Origin: an uncultured Muribaculaceae bacterium
Lineage (GTDB): Bacteria; Bacillota_I; Bacilli_A; RF39; UBA660
Direction: 5' to 3'
Assembly (NCBI GenBank): GCA_964513345.1
Contig: CAZELY010000001.1
Coordinates: 8,289-72,288 of the forward strand
DNA length: 64,000 nt
In this document: one piece after another, positions 1-64,000 of the stretch
How positions within the stretch are numbered: the first letter of the stretch is position 1
How the letters are laid out: every line of letters begins with the position of its first letter
The notes under the pieces: generated by a model
Database searches by the model: none
The model's input: the letters and a program-made list of their open reading frames with translations, nothing else
Told to the model about the DNA's origin: nothing
Position numbers and translations under genes: made by a program

Positions 1-7041: not shown

Positions 7042-8703
7042 AATATCCATTATTACTGGAAGAATAATTGGTTTTCTTCCTATTTGACTACTAATATAAT
7101 TAGCAAGATTTAAACTAATTTCGGATTTAATATCCGTATAATTTATGTCAGTTTTTATGACTTTATTTATAGCTTCTTTACTAATTTCTTCTAATTTCTT
7201 AAGTAGTTCAATGTTTTCATTTACTTCGATAAATCCTCTGGTAATTATGCTAGGATTGTTTAAAAGAGTTTTATTAGTAGTATCGATATTGGCAATAACA
7301 ACGATAATACCATCATTGGACATTGTCTTACGATCTTTCATTACGGCGCCACTAACATCACCAATACGATTTCCATCAACAAATATATCACCAGCTGGTA
7401 TTTTACCACCACGTCTTACTTTACCATCTTTCATAATAAGAACATCACCATTTGATAAAACAAATGTGTTTTTCTTTGGCATACCACATAAAATAGCTAA
7501 ATCAGCATGCTTTTTAAGCATTCTATATTCACCATGAAAAGGCATAAAATAAGTTGGATTTATCAACCTTAACATAAGTTTTAATTCTTCTTCATTACCG
7601 TGACCAGAAGTATGAATATCACTTAGTGATGTAGTAGTATAAACAGTTACGCCTTTTAAATATAACTTGTTTATCGTTCTTGAAATACTAATGGCATTAC
7701 CTGGAATAGCTGAAGACGAAAATACTACAACATCATCCGGCATAACTTTTATTTGTCTAAATGATCCATCGGCGATTCTACTTAAAGCCGCAAGTGGCTC
7801 ACCTTGGGTACCAGTACAAAGTAAACATAGTTTCTCTGGTGGATAGTTTTTAACTTCTTCCGGATTAATAAATACATCACGGTGTTTGATATATCCACCC
7901 TCTATTGATATTTCAATATTATTCTTCATGCTTCTTCCGAAAACACATATTTTACGATCGTGCCTTTTACAAGTATCAACGATGTGTTTCAAACGATAAA
8001 TATTTGAAGCAAAAGTTGCAATTATAATACGACTATTGTGCTTGTTAAATAATTCCTCTAATGCTTCATCGACTTTTGATTCACTATTGCTAAAACCTTC
8101 ATTTAAAGCATTAGTACTATCACTTAACAAAAGCGTTACACCTTCATCACCAAGTCGAGCCATTTTATGAATATTAGCCATTGGACCAACTGGAGTTAAA
8201 TCAAATTTAAAATCGCCAGTTGTAATTACATTACCATTTGGTGTATGAATACACATTCCGTGTGAATCTGGAATAGAGTGAGTAGTCATAAAAAACTCCA
8301 CACTCAAATATTTAAATTTAAATATATCTTTTTCCGTATAAACATGTAAATTGTTGTATTTTATGCCACGATCTTCTAATTTTCTTCTAATAAGACCTGC
8401 TGCCTGATTAGGCGCATAAATAGCAGGTATATTAACCATTTGCAATAAAAATGGAATTGCCCCAATATGATCTTCGTGTCCGTGAGTAATAAAAAGCCCC
8501 TTAATTTTGCTTTCATTTTGTTTTAAAAATGTAAAATCTGGAATTACATAATCAATTCCCAGTAAATCTCCTTCTGGAAAAATAACTCCAGCATCAGATA
8601 TTACTATTTCATCTTTATGCATTACGCAATACATATTTTTTCCGACTTCACCAAGCCCGCCTAAAGCGAAAACTGCAGTTTCATCGGGTTTTAAAAAATC
8701 CAT
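7021..8703 (-). CDS. rnj: Ribonuclease J (metallo-beta-lactamase/beta-CASP)
   Basis: 560 aa. N-terminus FALGGLGEVGKNMY, HGHEDHIGA motif, typical length, GGAG RBS. Confidence 0.93.
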   Translation of the reverse strand: MDFLKPDETAVFALGGLGEVGKNMYCVMHKDEIVISDAGVIFPEGDLLGIDYVIPDFTFLKQNESKIKGLFITHGHEDHIGAIPFLLQMVNIPAIYAPNQAAGLIRRKLEDRGIKYNNLHVYTEKDIFKFKYLSVEFFMTTHSIPDSHGMCIHTPNGNVITTGDFKFDLTPVGPMANIHKMARLGDEGVTLLLSDSTNALNEGFSNSESKVDEALEELFNKHNSRIIIATFASNIYRLKHIVDTCKRHDRKICVFGRSMKNNIEISIEGGYIKHRDVFINPEEVKNYPPEKLCLLCTGTQGEPLAALSRIADGSFRQIKVMPDDVVVFSSSAIPGNAISISRTINKLYLKGVTVYTTTSLSDIHTSGHGNEEELKLMLRLINPTYFMPFHGEYRMLKKHADLAILCGMPKKNTFVLSNGDVLIMKDGKVRRGGKIPAGDIFVDGNRIGDVSGAVMKDRKTMSNDGIIVVIANIDTTNKTLLNNPSIITRGFIEVNENIELLKKLEEISKEAINKVIKTDINYTDIKSEISLNLANYISSQIGRKPIILPVIMDIKKSVKI

Positions 8704-8823
8704 AATTTCTCCTTTCTTTAAAGTTTAAAAACTGACTTATAACATTATATACTTTTTTCTTTCTTTTGGCAAGTTGACTTGTTTATATACAAGCGCTCGT
8801 GATATAATTAAAAAGGTGATATC

Positions 8824-11040
8824 ATGGAAACTTACATCAAAGGAAATTATCGAAAAAGCATTTTTCACTCCGATAAAGGATACGTTATCGGTCTTTTTAA
8901 AGTACGCGAAACTAATATTGAAACCATGCAAGAACACATTAACAAGACCATAACTTTTACTGGTTTTTTCCATGAGTTAAATGAAGATGATACATATATA
9001 TTTTATGGAGAACCCGTTAATCATCCTAGATATGGTTTTCAATTTCAAGTTTCGGAATACGAACGCGTAAAACCAACTGATAAAGAAGGTATAATTGAAT
9101 TTTTATCTAGTGACTTATTTCCAGGAGTAGGGGAAAAACTAGCTAAAAGTATCGTTGAAACATTAGGCAATAGTGCCTTAGAAGATATTTTAAAAGACAA
9201 ATCTTGCTTAAATTTAGTACCAAAACTAACTGAAAAAAAAGCTAATAAAATACATTCAATTTTAACAAAATATGAAGAAAGTCATCAAACGATTGTTTAT
9301 TTAACAGAACTAGGTTTTACCATGAGAGATGCACTTTTAATATATAATTATTATAAAAAAATGACTTTAGATGTCATAAACAATAATGTATATAAAATTG
9401 TAAATGACATTGAAGGGATTTCATTTTTAAAAGTTGACTCTCTATATTCAAAATTAAATATTGATAAAAGGGATAAAAGAAGAGTAAAAGCAACTATTTT
9501 ATATATTATGCAAAATATTACATATAAAAATGGTGATACCTTTTTAAATAAAGAAATTATTGTTAATAATGTCAATAATTATTTGGGTACAGATATTGAT
9601 AATTATGATAGTTATTTTGAAGAGTTAGAAAATGATAATAAAATAAAAATTGATGATAATGACTATTATTTAAAAGAAATATGGGATTCTGAAAATAATA
9701 TAATTGATAGATTATATTTGTTATCAAATAAAGAAACAAATAAAATTAAAGATTTAGACAAATTAATAATTGAACACGCTAAAGTTAATAACATTATATA
9801 CAACGAAAAACAAAAGCAAGCAATTGCCAAAGCTTTAGAAAACAATGTTTTGATAATTACTGGTGGCCCAGGTACAGGAAAGACAACAATTATTAAAGCA
9901 ATTACTGAACTTTATAAAGAAATAAACAACCTCGACTATGATCAATTGGTTAAAGAATTAGCTCTATTAGCGCCGACAGGACGCGCAAGCAAAAGAATGA
10001 GCGAATCAACTTTTTTACCAGCTTCGACGATTCACAGATTTTTAAAATGGAATAAAGAAACTAATGAATTCATGGTAAACGAAACTAATAAAGCTGATAA
10101 CACTTTAATTATAGTTGATGAAGTCAGCATGATTGATATTAATTTATTCGATAGTTTACTAAAAGGTCTCACCAGCAACATTAAATTAATTTTAGTCGGT
10201 GATTATAATCAATTACCTAGTGTAGGCCCAGGGCAGGTTTTAAAAGATTTAATTGAAAGCGACTGCATAGATGTTGTTCATTTAGATTTATTATATCGAC
10301 AAGACGAAAATTCATATATTCCTTATTTGGCCGAAGAAATTAAAGAAGGACTCCTTAGTGAAACATTTAAAGAAACAAAAAGCGATTATACTTTTTTAGA
10401 ATGTTCAAGCGTTTCAATTCGAAAAAATTTAAAGAATTTGTGTTTGCAAATAATTGAAAAAGGGTATGACTATAAAAAAGTTCAAATACTTGCCCCAATG
10501 TATAAAGGTGAAAATGGCATTGACTTATTAAATAGCGAATTGCAAGAGGTGTTTAATCCAGAAGACACCAATAAAAGAGAAATAAAATACGGTGATGTTA
10601 TTTTTAGAGAAAATGACAAAATATTACAATTAGTAAATATGCCAGAAGAAAATGTTTTTAATGGCGACATTGGCGTTATTAAATATATAAAATACGGTAA
10701 TACTAGTAAGAGTGGTAAAAACGAAATTTTCGTTGATTTTGATGGTAATGTAGTTAAATATACACCAAAAGATTTTGTTAAAATTAAACATGGCTTTATT
10801 ATTAGTATTCATAAATCACAAGGTAGCGAATTTGATATTGTAATAATGCCTATATGTCAAGCATACCGAAGAATGCTTTATCGTAAACTTGTTTATACAG
10901 GAATTACTAGAGCTAAGAAAAAATTAATTTTAATCGGTGAGATTAATGCTTTTACACAAAGTGTATATAACAATAACGAATACAAAAGAAATTCAAAATT
11001 TTTAGAAAAAATAACGTATAAATTTAATCAACCTTGTTAA
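8824..11040 (+). CDS. recD2: RecD2-type ATP-dependent DNA helicase (RecD/TraA family)
   Basis: 738 aa. Walker A GGPGTGKTT, DEVSMID (Walker B), LVGDYNQLPSVGPG, SIHKSQGSEF, TRAKKKLILIG motifs. Confidence 0.9.
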   Translation: METYIKGNYRKSIFHSDKGYVIGLFKVRETNIETMQEHINKTITFTGFFHELNEDDTYIFYGEPVNHPRYGFQFQVSEYERVKPTDKEGIIEFLSSDLFPGVGEKLAKSIVETLGNSALEDILKDKSCLNLVPKLTEKKANKIHSILTKYEESHQTIVYLTELGFTMRDALLIYNYYKKMTLDVINNNVYKIVNDIEGISFLKVDSLYSKLNIDKRDKRRVKATILYIMQNITYKNGDTFLNKEIIVNNVNNYLGTDIDNYDSYFEELENDNKIKIDDNDYYLKEIWDSENNIIDRLYLLSNKETNKIKDLDKLIIEHAKVNNIIYNEKQKQAIAKALENNVLIITGGPGTGKTTIIKAITELYKEINNLDYDQLVKELALLAPTGRASKRMSESTFLPASTIHRFLKWNKETNEFMVNETNKADNTLIIVDEVSMIDINLFDSLLKGLTSNIKLILVGDYNQLPSVGPGQVLKDLIESDCIDVVHLDLLYRQDENSYIPYLAEEIKEGLLSETFKETKSDYTFLECSSVSIRKNLKNLCLQIIEKGYDYKKVQILAPMYKGENGIDLLNSELQEVFNPEDTNKREIKYGDVIFRENDKILQLVNMPEENVFNGDIGVIKYIKYGNTSKSGKNEIFVDFDGNVVKYTPKDFVKIKHGFIISIHKSQGSEFDIVIMPICQAYRRMLYRKLVYTGITRAKKKLILIGEINAFTQSVYNNNEYKRNSKFLEKITYKFNQPC

Positions 11041-11094
11041 TGATAGTAATGTATGCATAAGCATACCATCATGTTTCTAGCAAGAGGTGATATT

Positions 11095-11247
11095 ATGGAC
11101 AAAATGAAAATTATTGCTTCGATGGTTGCCGGTAGTATGGCAACGATGGCGTTTCAAAAATATAAAAAGCCAATGATAAAAGCAATGCAAAAAGCCATGA
11201 ATATGGAAAAGAAAATGATTAATGATACGTTAGAAGATATGATGTAA
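11095..11247 (+). CDS. Small hypothetical protein (50 aa)
   Basis: ATG preceded by AGAGGTGA. Followed by a terminator. No recognisable domain. Confidence 0.4.
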   Translation: MDKMKIIASMVAGSMATMAFQKYKKPMIKAMQKAMNMEKKMINDTLEDMM

Positions 11248-11249
11248 AA

Positions 11250-11271
11250 TTGCCCCATAACGGGGCTTTTT
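11250..11271 (+). terminator. Rho-independent terminator
   Basis: GCCCC-ATAAC-GGGGC hairpin followed by TTTTT. Confidence 0.65.
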
Positions 11272-11284
11272 ATATAAAAAAAGA

Positions 11285-12112
11285 CTATTTTTTAATAGTC
11301 AAAACATAGTCTTTTTGATTAGGTGTAATAGAAGTTACTCCAAACCTTTCATCAGCTTTAAATATTTTAGATTTCGATTCTGTGCAATCAAACAAATAAG
11401 CATAGGCAATTTTGCCACCAGGTTTCATATTTTTCATTAATTTTTTTCGGGAATATTTATAGACATTATCAATGCCTTCATAATCAGCGATATTTGAAAG
11501 AAACATATAATCATATTTTCTCTCAAGTTGTCTATCAATTGTCATAAGATCACCATTTATAAAATGTACATTTGCCTTAGCTAATTTAGATTTTAACAAG
11601 TTATAATCTTCTTCATTAAAATAATTTAAAAATTTAAAGTAATAAGCAGTTGATAAAAACATACGATCCAATGAAGTCCCGTTTTTATTAGCATAATTAA
11701 ATATTGAATCCCAAAACACTTGATAATTACCATCCAAATTATCACGCAATTTTTTATACCAAGTTATATCAGTTTTACCATAAGAAATACACTTAAATAA
11801 AAATTCTTCCTTGAATTCTTTTAAACTATAAGTTTCAATAATGGCCTTTTTTAAAAAATAATAGTATTCAGTAAAATAATTAATATCAAAAGCATCGATA
11901 CTTTTAGCATCTTTTGCAATTGCTCCCAGTATATGATCACCAGATGAAGTGACTGTCAAAACATCTTTACCTTTAATATCAAATATACTATACATTTCAG
12001 TAAGATTTTCATTAGTCATTGGATAAAATTTATTGTAAGGCCCAAAAATATTTAATCCTGTTGGCTTTTCTAATAAATTAATACCTTTTTTGGTAATAAG
12101 TTTAATATTCAT
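11285..12112 (-). CDS. Hypothetical protein, possibly a SAM-dependent methyltransferase-like (DUF3419-like) fold
   Basis: Start moved to the ATG after AGGGGGAAA (MNIKLITKK...). VLTVTSSGDHILGAI resembles a Rossmann motif I. The assignment is tentative. Confidence 0.45.
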   Translation of the reverse strand: MNIKLITKKGINLLEKPTGLNIFGPYNKFYPMTNENLTEMYSIFDIKGKDVLTVTSSGDHILGAIAKDAKSIDAFDINYFTEYYYFLKKAIIETYSLKEFKEEFLFKCISYGKTDITWYKKLRDNLDGNYQVFWDSIFNYANKNGTSLDRMFLSTAYYFKFLNYFNEEDYNLLKSKLAKANVHFINGDLMTIDRQLERKYDYMFLSNIADYEGIDNVYKYSRKKLMKNMKPGGKIAYAYLFDCTESKSKIFKADERFGVTSITPNQKDYVLTIKK

Positions 12113-12179
12113 AAATTTCCCCCTAAGTAGGAAATATTCTAGCATTAAATTAAAAATCAGGCAAATTATAAATTTTCTA

Positions 12180-12208
12180 TTGCAAATTCTCCTTAAATTT
12201 GATACAAT
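12180..12208 (+). promoter_or_regulatory. SigA-type promoter for tRNA-Met
   Basis: TTGCAA (12180-12185), 17-nt spacer, TACAAT (12203-12208), 16 nt upstream of the tRNA. Confidence 0.55.
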
Positions 12209-12224
12209 TATTTTGCGTTAATTT

Positions 12225-12301
12225 GGCGAGATAGCTCAGTTGGCTAGAGCGCACGGTTCATACCCGTGTTGTCGAGGGTTCGAATCCCCCTCTCGCTACC
12301 A
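12225..12301 (+). tRNA. tRNA-Met (anticodon CAT), elongator-like, CCA encoded
   Basis: Cloverleaf readable by eye: GGCGAGA acceptor, TAGCTCAGTTGGCTAGAGC D-arm, anticodon stem CACGG/CCGTG with loop TTCATAC, GGTTCGAATCC T-arm, CCA end. Starts with G, so not initiator-type. Ile2 (lysidine) identity cannot be excluded. Confidence 0.88.
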
Positions 12302-12313
12302 TATTGATGAAAA

Positions 12314-12337
12314 GCATCGCATTTGCGATGTTTTTTT
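12314..12337 (+). terminator. Rho-independent terminator after tRNA-Met
   Basis: CATCGCA/TGCGATG stem followed by T7. Confidence 0.7.
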
Positions 12338-12552
12338 ATATAGAATTAAGAATTCAATTGTCAATTATATAAAATTATAGTATAATTATTATAAGAGAAG
12401 AAAGAAAATTCGTATTATAAACGAGGAGGTGGAAATGATGAGTGATACAAGAGGGACTATCATTTAAAAATGTACAAGAATTTTTATGTTATTATATAAA
12501 TAATATAATTGTCATTTATAAATAATTATCATAGAATAGGTAGGGGAATAGT

Positions 12553-13041
12553 ATGTATAGTATGCTTGGAATGTTTATATTTATGGTGGTTTTAATTTCA
12601 CTGCTTTTGGCTTCGCTATTTATGTTTGATTCAATGCTTAGACAAATAAAAGCCAATGAATCTATTGAATCTATATCAGATTTTTCTGAAATTTTAAAAG
12701 AATTTGATGATATGTTAAAAACTGTTAGACATCAACGCACTAAAGAAATTTTAGAGTGTTTGATCGAAATGAAAGATCTAGATAAAGTATATGAAAAAGT
12801 AAAAACAGTTGATTCTAAAATAATGAAAACTAGTGCTTATGAGAATGTTAAAAGAGAAACATTAAGAAAAATTATAAATGAAAAAATAAATCAAATTTCT
12901 ATTTCTCGAAACCGACTAGAAAAATTTAAAGCCTTAAAAGATGAACTAAAATATTGTAAAAAAAGATTCCCCGAATTTCGAGAAATATTTGATGCTGGTT
13001 TATATGCCGTTAGTACAAATATTGACATGTATACTGAATAA
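12553..13041 (+). CDS. Hypothetical protein with one N-terminal TM helix
   Basis: 162 aa. RBS TAGGGGA. N-terminal hydrophobic helix, then a charged helical region. No recognisable domain. Confidence 0.55.
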   Translation: MYSMLGMFIFMVVLISLLLASLFMFDSMLRQIKANESIESISDFSEILKEFDDMLKTVRHQRTKEILECLIEMKDLDKVYEKVKTVDSKIMKTSAYENVKRETLRKIINEKINQISISRNRLEKFKALKDELKYCKKRFPEFREIFDAGLYAVSTNIDMYTE

Positions 13042-13133
13042 AACGACTTTTGAGCCGTTTTTTTTTAAAATAATTATTGATGATATGTTAAAAATAAGAT
13101 AAAATAATAATAAGTTATTATAAGGAGGAAATT

Positions 13134-14018
13134 ATGGAAAAAGCAAAAGTATATTTTATAAAAGAAATTACGCCAGAATCATTAATTAAAATATATGAGG
13201 CTCTTGGTGTGGAATTAAATGGTAAGGTTGGAGTAAAAGTCTCTACTGGCGAAAGAGGCGCGAAGGGATATTTAAAAGCCGATTTAATTGGACCATTAGT
13301 TAAAAAATTAAATGGGACTATTATTGAATGTAATACAGCCTATGATGGTGCTAGAAACACGGTAGAAGATCATCTAGAAGTTGCGCGCGAGCATGGTTTC
13401 ACAACATATGCAGACGTTGATATTATGGATGCCGATGGAGAAATTAAAATCCCTGTTAAAGGAAAACATTTAGAGTATGATTTAGTTGGTAAAAATATTG
13501 ATAATTATGACGCTATATTAAATCTAGCTCATGGTAAAGGACATCAAATGGGCGGATTTGGAGCTAATTTAAAAAATCAATCAATAGGTATTGCCTCTAG
13601 AAATGGTAAAGCATATATTCACAGTGCTGGTAAAACTGAGGATCCAAATATTTTATGGTCTAATTTACCAGAACAAATTGATTTTATTGAATCTATGGCT
13701 GAAGCTGCTAATGCAGTTAGTGATTATTTTAAAGAACAAAATAAGCCAATCATATATATTACTGTAATGAATGCTATTTCATTAGATTGTGACTGTGATG
13801 CTCGTCAAGGCGATCCAGTTATGAGCGATCTTGGCATTGTCGGTTCTTTGGATCCAGTTGCTAATGATCAAGCATTTATTGATATGATCTGGGCTAGTCA
13901 AGAAGCTGGTGCTGAAAAATTAAGAGAACGTATTGATAATCAACTAGGACGTGAAATTTTACCTTATGCCGAAAGTTTAGGCCTAGGTAGTAGAGAATAT
14001 GAATTAATTGAAATTTAG
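13134..14018 (+). CDS. DUF362-family protein
   Basis: RBS AAGGAGG. N-terminus KVYFIKEITPESL...VKVSTGE and a C-terminal LDCDCD motif resemble DUF362 proteins, judged from memory only. Confidence 0.6.
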   Translation: MEKAKVYFIKEITPESLIKIYEALGVELNGKVGVKVSTGERGAKGYLKADLIGPLVKKLNGTIIECNTAYDGARNTVEDHLEVAREHGFTTYADVDIMDADGEIKIPVKGKHLEYDLVGKNIDNYDAILNLAHGKGHQMGGFGANLKNQSIGIASRNGKAYIHSAGKTEDPNILWSNLPEQIDFIESMAEAANAVSDYFKEQNKPIIYITVMNAISLDCDCDARQGDPVMSDLGIVGSLDPVANDQAFIDMIWASQEAGAEKLRERIDNQLGREILPYAESLGLGSREYELIEI

Positions 14019-14737
14019 TGGTGAAAATGAAAGATTTATCATTTTTAAAGCAAAACTTAATTGCTCATCGCGGAATACATAGTAAATATCCTGAAAATTC
14101 TTTGGAAGCATTTAACGAAGCAGTTAAGAAAAATTATACTATTGAACTAGATGTACATCTATTAAACGATAACTCGATTATCGTTTTTCATGATGATAAT
14201 TTAAAAAGAATGACAGGTATTAATAAAAAACTTAAAGACTTAAATTATGAAGAAATAAAAGACATAAAATTAAAAAATTCAAAATCAAAAATTCCATTAT
14301 TGAAAGATGTATTAAAGCAAATAAAATGCCAAGTGCCAATTATCATTGAATTAAAATCAGATCGCAAAACTAGCTTGTTAGAAAGAGAATTAGTCAAAAT
14401 ATTAGATAATTATAAAGGCAAATTTTGTGTAAAAAGCTTTAATGTACAATCCATAAGATGGTTTAAAAAACATCGCCCTAACTATATAAGAGGTTTATTA
14501 TTAAAGAAAAAGGATGCGCAAAATTATTTTAAAACTAAATTTTTACTTTGGCTTTGCAAACCTGACTTCTTATCATGTAACTATCGTTCAAAGAATAACA
14601 AACTAATCAAAAACCAACACAAAAAAAGAGTTATCATTGCTTGGACTATTAACAATGATGAAGTTTATTTAAAATGTAAAGATGAATTTGATAATTTAAT
14701 TATGGATTTTGATTTAGATGACAAAAAGCATATATAG
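14018..14737 (+). CDS. Glycerophosphodiester phosphodiesterase family protein
   Basis: IAHRGIHSKYPENSLEAF...ELDVHLLNDNSIIVFHDDNL are GDPD signature motifs. The start could be GTG 14018 or ATG 14027. Confidence 0.85.
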   Translation: MVKMKDLSFLKQNLIAHRGIHSKYPENSLEAFNEAVKKNYTIELDVHLLNDNSIIVFHDDNLKRMTGINKKLKDLNYEEIKDIKLKNSKSKIPLLKDVLKQIKCQVPIIIELKSDRKTSLLERELVKILDNYKGKFCVKSFNVQSIRWFKKHRPNYIRGLLLKKKDAQNYFKTKFLLWLCKPDFLSCNYRSKNNKLIKNQHKKRVIIAWTINNDEVYLKCKDEFDNLIMDFDLDDKKHI

Positions 14738-14780
14738 ACATTCATTATATAAAGTATTATAATTATTAAGCGGTGATATT

Positions 14781-15605
14781 ATGGAAAAATATCAAGAAAT
14801 TGAAAGAAGCATTATTAAAACATATCGTAAAGAAATTTGGAGTAAATTTTCAAAAGCGATTAGAGAATATGAATTAATTAGTGAAAACGACAAAATTATG
14901 GTTTGTATTAGCGGCGGCAAAGATTCATTTTTACTTGCGAAATGTATTCAGGAATTGCAAAAACATGGAAAAATTAAATTCGAAGCGAAGTATGTTGTTA
15001 TGAATCCTGGTTATAAAAAAGAAAATGAACAGAAGATCATTAGCAACGCCAAAACATTAAATATTCCAATTGAAATATTTAGTAGTGATATTTTTAAAGT
15101 AGTAACGAATATTGAAAGTAAAAGCCCATGTTACTTATGTGCCCGCATGCGAAGGGGACACTTATATAATAAAGCAAAAGAACTTGGCTGCAATAAAATA
15201 GCTTTAGGACATCATTTTAATGACGTTATTGAAACCACTTTACTTTCGTTATTGTATGGTGCTGAAATAAAAACCATGATGCCAAAATTGCATAGTGACA
15301 ATTTTGAAGGCATCGAACTTATAAGACCGCTTTATATGGTAAAAGAAGAGTCGATAATTGCTTGGGCTAAATATAATAACTTGGAATTTTTAAATTGTGC
15401 TTGTAAATTTACTGAAGATTATAGTAATAATTTGAGTGATAGTAAAAGGGAAGAAGTGAAAAAAATAATTAAAGAATTGAAAAAGAAAAATTCTGAAATT
15501 GATCACAATATTTTTAAAGCTTTAGATAACGTAAATTTAAACTGTATTGTTGGTACTAAACAAAACGGGATTTATAAAAGTTTTTTAGATGAATATGATA
15601 AATAA
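14781..15605 (+). CDS. ttcA: PP-loop ATPase of the TtcA (tRNA 2-thiocytidine) family
   Basis: SGGKDS PP-loop, CYLCARMRRG and ALGHHFNDVIETTLL motifs, 274 aa. Confidence 0.75.
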   Translation: MEKYQEIERSIIKTYRKEIWSKFSKAIREYELISENDKIMVCISGGKDSFLLAKCIQELQKHGKIKFEAKYVVMNPGYKKENEQKIISNAKTLNIPIEIFSSDIFKVVTNIESKSPCYLCARMRRGHLYNKAKELGCNKIALGHHFNDVIETTLLSLLYGAEIKTMMPKLHSDNFEGIELIRPLYMVKEESIIAWAKYNNLEFLNCACKFTEDYSNNLSDSKREEVKKIIKELKKKNSEIDHNIFKALDNVNLNCIVGTKQNGIYKSFLDEYDK

Positions 15606-15655
15606 AACTTGCTTACAAAAATATAATATGTTAAAATTAATAAGCAAGTTTACTT

Positions 15656-15732
15656 GGTCCGTTGGTGAAGTGGTTTAACACATCGCCCTCTCAAGGCGAC
15701 ATTCACGGGTTCAAATCCCGTACGGACTACCA
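15656..15732 (+). tRNA. tRNA-Glu (anticodon CTC), CCA encoded
   Basis: GGTCCGT acceptor. 3-bp D stem GTG/CAC, typical of tRNA-Glu. Anticodon stem TCGCC/GGCGA with loop CTCTCAA. T-arm ACGGGTTCAAATCCCGT. ACCA end. Confidence 0.85.
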
Positions 15733-15741
15733 ATGTATTTT

Positions 15742-15763
15742 AGACTTTTATAAGTCTTTTTTT
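15742..15763 (+). terminator. Rho-independent terminator after tRNA-Glu
   Basis: AGACTT-TTAT-AAGTCT followed by T7. Confidence 0.7.
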
Positions 15764-15811
15764 GTATAAAAAAAAGAATATTAAAAATAATAATAGTGAA
15801 AGGAAGATATT

Positions 15812-16249
15812 ATGAATGAAAATAACGAGTTACTAACATGTGTTTATCAAAATGCTGATATGGAAGTAAAATCTTTAACATCACTATTAAAAGATATTAA
15901 GGAAAAGGATAACAAATTAAAAGATTTAATTAGTGAGGAAATAAAAGGTTTTGAACAATATTTAAAAGAGAGTGAAAAACTATTAAAAAAATCAAAAGTT
16001 GAAGTAAAAGGCAAAGGATTTATTGCTGAGACTATGGCGAAAATGGGAATAAAAAAAGAAGTAAGCAATGATAATAGTGATTCTGCAATTGCTGAAATGG
16101 TAATTGAAGGATTCACAATGGGTAATTTAGAACTCGATAAATTGATAACAAATTATGAAAAAATAGCAGATAAAAAAATTTTAAGATTAGCGTCAAGATT
16201 AAGAGATTTTACAAACAATGAAATAGTAAAATTAAAAAAATTTATATAA
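15812..16249 (+). CDS. Hypothetical helical protein (145 aa)
   Basis: RBS GAAAGGAAG. Lys/Glu-rich and probably helical. No domain recognised. Confidence 0.55.
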   Translation: MNENNELLTCVYQNADMEVKSLTSLLKDIKEKDNKLKDLISEEIKGFEQYLKESEKLLKKSKVEVKGKGFIAETMAKMGIKKEVSNDNSDSAIAEMVIEGFTMGNLELDKLITNYEKIADKKILRLASRLRDFTNNEIVKLKKFI

Positions 16250-16279
16250 AAAGTCTTTAGATATTCTAAAGACTTTTTT
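16249..16279. terminator. Bidirectional terminator between convergent genes
   Basis: AAAAGTCTTTAG (16249-16260) pairs with CTAAAGACTTTT (16266-16277), flanked by A and T runs. Confidence 0.75.
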
Positions 16280-17801
16280 ATTGAATATTATTTTGCGTTC
16301 CAAATGTAGTCGGTTGTGTATATTGATAATTAGGCATTTGTTGAATCGGTTGCTGATATGTTTGTTGCTGGTATACTGGGCTTTGTGTTTGCTGAATAGG
16401 TTGTTGATAGGTTTGTTGTTGATATATAGGTCTTTGGGTTTGTTGCTGCGCAGGTTGTTGGTACTGTTGTCTTACTGGTTGCTGATAAACCTGTGGTTGT
16501 TGGTAAGTTGGCTGAACTGGTGGTTGATATTGTTGTCTTACTGGTTGTTGCGGTTGAGCTTGTGCTTGCTGTACATTTTGATTCTTTGATTCCTCAGCTT
16601 TAAGTATTGCTCTTTCATCATCATCTAATTCAACTAATGTTAATACTTCATTAAAAGTTGTTTGACCTTCGACAACCTTATTAAGACCATCTTGAAGTAA
16701 AGTAACAACACCAGATTTATATACCATTTCACGAAGCTCATCTTTTGTAACACTTTCACTTAGTGCATCCCTAATTGATCTAGTGATTCGAAGTACTTCT
16801 TGAAGGGCAATACGTCCTTTAAATCCACCGTGACATTGGTCACAACCTTCGACATCCCATATTTCTTCAACGTCTTTATTTAAAACCTTTTTAAAAACAG
16901 CTTTTTCATAACTAGTAGTTTTTCTTTTAACTTTACAATTATCACATAATTTTCTAGCTAATGTTTGCGAAATTATTCCTTCAAGTGAAGCTGCTAATAA
17001 ATAACGTGGAACTTCCATATCAACTAAACGTTCAATAGTGTTTAGTGAATTGTTCGTATGGACAGTTGATAAAACTAAGTGTCCAGTAATAGATGCACGA
17101 ACGGCTATTTGAGCAGTTTCAGTATCACGAATTTCACCAATCATGATAATATTTGGGTCTTGACGCAAAATTGAACGCAATGCTGAAGCAAATGTAAGAC
17201 CAATTCCACTATTAACTTGAACTTGGTTAATACCTTTAATGTCCATTTCAATCGGGTCTTCAACGGTAATAATATTTGTTGTTGATTTATTTAAATATTG
17301 TAAAGCTGAATAAACCGTTGTAGATTTACCAGAACCAGTGGCTCCAGTAACTAAGATTATTCCATTAGGAACTGATATAATTTCTAATAATTTCTTATAA
17401 TTATCTTCACTAAATCCAAGTTCGTCAAGCCCGGCCATACTTAGTGAGTAATCTAAAATACGAATAACTATTTTTTCGCCATTACTTACTGGAAGCGAAG
17501 ACACACGTAAATCCAAATCAACATCATTGATTGTTGTTTTAATCGCACCATCCTGTGGGCGACGAGATTCCGTAATATTCATTTTGGCAATAGTTTTTAT
17601 ACGCGTAACTAAATAGTCCCTAGTAGTGTTAGGCACTTCAGCATAATCAATTAAATCACCATCAATTCTGATTCGAATTAATAAATGATCTTCATACGGA
17701 TCAAAATGTATATCACTCGCCCCACGTTTAGAAGAGTCAACTAAAATATCGTTAACAACATCAACGATTGGCGTATTTTGATAATCAAAAGTTTTTAACA
17801 T
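16278..17801 (-). CDS. Type IV pilus/competence assembly ATPase (GspE/PilB/ComGA family) with a Gln/Pro/Tyr-rich C-terminal extension
   Basis: Walker A GATGSGKST. Asp/His boxes (IMIGEIRD, GHLVLSTVHTN). Tetracysteine CDNC...CDQC, typical of assembly ATPases. ~400-aa core followed by a ~100-aa low-complexity tail. Confidence 0.9.
   Translation of the reverse strand: MLKTFDYQNTPIVDVVNDILVDSSKRGASDIHFDPYEDHLLIRIRIDGDLIDYAEVPNTTRDYLVTRIKTIAKMNITESRRPQDGAIKTTINDVDLDLRVSSLPVSNGEKIVIRILDYSLSMAGLDELGFSEDNYKKLLEIISVPNGIILVTGATGSGKSTTVYSALQYLNKSTTNIITVEDPIEMDIKGINQVQVNSGIGLTFASALRSILRQDPNIIMIGEIRDTETAQIAVRASITGHLVLSTVHTNNSLNTIERLVDMEVPRYLLAASLEGIISQTLARKLCDNCKVKRKTTSYEKAVFKKVLNKDVEEIWDVEGCDQCHGGFKGRIALQEVLRITRSIRDALSESVTKDELREMVYKSGVVTLLQDGLNKVVEGQTTFNEVLTLVELDDDERAILKAEESKNQNVQQAQAQPQQPVRQQYQPPVQPTYQQPQVYQQPVRQQYQQPAQQQTQRPIYQQQTYQQPIQQTQSPVYQQQTYQQPIQQMPNYQYTQPTTFGTQNNIQ
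16281..16583 (-). repeat. Coding low-complexity/tandem-repeat region (Q/P/Y-rich tail of the ATPase)
   Basis: 101 codons, mostly Gln, Pro, Tyr, Val and Thr. A 51-nt unit is repeated in tandem (16337-16387 and 16388-16438). A second ~25-nt motif recurs 63 nt apart (about 16461 and 16524). Confidence 0.85.
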
Positions 17802-17905
17802 ATTTTTACGCTCCTTTATCCCTTTATTTACATAAGGACTAGAATTTATCCTAAATATATTATATAATATATTTGAAAGAATTACAAACTAAAAAGGAGC
17901 AATTT

Positions 17906-18436
17906 ATGAAAAAAATTAATAATAAAGGATTTTTGCTTGTAGAAACAATGGTAGTTGCAACATTTTGTGTGACCATTTTAGTCATGCTATTTTTGCAATT
18001 TAAAAATATCGTTAACATATACAACAATAGTTACAAATATAATACCGTTGATGGCATTTATAGTTTGGGTGTAGCTAAAAAATATATTGCTCAACGTAAT
18101 TTTGGTACTGCTTTGAATTTAAGTGATACCACTAGTTATAAATGGATATACAAATATGGTAGCGCTAATTGTAGTAATTATAATACTACAGCTAACAAAA
18201 ATTTTTGTAAGCAAATGATTGAAAACGCAAATATTAAAAATTTAATTTATACGGATGAGTCACACTTTTCAACATTTTTGACTAAACTTTCTAGCACAGC
18301 TGGTCTTAAAGAAAGCGGAGAAACAGGATTTCGTAATTTTATTAATCAGTTAAAAGATAAAGAAGGCAATAGATTAATCGCAGAATTCAATGATGGTACA
18401 TATGCTAGTATAACATGGGTTGAGAATAGCGGATAA
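17906..18436 (+). CDS. Pilin-like protein with prepilin-type N-terminus (minor pilin/pseudopilin)
   Basis: RBS AAGGAG before ATG 17906. MKKINNKG|FLLVETMVVATFCVTILVMLF has Gly-1, Phe+1, Glu+5 and a hydrophobic helix. 176 aa. Confidence 0.75.
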   Translation: MKKINNKGFLLVETMVVATFCVTILVMLFLQFKNIVNIYNNSYKYNTVDGIYSLGVAKKYIAQRNFGTALNLSDTTSYKWIYKYGSANCSNYNTTANKNFCKQMIENANIKNLIYTDESHFSTFLTKLSSTAGLKESGETGFRNFINQLKDKEGNRLIAEFNDGTYASITWVENSG

Positions 18437-18457
18437 TGTAAAAGAGGGGATAGTAAT

Positions 18458-18991
18458 ATGAAAAATAACAAAGGATTTACAGTTGTTGAATTGCTGGCTT
18501 CATTTACTTTAACAATGATTATTGTTGTATTTTTGTTCGAAATAGTTTTAGATTTAAAAAATGTTTATATGAGCAATACCGTTCGAGCAAAAGTACTTAA
18601 TAAAAATGCTACAATCGCGGCTAGAATAAATTCAGAAATAAGTGATAAAAATATTAGCTATACTGTTTGTGAAAACAATGAATGTACAATTTATTATGAT
18701 ACCGATTGCAAATCGATTGTCGTTAAATTAGATGCTGAAAATAATAAGATGATGTTTACTGGCGATAATAACAAAAGTATTAGTTTTCCCGAAAACACTA
18801 CAATAAAAAGTTACAATTTCCAGCGTAATTATATTTATGATGAAAATGTTGGTATCGATAATGCTATTGTTAAAATCAGTTATACAATTGAAAGTGACTT
18901 TTTTGAGAAAGATGTAACCTTTAATTACACCTATAGTTATCATGAGGACGCTGTTTCTTATTGCGGAATAGAAGCTACCGACGCATCATAA
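18458..18991 (+). CDS. Pilin-like protein with prepilin-type N-terminus (minor pilin/pseudopilin)
   Basis: RBS GAGGGGA. MKNNKG|FTVVELLASFTLTMIIVVFLF has the canonical class III signal. 177 aa. Confidence 0.8.
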   Translation: MKNNKGFTVVELLASFTLTMIIVVFLFEIVLDLKNVYMSNTVRAKVLNKNATIAARINSEISDKNISYTVCENNECTIYYDTDCKSIVVKLDAENNKMMFTGDNNKSISFPENTTIKSYNFQRNYIYDENVGIDNAIVKISYTIESDFFEKDVTFNYTYSYHEDAVSYCGIEATDAS

Positions 18992-19954
18992 ATAAACATC
19001 AAATAGTATAAAAGTAATTATTCCGGCAATTAAAGAATGCAACAATCTGGAAATTAAAAATGGTGCGTATTTAATATCAGTATCACTTAAAATGCTTATT
19101 ATTTGCAAATGTACGCTAAAGCCACCAAAAGAAATAATTATTGTCGATAAAACAGCTTTAATTTTTAATGATAAATTTTCCATACTGATATATTTTAGTC
19201 CTTGGGTCATTTCAATAAATCCATTTAGAATGCTTTGAAAAACACTATTTAAAGAAATATTGTTGTCAATAATGGTTGTTAGTACTAAACATATAGTAAT
19301 AACTCCTAGGATGAGTAATAATGTATTAATACTATTTACTAAAGAATTAGTAAAAATTGTTCCAAAATTATTTTTGTTGCTAATTCTTTTTTCATGCATC
19401 ATTGAAATTGATTTTTTTAAATTGTACTTTGTTTTTTCGTTTTTACTTGGATGAAAATTTCTAAAAAGCAAACCGACAATTAAATTACCAATGTAGTGAC
19501 AAAATAAAATTAAATAACCAACTTTTTGATTTTTTAAAAAGAAAACACTTACAGTTCCTAAAATAAATAAGGGATTTGCAAAACAACTAAAGCATAATAT
19601 TTTAGTAGCTTCCCATTTATTAAGTGAACCATTAAAATATAATTCTCGCGTATATTTGGCATTAGCGGGATTTCCTGATATAATACTCATGACAAGAATA
19701 AATGCTGCTGAAGAGTTTATTTTAAATAATTTATTCATGAATGGTTTCAATAAATAACCAATAAATTCAGGAATTCCATATTTAACCATAATTTCTGATA
19801 AAACAAAGAATGGGAATAAGGAAGGGAAAACATTATCTTTCCAAATGGAAAGAGCAAAACTTACCGAATTTAATATGTTTTTAGATTCTGTTAAAATTTC
19901 AAAACACAAAAAAAACAAAACAAAAATTATTAAAACACTAATCCTTTTTTGCAT
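18986..19954 (-). CDS. ylbJ: YlbJ-like integral membrane protein (nucleoside-recognition/Gate domain; sporulation-associated in Bacillus)
   Basis: Polytopic membrane protein. ALSIWKDNVFPSLFPFFVLSEIM...ISGNPANAKYT resembles YlbJ. It neighbours a YlbL-like gene, as in Bacillus. Start taken at ATG 19954, after AGGGG. Confidence 0.65.
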   Translation of the reverse strand: MQKRISVLIIFVLFFLCFEILTESKNILNSVSFALSIWKDNVFPSLFPFFVLSEIMVKYGIPEFIGYLLKPFMNKLFKINSSAAFILVMSIISGNPANAKYTRELYFNGSLNKWEATKILCFSCFANPLFILGTVSVFFLKNQKVGYLILFCHYIGNLIVGLLFRNFHPSKNEKTKYNLKKSISMMHEKRISNKNNFGTIFTNSLVNSINTLLLILGVITICLVLTTIIDNNISLNSVFQSILNGFIEMTQGLKYISMENLSLKIKAVLSTIIISFGGFSVHLQIISILSDTDIKYAPFLISRLLHSLIAGIITFILFDVYL

Positions 19955-19985
19955 AAGTTTCAACCCCTAATAGAAAGGAAATACT

Positions 19986-20981
19986 ATGATTAATAAATTA
20001 TATGAAGGCATTAAAGAAAATTACAAAACATTATTATTTTTTATAATTCTTTTTTTGATTTTCTGTATTAAATTACCACTTTATATATCGGCTCCAGGAG
20101 GAATTATTAATACTGATGAAAAAATAAAAATATCATCTGACTTTAAGTTAAAAGGTTCTTTGAACATGGCTTTTGTATCACAAATTGATGGTAACGTACC
20201 AATCCTTTTATACGCTTTAGTTAATCCTAATTGGGATATTGAACGAGAAAAGGATATAACTACTGGTTCGGAAAGTCCTGAAGATATGGAGTATCGTAAT
20301 AAAATGCTTTTAAAGGAGGCTAACAATACAGCTTTGCTTGTCGCTTTTAATCATTCAAATACACAATATAAAACAGAAAACCATAAAATATACATTACAT
20401 ATATTGATGATTTAGCTAAAACAAATTTAAAATTAGGCGATCAAATAATTAAAGTTGATGGTCATGATGTTTTAAAAAAACAGGATTTATATGATTATAT
20501 TTCTACTAAAAAACCGGCTGACAAGGTAGAATTTACAGTTATTAGAAAAGGTAAACAAAAAAAATGTATTTCTGAGCTTATAAATATTGAAAATGAAGCT
20601 AAAGTTGGAGTGGTTATTACTGAAGTTATGGATATTAAATCAGATACTCATGTAGAATTTAAATTTAAAGATTCAGAGTCTGGCTCTTCCGGTGGCCTTA
20701 TAACCGCGCTAACTATTTATAGCTATTTAAATAAAATTGATCTAACTGCCGGCAAAAAAATTGTCGCTACAGGAACAATTGATATTGATGGCAATGTTGG
20801 CGAAATTAGCGGCATTAAGTATAAATTAATAGGTGCTGTTAAAGAAAAAGCTGATGTATTCTTGGTACCACAGGGTAAAAACTATACTGAAGCTCGTGAT
20901 TTAAAAAATAAAAAAGGTTATGATATTGACATTATTCCAGTTGAAACGTTTGAAGAAGCTTTAAAGTACTTACAAACTTGA
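19986..20981 (+). CDS. ylbL: YlbL/SepM-like membrane protease (PDZ domain plus Lon-type S16 protease domain)
   Basis: N-terminal TM helix. PDZ-like LKLGDQIIKVDG. Lon-C-like SGSSGGL...ATGTIDIDGNVGEISGIKYKLIGA. Confidence 0.8.
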   Translation: MINKLYEGIKENYKTLLFFIILFLIFCIKLPLYISAPGGIINTDEKIKISSDFKLKGSLNMAFVSQIDGNVPILLYALVNPNWDIEREKDITTGSESPEDMEYRNKMLLKEANNTALLVAFNHSNTQYKTENHKIYITYIDDLAKTNLKLGDQIIKVDGHDVLKKQDLYDYISTKKPADKVEFTVIRKGKQKKCISELINIENEAKVGVVITEVMDIKSDTHVEFKFKDSESGSSGGLITALTIYSYLNKIDLTAGKKIVATGTIDIDGNVGEISGIKYKLIGAVKEKADVFLVPQGKNYTEARDLKNKKGYDIDIIPVETFEEALKYLQT

Positions 20982-21026
20982 TTTATTTTAAAAACCTGCT
21001 ATAATAACGCTGCTAGGGGGAATAGT

Positions 21027-21620
21027 ATGATAAGTGAAAAAGGAAAAAGACAAAGTCTTCGTTGGATAAAAAGGCATTTAAAGTCAATACCTGAAGTTGA
21101 TGAGAGAAATTATCAAGAAATAGCGCGTTTAATCGTTGACGATGAGCTTTTAGAAGAAATTTTTTGGGATGTTTATGGTGATCCATGTTTTACGCCTAGA
21201 GAAATGCGTAAATTAGACTTATCGAGATTAAGCTTTATTAATGAAAAATTAGAAGGACTTAACTTAAGCTATACAAATGCCAAATTAATTGAACCACAAA
21301 AAGCTAAAGAACGATCATGTATGTTTGCTAATTTTGAAGGCTTAGATTTATCAGAAGCTATTTGGGATAATTGTTATATTGAAGGGGCTAATTTAACAAA
21401 CACGCATAGTATTATAGATTTAAATACTATAGGAGGCTATTCTGATAAGACAAAATTAGCTGGATGTTACATAATGTTATCTAGTTTAATTGATCGAAGA
21501 ATTCCGCTTAATATGATTGATGGAGCTCATTTTATTGACGATATTTCAAGAGAAAAAGCAGATTTTACTAACAATGGAGAAGAAAAACCTAAAGTTCTTA
21601 CTATAGGGCCATTATATTAA
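21027..21620 (+). CDS. Hypothetical protein with pentapeptide-repeat-like segment
   Basis: LEGLNLSYTNAKL...ANFEGLDLSEAIWDNCYIEGANLTNT resembles A(D/N)LXX repeats. The call is weak. Confidence 0.4.
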   Translation: MISEKGKRQSLRWIKRHLKSIPEVDERNYQEIARLIVDDELLEEIFWDVYGDPCFTPREMRKLDLSRLSFINEKLEGLNLSYTNAKLIEPQKAKERSCMFANFEGLDLSEAIWDNCYIEGANLTNTHSIIDLNTIGGYSDKTKLAGCYIMLSSLIDRRIPLNMIDGAHFIDDISREKADFTNNGEEKPKVLTIGPLY

Positions 21621-21624
21621 TAGA

Positions 21625-21652
21625 AAAAAGTTCAAAAAATGAACTTTTTTTT
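21625..21652 (+). terminator. Rho-independent terminator
   Basis: AAAAAGTTC-AAAAAAT-GAACTTTTT followed by a T-run. Confidence 0.75.
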
Positions 21653-21716
21653 GACATTTTCTTTGCTTTTTGTTAAAAATATAGTATAATTATTATGATA
21701 CTTGGGAGATGATGAT

Positions 21717-22955
21717 ATGGAGCATGTATATTCAAGCATTGATATCGGCAGCGATACTATTAAAATTGTAGTATGTGAATTATACAAAAACCACTTAAAT
21801 TTACTTGCTGCTTGTCAAAAACCTGCACGCGGAATAAAAAAAGGATTAATTGTTGATCCTAATGCCGCAAGAGAATCTATAAAAGAAGCTTTTGACGAAA
21901 TTGAAGATATGCTTGGTATTGAAATAAAAAAAGTTATTACCTCAGTTCCTAGTTATCTATCCGAGTATAAAATAATTAAAGGTGAAACTGAAGTTGCTGG
22001 TGAAATAATAACGGCTTCTGATATGACAAATTCATATAAAAGTGGCATTAAGGCTGTTCTTAAACCAGATTATGAATTTGTAACTTTAGTTCCAATTGAT
22101 TTTAAAATTAACGATAAAACCATTATGAAAGACCCTAAAGATTTTCCAGGTAACAAATTAATGGGTCGCGCAATGATGGTTATGGCACCAAAGAAAAATG
22201 TTTATTCAGTTGCGAGTATTTTAGAGAGTTTAGATATTGAAGTCGAAGATGTATCAGTTTCTAGTATAAGTGACATGAATAGTTTTAAAAATAAAGAAAT
22301 TGAAAATGATATCGGAGCCATTATAAATATGGGGGCCGAAACAACAACAATTAATCTTTATAACAAAGGTATACCTGTAAATACAAAAATTATTACAATG
22401 GGTGGTAAAGATATCGATAACGATATTGCCTATATGTATAAAATTAGTTTTGAAGAAGCTAAAAAAATTAAAGAAAAATTTGCTTTAGCTACTAAGCAGA
22501 GTGCTAATGCAAAAGACATATATGAAACAACAAATTTAGAAGGCGAGAAAATCAAAATTAATCAACAAGAAGTATCAGAAATAGCCATGTGTCGTATCGA
22601 TGAAATACTAACATTGGTAAAAAATGAATTAAATGGCTTAACAAATCGTCCAATTAAGTATATAATAGTAACTGGTGGGGTAAGTAACATGATAAATATT
22701 GAAACCCTTATCCATAATAATTTGGGCCCACGTGCTTATATTGGCAACATTAAATTAGTTGGTGCGCGTAACAATAAATATAGTACAGCTTTAGGAAATA
22801 TTATTTATTTTATTGGCACCTTAAAATTAAAAGGGCAAGATTACACAATGCTTAGTAAACGAGAGATGGATATTATATCTTCTCCAAATAAGCGTTTAAA
22901 TATATCAGATGAAACAATGCTGGGAAAGGTATTTGGCTACTTTTTCGGTGAATAG
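21717..22955 (+). CDS. ftsA: Cell division protein FtsA
   Basis: Actin-like fold motifs ([21 protein letters not shown]). Immediately upstream of ftsZ. ATG 21717 follows GGGAGATGA. Confidence 0.9.
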
Positions 22956-22966
22956 GAGGAATAATA

Positions 22967-24028
22967 ATGTTTGGATTAGAAATGGATCAATTAGCAAAAA
23001 TTAAAGTAATAGGAATCGGTGGTGGTGGAAATAATGCCGTTAACCGAATGATAGAATCAGGAGTACAAGCCGTAGAGTTTATCGTAGCCAATACTGATGA
23101 ACAAGTTTTAAAAGCTTCACTTGCTGAGAAAAAAATTCAAATGGGAGCGCAACTTACAGGTGGACTTGGAGCTGGAGCTAACCCACAAATTGGTAAAGAA
23201 GCGGCTTTAGAATCAAAAGCTGAAATCGAAGAAATTTTAAAAGATGCTGACATGGTATTTATTACATGTGGAATGGGTGGCGGAACCGGAACTGGTGCTG
23301 CTCCAGTAATTGCCGACATTGCGCAAAGCCAAGGTGCACTTACTGTTGGTATTGTTACAAAACCATTCTCATTTGAAGGCAAAAAACGTATGGAACAAGC
23401 TTTAGAGGGTATTGAAGAGTTACGTAAACACGTGGATACATTAATCGTTGTTCCAAACGATAGATTAAGAGAAATTATCGACAAATCTACACCATTACTT
23501 GAATCATTTAAAGAAGTTGATAACGTATTACGCCGTGGTGTTCAATCAATATCTGATTTGATTGCCGTTGCCGGACTTATCAACCTAGACTTCGCTGATG
23601 TTAGAGCTGTTATGGAAAAACGCGGTGATGCTCTAATCGGTATAGGTGCTGGAGTAGGTGAAGATAGAGCGGTTGAAGCAGCTAATCAAGCTGTATTAAG
23701 CCCATTACTTGAAACAAGTATAGATGGTGCTACAGATGCTATTATCAATGTTACAGGTGGCCCAAATTTAACTTTATTTGAAGTTGAAGAAGCCGTTGAA
23801 GCTATTAGAAAATCAGCAAATACTGATATTAACACAATATTTGGTGCTGTTATTAATGAAAACTTCACTGACGAAATAATTGTAACTGTAATTGCTACTG
23901 GTTTTGAAACAACTAGACAAAACACACCATCACATGCCAGCAGGGAAGAAACAATTGATGTTGATTTTAATGAAGACAATGATGAAGACACTGTTATTCC
24001 TGCATTTTTAAGAAAAAGAAATTTTTAG
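22967..24028 (+). CDS. ftsZ: Cell division GTPase FtsZ
   Basis: [13 protein letters not shown] and [13 protein letters not shown] tubulin signature. Conserved C-terminal peptide IPAFLRKR. Confidence 0.97.
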
Positions 24029-24051
24029 AGAACTAAATGTTCTCTTTTTTA
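24027..24051 (+). terminator. Rho-independent terminator after ftsZ
   Basis: AGAGAAC-TAAAT-GTTCTCT followed by T6. Confidence 0.75.
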
Positions 24052-24107
24052 TTGTAAAATAATTGATTTTACGCTATAATTAGTATGGACTTTTATGGAG
24101 GTTTAAC

Positions 24108-24386
24108 ATGGATATAGAATTTAATAGTGCATCAGAACTATATGAAAGACTAAAACCAGCATTAAAATCTAAGGTTGCTGAACTTAAAAGAGATGGTTTT
24201 ACTTACTTAACTATAGAAGATGTTTGGAATTACTTAAAAGAAAGTAAATGGAAAAACAGCAAAAATTTAGCATTAAATGAAATGGTTAGTGATATTTTTA
24301 GTACGGATAATATCATAATCGATGATTATTTTAAAGGTAAAATGGCTAAAAGAACAAGAAGGGTATATTTAGACAGTCAGGAGTGA
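24108..24386 (+). CDS. Small ComN-like post-transcriptional regulator family protein
   Basis: 92 aa. Sits directly upstream of secDF, as the comN/yrzD-type gene does in many Bacillota. LTIEDVWNYL...KW motif. Assignment from memory. Confidence 0.5.
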   Translation: MDIEFNSASELYERLKPALKSKVAELKRDGFTYLTIEDVWNYLKESKWKNSKNLALNEMVSDIFSTDNIIIDDYFKGKMAKRTRRVYLDSQE

Positions 24387-24390
24387 AAAC

Positions 24391-26658
24391 ATGAAAAGAA
24401 TATTTACGAAAGTTTTATTTACAGTAATGATAATAGCGGCCGCTATTACATTATTAATTCCGGTTTTACAAAATGTTAAATTAGGCCTTGATTTACAAGG
24501 CGGATTTGAAGTTTTATATCAAATTAAAAGTATTGATGGTAAAACTAAAATAACTAATGATGTAATAAATTCAACATATAAAACACTTGTTAAACGTATC
24601 GATGTACTTGGTGTATTAGAACCAACAATCAATATCGAGGGCGATAAAATCAGGGTTCAACTTGCTGGCATTGACAATGCTGATGACGCTCGTAACGTAC
24701 TTAGTCAAACAGCTAGTTTAACTTTCAGAGACACAAATGATAATTTATTAATGACTAGCGATGTATTAAGAAGTGGCGCTGCTAAGGTGGGGCAAGATGA
24801 TATGGGAAGCCCAGTAGTTTCACTTAGCGTTAAAGATAAAGATAAATTTTATAAAATGACCAAAAAAGTTAGTCAAATGGATGATAATAGAATTGTTATT
24901 TGGCTTGATTTTGATGAAAATTCTGATTCATTTGCCAATGAAGAATATCGCTGTGGTTCACTAAATAATTCAAGATGTTTATCAGCCGCAACGGTTTCGC
25001 AAGGATTTAGTAGTGACGTTATAATTCAAGGTAAATTTGAACAAGAAGAAGTTCAAAATTTAGTTGATTTAATTAATTCTGGTAGTATGCCAACTAAATT
25101 GGTTGAGGTTTCTTCTAAAAGCGTTGGCGCTGCTTTCGGTGAAAATGCTTTACAAAAAACCGCAACAGCTGGCGTTATTGGTATTTTAATTATTTGTTTA
25201 TTCTTAATAATTATTTATAGATTTTCTGGATTAATGGCAAGTGTAGGAATTATTATATATTCTTCACTTACAATGTTTGTGTTCTGGTTAATTGGTGGAA
25301 CACTTACTTTACCAGGAATTGCTGCCGTTATTATTGGTATTGGTATGGCGGTTGACTCGAATGTTATTAATTTTGCTAGAATAAAAGATGAATTATATGA
25401 AGGCAGGGGCGTACAATTAGCTTTGAAAAATGGTGATAAAAACTCTTTAGGAACTATTTTGGATGCTAATATTACAACTTTAATTACGGCTATTATATTA
25501 TTTATATTTGGTCAAAGTAGCGTAAAAGGTTTCGCAACTATGCTTATTATTAGTATTTTCATGACCATGCTTATTATGGTATTCTTTACAAGATGGTTAA
25601 TGAAAAAATACGTTGAAACAGGTATTTTTGATAAACATCCGAGAATGTTTATCGGAGTTAATCCAAAAGATATACCAAATGTTAATCGTCGTGAAAAAAG
25701 AACTAAATATTTCTATAAAAAGCTTAATTTTATTAAAAATCGTAAATTTTTCTTAGGCCTTGCTGTCGTTATTGTAGTATGTGGTATATTCTTTACCGCT
25801 AAATCAGGCTTAAATTTAGGCGTTGATTTTAAAGGTGGTACTGTTATTACTTTAGATACTGATCAAGCTATTACAGCTAAAATGGCCAATAAGGATATTA
25901 AAGAATTAGGTTATACATTATATGATTTTGAACAACAAACAGATGGTAATTATGCAATTAAAATAACTGAATCATTAGGCAAAACTAAAGCTATGAAGAT
26001 TGAAGACTATTTTGCTGATAAATATCAAGCTTCAACTGACACTGCAGTTATCTCAACAGTTGTTAAAAAAGAACTTATTAAAAATGCCATTTTGTCACTT
26101 ATTTTGGCTGCCATGGCAATTGTAGCTTATATTTGGATTAGATTTAAGTTTAGTTATGGTGTTAGCTGTATTGCGGCTTTAATTTTAAACGTTTTCGTAA
26201 CAATTTCACTATTTAGTATTCTACATTTGGAAGTTTCAAGTATATTTATTGCCGCTATATTATCAATAATCGGGTATTCTGTTAATGATATAATTATTAC
26301 TTTTGATAGAATTCGCGAAAACGTTAAGAAGAAAAAAGAAATTAAGAAAGCTGAAACATTAGATGATATTGTCAATAATAGTTTGCGAGAAATTTTAAAT
26401 CGTAGTATTATTACAACAATTACAACATTAATTCCAGTAATTGCTTTAATCTTCTTTGGATCTAATGATATATTTGAATTCAATATTGCTTTATTAATTG
26501 GTCTTGTTACCGGAACATTATCTTCATTGTTCGTCGCAAGTCAATTATGGGTTGAAATCGAGAAAAAATATATTAAAACTGGTAAAAAACCAAAAGAAAA
26601 AGAAAAAGTTGTACTTGATGAAGTCGATGAATTCCAGATTAGAGGTATAAACTCTTAG
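24391..26658 (+). CDS. secDF: Protein translocase subunit SecDF (fused)
   Basis: 755 aa. LGLDLQGG and LGVDFKGG starts of the SecD and SecF halves. Two 6-TM blocks. Confidence 0.93.
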   Translation: MKRIFTKVLFTVMIIAAAITLLIPVLQNVKLGLDLQGGFEVLYQIKSIDGKTKITNDVINSTYKTLVKRIDVLGVLEPTINIEGDKIRVQLAGIDNADDARNVLSQTASLTFRDTNDNLLMTSDVLRSGAAKVGQDDMGSPVVSLSVKDKDKFYKMTKKVSQMDDNRIVIWLDFDENSDSFANEEYRCGSLNNSRCLSAATVSQGFSSDVIIQGKFEQEEVQNLVDLINSGSMPTKLVEVSSKSVGAAFGENALQKTATAGVIGILIICLFLIIIYRFSGLMASVGIIIYSSLTMFVFWLIGGTLTLPGIAAVIIGIGMAVDSNVINFARIKDELYEGRGVQLALKNGDKNSLGTILDANITTLITAIILFIFGQSSVKGFATMLIISIFMTMLIMVFFTRWLMKKYVETGIFDKHPRMFIGVNPKDIPNVNRREKRTKYFYKKLNFIKNRKFFLGLAVVIVVCGIFFTAKSGLNLGVDFKGGTVITLDTDQAITAKMANKDIKELGYTLYDFEQQTDGNYAIKITESLGKTKAMKIEDYFADKYQASTDTAVISTVVKKELIKNAILSLILAAMAIVAYIWIRFKFSYGVSCIAALILNVFVTISLFSILHLEVSSIFIAAILSIIGYSVNDIIITFDRIRENVKKKKEIKKAETLDDIVNNSLREILNRSIITTITTLIPVIALIFFGSNDIFEFNIALLIGLVTGTLSSLFVASQLWVEIEKKYIKTGKKPKEKEKVVLDEVDEFQIRGINS

Positions 26659-26674
26659 GGAGAGGTGAAATCAA

Positions 26675-28837
26675 TTGACAAAGTATAAGGCATGCAACAC
26701 TTTTGATGTCTTAGAAGAAAAAGTTAAAACTTATATTACTGATGAAGAGGATTTAAAACTTATTAAAAAAGCATATGACTATGCTTATGACAAACATTTT
26801 GGAGAAAAACGTCTAACGGGTGAGGATTATATAACTCATCCGTTAAATGTCGCTTATATTTTGACGAGTATCAACGCTGATGCATCGACAATTGCCGCTG
26901 CGCTTTTGCACGATGTATTAGACGATAATGACATTGATATCGATGAATTTAAGGAAATGTTTGGCGAAGATATCTTATCGATAGTTCAAGGTGTTAATAA
27001 AATTAATAAATTGAATTTTTCTGGTGAGTCTGAATCAGTAATCAATAATCAAAGAAAAATTTTAGTTGGATTGTCGGAAGATGTTCGCGTAATTATTATT
27101 AAACTTGCTGATAGATTACACGATATGAATACATTGTATGTATTAGATGAAAAAGAACAAAAAGAAACAGCCAAAGAAACTTTAGATATTTTGGCACCGA
27201 TCGCCCATCGTTTAGGTATGAATACTATTAAATCGGAACTTGAAGAAAAATCATTGAGATATTTAAAACCAGACGAATATTATGCGATTGTGGAAAAATT
27301 AAATGCTTCCAAAGCAGAACGTGATTTAAGCGTTAGTAAGATGATCGAAAGTGTTTCTGAACTTTTAAATAAACATGGAATTAAGCACAGCATAAAGGGT
27401 CGTAGTAAAAGCATATATAGTATTTATAAAAAATTGGATAAAGGTAAAAGATTTAGTGATATATACGATTTACTTGCCTTAAGAGTTTTTGTAAATACTG
27501 AAGAAGAATGCTATCAGGCATTGGGTATTATTCATTCAAAATTCAAACCAAAACCAAATAGATTCAAAGACTATATTGCAATGCCAAAAACCAATATGTA
27601 TCAGTCTTTGCACACAACAGTTTTTGGTTTCGATGGGCAATTATATGAAATTCAAATAAGAACCTATGATATGGATAGAGTAGCCGAAAGCGGAATCGCT
27701 TCACACTGGTCTTACAAAGAAAAAGGCAGTAACAGGGCTGCTATCCAAAGTGATATGGAGCAAAAATTACAATTTTTTAAATCGATCATGGAATTAAAGC
27801 AGTCTGAAGGAAATGATGAAGATTTTGTTAATTCTGTTAAAGAAGATGTTTTAAAAAATACTATTTATATATTTACTCCAAAAGGCGACGTTATCGAACT
27901 GCCAAGCGGATCAACACCAATAGATTTTGCCTATAAAGTTCATACCAAAGTCGGCGACAGTATGACCGGAGCTATTGTTAATAATCAAATGGTATCATTA
28001 GATTATATTTTACAAAATAATGATGTTGTTAAAATTATTACAAATAATAATTCAACTGGTCCAAGCCACGAATGGTTAAATATCGCTAAAACAGTTCAAG
28101 CAAGAAACAAAATTAAAAGTTTCTTCATCAAAGCTGATAAAGACGAGAATATAAAAAATGGTGAGGAATTATTACAAAAAGAATTACGAAAGAAAAAAAT
28201 TAATATATCTGATTTTCAAACTGAAGAAAATTTAAATAAAGTGTTTATTAATTTTAAAGTAGGCTCTTTAAATGAACTATATGCTCATATTGGTTCTAAT
28301 AAAATATCTGCCGAAAATGTTATTGAATCTTTAAATAAGGTAGAAGTCACTAAAGAAGAAAAATTATTTGAAAAAGCAATTAAACTTGCTAAAACGAGCG
28401 ATAAAGAAGGGGTAATCGCCGTTGCCGGCATCGAAAACATAAAAGTAAATATTGCTTCATGTTGTAAGCCTGTACCGGGTGATAAAATAGTTGGATATAT
28501 TACAAAAGGAAATGGAATAACAGTTCATCGTTTACAATGTCCAAATGTTTCGCACTTAAATGAAAGATTAATCGATGTAGAATGGAAAGAAACAAAGGAA
28601 AAATTTCCAGCCACAATACTAATTCATGCTGGATTAGAAAACGAATTATTATTAAAAATAGTTTCTAAAGCTGCTAATCGTGACATCGGAGTTAAGAATA
28701 TAGTGAATACTAGTAATATAGATAATCAAAGTATTGAATTGACTATCGTTGTTCACGATTTAGAAGAATTAAATAAATTTATGGTTGATCTTAAAATGAT
28801 CGAATCTATTAAAGAAGTTGAAAGGTTAGTAAAATGA
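26675..28837 (+). CDS. relA: Bifunctional (p)ppGpp synthetase/hydrolase (RelA/SpoT homolog)
   Basis: HD domain (HPLNVA...LLHDVLDD). Synthetase motifs (DLLALRV, YQSLHTTV, EIQIRT). TGS and ACT-like C-terminus. TTG start after AGAGGTGA. Confidence 0.95.
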   Translation: MTKYKACNTFDVLEEKVKTYITDEEDLKLIKKAYDYAYDKHFGEKRLTGEDYITHPLNVAYILTSINADASTIAAALLHDVLDDNDIDIDEFKEMFGEDILSIVQGVNKINKLNFSGESESVINNQRKILVGLSEDVRVIIIKLADRLHDMNTLYVLDEKEQKETAKETLDILAPIAHRLGMNTIKSELEEKSLRYLKPDEYYAIVEKLNASKAERDLSVSKMIESVSELLNKHGIKHSIKGRSKSIYSIYKKLDKGKRFSDIYDLLALRVFVNTEEECYQALGIIHSKFKPKPNRFKDYIAMPKTNMYQSLHTTVFGFDGQLYEIQIRTYDMDRVAESGIASHWSYKEKGSNRAAIQSDMEQKLQFFKSIMELKQSEGNDEDFVNSVKEDVLKNTIYIFTPKGDVIELPSGSTPIDFAYKVHTKVGDSMTGAIVNNQMVSLDYILQNNDVVKIITNNNSTGPSHEWLNIAKTVQARNKIKSFFIKADKDENIKNGEELLQKELRKKKINISDFQTEENLNKVFINFKVGSLNELYAHIGSNKISAENVIESLNKVEVTKEEKLFEKAIKLAKTSDKEGVIAVAGIENIKVNIASCCKPVPGDKIVGYITKGNGITVHRLQCPNVSHLNERLIDVEWKETKEKFPATILIHAGLENELLLKIVSKAANRDIGVKNIVNTSNIDNQSIELTIVVHDLEELNKFMVDLKMIESIKEVERLVK

Positions 28838-29268
28838 GAGTTGTTGTTCAAAGATCTTTGCATTCAGAAGTGAAAGTTGATAATAAAATCACCGGTAAAA
28901 TTGATAATGGATTAGTATTATTAATAGGTTTTACCGAAGGTGATACAGAAAAAACTATTGATTATATGGTAAATAAAGTCTTAAATTTGCGCATCTTTGA
29001 CGATGAAAATCATATAATGAATAAGTCAGTATTGGATGTTAATGGTGAAATATTAAGTGTTTCACAATTTACTTTATATGCTGATGCTAGTAAAGGGAAT
29101 CGTCCTAGTTATATTAAAGCTTTGAATCAAGAAAAGGCTAGTAAATTATATGATATTTTTAACGAAAAACTGGCTAAGCATATTAAAGTTGAAACTGGTA
29201 TTTTTAGAGCTGATATGTTAGTATCAATTCAAAATGATGGACCAGTGACAATTATTTTAGAAAAGTAG
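28834..29268 (+). CDS. dtd: D-aminoacyl-tRNA deacylase
   Basis: MRVVVQR...SQFTLYAD...GNRPSY...NDGPVT conserved Dtd motifs. ATGA overlap with relA. Confidence 0.93.
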   Translation: MRVVVQRSLHSEVKVDNKITGKIDNGLVLLIGFTEGDTEKTIDYMVNKVLNLRIFDDENHIMNKSVLDVNGEILSVSQFTLYADASKGNRPSYIKALNQEKASKLYDIFNEKLAKHIKVETGIFRADMLVSIQNDGPVTIILEK

Positions 29269-29291
29269 TAAGTAAGACTTACTATTTTTTT
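29266..29291 (+). terminator. Rho-independent terminator after dtd
   Basis: AGTAAG-TAAGA-CTTACT followed by a T-run. Confidence 0.7.
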
Positions 29292-29313
29292 ATTAAAATT
29301 TACTTGCTTCAAC

Positions 29314-29342
29314 TTGACAAATAACAAATTTAATGCTAGTAT
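29314..29342 (+). promoter_or_regulatory. Putative SigA-type promoter of first adhesin gene
   Basis: TTGACA (29314-29319), 17-nt spacer, TAGTAT. Confidence 0.4.
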
Positions 29343-29398
29343 AACACCTCGTAAGTGGGTTTTTATAATTGTCTATACTTTATTAAGGGGGGAAAAAT

Positions 29399-30925
29399 AT
29401 GACAAAAATACTTAAAAACGTGAGCAAATTACTTGCTTGTACTTTAGTAGTTCTATTAACTTTTGTTCTAACATTATCAACGGCAACTGCTAAAGCACCA
29501 AACACCATAACAATTAAAGCGGCCGACTATACAAAGGATTTCTTAAACAACAATGACAATGCAATGTTTATGTATAAAACAACAGATGGAGTTACAGTAT
29601 ACTGCATGGATATTGATAAAAAACCAGTATTACAAGGACAAACAGCTAACTTAACTGGTGATGCCGATGCCGGTGTATTATACATTTTAAAAAATGGATA
29701 TCCAAACAAATCATACAGAAAGAATAATGGTATGGACGCTTACATTACGCAAATGGCTTTATGGTGGTATTTATCAGAATCTAAATTATCTGATAACTTT
29801 AAAAATGCATCTGCTGAAGTTGATAGTTACAGTTTAGTGCCAGCCGCAAGACAATTGAAAGATCTTGCTAAATCAGCTACTGCACCAGCTGAACCAAGCA
29901 TGACAGTAAGCGATGTTGCAAAAACTTTAACATTAACAAGTGATGGAAAATATTACGAATCAGCTTATATGAGCGCAACTACTAAGGTAGCTACAACATA
30001 TAATGTTGAATTAAGTGGTGCGACTAAAAGCACAGTTGTTGTCGATGAAGGAAACAGAATTGGAACAACTATGAATTCTGGTGAAAAATTTAAAGTTAGA
30101 GTACCAGCTGCTGAAGTAACTAAAGATTTAAAAATTGGTGTTAAATTTACAACAACTGCTTCAGTTGACAAAGCTAAAATTTATACACCTAGTGATAATA
30201 GTTATCAAAGAGTAGTGGGAATATTCCCAGAAACAAAAACACTTACAAAAGATGTTGAGTTAACATTAACTAAAAAAAGATCATGTGAATATGATAAAGA
30301 CACAAAAAAATACTATGGTAAAGATGGCTCAGAAGTAAACAAAGAAGAGTATCAAAAACAATGTGACCCTAGATCATGTGAATATGATAAGGACACAAAA
30401 AAATACTATGGTAAAGATGGTTCAGTAGTAACAAAAGACGAGTATACAAAACAATGTTTACATATTTGTGAATATACAGATAAAAAGTACTATGGTAAAA
30501 ATGGTACTGTAGTTACTAAAGAACAATTCAATAAAGAATGTAATAAATCATGTGAATATGATAAAGATGCCAAAAAATACTATGGTAAAGATGGCTCAGA
30601 AGTAACAAAAGAAGAATACAAAAAGCAATGTGAACACGTTTGTGAATTCTATGGTGGATCTTACTATGGTAAAGATGGTAAAAAAGTATCAGAAGCTCAA
30701 TTCGATAAAGATTGTAACAAACATGTGTGCGAATACATTGATGGCACTTATTATGGAAGTGAAGGAACTGCAGTTGATCAAAACACATATAATAATCAAT
30801 GTGGTGAAGAAGTAGTTGTTCCATCTACTGGTTCTAATGCTTCAGCATTAGCTATCATTCTAGGAACAATTATGACACTTGCTGGTGCATCTTTAATTGC
30901 TTATAGAAGAAAAACATTAGTTTAA
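29399..30925 (+). CDS. Surface adhesin with N-terminal thioester (TQXA-type) domain, six Cys-bounded repeats and a VPSTG cell-wall sorting signal
   Basis: Signal peptide ...STATA|KA. Y-C-M-D (Cys codon 29603-29605) and Y-I-T-Q-M-A-L-W-W (Gln codon 29750-29752) match the thioester-domain Cys and TQxA(I/L)W motifs. C-terminus is VPSTG plus a hydrophobic stretch plus RRK. Confidence 0.8.
   Translation: MTKILKNVSKLLACTLVVLLTFVLTLSTATAKAPNTITIKAADYTKDFLNNNDNAMFMYKTTDGVTVYCMDIDKKPVLQGQTANLTGDADAGVLYILKNGYPNKSYRKNNGMDAYITQMALWWYLSESKLSDNFKNASAEVDSYSLVPAARQLKDLAKSATAPAEPSMTVSDVAKTLTLTSDGKYYESAYMSATTKVATTYNVELSGATKSTVVVDEGNRIGTTMNSGEKFKVRVPAAEVTKDLKIGVKFTTTASVDKAKIYTPSDNSYQRVVGIFPETKTLTKDVELTLTKKRSCEYDKDTKKYYGKDGSEVNKEEYQKQCDPRSCEYDKDTKKYYGKDGSVVTKDEYTKQCLHICEYTDKKYYGKNGTVVTKEQFNKECNKSCEYDKDAKKYYGKDGSEVTKEEYKKQCEHVCEFYGGSYYGKDGKKVSEAQFDKDCNKHVCEYIDGTYYGSEGTAVDQNTYNNQCGEEVVVPSTGSNASALAIILGTIMTLAGASLIAYRRKTLV
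30284..30802 (+). repeat. Six tandem coding repeats, C-E-Y-x(2-5)-YYGKDG-x-x-V-x(3-4)-(Y/F)-x(2-3)-C
   Basis: Repeats of ~27-31 codons, each bounded by two Cys. The first two DNA units (30281-30372 and 30373-30462) are near-identical. Confidence 0.9.
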
Positions 30926-30955
30926 GAGTTAATAATTTATTAACTCTTTTCTTTT
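30924..30955 (+). terminator. Rho-independent terminator
   Basis: AAGAGTTAAT-AATTT-ATTAACTCTT followed by a T-rich run. Confidence 0.75.
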
Positions 30956-30987
30956 ACTTTACTTTACACTTCAAAATGTAAAAATCA

Positions 30988-31016
30988 TTGTTATTTATAA
31001 TAATTGTTGCTATAAT
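30988..31016 (+). promoter_or_regulatory. SigA-type promoter (TTGTTA-17-TATAAT)
   Basis: ATTGTTATTTATAATAATTGTTGCTATAAT. The first 13 nt are identical to the promoter at 32461. Confidence 0.55.
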
Positions 31017-31046
31017 GAAGATAATAAGATAGGAGAGGATTATTTT

Positions 31047-32393
31047 ATGATAAAGAAAAGTAAAAAACTACTTACTTTGATGTTCGCATTTGCTTTAGCA
31101 TTTGTATTTGGAATTAGTACATCACTTGCAGCTCCAGGCACAATAACAATAAAAGCTTCCGATTATACAAAGGATTTTTTGAATAGCGAACATAATAATG
31201 CCATGTTTATGTATAAAACAACAGATGGCGTTACTATTTACTGCATGGATATTGACAAAAAGCCGGTATTACAAGGGCAAACAGCTAATTTAACAGGTGA
31301 TGCCGATGCAGGAACACTGTATATCTTAAAAAATGGATATCCAAATAAATCGTATAGAAATAATAACGGAATGGACGCTTATATTACGCAAATGGCTTTA
31401 TGGTGGCATTTATCTGATGCCAAAGTATCTAACAATTTTAAAAATACACCAGCTGATCAAGATAAATACAGTTTAGTTTCAGCAACAAGACAATTAAAGG
31501 ATCTTGCTAAGAAAGCTACTGCACCTCAAGAACCAACTATGTCTGTAAACGAGGGAACTAAAGTTTTAACTTTGACATCTGATGGAAAATACTATGAATC
31601 ATCTTATATGAGTGCGACTGTAACTGGCACAAAGACTTATAATGTTGAATTAAGTGGTGCTACTAAAAATACTGTTATTGTCGACGAAGGAAACAATATT
31701 GGGGCAACTATGAATTCTGGCGAAAAGTTCAAAATAAGAATTCCGGTTGCTGAAGTAACTAAAGATTTAAAAATTGGTGTTAAATTTAATGCCACTGCTC
31801 GCGTGGAGAAGGCTAAAATTTACACGCCAAGTGACACTAGTTATCAAAGAGTAGTAGGAATTTTCCCAGAAGATAAAAATCTTGCAAAAAATGTTGAATT
31901 AACATTAACTAAAAAACGAGTTTGTGAGTACGATCAAACGACAAAAAAATATTATGGTAAAGATGGCTCAGAAGTAACTGAAGCACAATATAAAGAACAA
32001 TGTAAACACGTTTGTGAATATACTAACAATAAATACTATGGTAAAAACGGCACGGAAGTAACTAAAGAACAATTTAATAAAGAATGTAATAAATCTTGTG
32101 AATATGATCAAGAAAACAATACATATTATGGTAAAGATGGCTCTGTAGTAAAAAAAGAAGAATTTGAAAAACAATGTAAGCGTGTTTGTGAATACGTTGA
32201 TGGAATATATTATGGTAAAGATGGAACAGCTGTTGATCAAAATACATACAATTCACAATGCGGTGAAGAAGTAATTGTTCCGAGTACTGGTGCAAATTTC
32301 ATCTTATGGACAGTATTACTTGGTGTAATAGCTATTGCTGGAGGAACTGGTATTATCTTATATAGAGGTAATAAAGCACCAATAAAAAAATAG
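31047..32393 (+). CDS. Paralogous thioester-domain surface adhesin with four Cys-bounded repeats and a VPSTG sorting signal
   Basis: The N-terminal ~290 aa are highly similar to 29399..30925, including IYCMD and YITQMALWWH. C-terminus is VPSTG plus a hydrophobic stretch plus a basic tail. Confidence 0.8.
   Translation: MIKKSKKLLTLMFAFALAFVFGISTSLAAPGTITIKASDYTKDFLNSEHNNAMFMYKTTDGVTIYCMDIDKKPVLQGQTANLTGDADAGTLYILKNGYPNKSYRNNNGMDAYITQMALWWHLSDAKVSNNFKNTPADQDKYSLVSATRQLKDLAKKATAPQEPTMSVNEGTKVLTLTSDGKYYESSYMSATVTGTKTYNVELSGATKNTVIVDEGNNIGATMNSGEKFKIRIPVAEVTKDLKIGVKFNATARVEKAKIYTPSDTSYQRVVGIFPEDKNLAKNVELTLTKKRVCEYDQTTKKYYGKDGSEVTEAQYKEQCKHVCEYTNNKYYGKNGTEVTKEQFNKECNKSCEYDQENNTYYGKDGSVVKKEEFEKQCKRVCEYVDGIYYGKDGTAVDQNTYNSQCGEEVIVPSTGANFILWTVLLGVIAIAGGTGIILYRGNKAPIKK
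31923..32261 (+). repeat. Four tandem Cys-bounded coding repeats (same family as 30284..30802)
   Basis: CEYDQTTKKYYGKDGSEVTEAQYKEQC, CEYTNNKYYGKNGTEVTKEQFNKEC, CEYDQENNTYYGKDGSVVKKEEFEKQC, CEYVDGIYYGKDGTAVDQNTYNSQC. Confidence 0.9.
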
Positions 32394-32405
32394 GAAATCA
32401 AAATA

Positions 32406-32436
32406 AAAAGCATTTAAGTTAATAAATGCTTTTTTC
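32406..32436 (+). terminator. Rho-independent terminator
   Basis: AAAAGCATTTA-AGTTAA-TAAATGCTTTT followed by a T-run. Confidence 0.75.
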
Positions 32437-32461
32437 TTTACGTAAAGCAAACAGAAAATAA

Positions 32462-32490
32462 TTGTTATTTATAGATAATATTGTTATAAT
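32462..32490 (+). promoter_or_regulatory. SigA-type promoter (TTGTTA-17-TATAAT)
   Basis: ATTGTTATTTATAGATAATATTGTTATAAT. Confidence 0.55.
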
Positions 32491-32544
32491 ATAAGTAATG
32501 ATAACAGAGTAAAGGGAGCATATTATTTAAGAAAGGGTGATATT

Positions 32545-33408
32545 ATGAAAAAAATTAAATTTATGAAAGATGCAAAAATCACGGGTTGTTATTTTTCACC
32601 ATCAATGATGGACATTATTCAAGAAAAAATTGAAAGTGCCAAAGGATTATGGTATAAACTAGGTGCAAAATATTCTTGCCTACCAACAGCTAAAGGAAAA
32701 ATGAGTGGCAACCAGGTAGTAGCAACTTGGTCAAATATTGCTGAACAATATGGGGCTAGAATTGTAGTGACTACTGCTTTGGCTGCACTTACAGGATACA
32801 CGGCTGTAGAATTATTGCAACCGGATCAAGCTTTTGCGGCCACCGTGGACGGAGTAGATCTTGGGGATGCTCAAGTTGTTGATGTATCTGATACTCCTGC
32901 AGCAACCGAAATAGCAGCATCAGCTGCTGCAGCTATTCCAGAGCAATCATTTGAACCAGGCATTGATGCAGAAACTGGTATCGAAAAAATTGATTTTTCG
33001 GATGTTGACTATCACGAAGGCAGCGACGGTAAACCAATCGTTGAATTTGATGGTGTTGATGAAAATGGTGATTTGAATTTTACTGCTTCTGATGAAGAAC
33101 TTAATGACATAATTACTGATAAAATGGGAGGCTTCAAAGAAGATAATAGACAGCCAGAGCCAACACCAGAGCCAGAGCCAACACCAGAACCAACACCGGA
33201 GCCAACACCAGAGCCAGAGCCAGCCGAGACTGTTGACTATGTTCCAGTAACACCGGGCCCTGGGTTAGGCGCTGCTGCAGTAGCTGCTGCGGGGGCAGGG
33301 CTTGCCGCTAAAAAACTTAGCAAAAATGATAGTCAGAATATGACGATGGCTATTTATGAAAATGCTGAATCAAGCTACGATTTTGAAGCCCATAGACCTA
33401 GAAAATAA
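32545..33408 (+). CDS. Exported protein with conserved ~60-aa domain, PEPT linker, VPVTPGPG motif, C-terminal TM anchor and short cytoplasmic tail
   Basis: Long N-terminal signal-like region. Block ETGIEKIDFSDVDYHEGSDGKPIVEFDGVDENGDLNFTASDEELN is shared with 33543..34295. (PEPT)n linker. Ala/Gly-rich TM helix followed by KKLSK and ~30 more residues. Confidence 0.6.
   Translation: MKKIKFMKDAKITGCYFSPSMMDIIQEKIESAKGLWYKLGAKYSCLPTAKGKMSGNQVVATWSNIAEQYGARIVVTTALAALTGYTAVELLQPDQAFAATVDGVDLGDAQVVDVSDTPAATEIAASAAAAIPEQSFEPGIDAETGIEKIDFSDVDYHEGSDGKPIVEFDGVDENGDLNFTASDEELNDIITDKMGGFKEDNRQPEPTPEPEPTPEPTPEPTPEPEPAETVDYVPVTPGPGLGAAAVAAAGAGLAAKKLSKNDSQNMTMAIYENAESSYDFEAHRPRK
33154..33222 (+). repeat. Coding micro-repeat (CCA GAG CCA ACA)n encoding PEPTPEPEPTPEPTPEPTPEPEP
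   Basis: Direct reading of 23 codons of Pro/Glu/Thr. Confidence 0.9.
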
Positions 33409-33411
33409 TAC

Positions 33412-33435
33412 AAGTACCGAAAGGTACTTTTTTAT
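33412..33435 (+). terminator. Rho-independent terminator
   Basis: AAGTACC-GAAA-GGTACTT followed by T-run. Confidence 0.8.
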
Positions 33436-33446
33436 TACATCTAAAG

Positions 33447-33475
33447 TTGACAAATATATTATTTTGTGCTATTAT
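33447..33475 (+). promoter_or_regulatory. SigA-type promoter (TTGACA-17-TATTAT with TG extension)
   Basis: TTGACA 33447-33452 and TATTAT 33470-33475, preceded by TGC. Confidence 0.6.
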
Positions 33476-33542
33476 AACCGCCGTATGAAGGGGGATTTAC
33501 TATAAAAAGGGAATTTTCTTTCACAAAAAGGAGGTTTTGAAA

Positions 33543-34295
33543 ATGAGATTTAAACTTGTAACACAAAACTTATTTAATAATGCTGTTGATGTTATTTCGA
33601 CAAAAGGTAAAAGTATTGTGAGAAATGCAGGAAAAATTACCGCTGCTTTTGGTATTACTTTTGCATTGATGGGTGGCATGGGTGCTGTTCAAGCATATGC
33701 TAATGAATCAGACACTAATACTAATAATGATACTCCAGCTAAGATTGAAAATAGTGATGCATCTATGAATAATGTTGATGGTATAGCTGTTGAAGGAACG
33801 GTTGTTAATGTGGAAGATGCTGGTGCAAATTCAAAAGGTTCTAATGAATCTGCTGGAAAAACTATTGACGAAGAAACTGGTATTGAAATTATTGACTATT
33901 CAGACGTTGATTACCACGCAGGTAATGATGGTAAACCGATCGTTGAATTTGATGGTGTTGACGAAAATGGAGATTTGAATTTCACTGCTTCTGATGATGA
34001 ACTTAATAAAATTATTGATGAAAAAATGGGTGGATTTAAAGCTGATAATAGACAGCCAGATCCAGAACCGACACCAGACCCAGAACCAACACCAGATCCA
34101 GAACCAACACCAACTGTTGATTATGTCCCAGTAACACCTGGTCCTGGTTTTGCTTTTGTTGCTCTTAGTGGTTTAGCAGGTGGTGCATTAGCTACTAGAA
34201 AAAAATTAAGCAAAGTAGCAAGTCAAAAAAATCGTTTAGCTATCTACGAAACACCTAATTATGATTTCGAAGATTATAAAAGCTTTATTCGATAA
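33543..34295 (+). CDS. Paralog of 32545..33408 (conserved domain, PDPEPT linker, VPVTPGPG, TM anchor, cytoplasmic tail)
   Basis: ATG 33543 lies 8 nt after AAGGAGG (track start TTG 33537 is too close to the RBS). Signal peptide ...AVQAYA|NE. Same conserved block and same C-terminal architecture. Confidence 0.6.
   Translation: MRFKLVTQNLFNNAVDVISTKGKSIVRNAGKITAAFGITFALMGGMGAVQAYANESDTNTNNDTPAKIENSDASMNNVDGIAVEGTVVNVEDAGANSKGSNESAGKTIDEETGIEIIDYSDVDYHAGNDGKPIVEFDGVDENGDLNFTASDDELNKIIDEKMGGFKADNRQPDPEPTPDPEPTPDPEPTPTVDYVPVTPGPGFAFVALSGLAGGALATRKKLSKVASQKNRLAIYETPNYDFEDYKSFIR
34056..34112 (+). repeat. Coding micro-repeat encoding PDPEPTPDPEPTPDPEPTP
   Basis: Direct reading. Confidence 0.9.
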
Positions 34296-34309
34296 TTGTT
34301 ATATACATT

Positions 34310-34335
34310 AAAACGCCAAATTGGCGTTTTAATTT
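34310..34335 (+). terminator. Rho-independent terminator
   Basis: AAAACGCCAA/TTGGCGTTTT palindrome followed by a T-rich run. Confidence 0.7.
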
Positions 34336-34355
34336 GTATATTTTTTTCTTTATGC

Positions 34356-34384
34356 TTGTAATAATTATTTATCAATGTTATAAT
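34356..34384 (+). promoter_or_regulatory. SigA-type promoter (TTGTAA-17-TATAAT, TG-extended)
   Basis: TTGTAA 34356-34361. ATGTTATAAT ends at 34384. Confidence 0.5.
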
Positions 34385-34454
34385 ACATATGTATAAGGTA
34401 GATTATCTTAAAATGTTTTTGTATTGTATTTACAAATAAAAAGAGGTGATAATT

Positions 34455-36281
34455 ATGAGTCGAAGCAGTGACATGGCAAGCGAATTTGTTGAAAACTTTG
34501 ATTTAGAAACTGATTTTAGTGAAGTAGAACTTGCTACCGCGGGCGATAGAGAACATATCCCTGCAACGGCTAGAATGCAGGGTAGTAAAAGCACAAAGCA
34601 AAATGGGACTATAACAAGCGATTCTACTGAAGAAGCACAATATGAAGTTGATAGATTAATTGAAGAAGAAATTGCCAGAGGGCTAAAATTTAATGATTTT
34701 TTTAAAAAATATTTTGGGCATGATTACAACGAGAGAAGCTATGATCCTGAAACACAATCTCAAGTCGATACATTATTTGCTTCATTGCACGAGCAAATTG
34801 AAAAAGAAGGTACTATAACCGACACCACCGCTTTGGATCAATTGATCCAAATTGAAACAGAACATAAAGCAAATATGCGTGTAGCAAATGTGTTTAACTT
34901 ATTTGAAACCTTGGAACAAAGGCCTTTAACCACTGAAGAGTTTAATAAATTGATGACATTAGCTAGCGAAATGAATCGTGATGTCCTTATTGAAAATACA
35001 ATCAACATGGGGCGTGAAATACATCGTTCAAATATCATTAAATTAGAAAAAATGAAAGAAGGCAAAGTTTTTGCCATATTCAAACCAGTTGTAACTAAAT
35101 TAACTAAAGTATTTGGATTAAAAAAAGACAATGTTGGTGATGATTTAGAGAAGGTTATTGAAACGATTGATGAGCAGGCAGAAACAAAAACTGGTCAAGG
35201 ATTATCAAAACTTACAGACGCTAAAATGATGTTGCTAGATAGTATAGCAGACAGTAATTTTGATGCTATTGCTGAAACGATTGATAATGAATCATTTGCT
35301 GAACGTGCTAATATAATGGTAGCCGACTTTGAAAAGTGGCAGGAGGCAGAGGCAACCAATTTTGCTAACATTCATCTATATGGATGCTATAACATAGAAG
35401 ACTTACAAGAATGCGAAAATGCTTGGTCACAATTTTTTAGTTCTTTTGTTGAAAGAGTGGTTTTGCAGCAAACAATGCATCTAAAAAACGCTAGTTTGCA
35501 AGCCAAAGAATATTTAAAAGAAGTACGTGAAGATGGGGCAATGGTATGTGAAATCGATGGTCAAACAATAGTAATTACAAAGGATAATTTTGTTGACGAC
35601 ATGGCTGTTTTCTATCAGGCAGCAAACGGATTTGAGGTTGATTTATCACAATTAAGTCCGGCTGCAGAATCTGAATCAACGATTGAAATGCCGGAAGTTG
35701 TAGAGACTCCAGAAGTAGAAACAACTGAAACTGCCGAAGTAGTAGAAGAGCCAAAAGAAGAAGAGGTAGAGGAAACTACTGAAGAAAAAACAGAAGAAAC
35801 AAGTGAAGAACCTCAAAATACTGAAGAAGTAGTTGAAACAAAGATTGAGGAAGAACAAGCACGTGAAAATCTCAAAAATCTTCCAGAAATTGACATAAAT
35901 GAATATGTTGATAATACTGAAGAAGAAATAAAACCAGAAGTTGTTTACGAAGAATCAGCGGACATGGGATATGATCCAATCAAATCTGATCGTGATGCTT
36001 ATCTTGCAGTTGTGTCATTATTTATGTCACGTGAAGAAGCGGAGGAATATGCAAATATTCAGGAAAACATAGATGCCTTTAATAATTCAGACCTTGGATA
36101 TACAAAGTTCCTTGAGGCTAAGGAAAAAGGCGAGATTAGTGAAGATACTCTTTACTATGACTTTGGTATTGCGCAACTTGAAAAAAGAAACGCAATGGAA
36201 GAATCGTCAACAAGTCTTGAAGATGAGCTAGATGCAGTCGATATGACTTTAGACGAACCAGAAACATCGAAAACAAAATAA
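34455..36281 (+). CDS. Very acidic 608-aa protein without signal peptide, unknown function
   Basis: ATG 34455 follows AGAGGTGA. Asp/Glu-rich throughout, with an E/T/V/P-rich low-complexity stretch (EVVETPEVETTETAEVVEEPKEEEVEETTEEKTEETSEEP). No TM helix or known motif recognised. Confidence 0.6.
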   Translation: MSRSSDMASEFVENFDLETDFSEVELATAGDREHIPATARMQGSKSTKQNGTITSDSTEEAQYEVDRLIEEEIARGLKFNDFFKKYFGHDYNERSYDPETQSQVDTLFASLHEQIEKEGTITDTTALDQLIQIETEHKANMRVANVFNLFETLEQRPLTTEEFNKLMTLASEMNRDVLIENTINMGREIHRSNIIKLEKMKEGKVFAIFKPVVTKLTKVFGLKKDNVGDDLEKVIETIDEQAETKTGQGLSKLTDAKMMLLDSIADSNFDAIAETIDNESFAERANIMVADFEKWQEAEATNFANIHLYGCYNIEDLQECENAWSQFFSSFVERVVLQQTMHLKNASLQAKEYLKEVREDGAMVCEIDGQTIVITKDNFVDDMAVFYQAANGFEVDLSQLSPAAESESTIEMPEVVETPEVETTETAEVVEEPKEEEVEETTEEKTEETSEEPQNTEEVVETKIEEEQARENLKNLPEIDINEYVDNTEEEIKPEVVYEESADMGYDPIKSDRDAYLAVVSLFMSREEAEEYANIQENIDAFNNSDLGYTKFLEAKEKGEISEDTLYYDFGIAQLEKRNAMEESSTSLEDELDAVDMTLDEPETSKTK

Positions 36282-36285
36282 AAAT

Positions 36286-36309
36286 GTCAAGTAACACTTG
36301 GCTTTTTTT
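36286..36309 (+). terminator. Rho-independent terminator
   Basis: GTCAAGT-AAC-ACTTGGC followed by T7. Confidence 0.7.
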
Positions 36310-36374
36310 ATGGATTTCGTTGACTTTTATAGTAAAAACCCCTATAATTTTAATAGGTATAAGGAGGGATTTAC

Positions 36375-37646
36375 ATGATTCAAAAACCTAAAGGAACTTA
36401 TGATATATATGGTGACAAAGCTTTAAAATTTTTATATTTAGAAAAACTAGCAAATGTATTAATGGGAAAATACAATTATCAATATTTTCAAACACCAATT
36501 TTTGAAGCCAGCGAACTATTTCATCGTGGAGTAGGAGAAACTACAGATATAGTGAGCAAAGAAACATATGATTTTATTGATCGAGGTAATCGAAATCTTA
36601 CTTTAAGGCCGGAAGGTACGGCTGGTATTGTAAGATGTTTTATCGAAAACAAATTATATGCTGATGCTAATCCATTAAAAGCATGGTACTTTGGACCAAT
36701 GTATAGATATGAAAGACCACAATCAGGCCGTAATCGTGAATTTACGCAATTTGGTGTTGAAGCTTTTGGTAGCGATGATCCGATGATTGATGCTGAAATA
36801 ATAAGCATTGCCGTTAATTATTTTAAGTTATTGGGGTTAAAAGGTATTAAAGTAAATATTAATACTTTAGGTGATAATGAATCAAGGACATATTATCGAG
36901 AAGCCTTAGTAGAATATTTTAAACCATATTTAAATGATCTATGTGAAGATTGCCAAAATAGATATAAAGTAAATCCACTTCGTATATTAGATTGTAAAGT
37001 AGACGCCGACAGCAAAATAATGCAAGAAGCACCAAAAATTAACGACTATTTAAATGAGACCAGCAAGAATCATTATGAACAAGTTAAACAATATTTAAGT
37101 TCAATGGGAATAGAATATGTTGAAAATGATCAACTAGTTAGAGGTTTAGATTATTACACCCACACTGTTTTTGAAATTGAAGCAGATATTGAAGGCTTTG
37201 GCAGTCAAAACGTTATTGGTGCCGGAGGAAGATATAATAATTTAGTTGAAAATTTGGGTGGTCCTAAAACACCAGGTATTGGTTTTGCGATTGGTATCGA
37301 TAGACTAATACTTGCTTTAGATGCGGAAAACATAAATATTTTTGAAAAACCAATATTAGATATTTATGCTTTTGCCGTGGCGGAAGAACAACGACCATAT
37401 ATGATGAGTTTAGTTGATAATTTAAGAATGAATGGCTTTAATGTTGATTCAGATTTAATTGGAAGAAATATTAAAAATAATTTTAAACATGCTGATAAGC
37501 TTGAAGCTAAGTTTGTTATAATTATTGGTGAAGAGGAAGTTAAAACTAATGTTTTAACAATTAAAAATAATGTATCAAAGGAAGAATACAAAGTTGAAAT
37601 TGAAAATTTAATTGAATTTTTAGATTTAAAATTAAGTGAGGAATAA
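36375..37646 (+). CDS. hisS: Histidine--tRNA ligase
   Basis: Class II aaRS motifs (LRPEGTA, YRYERPQSGRNREFTQ, GGRYNNL). 423 aa. Confidence 0.95.
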   Translation: MIQKPKGTYDIYGDKALKFLYLEKLANVLMGKYNYQYFQTPIFEASELFHRGVGETTDIVSKETYDFIDRGNRNLTLRPEGTAGIVRCFIENKLYADANPLKAWYFGPMYRYERPQSGRNREFTQFGVEAFGSDDPMIDAEIISIAVNYFKLLGLKGIKVNINTLGDNESRTYYREALVEYFKPYLNDLCEDCQNRYKVNPLRILDCKVDADSKIMQEAPKINDYLNETSKNHYEQVKQYLSSMGIEYVENDQLVRGLDYYTHTVFEIEADIEGFGSQNVIGAGGRYNNLVENLGGPKTPGIGFAIGIDRLILALDAENINIFEKPILDIYAFAVAEEQRPYMMSLVDNLRMNGFNVDSDLIGRNIKNNFKHADKLEAKFVIIIGEEEVKTNVLTIKNNVSKEEYKVEIENLIEFLDLKLSEE

Positions 37647-37647
37647 T

Positions 37648-39375
37648 ATGAAAATAAATTGTACAAGTATTGATAAAAAACAGATAAATAATATAGTAAC
37701 TTTGTATGGTTGGGTTGCAAGAAAACGTGATTTAGGTAATTTGATTTTTATCGATTTAAGGGACCGCAGCGGCATTATTCAGCTTACTATAAATCAAGAC
37801 AGTAAGGCATATAAAATTGCCGAAAAATTGAAAATTGAATCCGTTATTAAAGCCATTGGTAAAGTAAATGAAAGAAAAGAAGCCAACCCAAATTTAATAA
37901 CTGGTGAAATTGAAATTGAAACTACAGATATTGAACTTTTAAATGAATGTAGTGATTTACCATTTGATTTGAATAATACAACCGCTTTAGAAGACACAAG
38001 ACTTAAATATCGTTATTTAGACCTAAGAAAAGAAAATTTAAAAAACAATCTTATTACTAAACATAAAATTATGCAAAGTGTAAGAAATTATTTAAATAGT
38101 GAAGAGTTTATCGAATTAGAAACACCTATTTTATGTAAGTCAACACCAGAAGGGGCTAGAGATTATTTGGTTCCATCGAGAGTAAACAAAGGTTGTTTTT
38201 ATGCACTCCCACAATCACCGCAAATATTTAAGCAGCTATTAATGGTATCGGGATTTGAAAAGTATTACCAAATTGCTAGATGCTTTAGAGATGAAGATTT
38301 AAGAGCTGATCGTCAACCAGAATTTACGCAAATCGATATGGAAATGAGTTTTGTTACTGAAGACGATGTTATGAATATTACGGAAGGCATGCTTGCCAAA
38401 GTATTCAAAGAAGTTAAAAACACTGATATTAAATTACCAATTGAAAGAATGACATATGAAAAGGCCATTGATTTATATGGCTCTGATAAACCAGATACAA
38501 GATTCGATATGACGATTGAAAACATCACAGAAATTTTTAAAAATACAGAATTTAGTGTATTTAAAAATGTCATTGAAAACAATGGCATAATTAATTGTTT
38601 AGTTGTTAAAAATAAGTCTGATCAATTTTCTCGAAAAGACATTGATAAATTAACAGAATTTGTAAAAACTTATAAAGCTAACGCCCTAGCTTACTTAAAA
38701 TATGAAAATGAATTTACCGGTAGCATTGCCAAATTTATTGATAAGGAAACTGCAAAAGAATTAATTGAAAAATTAAATCTTGAAAACAAGGACTTGATAT
38801 TAATTATTGCTGGTGACAAAAAAATTGTAAAAAATTCATTAGGATTTTTAAGATTAAAATTAGGCAAAGATTTAGACTTAATTGATAAAAATAAATATAA
38901 TTTCTTATGGGTCACTGATTTTCCGATGTTCGAATTTAGTGAAGAAGAGGGTAGATACATTGCCTGCCATCATCCTTTTACAGCGCCACAAAATATTGAA
39001 AAATTAACGGATAAAGAAAATGCCCTTGCCAAAGCTTATGACATAGTTTTAAATGGCTATGAAATTGGTGGCGGAAGTATTAGAATACATGATCCTAAAG
39101 TACAAGAAAAAGTTTTAGAAGAATTGGGATTTAGTCAGAAACAAGCCAATGAGCAATTTGGGTTTTTATTAGAAGCTTTAACATTAGGAGCTCCACCGCA
39201 TGGTGGTCTAGCTTTAGGACTTGAACGACTTACCATGATACTATGTGGTACTGAAAACATAAGAGAAGTTATTGCCTTTCCAAAAACAGCTAGTGCTTCT
39301 TGTTTAATGAGCGAAGCACCAAATAAAGTAAGTCAAAAACAACTCGATGAATTACATTTATCTTTAAAGGAATAA
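37648..39375 (+). CDS. aspS: Aspartate--tRNA ligase
   Basis: OB-fold N-terminus (GWVARKRDLGNLIFIDLRDRSG). FRDEDLRADRQPEFTQIDME, GGGSIRIH and GLALGLERL motifs. ATG 37648 follows GAGGAA. Confidence 0.95.
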   Translation: MKINCTSIDKKQINNIVTLYGWVARKRDLGNLIFIDLRDRSGIIQLTINQDSKAYKIAEKLKIESVIKAIGKVNERKEANPNLITGEIEIETTDIELLNECSDLPFDLNNTTALEDTRLKYRYLDLRKENLKNNLITKHKIMQSVRNYLNSEEFIELETPILCKSTPEGARDYLVPSRVNKGCFYALPQSPQIFKQLLMVSGFEKYYQIARCFRDEDLRADRQPEFTQIDMEMSFVTEDDVMNITEGMLAKVFKEVKNTDIKLPIERMTYEKAIDLYGSDKPDTRFDMTIENITEIFKNTEFSVFKNVIENNGIINCLVVKNKSDQFSRKDIDKLTEFVKTYKANALAYLKYENEFTGSIAKFIDKETAKELIEKLNLENKDLILIIAGDKKIVKNSLGFLRLKLGKDLDLIDKNKYNFLWVTDFPMFEFSEEEGRYIACHHPFTAPQNIEKLTDKENALAKAYDIVLNGYEIGGGSIRIHDPKVQEKVLEELGFSQKQANEQFGFLLEALTLGAPPHGGLALGLERLTMILCGTENIREVIAFPKTASASCLMSEAPNKVSQKQLDELHLSLKE

Positions 39376-39424
39376 CATGAAAAATATGTAAAATTTTAGA
39401 TTTTTGTTCTAAAAATTTCAAAAT

Positions 39425-39435
39425 TGTGATATAAT
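39425..39435 (+). promoter_or_regulatory. Extended -10 promoter (TGTGATATAAT) of the small RNA
   Basis: TGn-TATAAT ends 6 nt before the proposed 5' end. Confidence 0.5.
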
Positions 39436-39440
39436 AATAA

Positions 39441-39608
39441 TGTCTAGAAGGTACGGACAATTATACAAAAACCTACAGATTAACGATTGGGAATCTAATT
39501 TATAAATGGTGTTGAAGACTTATTTAATAAGGATCCTAAAATTTATAATGTGATGCCCACCTAGGAATAGGGTTTTCATCGTTAAAAGTCCGCTTCTGGA
39601 CATTTTTT
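39441..39608 (+). ncRNA. ssrS: Candidate 6S RNA (SsrS/BsrA-like), ~165 nt stand-alone transcript
   Basis: Own promoter and a 3' hairpin plus T7, with no plausible ORF. The 5' end TGTCTAGAAG..CGGAC (39441-39458) pairs with the 3' end GTCCG-CTTCTGGACA (39588-39602). Further pairing of TTAACGAT (39480-39487) with ATCGTTAA (39578-39585) gives a rod-like fold. Position immediately downstream of aspS matches B. subtilis 6S-1 (bsrA). Confidence 0.5.
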
Positions 39609-39619
39609 TGTTAAAAAAA

Positions 39620-40585
39620 TTAGCTATTTTTAGCTAATTCTTTTATTTTATCAACATTTTTAAAATTACATTTAGCGATTTCTTTTAAGATATCTTCGCC
39701 ATATTTTTTTATTAACTCAGTTCCAACTTCATCTACTTTTTCACCAGCGCCTTTAGGTAGAGCGGTTTCATATTTTAAACCTAGTTTTTCCATTTCTTTA
39801 ATAAATACAAAGCGACTTATTAATGATCCACAAGCAACGGATAAACATTGATCTTCGGCTTTTGTAATAAAAGTGATGTTTTTTTGAATACGCGCTGCAT
39901 TTTCAATATATTTAAAATATGTCTTTGGTGAAGTAAACTGATCAACAACAATATAATCATAATTTGGATGTTTTGAAGCTAAGTCTACTAAAACTTTATT
40001 GTGTAGTAAGGCTTTAATAGCGTTCATATTTAAATTTTCATTATATTTTTCATTGTATTCTTTATTTGAAAGTGTCATACAAGAATAGGGAATTTTTTTA
40101 ATAATTTGTGGAACAACTTTTAAAATTGCTTCGTCAGTCATTTTTTTAGAATCTTTGACACCAAGTGATTCTAAAAAACTAATATCATCTTTGGTAACGT
40201 ATGCTGCAGCAACGACAATCGGACCAAAAAAATCTCCTGTACCAACTTCATCAGAACCAATAGTAACAGCATTATAGTATTTCATTGTTTTAATTTGTTC
40301 TTTTTCTTTTTTCTTATTATCAGAAGACTTAAAATCAACTTTTTTGTCAGGATTTAAGTTTTTTTCATATTGTATCCACAAATTGGCATCAATATCGGCA
40401 CTTATGCCTTGAAATACCGCTTTTCCTGATTGATAAAGGGTAACAACTGTATCAGCCTCATCGGCTTGAAAAACCGCATATGGTGGCGTTTTAAGGCGCT
40501 TTTTATCTTCAAAGTACTCAGTCATTTTTTCCATTGTGTTTTCACTTACTTTAACAGTATATGTTTTAGTTTGGTTTGTTTTCAT
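39620..40585 (-). CDS. rnhC: Ribonuclease HIII
   Basis: N-terminal TBP-like domain (YAVFQADEADTVVTLYQSGKAVFQG). Catalytic GSDEVGTGDFFGPIVVAAAYV. 321 aa. Confidence 0.9.
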   Translation of the reverse strand: MKTNQTKTYTVKVSENTMEKMTEYFEDKKRLKTPPYAVFQADEADTVVTLYQSGKAVFQGISADIDANLWIQYEKNLNPDKKVDFKSSDNKKKEKEQIKTMKYYNAVTIGSDEVGTGDFFGPIVVAAAYVTKDDISFLESLGVKDSKKMTDEAILKVVPQIIKKIPYSCMTLSNKEYNEKYNENLNMNAIKALLHNKVLVDLASKHPNYDYIVVDQFTSPKTYFKYIENAARIQKNITFITKAEDQCLSVACGSLISRFVFIKEMEKLGLKYETALPKGAGEKVDEVGTELIKKYGEDILKEIAKCNFKNVDKIKELAKNS

Positions 40586-40689
40586 ATAATCACCATTTAC
40601 ATTTTAGCATATTTCCATTAATATTACTATAATATTGACATCTATTTTCACTTTTGATAAGATTTATATAGATAATATAGGAGGCTAAT

Positions 40690-41409
40690 ATGTGTATACT
40701 TGATATATGTATAATTTTATTCATAATAATGGGTGGAATCGTTGGATTTAAAGAAGGTTTTACTAAAACTTTAGTTAATTGTATCGGTTATATTTTAATT
40801 ATAATTCTAGCCTTTATTTTAAAAAATCCAATTAGTGAATTTTTAATGTTACATTTACCATTTTTCAATTTGTGTGGGCCAAATGAGGGTCTATCTGTAA
40901 TTAACATTATTTTCTATGAATCAGTAGCATTTGCTTTAGTTTTTAGTATTTTACTAGCAATTTTAAAGTTACTTTTATTTGCCACATCAGTATTTGAAAA
41001 AATATTGTCTTTGACAATTGTCTTAGGTATTCCTTCAAAAATACTTGGGGCCATTGCAGGAATAATTAAAAATTATGTTATAGTTTTTGCCTTACTTTTC
41101 ATATTTTCAATTCCAGGATTAAATGGAACCCAATTTATTGAAGGTTCAAAATTGAAAAATCCAATGTTAGAACACACACCAATTCTTTCAATGTTTACAG
41201 AAAAACCAATGCAGTTATTTAATGACTTAAGTGATTTACAAGAAGAATACAAAAATAAAACAAGCAACGCAAAGTTTAATTATAAAGCAATTGAACTATT
41301 TTTGAAATATGATATAATAAAACCCGATTTAGTTCAAAAATTAGTTGATCAAGACAAACTTAACATTAAGAATGCTGATAAATTAATTGAAAAATATCAA
41401 GAAAATTAA
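40690..41409 (+). CDS. cvpA: CvpA-family membrane protein
   Basis: N-terminal ILDICIILFIIMGGIVGFKEGF is typical of CvpA. Four TM helices. Lies next to rnhC, as in Bacillus (yshB). Confidence 0.75.
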   Translation: MCILDICIILFIIMGGIVGFKEGFTKTLVNCIGYILIIILAFILKNPISEFLMLHLPFFNLCGPNEGLSVINIIFYESVAFALVFSILLAILKLLLFATSVFEKILSLTIVLGIPSKILGAIAGIIKNYVIVFALLFIFSIPGLNGTQFIEGSKLKNPMLEHTPILSMFTEKPMQLFNDLSDLQEEYKNKTSNAKFNYKAIELFLKYDIIKPDLVQKLVDQDKLNIKNADKLIEKYQEN

Positions 41410-41428
41410 ATGAAAAGAGGTGATTGGC

Positions 41429-42517
41429 ATGTTTCATAGAATTGATCCAAAAACAGGGAAGCCGATTTTAAACGAGAGCGGCATAAAAAAGGTAAGTGTT
41501 CAAATACCAAATGTCGTACCAATTGAAAAACCAATCGAGCAATCAAATAGTGTAGAACAACCGGAACCTAATGTCATAGCTGAAGATGAAATTATTGAAC
41601 CAATAAAAACGGTTGAAGAGGAAAAGAAACAAAAAACAGAACCGGCAAAACCTTTGAAAACGCAATCATTTGCAGGCATGAAAAAACTAAATTTTGCCAA
41701 GAAAAAATTACAACGTGAAAATAGATTTAAAAAAGCATTGATTGCTTTAAGAATTGTTCTGGCGATGGCGGTAACAGCTGCAGGCGCTGCCGTTGGTATT
41801 AATGCTTACATCAATCATTCGTTTTCTTCAACACCTTCGATTACTCATGTTATTGATAAACAGATTGATGATGTTGAAGAATATATTGATGCAAAAGATA
41901 TTGAATTTAAATCAGATATTCCGATGGGTGAATGTGAAGTTGAGTTTTCTGGTGATATTGTCGGATATATTTATGATGACAATGGCGTTTTTGCGCAAGC
42001 GTATCCGATCGCCCAAGGTTCATCAGAAAATCCTAATTTCTATTTAGATCATGGCGTTGATGGCGAATGGAATCCGATTGGCGTGCCTTATATTGATGCC
42101 AATTGTAATCTCGATCATGAGGGTGATTTTACAATAATATACGGACATCATTGTTATGGCAACCAAGTTTTTGGTGGTTTAACTGATGCTGGTGACACAC
42201 CATATTACATCGAAGATCAATATGGCGTTTGGAAACTAACTCCATGTGCCTCTGGCGTTTATAATGGCAAGGAAATGCTTACGAACCTATTATATGGTGA
42301 TGAGCAAGAAGCCCTTGATTATATTAAGGCAGGGTCAACGCTTGAAACTGACAATCAATTTGATCCTAGTCATCGTAAGGTTGTTTTGATGACTTGTCAA
42401 TATTCTGATGTTGCCCCAGGTGAAGAGAGACATTTTACCGTTTTAGACGAGGAAGAAGTGCTTATGTATAAACCGACACCATCTCAATTGCAGGCACAAC
42501 AAGGAAGAACTATGTAA
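41429..42517 (+). CDS. Sortase (class B-like) with ~100-aa cytoplasmic N-terminal extension
   Basis: ATG 41429 follows AAGAGGTGA. TM helix ALIALRIVLAMAVTAAGAAVGINAYI. NPNFYLDH, TIIYGHH (His), VVLMTCQY (TLxTC-like catalytic Cys) and ERHFTV (Arg) motifs. Confidence 0.75.
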   Translation: MFHRIDPKTGKPILNESGIKKVSVQIPNVVPIEKPIEQSNSVEQPEPNVIAEDEIIEPIKTVEEEKKQKTEPAKPLKTQSFAGMKKLNFAKKKLQRENRFKKALIALRIVLAMAVTAAGAAVGINAYINHSFSSTPSITHVIDKQIDDVEEYIDAKDIEFKSDIPMGECEVEFSGDIVGYIYDDNGVFAQAYPIAQGSSENPNFYLDHGVDGEWNPIGVPYIDANCNLDHEGDFTIIYGHHCYGNQVFGGLTDAGDTPYYIEDQYGVWKLTPCASGVYNGKEMLTNLLYGDEQEALDYIKAGSTLETDNQFDPSHRKVVLMTCQYSDVAPGEERHFTVLDEEEVLMYKPTPSQLQAQQGRTM

Positions 42518-42538
42518 AGAACATATTGTTCTTTTTTC
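42516..42538 (+). terminator. Rho-independent terminator
   Basis: AAAGAACA-TAT-TGTTCTTT followed by a T-run. Confidence 0.75.
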
Positions 42539-42584
42539 TTTTAAAAAAGATAAATATTTGTTATAATAATAAGCGGTGAGAAAA

Positions 42585-43043
42585 ATGAAAAAAATAAGTT
42601 TACTAGCTTTATGTTTTGCATTAATCGATCAAATAGTAAAGTATATTTTTACTCATGTTTTTTCATATGGCGATAGTATGGATATTATCGAAAATTTTCT
42701 TGCCATTACTTTACTTAAAAATAGGGGGGCGGCTTTTGGAATATTCAATTCCAATACGATATTTTTAGTTATCGTTTCTATTTTTGTTTTAGTTGCCATA
42801 TATTTCTTATTTATCAAAAACACTAGGTTAGATAAAATAGACATTGTTTTATATGGTATGTTAATTGGTGGAATTGTTGGAAATTTAATTGATAGAATTT
42901 ACTATGGATATGTAATTGATTTTATCGATGTTAATATTTTAAATTTTCCAGTTTTTAATTTTGCTGATTCATTTATTGTTATTTCAATAATACTGATATG
43001 TATTAAAATGATGAGGAGTGAAAAAAATGAACTTCGAAGTTAA
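42585..43043 (+). CDS. lspA: Lipoprotein signal peptidase (signal peptidase II)
   Basis: NRGAAFG, GGIVGNLIDR and FNFADS conserved LspA motifs. Confidence 0.9.
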   Translation: MKKISLLALCFALIDQIVKYIFTHVFSYGDSMDIIENFLAITLLKNRGAAFGIFNSNTIFLVIVSIFVLVAIYFLFIKNTRLDKIDIVLYGMLIGGIVGNLIDRIYYGYVIDFIDVNILNFPVFNFADSFIVISIILICIKMMRSEKNELRS

Positions 43044-43905
43044 TGTTGATAATATTAGATTAGATCACTATTTAGCTGGTGAGCTTGATGTCAGTAGAAG
43101 TAGTATCACTAAAATGATAAAAAAAGATGAAGTTTTAGTAAATGACAAATTAGTCAAAGCTGGCTATATGTTGAAAAATGGTGATATTATTACTGTTAAT
43201 CACATTGAAGAAGATACAAGTATTACCCCAGAAAAAATGGATTTAAATATTGTTTATGAAGATGATGATGTGATTGTTGTTAATAAAGAAAATGGCGTTG
43301 TCGTTCATCCCGCACCAGGGAATTATCATGGAACATTAGTAAATGGACTTTTATACCACTCTAATTTATCTGATAAAAATGGTGAATTTAGACCTGGTAT
43401 TGTCCATAGAATAGATGCTTATACAACCGGATTATTAATGATTGCCAAAAACAATAAGGCACATGAAATATTAGCTAAACAATTAGAAGAAAAGAAAACG
43501 TATCGTAAATATCAGGCACTTGTATGGGGAGTAATCAAAGAAGATACTGGCGTAATCGATGCTCCAATTGGTAGAAGCCAAAATGATCGCAAAAAAATGG
43601 CCGTTAATCCTAAAGGGAAAGAGGCAATTACACATTTTCGTGTTTTAAAACGATTTAAAGATGCAACGTTAGTTGAATTACAACTTGAAACAGGAAGAAC
43701 CCATCAAATAAGAGTCCACATGGATTATATAAATCATCCTGTTGTCAATGACCCTGTATATGGAAAACGAAAATTAATTGATGATTCTGGGCAATGCTTA
43801 CACGCTAAAGAACTTGGATTTGTTCATCCAACAACTAAAAAGTATATGCAGTTTGATAGCGAACTACCAGAAAAATTTTTAAAAATTATGAATCACTTCG
43901 AATAG
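43027..43905 (+). CDS. rluD: RluA-family 23S rRNA pseudouridine synthase (RluD-like)
   Basis: S4 domain N-terminus. HRIDAYTTGLL catalytic Asp motif. TGRTHQIRVH. Follows lspA, as in Bacillus. Confidence 0.9.
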   Translation: MNFEVNVDNIRLDHYLAGELDVSRSSITKMIKKDEVLVNDKLVKAGYMLKNGDIITVNHIEEDTSITPEKMDLNIVYEDDDVIVVNKENGVVVHPAPGNYHGTLVNGLLYHSNLSDKNGEFRPGIVHRIDAYTTGLLMIAKNNKAHEILAKQLEEKKTYRKYQALVWGVIKEDTGVIDAPIGRSQNDRKKMAVNPKGKEAITHFRVLKRFKDATLVELQLETGRTHQIRVHMDYINHPVVNDPVYGKRKLIDDSGQCLHAKELGFVHPTTKKYMQFDSELPEKFLKIMNHFE

Positions 43906-43915
43906 GAGGGAAGAC

Positions 43916-45055
43916 ATGAACGAAATAATAGATCCAAATAATGAAGAATTAGTTATGAAATTGCTTCGTTATTTCATCAAAGAAAAAAATTATAATCCAA
44001 TTGTCATCCGTGGAGTTAAAGACGAAATTTGGCTTGAAAATATGCAGGAGGATTATAAAATAGTAAGAATTGTTTCACATTATATTCATAATAATGAACA
44101 ATTTGAATTTGATATAATGAAAACTAAACAACTAGCTAAAGCCATACGCAAAAAAACATTATCTTTGAAAATGAATACACTTAGTATCTTTGTAAATCTA
44201 GGCGATAATGTTAAAATGGAAGATTATCAAAATACACCACGAATTGACATGGCTTTAGTAAAAGATACCAAAGATTTAGAAAAATATCGTTTTATCATTA
44301 ATTCTTTTCCAGACATTATGAAAAAAACTACTTTCAAAGAAAAAGGATGGGAATTATTTGCTAAAATAACTGAAGATATAGCAGAAAAGAATAGAGGTGA
44401 AGCATTGATGAATGAGGAAGTATTTACACAAAAGAAACCAGTCATAACAATGGGCCTAATCGTAATTAATGTTTTAATATATATAATAACATGGACATTT
44501 GGTTTGGTAGGTGATTTCGCAGTCCATCGTGATTCGATTTTAGCGGGACAGTATTATCGATTATTAACTGGCATGTTTTTGCATGCAAATCTAGTTCATT
44601 TGATATTTAATATGTATGCTTTATATATCATTGGTATGCAACTCGAAAGTTTCTTGGGACGATACAAATATTTAATGGTATACTTATTAAGTGGTTTAGC
44701 TGGAAGTGTTCTTTCAATTTTCTTTAATGCCGGATTAAGTGTAGGGGCATCAGGAGCAATTTTTGGATTACTTGGTTCACTATTATATTTTGGCTACCAT
44801 TATCGTATTTACTTAGAAACAGTTGTAAAATCGCAAATTATACCAATTATTTTAATTAACTTATGCATTGGCTTTGCTATTTCGGGAATTGATAATTCTG
44901 CGCATATTGGTGGTTTAATTGGCGGATTATTATCAACTATGGCAGTTGGAATTAAATACAAATCAACAAAATTTGAAATGTTTAATGGTTGGATACTATA
45001 TATGGTTTATATTGGTGTCATATTATTTATGACGTTCAAAAATTTTGGTATGTAA
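43916..45055 (+). CDS. Rhomboid-family intramembrane serine protease with N-terminal cytoplasmic domain
   Basis: YRLLTGMFLHANLVHLIFNM, GASGAIFGL (catalytic Ser) and AHIGGLIGG (catalytic His). Confidence 0.88.
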   Translation: MNEIIDPNNEELVMKLLRYFIKEKNYNPIVIRGVKDEIWLENMQEDYKIVRIVSHYIHNNEQFEFDIMKTKQLAKAIRKKTLSLKMNTLSIFVNLGDNVKMEDYQNTPRIDMALVKDTKDLEKYRFIINSFPDIMKKTTFKEKGWELFAKITEDIAEKNRGEALMNEEVFTQKKPVITMGLIVINVLIYIITWTFGLVGDFAVHRDSILAGQYYRLLTGMFLHANLVHLIFNMYALYIIGMQLESFLGRYKYLMVYLLSGLAGSVLSIFFNAGLSVGASGAIFGLLGSLLYFGYHYRIYLETVVKSQIIPIILINLCIGFAISGIDNSAHIGGLIGGLLSTMAVGIKYKSTKFEMFNGWILYMVYIGVILFMTFKNFGM

Positions 45056-45085
45056 AAATCAAAGATTATCTCTTTGATTTTTTTA
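45056..45085. terminator. Bidirectional terminator between convergent genes
   Basis: AAATCAAAGA-TTATC-TCTTTGATTT with flanking A and T runs. It overlaps the last codons of the minus-strand gene. Confidence 0.7.
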
Positions 45086-45767
45086 ATACTTTATTTTCAT
45101 TTTTAATATTATTATATTCCATAACATTTATTGCTTCCAAAGATGCTGCAATTGGAATTAGAATACTTGACAAGGTTTTAAATTGTTCTTTAGTAATTTC
45201 AAAATCTTTAACTTTAAGACCGCTTTTACTCATATAAGTGCAAATTAATGCCATTGAAAGTGGCCACATTTTTAGTCTTCCTAAATTAGTACTACTAACA
45301 TCTATTTCTTCATATGTTGAATCAATATTTGTTTTGGCAATTATTCCTTCTAAAACACCATTTACAAGTAATCCAGGGTTTTCCAAAACTGCTGGAATCA
45401 ATAATTCTAAAAAGCCAATTTTATCGCACATAGCATCTAAGTATTTGCCACCTTCGGTAGGATGTTTAACAATTTTTTTAGCATAGAATCCATCAATAAA
45501 ATCCGATAAGGCATAAAAAGTTGTAAGTGCTAACGTAGTTAAACCTGATTTTGAAAAATTGGCAACAATTGGTATCGAAAGACCCAAAGGTATTCTACAA
45601 AGAGTAAAGCGATTAGCGACCTTAGCTTCTGGATCATGCAAGGAATCAATCATGCTACGGGTAATTTTAGTGAGCTTTGGACTTTGTTTGACATGATTTT
45701 GCACACAAAAATTACTAATTCTTAAAATAGTTGATAAACTTTCTTCAATTTTTCCCGTTTCCTTCAT
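45066..45767 (-). CDS. CDP-alcohol phosphatidyltransferase family protein
   Basis: D-F-I-D-G-F-Y-A-K...G-K-Y-L-D-A-M-C-D fits D-x2-D-G-x2-A-(R/K)...G-x3-D-x3-D. ATG 45767 follows GGTGA. Confidence 0.55.
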   Translation of the reverse strand: MKETGKIEESLSTILRISNFCVQNHVKQSPKLTKITRSMIDSLHDPEAKVANRFTLCRIPLGLSIPIVANFSKSGLTTLALTTFYALSDFIDGFYAKKIVKHPTEGGKYLDAMCDKIGFLELLIPAVLENPGLLVNGVLEGIIAKTNIDSTYEEIDVSSTNLGRLKMWPLSMALICTYMSKSGLKVKDFEITKEQFKTLSSILIPIAASLEAINVMEYNNIKNENKVLKKSKR

Positions 45768-45912
45768 AATTATCACCAATAAGTGTTATTTTAACATTAA
45801 TTTATTAGGTTGTAAAGTATAGCGTAAAGTCTTATGAAATAAGGAAAAATCCATATACTTAATATTTTACTTTTGATATAATTAGAGTAGAAATAAAGTA
45901 GGAGTTGATAGG

Positions 45913-48900
45913 ATGAAAACAAATCTTAAAAAGATCATATTTTCGTTAATATTTTCAGCATGTCTATTTTTACCAACTCATGCTTTAGCGGCTACTTACT
46001 CAGTAGAAATGGTATCTAGTTCAACAAATAATCAAGTAGTAGGAACATATAGTACTTATAATGCAGCAGTAAACGCAATGAATGCCCAAACATCAAGTGC
46101 CACAAAAGTTGCTGCTATATATAAAAATGGCGTTATAATTAACGCTAAATATGCAATATTTCAATTTAAAGTAAAATCTTCTTCATCAACAGTATATTTA
46201 TATCAAAATGCTGGTGACACTACAAGTTATACATATACGGCCCCAGCTTATATGACCGATGCTGCATTCATAGGAGCCAATGAATCACGGGCAAATATTA
46301 TGCTCAACGGATTTAATGGATGGGTAGATATTAATGAAGGTAATATTATTCCAATTTCTCTAATGAGTGGCGGATCCAAAGTAATAAGTGTTACAGCTTC
46401 TGGTTTACGTCTAAGAAGTAATCCTTCAACAAGCGCGTCTATTTTAACAAGCATAACGTGTACAAATACATTATTTACCTATTTGGATAAAAAGACTGCT
46501 GATGGTTATACGTGGTATAAAATCACTTATAATGGAACCACCGGATGGATAGCCGGAAGTTCTGAATGGCTTACGGAAACTAATGTTTCGACTTTAAACA
46601 CATATTATTATCGTTATAGTACTGGTAATTTGCTACACAGATATGGTAGACACAATGGAACGAGTTATACAGACGATTATACCAATTTAGGGCCAACACC
46701 TTCATATTTACAAGAGGGAGTACATTATTATAGCTTTGATGGCGGTATATATTTATATACAGATTTAGTTTCAATGCTTGGTGATTATCAAAATAATACG
46801 TATGAACACAGTCTAAATAAAAATAATCCAAATTACCCATATTATTTATTTTTACCGGGTAGAGCGGTATCAAAAATAACAGCTTCAGAATTGAATGCTC
46901 AAATAACAAATCCAAAATCGAAATTATATGGGCAAGGAGTTTATTTTAAAGAAGCTGAATCATTATATGGCATGAATGCCCTTTCAGCTTTTGCTACCGC
47001 TAAGAACGAAAGCGCTGATGGTATGAGCCAAATTGCTCAAGACAAGAACAACGTTTTTGGTTATGGAGCTAGTGATAGCTGTCCTTACAGTTGTGCTAAA
47101 AGTTATGCATCAGTTAGAGATTCAATTATGGATTATGCTCAAAACGGTCTTTCAAGTTATATGACTGCCCAAAACAAATACTACTTTGGATCACACGCTG
47201 GAACAAAAGGTAGTGGTCGAAATGTCATGTATGCATCAGATCCACTTTGGGGTGAAAAACAAGCATGGAATGCTTATATGTCAGATAAAGGTCAAAATTT
47301 AAGAGATTATAAAGCCAATACCATTGCGGTTTCTAAATATGGTAAATATAATCTTCCTGTTTATAAAAACGCTAATACAAGTACAATTATTTATTATATG
47401 AAGAACCAAAATGGAAATCACAAAGTTTATAATGTACCTGTTAATGTTATTGATAAAATAGGCGATTTTTATAAAATATATGCTGATAGTTCTACTTATC
47501 AGTATGGTTACGTAAAAGTAAGCGATTTCAATATTACAAATAATCAACCAGTTATAAATGCATCTAATAGAACTATTAATTTAAATAGTACATTTAAAGT
47601 ATTAGAAGGTGTAAGTGCTACTGACACTGAAGATGGAAATTTAACTAGTAGAATTAAAACAACAGGAACAGTTGACACGTCAAAATTAGGAACATATGAT
47701 ATCACATACACGGTAACTGATAACAGCAACTATAGTTGTTCAAAAACAATTACTGTAACTGTAATAGGGGAAGCTAATCCAACATTAGAAGCAAGTAACA
47801 AAGAAATTGTTCAATTCGATGAATTTGATCCATTAGAAGGCGTAACTGCTAAAGATTATGATGGCACCGATTTAACAAATGAAATTACTTATGAAGGAGA
47901 AGTTGATACAAATACAGTAGGAGAATATGAAATTACTTATAGCGTTACAAATAGCGCAAATAAGACAGCAACTAAAACAATAATAGTTAAAGTAATTAAA
48001 AATGAGGAACCTGTTATTACTGCTAATGATAAAACTGCTTATTTAAATAGGGAATTTAATCCATTAGAAGGCGTAACTGCTACTGATAAAGAAGATGGAG
48101 ACTTAACAAGTAAGATTACTGTAAAAACCAATACAGTTAATACTGAACAAGAAGGAGAATATAGTGTTACTTATGAAGTAAGTGACAATAACAATCAAAA
48201 AACAACAAAAACAATAACTGTAACAGTAGTTGAAAAAATACCAGAAAAAGCACAAGGATTATTTTACTTAGATTATATAAAAGAAGTAAATGGAAAATTA
48301 CAAATAAAAGGATATAATACCATTGCTGGTATTGATAATACGTTAGAAACCAACATTAGCTATAAAATTAAATATATTAATCTTGATACCAACGATGAAT
48401 ATTATCAGGAGGCAGAAAGAATAACGAATACTATTGAAATGCCGAAAACCATTTATAGTGTTGATGGCAAAGATTATACATATTCTTGGTTCAAGATAAA
48501 CATTGATTTTTCAACTTTGCCACTAGGAAATTATAAAATGTATGTAATTTCCGAAAATGAAGATTATTATTCAGAAAACATCATAAATAACAAACTAAGC
48601 AAACCACTAGCAAGCAATATTGTTCAAAATGATAAAACAATAGTATTAAGAAGAAACTACAGCTATGAGGGAAGCCCAGTAGAATTAATAATAAGAAATA
48701 ACAATTTTGCTAAAAAAACATCTGGAACATACTATAATCAATTTGATAAGTACACGAAATTTGAATTTAATGATGAGAATATGCTATATTTACGCGGTGT
48801 TTCCTATTCATACGGAATGGATCTAGCGCCGGATAAGACAATTCAAAGAAAAATAATTTTTGAAAATAGCGAAAACTATGAGCCGTATATAAAAGACTTA

Positions 48901-49179
48901 GGTAGCATCACAACTGGTAATTACAATGTTGTATTACCAGAAAATGATAATTTCAATAAAACCCGTGCTTGGTATAACGCAACAATTGATTTATCAGACA
49001 TTCCAAAAGGTCATTATGTTATTTATATTACAACATCATCAAATGTCACAGATATTTATGAAATGACCGAAAAAATGGGAAGAAGTTTAGAAAACGTGGT
49101 AGCACAAATCGAAGAAAAAAATTATAGTTTTACGATTAATCGAAATCGTGGTAATCGTATTGAAATGAATGTAAATTAA
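45913..49179 (+). CDS. Secreted peptidoglycan hydrolase (GH73 N-acetylglucosaminidase) with SH3b-like domain, three Ig-like repeats and a large C-terminal region
   Basis: Signal peptide ...THALA|AT. SH3b-like GLRLRSNPSTSASIL...GYTWYKITYNGTTGWI. Glucosaminidase block GQGVYFKEAESLYGMNALSAFATAKNESA...NNVFGYGA. Confidence 0.8.
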   Translation: MKTNLKKIIFSLIFSACLFLPTHALAATYSVEMVSSSTNNQVVGTYSTYNAAVNAMNAQTSSATKVAAIYKNGVIINAKYAIFQFKVKSSSSTVYLYQNAGDTTSYTYTAPAYMTDAAFIGANESRANIMLNGFNGWVDINEGNIIPISLMSGGSKVISVTASGLRLRSNPSTSASILTSITCTNTLFTYLDKKTADGYTWYKITYNGTTGWIAGSSEWLTETNVSTLNTYYYRYSTGNLLHRYGRHNGTSYTDDYTNLGPTPSYLQEGVHYYSFDGGIYLYTDLVSMLGDYQNNTYEHSLNKNNPNYPYYLFLPGRAVSKITASELNAQITNPKSKLYGQGVYFKEAESLYGMNALSAFATAKNESADGMSQIAQDKNNVFGYGASDSCPYSCAKSYASVRDSIMDYAQNGLSSYMTAQNKYYFGSHAGTKGSGRNVMYASDPLWGEKQAWNAYMSDKGQNLRDYKANTIAVSKYGKYNLPVYKNANTSTIIYYMKNQNGNHKVYNVPVNVIDKIGDFYKIYADSSTYQYGYVKVSDFNITNNQPVINASNRTINLNSTFKVLEGVSATDTEDGNLTSRIKTTGTVDTSKLGTYDITYTVTDNSNYSCSKTITVTVIGEANPTLEASNKEIVQFDEFDPLEGVTAKDYDGTDLTNEITYEGEVDTNTVGEYEITYSVTNSANKTATKTIIVKVIKNEEPVITANDKTAYLNREFNPLEGVTATDKEDGDLTSKITVKTNTVNTEQEGEYSVTYEVSDNNNQKTTKTITVTVVEKIPEKAQGLFYLDYIKEVNGKLQIKGYNTIAGIDNTLETNISYKIKYINLDTNDEYYQEAERITNTIEMPKTIYSVDGKDYTYSWFKINIDFSTLPLGNYKMYVISENEDYYSENIINNKLSKPLASNIVQNDKTIVLRRNYSYEGSPVELIIRNNNFAKKTSGTYYNQFDKYTKFEFNDENMLYLRGVSYSYGMDLAPDKTIQRKIIFENSENYEPYIKDLGSITTGNYNVVLPENDNFNKTRAWYNATIDLSDIPKGHYVIYITTSSNVTDIYEMTEKMGRSLENVVAQIEEKNYSFTINRNRGNRIEMNVN
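47548..48234 (+). repeat. Three tandem ~75-aa Ig-like (DUF5011/HYR-like) coding repeats in the autolysin
   Basis: Recurring pattern P-(V/T)-(I/L)-x-A-x-(N/D)-x-x-x-x-x-x-x-F-x-(V/P)-L-E-G-V-(S/T)-A-x-D-x-(E/Y)-D-G-x-(D/-)-L-T...G-x-Y-x-(I/V)-T-Y-x-V-(T/S). Confidence 0.8.
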
Positions 49180-49205
49180 AAACCTGATATAAATCAGGTT
49201 TTTTA
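49179..49205. terminator. Bidirectional terminator
   Basis: AAAACCTGAT-ATAA-ATCAGGTTTT between convergent genes. Confidence 0.8.
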
Positions 49206-51071
49206 TTGAACATATGTAATACGTATTGTTGTACAGCTTGATACCGTTGTGCCATCTGCAACAGAACTAGAACAAATTGTTCCAGGTTCATGATCACCAT
49301 TGCTGCAAGCGCTTACTTTAGTCCAAGCAAATTTCAAATTTGGATTTTGTCCAGTAATAATATCTACTGTTTGTTGTCCTGTGGAACCATAACCTAAATT
49401 TAAAGTATAATTTTTACATGTCGGTGTTGATCCTCCGCTATTGCCACCGCTGCTGCTTCCGCTACTACTATGATTATTTGTATTTGAACTAGTATTCGCT
49501 CGAGCTTTGGCTTTACTAGCAAGAGTTATTTTTATAATACTTCCTTCGGCCACTTTTTCTCCAGCTTTTACACTTTGATTAATGGCCGTATTTTCGGTTT
49601 TAGTACTATATTCATAAGTAAAATTACATGTTATATTTAATTTACTACAAGTGCTTTGAATTGATGTTTTTGATTGACCACTAAAGTTTGGTACTTCGAT
49701 GGCTTTACCTTTTGAAACATAAGCTATTATATTTTTGTTTGTGTCAATACTTTCACCAGTTTTTGCTGAGAATTTAATAATTTCACCAGCTTTAATAGAT
49801 TCATCAAATTCCTCTTTAATTTCATATTTAATTTTATATTTTTCAGCCCATGCTTTAAATTCTGCTGCTGTTTTAAACTTTGGCATTATTAATTTACCTT
49901 TTGAAACAATTATGCCAACTTTTGTCTCTTCTTCAATGACGTCGCCTTTTTTGTAAGTAGAATCTATTACATATCCATTTTTAATAGTATTATCATATTT
50001 ATCTGAATATTCCAGTTTTAAATTATTTTCAGTGGCCCAATTAGTAACGTAAGATAATTTTTTCTTTTTTAAATCAGGAACAACTATTTTTTTACCTTTA
50101 GATATAGTAAGCACAATTTTATCTCCAGGGGAAACCTTTGTACCTTTGCTTATTGAGCTTTTAATCACTTTTCCTTTTTCAATTTTGTTAGAAAATTCAT
50201 ATTTTAATTCATAATCAATTCCATTTCTATTTAAGTACAAGGTAGCCTTAAATAATGTTTGATTTTTTAATTCATCTAAAGTAATAGCTTTTAAGTTCTC
50301 TTTATTTCCTAATGAAACAGTAAACGATAATTTATCATTTCTTTTAATTTTTCCACTTATATTTTGTGAAATAATTGTATCTTTGATTACATCGTTGTTT
50401 TCAACAAATTCAATAAAAACATTGTTTAATAAATTTTCATCGATTACTTTAACCGCTTCATCAATATTTAAACCTTCCATATTGTTAATAATTACTTCTT
50501 TATTATAATCAGGTCCATTGGATACTTCAAAAGCAATTTCTTTAATTTTTTTAGAAAGCGTACCAGATTTTTGTGTCTGACTAATTATATTGTATTTCTT
50601 AATAGTATCACTATATTCATATATTTGTTTTGTTTTAATCTTGTTTTCTTCTGACCATTTAATTCCTTTTGTAAGCTCCTTGTTTGTAAAATCAGGAACA
50701 TAACTTTGCGTAGGTAACTTAAGGACATTTGTTAAAGAAAGAGCATTAAATGCGATTAAGATGATTAACAAAACTGTTGTGAAAGCCGTCGCAGAAGTTT
50801 TTTTATCGTGATAAAGCTTTTTAAAAGCAATTATTGCCGATAAAACAACTAAAAATATTAATATCGCATTTACAACATAATACAATTGATTTATTTTATC
50901 AAACGAACGATATATTAAAAATGCTGAGAAAGCTAACGTGCAAACTAATAAAAAAGATAAAATTATTTTTGTAAAAGTCGCATTCGAAGTACTTTCTTCA
51001 AAAATTTCTTGGGCTAATTCCTGTCGTTTTTTATTAATCTCGTTTTTTTCAGATCTCGTTTTTGGTTCCAT
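49203..51071 (-). CDS. Membrane protein with multiple extracellular PASTA-like repeats and no kinase or transpeptidase domain
   Basis: Short cytoplasmic N-terminus and three TM helices. Then five to six ~65-aa units, each starting (V/M)P(D/N/K)(F/L) and ending ...VSKGK. Ser/Gly linker and a 4-Cys C-terminal domain. Confidence 0.7.
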   Translation of the reverse strand: MEPKTRSEKNEINKKRQELAQEIFEESTSNATFTKIILSFLLVCTLAFSAFLIYRSFDKINQLYYVVNAILIFLVVLSAIIAFKKLYHDKKTSATAFTTVLLIILIAFNALSLTNVLKLPTQSYVPDFTNKELTKGIKWSEENKIKTKQIYEYSDTIKKYNIISQTQKSGTLSKKIKEIAFEVSNGPDYNKEVIINNMEGLNIDEAVKVIDENLLNNVFIEFVENNDVIKDTIISQNISGKIKRNDKLSFTVSLGNKENLKAITLDELKNQTLFKATLYLNRNGIDYELKYEFSNKIEKGKVIKSSISKGTKVSPGDKIVLTISKGKKIVVPDLKKKKLSYVTNWATENNLKLEYSDKYDNTIKNGYVIDSTYKKGDVIEEETKVGIIVSKGKLIMPKFKTAAEFKAWAEKYKIKYEIKEEFDESIKAGEIIKFSAKTGESIDTNKNIIAYVSKGKAIEVPNFSGQSKTSIQSTCSKLNITCNFTYEYSTKTENTAINQSVKAGEKVAEGSIIKITLASKAKARANTSSNTNNHSSSGSSSGGNSGGSTPTCKNYTLNLGYGSTGQQTVDIITGQNPNLKFAWTKVSACSNGDHEPGTICSSSVADGTTVSSCTTIRITYVQ

Positions 51072-51208
51072 ATTATCACCTATAGTAATTATACCGTATT
51101 TATAGTAAAAATAATAGTTCTATAATTAAGTGGTTTACTATTTTTGACATGGATTATTGAATGTGATTTCAAAATTTGATAAACTAAATATAATGTGAGT
51201 GATGTTTA

Positions 51209-52236
51209 ATGACAAAAAAAAGATATTATTGGCTCGATATTTTAAAAATAGTTGCGTGCTATTTAATAGTGGTAAATCATACGGGTGGTTATATAGTAGA
51301 ATTTATGGGTAAAGATAGTTTGGGAGCAAACTTATTTTTTTCGATTCAATTTGTTATTTGTAAAATAGGGGTACCGATTTTTATAATGACAACTGGTTAT
51401 TTATTATTAACTAAAAACTATAATTTCAAAGATGTTTTAAAAAAAATATACCGAATAAGTGTACCGCTTATTTTGTTTTCAATATTTATTTATTGGAGCT
51501 GGTACGGCATAGGCTTTAATAGAATTGACAAATTCATAATTACCTTTATTAAAGAACCATTAATAATACCATATTGGTATTTATACATGCTTATTGGTTT
51601 ATATTTAGTGACACCTTTTGTTCAAAAAATGATCAAAAATTTTAAAATGAATGATTTTCGCAATTTTATAATTATTTGTGTTTTAATTCCGGCAACTTTG
51701 CCAATTTTCTCATTGTATTTTAATTTCAGTTTCAATGAATATTTTGTTGCTGCCATATTTCCAATATATATTGGATATTATGTAGCTGGAATATATTTAT
51801 CAAAATTGGAATTAACCAAAAAAATCGTAATATTGCTTTGATATTATTTACAGTTTCCCTAGTTTTGTTTTTTCTATCGATGTTTGTACCTTACATGATA
51901 AATAATAAATTGGATTTAAGGCTTGATTCTTGTGCATTCATAACAACAGCCTTACCGGCATTATCGTTTTTCTACTTAATTAGATATTATTTTGAAAATC
52001 GAAAGTTTAAAGCGAAAACCGCTAAAATATTAACTGAACTTAGCTTAGTTTCTTTTGGAATATATTTGATACATATGTTTATTAATAAACGACTTTATTA
52101 TATGACTTTTATTCAAAATATTTTTGAATTTAATTCTTATATTGGTATAGTAACGATACAGCTTCTAACATTTGTTATTGCTGGATTATTCATATATATA
52201 TTGCGTAAAATACCGATAATAAAAAAATTTCTTTAA
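51209..52236 (+). pseudogene. Acyltransferase-3 family (O-acyltransferase) gene interrupted by a frameshift at an A7 tract
   Basis: ORFs 51209..51841 (210 aa, WLDILKIVACYLIVVNH...) and 51838..52236 (132 aa) together make ~342 aa with ~10 TM helices, a typical family size. Adding one A to A7 (51818-51824) gives continuous ...ELTKKNRNIALILFTVSLVLFF... Confidence 0.7.
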
Positions 52237-52242
52237 AATAAT

Positions 52243-52270
52243 TGGTAGAATTTTCTACCATTATTTTTTA
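52243..52270 (+). terminator. Rho-independent terminator
   Basis: TGGTAGAA/TTCTACCA stem followed by a T-rich run. Confidence 0.65.
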
Positions 52271-52323
52271 TTTTTTTTAATATACTAATAGTGTAGTCTG
52301 CAAAATATGTAGGAGATGATTTT

Positions 52324-53307
52324 TTGAAAAGCATAAAACAAAAATTAATCCTATTTCTTCTAGCATTTATTATTATTCCAGTAAATGTCTTTGCCTATTC
52401 AGATCGAATTTTAATCGGTGGCGAAAACATTGGTATTACTTTAAATGCTAATGGCATTTTAGTAGTTGGCACATATGACATTGAAGGAACTTCTCCGGCC
52501 GAAGAAGCCGGTTTGAAACCTGGAGACACAATTGTCTCGATCAATGATAAAAAAGTTACTAATATTGATGAAATGGCCAGTGAAATAAATAATTTAGCCG
52601 ATCAAAATGTATCGCTCGGTTATATTCGTGACGGCAAAAGTAAAAAAACAATATTTAAATTAATAAAAGACGAAAATAATGTTTATAAAACCGGATTATA
52701 TGTTAAAGATAGTATAACTGGAATCGGAACACTTACTTATATTGATCCTGAAACTAAAATTTTTGGAGCTTTAGGTCATGAAATAACTGAGCAATCATCA
52801 GGTAAAATATTAGAAGTAAAAGATGGAAAAATATTTGATTCAACAGTAACAGGTGTAATTCCAAGCTCTGACGGTAATCCCGGTGAAAAAAGTGCCAAAT
52901 ACGATACAAACGACACGGTAGGTGAGGTTTTTTCAAATACAAAAGAAGGTGTTTTTGGTAATTATACTAGTGAATTACCAAAAAAAGATAGTTATAAAGT
53001 CGCTTCAATAGAAAATATCACAAAAGGGCAAGCACATATTTTTACAGTTTTAAAAGATCATGAGATAAAAGCCTATGAAATAAACATCACGGAAATTGTC
53101 GAAAAAGATGAAACTAAGAATTTTGTATTTGAAATTGTCGATAAGGAACTTTTAAATAAAACAAATGGTATTATTCAAGGAATGAGTGGTTCGCCAATTA
53201 TCCAAGGGGACTATATAATTGGCGCTGTGACACATGTCGTTGTCGATAATCCACATAAAGGCTATGGAATTCTTATTACAAATATGCTTGAGGAAGGAGA
53301 AAAATGA
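52324..53307 (+). CDS. spoIVB: SpoIVB-type S55 serine peptidase (PDZ plus protease)
   Basis: TTG start after GGAGATGA. Signal/TM segment. PDZ-like AGLKPGDTIVSINDKKV. GIGTLTYIDPETKIFGALGH. Catalytic GMSGSPI. Confidence 0.8.
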   Translation: MKSIKQKLILFLLAFIIIPVNVFAYSDRILIGGENIGITLNANGILVVGTYDIEGTSPAEEAGLKPGDTIVSINDKKVTNIDEMASEINNLADQNVSLGYIRDGKSKKTIFKLIKDENNVYKTGLYVKDSITGIGTLTYIDPETKIFGALGHEITEQSSGKILEVKDGKIFDSTVTGVIPSSDGNPGEKSAKYDTNDTVGEVFSNTKEGVFGNYTSELPKKDSYKVASIENITKGQAHIFTVLKDHEIKAYEINITEIVEKDETKNFVFEIVDKELLNKTNGIIQGMSGSPIIQGDYIIGAVTHVVVDNPHKGYGILITNMLEEGEK

Positions 53308-53339
53308 TAGAAAGCTATTGCTTTCTATTATTTTTTTTA
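53307..53339 (+). terminator. Rho-independent terminator
   Basis: ATAGAAAGC-TATT-GCTTTCTAT followed by T8. Confidence 0.8.
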
Positions 53340-53363
53340 TTTATACATATGTTGTCATTTATA

Positions 53364-53392
53364 TTGACTTTTTTACCTTATAAATATATAAT
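53364..53392 (+). promoter_or_regulatory. SigA-type promoter (TTGACT-17-TATAAT)
   Basis: Near-consensus hexamers with a 17-nt spacer, upstream of the LtaS-like gene. Confidence 0.6.
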
Positions 53393-53418
53393 ACATTTCG
53401 TAGTTTTAGGTGGTAATA

Positions 53419-54990
53419 ATGAAGTATAAAATATATAATGTTATTTATTTTATTGTGTTAGTAATTATCTCCGTAATAATAACGGGGTCGTTTTTCATTA
53501 GAAACGAATTTCCAGTTACAACATTTGACGAATTACATTTTTATTTAACAAATGGTGTAGGGAATTCGGATGTTAATGTTTTTTTAGATGCTATTAAAAC
53601 TTGTTTACCTTATTTTTTACTTTTAATGATAGTTTTTTGCTTCATATTTTTTGATATTACATGTGGACGTTTCAGTATAAAATATCATTCTAAAAAAAGA
53701 AGCAAACGTGATCGAAGAGTTAAAATAAATAAATTTATCCAAATTTATCCATTCAGAATTATTTATAAACACCGATTTATATTAGTTTCCTTTTTAGCGA
53801 TTATATCATTAGTAATTGCCACCTATAACTTAGACTTTGTGAAATTCATTCAAAATTCCAAATTGAAATCGGAATTTGTCGATGTTCATTATATCGATCC
53901 TAAAAATACTAATGTAACATTTGATCAAAAAAGAAACCTTGTGCTCATTTTTGTCGAATCTTTAGAAACCTCATTTTTTTCTAAAGATCATGGGGGACAA
54001 TGGGAATATGATGTTATTCCGGAACTTTATAATTTAACAAAAGATGAAGATGCGACAGTATTTTATGACAAAAATAAAGCTAAACAATTAAATATGATTA
54101 ATGGAGCATCATGGACAACTGCTGCATTAGTTACAAATACTTCAGGTTTAACTTTTAAAATACCAATTAGTGGAAATCAGTATCATTCTGAAAATTTTAT
54201 GAATGGTGCCTATACTTTAGGCGATTTACTAGAAAAAAATGGTTATCACAATGAATTGATTTCCGGTGCTAATACAGAATTTGGCGGAGTTAAAGATTAT
54301 TATACTAGACATGGTAATTTTAAAATTATTGATTATCATTCTTTGGATGACAATCATTTAGAGCTAGATGCCAATGAAAAAAATGGCTGGGGCTTTAGCG
54401 ATAATTATTTGTTTGAAATAGCTAAAAAAAGGATCAAAGAGCTATCAAAAAATGATCAACTGTTCAATTTAAATTTGGTAACCATCGACACCCATTTTCC
54501 GGATGGTTACTTATATGATTATTCTGTGAGGAACTATGGAACTCAATATGAAAATGTTTATGCGACCACATCGAAATTAATATACGATTTTATCGAGTGG
54601 TTAAAAGAGCAAGACATATACGATAATACGACAATTGTTGTCATGGGTGATCATTTATCGATGCAAACAAATTACTTTGATAGTAGAGGCATTGAAGAAC
54701 GCTATGTTTATTGCTGTTACATTAATTCTGCAGTCAAACCAGAGAAAAACAATAATCGAGTTTACACTGCTCTGGATACTTATCCTTCCATTGTTGCGGC
54801 AATTGGTGGTAAAATAGAAGGAGAGCGTTTGGGATTGGGAGTCAATTTGTTTTCGGCAGACAAAACGTTATCTGAAAGATACGGCGTTAAAAAAGTTGAA
54901 AGCGAATTAAGTAGAAATTCCGATTTTTATAACAAAAAAATATTAGGTAAAGATTTTGAAGAGATGATTAGAAGTGAGAGTGATGAATAG
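53419..54990 (+). CDS. LTA synthase family protein (sulfatase-like phosphoglycerol transferase)
   Basis: N-terminal TM helices and an extracellular sulfatase-fold domain (NLVLIFVESLE, GASWTTAALVTNTSG, TIDTHFPDG, VVMGDHL). Confidence 0.8.
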   Translation: MKYKIYNVIYFIVLVIISVIITGSFFIRNEFPVTTFDELHFYLTNGVGNSDVNVFLDAIKTCLPYFLLLMIVFCFIFFDITCGRFSIKYHSKKRSKRDRRVKINKFIQIYPFRIIYKHRFILVSFLAIISLVIATYNLDFVKFIQNSKLKSEFVDVHYIDPKNTNVTFDQKRNLVLIFVESLETSFFSKDHGGQWEYDVIPELYNLTKDEDATVFYDKNKAKQLNMINGASWTTAALVTNTSGLTFKIPISGNQYHSENFMNGAYTLGDLLEKNGYHNELISGANTEFGGVKDYYTRHGNFKIIDYHSLDDNHLELDANEKNGWGFSDNYLFEIAKKRIKELSKNDQLFNLNLVTIDTHFPDGYLYDYSVRNYGTQYENVYATTSKLIYDFIEWLKEQDIYDNTTIVVMGDHLSMQTNYFDSRGIEERYVYCCYINSAVKPEKNNNRVYTALDTYPSIVAAIGGKIEGERLGLGVNLFSADKTLSERYGVKKVESELSRNSDFYNKKILGKDFEEMIRSESDE

Positions 54991-55610
54991 TGTTTATAAC
55001 TAAGTTTTCGAAAGCTAACTGCATTACTTTTTTAAGCATTATTTTCGGTATAATAGCGATTTATTTTAGTGTTAGTTACGATTTTATGGTCGATGAAAAA
55101 TATTTTAAATACGCTTTGATATGTTTAATGTGTGCTGGTATTTGTGACATGTTTGATGGCAAAGTTGCCCGAGCATGTAAAAGGACCGAAGAAGACATAA
55201 ATTTCGGCATTCAGCTTGATTCAATGGCAGACACTGTAAATTTTCTATGTGTACCAGTAGTAATTATGTTATCACTTGGAATGAATAATATTGTTGATAT
55301 TCTTGCTTTTATAACTTTAATTGTTTGTGGAATTTCACGACTTTGCTATTTTAACATTATTGCCTCTAAAGAAACAGTTAAATATTATACAGGGCTTCCT
55401 GTAACAACGACAGCTATTTTCTTTCCACTTATTGGATTATTATATGGAATCATCGATTCAAATACGCTAACAACCATTTACCTAATTATGACTTTCTTAA
55501 TAGCGTTTCTGTTTGTCTTTAAAATTAGAATTCAAAAATTAAAAGGGGTTGCTTATATAATTGTGCCAGTGCTTGCCTTAGCGTTACTTTGGTTACTACT
55601 AGCCCTTTGA
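54990..55610 (+). CDS. pssA: CDP-diacylglycerol--serine O-phosphatidyltransferase
   Basis: DMFDGKVARA...GIQLDSMADTV fits the CDP-alcohol phosphatidyltransferase motif. Small polytopic protein directly upstream of psd. Confidence 0.8.
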   Translation: MFITKFSKANCITFLSIIFGIIAIYFSVSYDFMVDEKYFKYALICLMCAGICDMFDGKVARACKRTEEDINFGIQLDSMADTVNFLCVPVVIMLSLGMNNIVDILAFITLIVCGISRLCYFNIIASKETVKYYTGLPVTTTAIFFPLIGLLYGIIDSNTLTTIYLIMTFLIAFLFVFKIRIQKLKGVAYIIVPVLALALLWLLLAL

Positions 55611-56431
55611 TGAAAATAATTGATAATTCGAAAAATAATAAAGGTTTATCTTTTCTTTATAATACAATTATTGGAAGGTGTTTTCTCAAAGTAATGACTT
55701 CACAAAGTGTAGCCAATATATATGCAAAATACATGAATTCTAAATTATCAAAACATAAAATTGCAAAATTTATTCAAAAAAATAATATTAATCTTAATGA
55801 TTTTGAAGATAAGGACTATTTATCTTTCAATGATTTTTTCATAAGGAAAATAAAGAAAGACAAAAGAAAAATAGAAAAAGGATTTGTAGCTGTATGTGAC
55901 TCAAAATTAAGCATTTATAAAATAGATGATAATTTGTCATTAAATATTAAAAATTCAGTTTATACTATCGATGAGCTAATTAATAAAAATAATACAAATT
56001 ATGAATACGCTTTGGTTTTTAGACTGGGTGTTGAAGATTATCATCATTATATTTTCCCCGACGAAGGTAAAATAATAAAAGAGGAAAAAATTAATGGTAT
56101 ACTTCATACTGTTCAACCAATTGCCTTAAAAAAACATAAAGTATTTAGCGAAAATACAAGGCACGTTACACTTTTAAAGTGCAAACATCTAAGTAATGTT
56201 TGTTATATTGAAGTAGGAGCCATGCTAATAGGCAAAATTGTCAATGAAAAAGTTACAAATTTTAAAAAAGGCGAGGAAAAAGGTCATTTTGAATTTGGGG
56301 GATCAACTATAATTCTTTTAATTGAAAAAGATAAAGTTTTATTTGATAATTATATTTTAAAAACCATAAATACAGGTAAAGAAATTGAAGTTAAAATGGG
56401 CGAAAAGTTAGGCGATTACTGTGAAAAATAA
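55610..56431 (+). CDS. psd: Phosphatidylserine decarboxylase proenzyme
   Basis: ATG overlaps the pssA stop (TGATG). F-E-F-G-G-S-T self-cleavage motif near the C-terminus. Confidence 0.85.
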   Translation: MKIIDNSKNNKGLSFLYNTIIGRCFLKVMTSQSVANIYAKYMNSKLSKHKIAKFIQKNNINLNDFEDKDYLSFNDFFIRKIKKDKRKIEKGFVAVCDSKLSIYKIDDNLSLNIKNSVYTIDELINKNNTNYEYALVFRLGVEDYHHYIFPDEGKIIKEEKINGILHTVQPIALKKHKVFSENTRHVTLLKCKHLSNVCYIEVGAMLIGKIVNEKVTNFKKGEEKGHFEFGGSTIILLIEKDKVLFDNYILKTINTGKEIEVKMGEKLGDYCEK

Positions 56432-57449
56432 TAAAAAAAATATAATTTATACAATCATATTAATTACAGTTATTATAATAACCATAAGAACTATTTATGG
56501 TGAAAATTCGTTAGATATAATTTTATCAAACTTGAAAAACTTTAGGATTTCTTATGGTCTAATTTGTATATTGTTTTTGACTGCTTATTTTGTAATTCAA
56601 GGGATATACATGAAATTAATATTTCGTGCGCTTAAATATAAATTGCCATTAAAAAAAGGTGTTTTTTATTCTTTAGTCGAATTTTATTTTAGTGGTATAA
56701 CTCCTTCATCCACTGGTGGCCAACCAATGCAGCTATATTATATGACCAAAGACAAAATTCCAATTAGAAAAAGTTATATTGTATTAGTATTAAATACTAT
56801 TTATTTCAAAACAATAATTTTTATTTTAAGTTTCATTGTTTTCATAACTAACTTGGATTATATTTTAACGTGTTCACCGATATATTTGTTTTTCTTTATA
56901 TTGGGATTTGTTGTAGATTTAGTGATTATAGTTTTAGCATACTTCCTTTTATTTAAACCAAAACTGATTAAAAAAGTTTTAAATGTTATGTTAAAGGTTG
57001 GAAATAAATTTAAGTTTTTGAAACAAAGACTTGCCAATATTGAAATTGATGAAGTACTTCTAAAGTACAAGGATGAATTAAATTTTATTAAAAATAATAA
57101 AAAAACAGTTTTTGTAACTTTTGTTTTAACCTTCATTCAACGACTATTAATGTTTTCAATAATTTATATTGTATACCGTGGATTAGGATTCAATGAATAT
57201 AATTATTTTGATATATTAGCAATTCAAATAATTATGCAAACAGTGGTTGAAGCTTATCCACTTCCAGGAGGTGCTGGTATTTCTGAGGGCATCCTTCATA
57301 CTTTATTCAAAAACTTGCATGGCGTTATTTTTGCCGGTAGCCTTATGATACTAACAAGAACGTTTGCGTTTTATTTGCCACTTTTAGTTAGTGGACTAAT
57401 TATTTTAATTCATTCAATATTAAAAAGACGAAAAACAAACATTGTTTAA
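56421..57449 (+). CDS. UPF0104/LPG-synthase-TM (flippase-like) family membrane protein
   Basis: Polytopic. FYSGITPSSTGGQPMQLYYM and PLPGGAGISEG motifs are typical of TIGR00374-type proteins. GTG start. Confidence 0.7.
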   Translation: MKNNKKNIIYTIILITVIIITIRTIYGENSLDIILSNLKNFRISYGLICILFLTAYFVIQGIYMKLIFRALKYKLPLKKGVFYSLVEFYFSGITPSSTGGQPMQLYYMTKDKIPIRKSYIVLVLNTIYFKTIIFILSFIVFITNLDYILTCSPIYLFFFILGFVVDLVIIVLAYFLLFKPKLIKKVLNVMLKVGNKFKFLKQRLANIEIDEVLLKYKDELNFIKNNKKTVFVTFVLTFIQRLLMFSIIYIVYRGLGFNEYNYFDILAIQIIMQTVVEAYPLPGGAGISEGILHTLFKNLHGVIFAGSLMILTRTFAFYLPLLVSGLIILIHSILKRRKTNIV

Positions 57450-57476
57450 TATGAAATAATGTTTGTTGTTTTTTTT
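57435..57476 (+). terminator. Rho-independent terminator
   Basis: ACAAACATT...AATGTTTGT stem (14-nt loop) followed by T8. Confidence 0.6.
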
Positions 57477-57510
57477 GGATAAATTTGTTAAAATCTAAAT
57501 AGGTGGTAAT

Positions 57511-57981
57511 ATGAAAAAAGTTTTATTTATTTCAAGTACCGGAGGGCATTTCAAAGAATTAATGCAATTAAAAAAACTTTTTAATGATTTTGATTATAGA
57601 ATTATTACAGAAAAAACAAAAACCAGCAAAAGCTTAAAAGAAACGTATGGCAAAAAAATAAGCTTTGTTATTTATGGCACTAAAGATCATATGCTAACTT
57701 ATCCATTTAAATTATTCATTAATTGTTGGATCTTGCTTTATCAATATATTAAATTTAGACCCAAATACATCGTGACTACGGGTGCCCATATTGCCGGGCC
57801 AATGTGTTATATCGGAAAAATCTTTGGCAGTAAAATAATATTCATTGAAACATTTGCTAATAGTGAGACTAAAACGATAACTGGTAAGCTTGTATATCCG
57901 ATTGCTGATTTATTTTTAGTTCAATGGGAAAGCATGTTAAAATTGTATCCAAAAGCCAAATATTGGGGAAATTTATTTTAG
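57511..57981 (+). CDS. Alg14-like glycosyltransferase accessory subunit (PssD/Cps14F family)
   Basis: 156 aa. SSTGGHFKEL...TTGAHIAGP...ETFAN. Paired with an Alg13-like gene. Confidence 0.75.
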   Translation: MKKVLFISSTGGHFKELMQLKKLFNDFDYRIITEKTKTSKSLKETYGKKISFVIYGTKDHMLTYPFKLFINCWILLYQYIKFRPKYIVTTGAHIAGPMCYIGKIFGSKIIFIETFANSETKTITGKLVYPIADLFLVQWESMLKLYPKAKYWGNLF

Positions 57982-57991
57982 AGGTGATGTT

Positions 57992-58471
57992 ATGATTTTC
58001 GTAGCTTTAGGGACTCAAGACAAGAGTTTTACACGACTTCTTGAAACTATCGAAAGACAAATAGAAATGGGAAACATCAAAGATAAAGTTATTGTGCAAG
58101 CAGGGTATACTAAGTTTATTTCCGATAAGATGGAAATATTTGATTATATATCTATGAGTGAATTTGAAAAGAACATAGATAAGTGTGATCTATTTATAAC
58201 GCATGGTGGAGTAGGCAATATTTTAACAGCTTTACAAAAAGGTAAAAAAATAATTGCCGCGCCAAGACTTGCTAAATATAAAGAACACACTAACGATCAT
58301 CAAATACAAATAGTTAATTCGATGGCTGAAGGAGGTTATCTTTTGAAATTTGATGAGCAAGCAAATATGGCAGAAGTATTAGAAAAAGCAAAAACATTTA
58401 AACCTAAAAAATGGCATTCAAATACTGATAAGTTCAATCATGCGCTATTAGAATATATAAAAGGTAATTAA
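57992..58471 (+). CDS. Alg13-like glycosyltransferase catalytic subunit (PssE/Cps14G family, GT28 C-terminal domain)
   Basis: MIFVALGTQDKSF...ITHGGVGNILTAL...HQIQIV. Confidence 0.75.
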   Translation: MIFVALGTQDKSFTRLLETIERQIEMGNIKDKVIVQAGYTKFISDKMEIFDYISMSEFEKNIDKCDLFITHGGVGNILTALQKGKKIIAAPRLAKYKEHTNDHQIQIVNSMAEGGYLLKFDEQANMAEVLEKAKTFKPKKWHSNTDKFNHALLEYIKGN

Positions 58472-58485
58472 AAGGGGACGATAAA

Positions 58486-59295
58486 ATGGATAATGAAACA
58501 CTAAGGAAATTGCAATTAACTGAGCTTGATATACTAAAAGATGTCGTAGCCATATTAAATAAATACAATCTTAACTATTATTTATATGGTGGGACTTTAC
58601 TTGGCGCAATTAGACACAAAGCATTTATCCCGTGGGATGATGATATTGATATTGCTATGCCAAGGGATGATTATGAAAAGTTTTTAGAAATTTGTGATCA
58701 AGAACTTCCAAATTATGAAATTCAGTCACCTTATAAAACAAAAAATTATTTTTTACCGTTTGCGAAAGTTCGAAAGAAAAACACACTGTTTCTTGAACAG
58801 CAATCTGCGAACATCGACATTTTTAAGGGAATATTCATTGACATTTTCCCGATAGATAATGTCGAAGAAAATGATTTTTCATTGAAATTGCGCGCACTTA
58901 AAATCAGAATTATTACGGATACTATAAATTATAAAACAAAAAGATCAAAAACAATTTTTTATAGTAAATACTGGTATGCCGTATTCTTATTCCAGATTTT
59001 TTCCGTAAAAACTTTATTGCTTCGCCAACAAAAAATTATGAAAAAATGTAAGAATAATAAGTCTAAATATTTAATTAGTTTTGGTAGTAGCTTCGGTTAT
59101 CGAAGGGAATTAGTCTTGCGCGAATGGTGTGAACCAACCATTGAAGCAGTATTTGAGGGTGAACGATTCAAAATTCCGAATAATTATGATGCATACCTAA
59201 CTGTTAATTATGGCGATTGGCGCAAATTACCGCCGGAAAATGAACGTGTAACTCATAATCCAATTAAAATCGATTTTGATACGACAAAAGAATAA
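58486..59295 (+). CDS. licD: LicD-family phosphotransferase
   Basis: YLYGGTLLGAIRHKAFIPWDDDIDIAMPR signature. 269 aa. Confidence 0.85.
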   Translation: MDNETLRKLQLTELDILKDVVAILNKYNLNYYLYGGTLLGAIRHKAFIPWDDDIDIAMPRDDYEKFLEICDQELPNYEIQSPYKTKNYFLPFAKVRKKNTLFLEQQSANIDIFKGIFIDIFPIDNVEENDFSLKLRALKIRIITDTINYKTKRSKTIFYSKYWYAVFLFQIFSVKTLLLRQQKIMKKCKNNKSKYLISFGSSFGYRRELVLREWCEPTIEAVFEGERFKIPNNYDAYLTVNYGDWRKLPPENERVTHNPIKIDFDTTKE

Positions 59296-59351
59296 AACTG
59301 TAAAGTTTTATTTTTTTAATTATTGTGTTAAAATGTTATAGAGGTGTTTTT

Positions 59352-60878
59352 ATGGACGAACAAAGTAATAGTAAAATTGCCTTTAAAAATGTATCGACTA
59401 ATTTAGTGCTGCAAGCAGTAATTATTATTAGTGGATTTATCATTCCGAAATTATTAATCGGAACATTTGGCTCTGCTACTTATGGTCTAGTGGCTTCAAT
59501 AACACAATTTTTGGCTTTAATAACACTTTTGCAAGCTGGAATTGGTCCGGTAATAAAAGTAAAATTATATAAATGTATTGCTGAAAAAGATAAAAATAAA
59601 ATACTGTTAGTTTTAAAAGATGCTGCAAAGTTTTTTAGAATAATCGGTTATATTTTCATCGTATATTCAATTTTGCTTTGCTTCATTTATCCATTAATAA
59701 ATGATGAGTTTGATAAATTTTTAACGATTTCGTTGATTATCGTTATGACCGTTGGTACTTTAATGGAATATTTCTTTGGATTGGTTTATAACATCTTTTT
59801 ACAAGCCGACAAGAAATTATTTATTCTTAATGGTGTCCAAATATTCTGTTATATATTCAATATTTTATTAGTAGTTCTACTTATTTATTGTGGAGCTAAT
59901 ATTATCATGGTTAAAATTGCTAATACCATTGCTTTTGGTATTAAACCAGTTTTCCAAGCATATTACGTTAAACGTAAATTAAAGTTGAGAATCAGCGAAG
60001 CTAAAGGCGAATATAAAATTGATAATAAATTTGATGGTCTTTCACAACATGTAGCTTTTGTTATTAACAGTAGTACTGATGTTACAGTATTAACTATATT
60101 TACCAATTTGACAACGGTATCAGTTTACGCCATATATAATTTAATAAATACAGCCGTTCAAAATTTTGTCGCAGCTTTTGTTACAGGCATGGACGCTATA
60201 TTTGGCGATTTATTTGTTCGTAACGAAAAAGAGCGGCTTAGAAATAGCTTTCAAATATATGAATTTGTCTACTACACATTATCGACAATTATATTCTTGT
60301 GTACGCTAGTTTTAATTGTTCCGTTCATTTCCGTTTATATGCGTGGTGTCACTGATGCTAATTATATTCAACCAGTATTTTCCATTGTCTTTATTTTAGC
60401 CGGATTTGTTTTATCAGCGCGAACAATATATTCGGGATTAATATACTCAGTAGGACATTTTAAACAAACGAATTTTGTTGCTTGGATTGAAGCCATTACA
60501 AATATTACACTTTCAATAATTTTGGTATTCAAATTTGGCTTAATTGGTGTTGCTATTGGAACCTTAGTAGCATCTTCAATAAGACTTTCATATTTTATGT
60601 TTTATGCAGCCAAAGTTGTATTAAATCGAAGTCATTTAATTGGTATAAAATGGATTATTACGTGTGCTATTGAAATAGTAGCTTGTCTTTTCGCAATGCA
60701 CTTTAACATATTGACATATTCTCCAACCAATTATTTTGAGTGGGCGATATATGCGTTTATTATTTTATTAATAATGACTATTTTTGTATTAATAATTAAT
60801 TATATATTTAATAAAGAAGCCTTTAAAAATTGTTTTTCATTTTTAAAAGCCAAAATTAAATTAAAAAAAGAAGCCTAA
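59352..60878 (+). CDS. Polysaccharide/teichoic-acid flippase (Wzx-like, MOP superfamily)
   Basis: ~508 aa with ~14 TM helices. Located inside the glycan locus. ATG 59352 follows AGAGGTG. Confidence 0.7.
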   Translation: MDEQSNSKIAFKNVSTNLVLQAVIIISGFIIPKLLIGTFGSATYGLVASITQFLALITLLQAGIGPVIKVKLYKCIAEKDKNKILLVLKDAAKFFRIIGYIFIVYSILLCFIYPLINDEFDKFLTISLIIVMTVGTLMEYFFGLVYNIFLQADKKLFILNGVQIFCYIFNILLVVLLIYCGANIIMVKIANTIAFGIKPVFQAYYVKRKLKLRISEAKGEYKIDNKFDGLSQHVAFVINSSTDVTVLTIFTNLTTVSVYAIYNLINTAVQNFVAAFVTGMDAIFGDLFVRNEKERLRNSFQIYEFVYYTLSTIIFLCTLVLIVPFISVYMRGVTDANYIQPVFSIVFILAGFVLSARTIYSGLIYSVGHFKQTNFVAWIEAITNITLSIILVFKFGLIGVAIGTLVASSIRLSYFMFYAAKVVLNRSHLIGIKWIITCAIEIVACLFAMHFNILTYSPTNYFEWAIYAFIILLIMTIFVLIINYIFNKEAFKNCFSFLKAKIKLKKEA

Positions 60879-60895
60879 TAGTATAGGCTTTTTTT
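60871..60895 (+). terminator. Rho-independent terminator
   Basis: AAGCCTA-ATAGTA-TAGGCTT followed by T6. Confidence 0.75.
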
Positions 60896-60975
60896 GATGA
60901 ACAATAATGTTTCACTGGTTTTATTTATAACAAATATATGATATAATGAGTATACTGAGGAAAAGGTGAGAGTTG

Positions 60976-61980
60976 ATGAATAATAAAATTGATTTTGTAA
61001 TTACATGGGTTGATGGAAGCGACGAGGAGTGGCTTAAAGATAAGAATAAATATGCCAAAGTAAAAATAGATACGACAAATGCCGTGAATCGATATCGCGA
61101 CATGGGAACCTTACAATACTGGTTTAGAGCTGTAGAAAAATTTGCACCATGGGTAAATAAAATACATTTTGTTACTTATGGTCATTTGCCGAAATGGTTA
61201 AATACAGATAATCCTAAGCTTAATATCGTCAATCATCAAGATTTTATTCCAAAAAAGTATTTACCGGTTTTCAGTGCCAATCCTATAGAACTTAATTTGC
61301 ACCGTATAAAAGGTCTAGCAGAACAGTTTGTTTTCTTTAATGATGATATCTTTTTATTAAAACCAATTGAACCTGAATATTTCTTTAAAAACAACTTGCC
61401 GTGTGACATGTGGCGTGAAAATATTCAGTATTGTGATAAAAATTCTGATCCGAATTTTGAAAGGCTTTTATTGAATGATAAAATGCTTATATGTCGTCAT
61501 TTTTATAAAAAAGATGTTATTAAAAAATTCCGCAATAAATGTTTTAACATTAAATATGGAAAACGAAATATTAGATTTTTACTTTTAAATAAATGGCCAT
61601 ATATGGCAGGTTTTGATAACCCACATACAGCTTCACCATTCCTAAAAAGGATATATAAAGAGGTTTGGGATAAAGAGTATGATACATTAAATGAAACATC
61701 ATTTGCAAAATTCAGAAGTGATACTGATGTCAATCAATATGCAATACAATTATGGCAATTATATAGTGGTAATTTTACGCCCAAATCTTATAAATTGTTC
61801 GGAAAGTTTTTTAATCTTTCAAATGATAATTCTGAATTATTTGATTGGATAGACAATCAAAAATCTGAACAAATATGTATCAATGATAGTGATCCAACTA
61901 TTGATTACAAAAAAGTTGTTAGTGACTTGCAAAAACATTTTGCAAAAATTTTACCAGAAAAATCTTCTTTTGAAAAATAA
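60976..61980 (+). CDS. Stealth-family sugar-1-phosphate transferase (capsule phosphotransferase-like)
   Basis: CR1 IDFVITWVDGSDEEW. CR2 RYRDMGTLQYWFRAVEKFAPWVNKIHFVT. CR3 FFNDDIFLLKP. Confidence 0.8.
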   Translation: MNNKIDFVITWVDGSDEEWLKDKNKYAKVKIDTTNAVNRYRDMGTLQYWFRAVEKFAPWVNKIHFVTYGHLPKWLNTDNPKLNIVNHQDFIPKKYLPVFSANPIELNLHRIKGLAEQFVFFNDDIFLLKPIEPEYFFKNNLPCDMWRENIQYCDKNSDPNFERLLLNDKMLICRHFYKKDVIKKFRNKCFNIKYGKRNIRFLLLNKWPYMAGFDNPHTASPFLKRIYKEVWDKEYDTLNETSFAKFRSDTDVNQYAIQLWQLYSGNFTPKSYKLFGKFFNLSNDNSELFDWIDNQKSEQICINDSDPTIDYKKVVSDLQKHFAKILPEKSSFEK

Positions 61981-62005
61981 AATTAATAATAATGAGGTGT
62001 TTTAG

Positions 62006-62965
62006 ATGGTTAAAATAAGCATAATCGTTCCGGTTTATAATGTCGAAGAATATTTATCAAAATGCTTGGATAGTTTAGTGAATCAAACGTTCGATAGTTA
62101 TGAGGTCATTGTCGTTAACGATGGCTCACCAGATAGTAGTCAAAATATAATCGATGAGTATGTTAAAAAATATCCAGAATTAATTAAAAGTTATGTCAAA
62201 GAAAATGGCGGGCAAGCAAGTGCGCGCAATTTTGGATTAACAAAAGCGGGTGGGGAATATATCGTATACGTCGATTCTGATGATTATGTTGATGAAACCA
62301 TTCTTGAAAAACTATATAATAAGACGAAAAATGACGATTCTGACATTGTTGTTTGTGCAGCAACTTCAATCGCTGGTGATAAAACTAATTTGATGGATGA
62401 TTATTCATCTTTGCAGGCTGATTTATTTAAAGAATATATTCTTGCTAGACCATCAGCTTGGTGTCGACTAATTAAAAAGGAAATATTGATTAACGAAAAA
62501 TTGAAATTTTTGGAAAACCATTATTATGAAGATGTGGCAGTTGTCCCAGCATGGTGTTTATTTTGTCATAACATTTCTTTTCTAAATGAAAGTTTATATT
62601 ATTATTTAGTTAGACAAGGATCAACCATGAATCAATTACAATACACGAAAAAACTTGAAGATATATTTGATTCACTAGAAAATTTAAGTAGTATATTTAA
62701 ATTTAAAGAATGTTATGAAACATATTTTGAAGAAATTGAATTTATATATATCGAGCATCTTCTGCATGCAGCATCATTAAGATTTTTGCCGTTTGAAGAG
62801 GGAAGAAAATCTTTAGATCGTATTGCTTCTGTTATGGAAAAAGAGTTTCCAAAATGGAGGCAAAATAAATATTATAAAAATCAGAATATAAAATATAAAA
62901 TTATTTGTAATTTGTTTTATAAAAGAAAATACAATATTCTTAAAAAAATTTTGAAAATAAAGTAG
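62006..62965 (+). CDS. Family 2 glycosyltransferase
   Basis: ISIIVPVYNVEEYLSKCLDSLVNQTF, VNDGSPD and VDSDD motifs. Confidence 0.88.
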   Translation: MVKISIIVPVYNVEEYLSKCLDSLVNQTFDSYEVIVVNDGSPDSSQNIIDEYVKKYPELIKSYVKENGGQASARNFGLTKAGGEYIVYVDSDDYVDETILEKLYNKTKNDDSDIVVCAATSIAGDKTNLMDDYSSLQADLFKEYILARPSAWCRLIKKEILINEKLKFLENHYYEDVAVVPAWCLFCHNISFLNESLYYYLVRQGSTMNQLQYTKKLEDIFDSLENLSSIFKFKECYETYFEEIEFIYIEHLLHAASLRFLPFEEGRKSLDRIASVMEKEFPKWRQNKYYKNQNIKYKIICNLFYKRKYNILKKILKIK

Positions 62966-62972
62966 GTGACAT

Positions 62973-64000
62973 ATGACCAAGCCAAATTTATTAATAGTTG
63001 TTGATGAAAGAAAAATGGGTGGAGTATCAATTTTACTGGAAGACATGATTGAACTAGGCGTTTTTGACGAATATGAAACTGATGTTGTGGTATTACATAA
63101 TAATGGCCAAATGTTTGAAAAAATTAAAAACAAAGTCAACATTATTTATGGCACTTCATATTTCAATACTGTTGATTTGCCAATTAAAGAGGCATTAAGG
63201 TCAAAACAAATTAGCCGTATTTTTTCAAAAGCGCGACTTGTTTTTGAAATGAAAACGGGGTTAATTGGTAGAAGAATAAAAAAAGAAAGAGCAAAAATTT
63301 TATCGAAAAAATATGATTTTGAGATTGCATTTAAAGACGGTTTTACCGCCTTATTTACTGCGTTTGGTGATAGTGACAAGAAAATTCATTGGTTACACTA
63401 TGAATATGGTTTGAATAATCCAAATAGGCGTTACAGCAAACTATTTAACAATATAATTCCGAAATTCGATAAATTTATTGCGGTTTCAAATGGAGTTAAA
63501 GCTTCATTTGAAAGCGAATATAATGTTTCAAATATAGACGTTATACCAAACATCATTAATAAAGAAAAAATTATTAAAATGGCTAATGAACCTTCAGCAT
63601 TCAATCTTGATAAATCTAAACTTAATATTGTTTGTGTAGGGCGCATTCATCCAGTAAAAGGTTATGAACGTCTTTTAGAAGTTGTTTCAAAATTAAAAGA
63701 CTATAAAAGTAATTTCAAAATAACAGTTATCGGCGATGGTGAAAACATTGACTATTTAAAAAAAGAAGCTCTTGATTTACCGATCGAATTTGTAGGTGGC
63801 ATGAATAATCCATATAAAGAAATAAAAAATTTTGATTTATTATTACTGCCTTCTTTATATGAAGCATTTGGTTTAGTAACTTTGGAAGCTTTTATTCTTG
63901 GTGTGCCTGTAATTTCGACTCTTACCGCGGCGACTAAAGATATTATTGAAGATGGTGTTAACGGTTTAATAGTTGAAAACTCATCTGCAGGGCTTTATAA
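62973..64000 (+). CDS. GT4-type (GT-B) glycosyltransferase, 3' end outside window; not in the supplied ORF track
   Basis: ATG 62973 follows TAGGTGA. Frame is open to the window end. MTKPNLLIVVDERKMGGVS...VGRIHPVKGY...PSLYEAFGLVTLEAFILGVPVIST (E-x7-E motif). Confidence 0.8.
   Translation, partial: MTKPNLLIVVDERKMGGVSILLEDMIELGVFDEYETDVVVLHNNGQMFEKIKNKVNIIYGTSYFNTVDLPIKEALRSKQISRIFSKARLVFEMKTGLIGRRIKKERAKILSKKYDFEIAFKDGFTALFTAFGDSDKKIHWLHYEYGLNNPNRRYSKLFNNIIPKFDKFIAVSNGVKASFESEYNVSNIDVIPNIINKEKIIKMANEPSAFNLDKSKLNIVCVGRIHPVKGYERLLEVVSKLKDYKSNFKITVIGDGENIDYLKKEALDLPIEFVGGMNNPYKEIKNFDLLLLPSLYEAFGLVTLEAFILGVPVISTLTAATKDIIEDGVNGLIVENSSAGLY

Follow-up and report, generated by a model that had tools for sequence, protein, structure and literature searches.

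The window, a 64,000-nucleotide stretch of DNA that was analysed as a whole, contains two neighbouring paralogous genes, here called A and B, whose products share the same layout: a signal peptide, a class II thioester domain, an array of short cysteine-bounded units and a VPSTG sortase signal. A divergent SrtB-like protein is encoded further along the same strand. The features are as follows.

29399 to 30925, forward strand: gene A, an open reading frame of 508 amino acids, predicted sortase-anchored class II thioester-domain adhesin with a six-unit stalk
29399 to 29497, forward strand: signal peptide of A, amino acids ~1–33, ending AKA (read from the sequence; putative cleavage site)
29498 to 30274, forward strand: class II thioester domain of A with an inserted beta-sandwich, amino acids ~34–292 (AF2 pLDDT, phmmer, Foldseek)
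30284 to 30802, forward strand: array of A, six Cys-bounded units of 27, 27, 25, 27, 25 and 25 amino acids with linkers of 3–4 amino acids
30818 to 30922, forward strand: sorting signal of A, with VPSTG (30818–30832), a hydrophobic helix and the basic tail YRRKTLV (Pfam, TIGR01167)
31047 to 32393, forward strand: gene B, paralog of A, 448 amino acids, with a four-unit stalk (N-terminal region 80% identical to A)
31923 to 32261, forward strand: array of B, four Cys-bounded units of 27, 25, 27 and 25 amino acids
32277 to 32291, forward strand: VPSTG sorting motif of B (from sequence, with weak anchor matches)
41420 to 42517, forward strand: divergent SrtB-like protein with a long N-terminal extension (TIGR03064, Pfam Sortase)

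An earlier note on this DNA had described six units in A and four in its paralog, each with two cysteines placed at its ends, and translation confirms this to the base, with every unit either 27 or 25 amino acids long and free of cysteine between its first and last positions. In A the units span residues 296–322, 327–353, 357–381, 385–411, 415–439 and 444–468 (nucleotides 30284–30364, 30377–30457, 30467–30541, 30551–30631, 30641–30715 and 30728–30802) and are joined by the linkers DPRS, LHI, NKS, EHV and NKHV, as had been stated. The units of B lie at nucleotides 31923–32003, 32013–32087, 32097–32177 and 32187–32261, with the linkers KHV, NKS and KRV. The DNA of the two arrays can be matched across the paralogs, B2 corresponding to A3 (85% identity) and B4 to A6 (77%). 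In both proteins the array fills the whole segment between the thioester domain and the anchor, and outside the array each mature protein retains a single cysteine, the predicted thioester cysteine (C69 in A, C66 in B).

The full-length AF2 model of A has a mean pLDDT of 83.9 and exceeds 90 over amino acids ~60–290; amino acids 2–26 form a helix, with a low-confidence segment at 24–30. Pfam identifies the TED domain at 1.5e-11 (45.1 bits, the cut-off being 22), while the match to TIGR03934 TQXA_dom is weak (19.9 bits, below its cut-off). A phmmer search of the PDB aligned 6fwv with amino acids 57–253 of A at 7.9e-9, and Foldseek placed the model closest to the class II protein BaTIE (6FWV, 5e-16) and to 6FWY (2e-14), with class I TEDs appearing only at 1e-4. 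The motif definitions for class II TEDs were taken from published work (PMC6194298). The [YFL]-C-hydrophobic-hydrophilic motif is present as VYCMD in A (C69, nucleotides 29603–29605) and IYCMD in B (C66), and the T-Q-x-x-hydrophobic-W motif as ITQMALWW in both, Gln118 lying in the TQMALW of A. C69 is invariant in 54 homologs, A120 and W122 are kept in at least 90% of them, and the all-beta region at amino acids ~167–290 of the A model (pLDDT >90) corresponds to the class II beta-sandwich insert. By sequence and model, the heads of A and B are class II thioester domains, with the thioester bond itself predicted from the motifs.

The C-terminus of A has the form of a sortase-anchored protein, with VPSTG, helix and YRRKTLV tail, and three Pfam-valid sortases are encoded elsewhere in the genome. 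The anchor of A scores 20.5 bits with Gram_pos_anchor (Pfam cut-off 20) and 19.7 bits with TIGR01167 (cut-off 15.9); both scores for B fall below the cut-off. VPxTG is kept in homologs. The SrtB-like protein is a possible candidate partner for these signals, its match to TIGR03064 (8e-11, 41.7 bits) lying far under the 153.75-bit cut-off and its Pfam Sortase match having an E value of 0.086.

An HMM built from the ten repeats, as had been proposed earlier, has 25 states and detects 1,285 units across 249 related proteins, so the repeat is far beyond chance. Both cysteines are retained in 1,228 of the 1,235 units in these proteins that have a recognisable core (99.4%), 98% of units have a spacing of 17 from the aromatic residue to Cys2, and 86% of units are 25 amino acids long, each with three conserved aromatic residues. 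Linkers range from 1 to 17 amino acids across the family, and the combination of two invariant, fixed-spaced cysteines with variable linkers defines a C-x23-C family. In A, B and the homologs inspected the arrays begin and end with cysteine. The family comprises 371 representative proteins among 1.84 billion. The search covered 301 genomes of the order, and the 71 that contain the repeat all belong to one family; none was found outside that family in a 399-genome sample of the phylum. The Cys-bounded repeat is thus a real family, confined to one lineage.

The module is undescribed in the protein-family and structure databases that were searched. Pfam-A and NCBIfam, run against A, B and ten diverse homologs, gave only spurious low scores on the repeats, and the matches to KOW, Toxin_2, TBPIP_C, YoaP and EF_EFCAB10_C were rejected as such. 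Sequence and profile searches of the PDB returned no relative spanning the repeats, and literature searches with core motif strings found no relevant paper. One model, PF27401, is pre-computed on three homologs only and is absent from the Pfam set searched here; no paper mentioning it was found. We rejected it as a general model of the repeat because most family members, A included, have no pre-computed match.

A three-repeat structure prediction had also been suggested, and the AF2 fragment and full-length A give the same fold, which supports a folded mini-domain. In each unit a beta-hairpin is followed by a short third strand and then by a helix of 8 residues with Cys2 at its end, and the pattern EEE--EEE-----EE-HHHHHHHH recurs in all units in two AF2 runs with different alignments. 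Unit pLDDT is 71–90 over both runs (fragment mean 82.8; 71–87 for units in the full-length model), while the pTM of the three-unit model is only 0.48, too low for confidence in how the units are oriented to one another and hence in the rigidity of any rod that they may form. Covariation supports the predicted fold, with K7 paired to E15, K11–E24 swapping to D11–K24, and a helix capping box at positions 17 and 20. By this covariation position 24 is coupled to residues 10–11, which lie beside Cys1 by the hairpin register. DCA couplings between invariant columns (1–25, 1–13 and others) were set aside as pseudocount artefacts.

The earlier note had seen a faint likeness between the YYGKDG core and choline-binding repeats, and this opens the reading that the units are ligand- or wall-binding repeats, cousins of CW_binding_1 whose conserved tyrosines bind wall polymer or host glycan. 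The likeness is confined to the hairpin motif, the core xYYGxDGxxV resembling the WYYfxxxGxm hairpin of cell-wall-binding repeats. Three aromatics are conserved in each unit of 25 amino acids, and the best Foldseek matches of the three-unit model are choline-binding modules (4cnl and 7pl2, at a non-significant E of 0.6). As in CbpL (4CNL) and LytB (7PL2), these are tandem repeats of ~20–25 amino acids with an aromatic-rich beta-hairpin and a conserved glycine. The likeness does not extend to a family match: neither PF01473 nor Choline_bind was found at E≤1 in A or B, or at E≤0.1 in ten homologs, and the beta-hairpin solenoid fold of choline-binding repeats was not found. We consider a binding role for the units unlikely.

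The most likely arrangement of the cysteines, judged from sequence and model, is an intra-unit disulfide between Cys1 and Cys2 that ties the N- and C-termini of each unit together. The earlier note had proposed a disulfide-closed mini-domain stalk; the mini-domain is borne out by AF2 and the stalk position by the layout, while the disulfide is inferred from the invariance of the cysteines, their fixed spacing within units compared with the variable linkers, the covariation and the paired occurrence of extra cysteines. These extra cysteines occupy positions 3 and 8 of the unit, which pair across the strands of the predicted hairpin, and are found together in nine units and never singly, although the nine units come from two proteins and may represent one or two evolutionary events only.

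The alternative is that the cysteines are not disulfide-bonded in vivo, and are either reduced or arranged so that the junction pair (Cys2 of one unit and Cys1 of the next, CxxxC or CxxxxC) binds metal, giving a metal-stiffened or redox-responsive tether. Such a state would fit the redox setting, since DsbA, DsbB and VKOR were each found above cut-off in none of the 41 genomes of the genus and the habitat is probably the anaerobic gut. It would also fit the frequent histidines in linkers (LHI, EHV, NKHV and KHV here, KH-x in many homologs), but linkers vary from 1 to 17 amino acids and many contain no histidine (LKI, LPI, FPS, NKS, PT-rich). Two cysteines per unit do not suffice for a Cys4 or Cys2His2 site, and junction pairing would leave the terminal cysteines unpaired, whereas the arrays inspected retain them. 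For these reasons (variable linkers, retained terminal cysteines, few ligands) junction pairing and metal sites were rejected as the main reading. A fully reduced state faces the extra cysteines, which occur only as a cross-strand pair of the kind typical of disulfides, and the marginal stability that a 25-amino-acid fold would have with neither cross-link nor metal. The chance that the cysteines are unbonded or bind metal seems to us small, and we prefer the intra-unit disulfide.

How such bonds might be made bears on the biology of the lineage. Exported proteins of Firmicutes generally avoid cysteine (PMC2823432). By a crude classification, cysteine makes up 1.0% of both exported-like and cytoplasmic proteins of this organism, a value that indicates no depletion, and many of the exported-like proteins are Cys-rich. 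Thioredoxin_4 was not found in the source genome. Three membrane-anchored or lipoprotein thioredoxin-like proteins carry CxxC motifs (CPHC, CGYC and CSAC), with sub-threshold Pfam matches. The CPHC protein, a candidate oxidase, shows no correlation with the repeat across 301 genomes; several repeat-carrying genomes of the same genus have no detectable homolog of it.

A broader reading, which we hold only tentatively and at somewhat less than even chances, is that the C-x23-C unit represents an undescribed class of disulfide-stapled mini-domain from which the lineage generally builds inextensible stalks for its surface proteins, instead of using isopeptide or ester domains. The lineage meant here is one family of uncultured gut Bacilli with genomes of 0.7–1.5 Mb. 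Because DsbA, DsbB and VKOR are absent and yet exported cysteine is undepleted, this reading would need an unrecognised extracytoplasmic route of oxidative folding and would make the lineage an exception to the Firmicutes rule of Cys exclusion. Fast-evolving membrane-anchored thioredoxin-like CxxC proteins are perhaps candidates for such a route. The probably anaerobic habitat counts against disulfide formation in the array.

The closest known relatives of A and B are the TIE proteins (BaTIE of Bacillus anthracis, 6FWV; EfmTIE86, 6FWY; Miller et al. 2018, PMC6194298), which likewise begin with a signal peptide and carry a distal class II TED that includes a beta-sandwich insert and the [YFL]C and TQxx-hydrophobic-W motifs (YCMD and TQMALW here); in both, a stalk then leads to a sortase signal at the C-terminus. 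The sorting motif differs, being VPxTG here and LPxTG in TIE proteins, and so does the stalk. Class II TIE proteins known so far have 3–5 CnaB isopeptide domains in the stalk position (PMC6194298), sometimes with ester domains, each of ~90 amino acids or more, whereas the stalk here is made of Cys-bracketed mini-domains of 25–27 amino acids. Pfam finds no Cna_B, SpaA or TQ match in A or B. As CnaB domains occupy that position in TIE proteins, the earlier description of the array as a possible alternative to isopeptide-stabilised stalk domains is a fair one, and the module probably replaces the isopeptide-locked domains of these relatives.

In A and B the array separates the class II thioester head from the sortase signal; it lies between SpaA domains in one homolog (P0089), and between an N-terminal membrane anchor region and a C-terminal domain in another (P0024). 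Among close orthologs the array has 4 or 6 units, against 2–13 in the wider family, while the syntenic relA-dtd...hisS locus of another MAG contains two TED paralogs with 2 and 0 units. Since orthologous adhesins occur with 0, 2, 4 or 6 units, the array behaves as a spacer. We think it probable that the array serves a sortase-anchored adhesin of the class II thioester type as its wall-proximal stalk, in which units with likely disulfides act as spacers and do the job of CnaB. A string of 25–27-residue mini-domains on 3–4-residue linkers would hold the thioester head off its anchoring point, at a distance set by the number of units, six for A against four for B. Provided that the disulfides form, a pull on the tether would be carried from linker through S–S to linker and bypass the small fold, which would make the stalk resistant to unravelling or digestion, as the CnaB isopeptide domains do in TIE proteins. 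Disulfide formation, the mechanical role and the use of the units as spacers and not binders are the parts of this reading that we infer.

In the stalks of Gram-positive adhesins, Ig-like domains of ~90 residues or more are known to be locked internally by isopeptide bonds, by ester bonds or, chiefly in Actinobacteria, by disulfides. Eukaryotes too have small disulfide-closed extracellular modules, such as the EGF-like modules of tandem stalks, with three or more disulfides each. The units here resemble these in being tiny disulfide-locked modules strung together as an extracellular spacer, but have a single presumed N-to-C-terminal disulfide and are unrelated in sequence and fold. According to a recent survey the breadth of other covalent intramolecular bonds in stalks is not known (PMC12617251). 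If the stalk reading is true, we would know of no stalk built from smaller parts than this 25-residue module, its two ends joined by a single disulfide, and the module would be a new solution to the mechanical problem solved by isopeptide, ester and disulfide Ig-like stalks. It occurs in Firmicutes-type bacteria, which are expected to shun exported cysteine (PMC2823432), and all known disulfide-forming enzymes that were searched for are absent, which points to unexplored oxidative-folding biology in a common uncultured gut lineage. The repeat family merits a Pfam/InterPro model, through which several hundred unannotated surface proteins would gain a domain, and the unit could serve protein engineering as a rigid spacer that is compact and can be genetically encoded.

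In fibrillar adhesins and Periscope proteins the stalk is built from tandem domains such as Rib, SHIRT, G5 and CnaB (PMC8286594, PMC8201768). They resemble A and B in carrying an adhesive head on a tandem-repeat stalk beside a wall anchor, with a repeat number that varies between paralogs and species, but the unit here is 3–4 times smaller, presumably disulfide-bonded and from no described stalk family. The DNA units here also seem to fall short of near-identity, and no within-species variation in length was seen. The earlier note had taken the first two DNA units to be near-identical and suggested that copy number could change by slippage or recombination; their identity is in fact 90%, and no such change was seen. 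That the array is mainly a contingency locus, whose units slip or recombine so that stalk length varies within populations, appears very improbable. Units A1, A2 and A4 are 86–90% identical in DNA (A1/A4 88%) and share an exact repeat of 34 nucleotides; no exact direct repeat in the array is longer than the one of this length between units 1 and 4 (30305 and 30572), and unit number does differ between paralogs (6 against 4) and species (0–13). The remaining pairs of A units are only 54–76% identical, however, and in the 90%-identity clusters all full-length members are 508 (A) or 448 (B) amino acids. The identical 508-amino-acid protein with its 448-amino-acid neighbour, and the same 6/4 units, recurs in at least five independent metagenome samples, short-read assemblies being able to hide variants, and close orthologs fall into the 4-unit and 6-unit classes only. 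Copy number within the species looks stable. The B cluster also has one 128-amino-acid entry that looks like a fragment. Tandem Repeats Finder reports periods of 93 (score 376) and 174 (score 430) in the DNA of A and of 90 (score 278) in that of B.

The two neighbouring adhesin genes of the window, A and B, are tandem paralogs with 80% identity across their N-terminal regions, and each encodes an array of short units that begin with one cysteine (Cys1) and end with another (Cys2, or Cys25 in 25-residue numbering). The ORF translations, and a regular-expression read of them for the arrays, place these features as follows:

29399-30925, + strand: ORF A, 508 aa
30284-30802, + strand: array of A, six units (A1-A6)
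31047-32393, + strand: ORF B, 448 aa
31923-32261, + strand: array of B, four units (B1-B4)

The earlier note had counted six copies in A versus four in its paralog, at exactly these coordinates, and had listed the linkers DPRS, LHI, NKS, EHV and NKHV in A; both readings are reproduced here, and the linkers of B are KHV, NKS and KRV. The units are 27 or 25 aa long and all ten have, as had been claimed, two cysteines, restricted to the first and last residue. One cysteine per mature protein lies beyond the arrays, and it is that of the thioester. At the DNA level the arrays are detected by Tandem Repeats Finder with scores of 278-430, and exact direct repeats reach 34 nt at most. The first two units of A are similar (A1/A2 90% identity), although to call them near-identical was an overstatement; A1/A4 share 88%, the cross-paralog pairs A3/B2 and A6/B4 share 85% and 77%, and A5 is without a close partner.

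In both proteins Pfam recognises an LPXTG-type anchor as well as a thioester domain (TED, 45 bits). The full-length AlphaFold2 model, built on an alignment of 54 full-length homologs, has a mean pLDDT of 83.9 and exceeds 90 through most of the head (residues ~60-290). Foldseek matched this head to the class II TEDs BaTIE (6FWV, E 5e-16) and EfmTIE86 (6FWY, 2e-14) and to class I TEDs at only ~1e-4, and its motifs YCMD and TQMALW agree with published definitions (PMC6194298). The C-termini of A and B run in the order VPSTG, hydrophobic helix, basic tail, and the genome encodes three Pfam-valid sortases. This identifies A and B as sortase-anchored class II thioester adhesins. Known class II TIE members have three to five CnaB isopeptide domains as their stalk, in some cases with ester domains added (PMC6194298), whereas in A and B the CnaB stalk position is wholly taken up by the Cys-bounded units. 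The window also holds a further sortase-like gene, with a ~100-aa N-terminal extension before its membrane helix:

41420-42517: divergent SrtB-like gene (41.7 bits with the SrtB model, whose cut-off is 153.75; E 0.086 with Pfam Sortase)

The repeat had been described as unrecognised, and no existing family with known structure matched it in Pfam-A, NCBIfam or the PDB. The repeats of A and B gave no credible Pfam match, NCBIfam agreed, and a model of the unit was absent from both collections when A, B and ten diverse homologs were searched. The PDB held no relative by sequence or profile, and a full-text literature search with the core motif strings returned nothing relevant. For nearly all members, pre-computed Pfam annotation from a newer release was empty or limited to TED or to spurious families; PF27401 appeared only on homologs P0002, P0004 and P0011, which have 11-12 units. 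The stalk module is genuine and undescribed, within a known kind of protein, and the finding is a variation on the fibrillar-adhesin/TIE theme and no new kind of system. Its significance is lowered by the familiarity of covalently locked adhesin stalks as a general principle and by the lack of an experimental handle, and raised by the paradox that gut Bacilli without Dsb should have a Cys-dependent surface module.

When the repeat region served as query in a word-indexed search, 208 proteins were recovered, with 2-13 units each and several different N-terminal domains; profile searching, carried out exhaustively over 1.84 billion representative proteins, returned only 371 at E ≤ 1e-3, 124 of these at E ≤ 1e-30. 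Within a sample of 61 related genomes the repeat was present in 17 of 37 from the same genus and in none of the 24 from other families. Across the order it was found in 71 of 301 genomes and 32 of 127 genera, every listed match belonging to the same family, and a phylum-wide sample yielded only 4 of 399 genomes, all four from that family. On this sequence evidence the unit is a real family confined to one lineage. The host genomes are small (0.7-1.5 Mb); that of the window is 0.886 Mb, 84% complete, with ~30% GC. From 654 distinct units the consensus reads C-x-[IVY]-x-[DNG]-[GDN]-K-Y-[YF]-G-K-[DN]-G-x-[EV]-V-[TDS]-x-x-x-[YF]-x-x-[EQ]-C. Half of the units in the window are of the 27-aa form, whose hairpin turn is longer, yet this form is rare in the family (34 of 1,228).

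The units had been proposed to form disulfide-closed mini-domains. A second AlphaFold2 run, on a three-unit fragment with 70 fragment sequences, gave the same secondary structure in every unit as the full-length model: positions 2-4 and 7-9 form strands 1 and 2, a short third strand follows at 15-16, and positions 18-25 are helical, with Cys2 at the end of the helix. The models thus favour a folded mini-domain, with which covariation agrees. The fragment pTM was 0.48, so the unit-to-unit arrangement is uncertain. Among the 1,235 units in which the core could be recognised, from 249 proteins searched, 99.4% keep both cysteines and 98% have the same distance between aromatic core and Cys2, and linkers range from 1 to 17 residues; this combination fits pairing within units and not across junctions. 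Direct-coupling analysis of 1,223 distinct units (effective number 877) gave couplings that make physical sense: K7-E15 as a salt bridge from strand 2 to strand 3, T/S17-E20 alternating with D17-T20 as a helix capping box, and K11-E24 swapped for D/N11-K/A24. The last ties the helix C-terminus to residues 10-11, which the hairpin register puts next to Cys1, and agrees with a Cys1-Cys25 distance short enough for a bond. Positions 3 and 8 face each other across the strands of the predicted hairpin, and among 1,275 units of 25 aa they carry extra cysteines as a pair nine times and singly never; the nine units stem from only two proteins, so independent events are few. In the metagenome homologs P0058 and P0156, four-Cys variant units (C-x-C-x4-C-Y...C), presumably with a second, cross-strand disulfide, alternate with ordinary two-Cys units.

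Stalk position and predicted fold support the proposed stalk unit, and from the cysteine conservation, the fixed spacing, the paired extra cysteines and the covariation we infer the disulfide itself. A Cys1-Cys25 bond would close each unit, so that tether force would bypass its small fold. The chain of units would then be a spacer resistant to protease and force, and their number, six in A versus four in B, would set the projection of the thioester head.

No VKOR, DsbB or DsbA was found above cut-off in 41 genomes of the genus, and no Thioredoxin_4 in the window's own genome; metagenome sample labels suggest the digestive tract as habitat. With Dsb proteins absent, the unit cysteines might instead be reduced or metal-binding, which we consider less likely. 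Aerobic Firmicutes exclude cysteine from exported proteins (PMC2823432). By a crude ORF and signal-peptide classification, cysteine content in the window's own genome is 1.0% in exported-like and 1.0% in cytoplasmic proteins, a lack of depletion that is unusual among Firmicutes-type bacteria. Cys-rich exported-like proteins are numerous, and three membrane-anchored or lipoprotein thioredoxin-like CxxC proteins, scoring just under Pfam cut-offs, are candidate extracytoplasmic thiol-disulfide oxidoreductases (coordinates on contigs of the same genome):

C1:13333-15301 (window 5045-7013), C1:4325-7394 and C10:6304-12327: large type IV pilin-like proteins (N-terminal GFTLIE), 12-20 Cys
C2:28996-32302, outside the window, partly covered by locus L005: exported-like 1,101-aa protein, 52 Cys
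C29:237-801, C13:8380-9238 and C17:10462-10888, outside the window: thioredoxin-like proteins, CPHC, CGYC, CSAC

The CPHC protein has weak homologs only, in 120 of the 301 genomes of the order, and these do not correlate with repeat presence. Weighing the Cys-rich exported proteins and CxxC proteins against the absence of Dsb, we regard the disulfide staple as likely. The 1,101-aa protein has two degenerate unit copies (E 9.6e-7) amid Cys-rich segments such as CPPPGCPNPGC.

A related MAG has, in the syntenic locus secDF-relA-dtd ... hisS, TED paralogs with two units and none:

L001:5971-8341 (locus L001, MAG CAUERX010000005.1): syntenic adhesin pair, 2 and 0 units

In the unit-less paralog the beta-sandwich leads almost straight to a VPNTS sorting signal. 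Close orthologs (head identity at least 55%) fall into a 4-unit class of 441-450 aa and a 6-unit class of 498-502 aa, apart from two probably truncated entries of 406 and 425 aa, and more distant relatives have 3-13 units. Elsewhere the array is flanked by SpaA (prealbumin-like) stalk domains (homolog P0089) or sets an N-terminal membrane-anchor region apart from a C-terminal domain (P0024). Judged from these architectures the array behaves as a variable-length spacer, and that the units are repeats binding cell wall or a ligand is less likely.

From the similarity of the first units, copy number had been expected to change by slippage or recombination. No such change was seen: all full-length members of the 90% cluster of A have one length, and likewise for B, and at least five independent samples contain the identical 508-aa protein with the 448-aa one after it (look-up by identity, short-read assemblies). 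Copy number looks stable within the species, which makes a contingency locus driven by slippage the less likely reading of the array.

Two genes downstream (32545-33408 and 33537-34295), without a Pfam family, encode anchored proteins with a (PEPT)n low-complexity linker as spacer; with such linkers beside Cys-unit arrays, one island holds two spacer solutions. The island ends with a 611-aa protein (34446-36281) that matches no Pfam family at E ≤ 0.1 and is very acidic.
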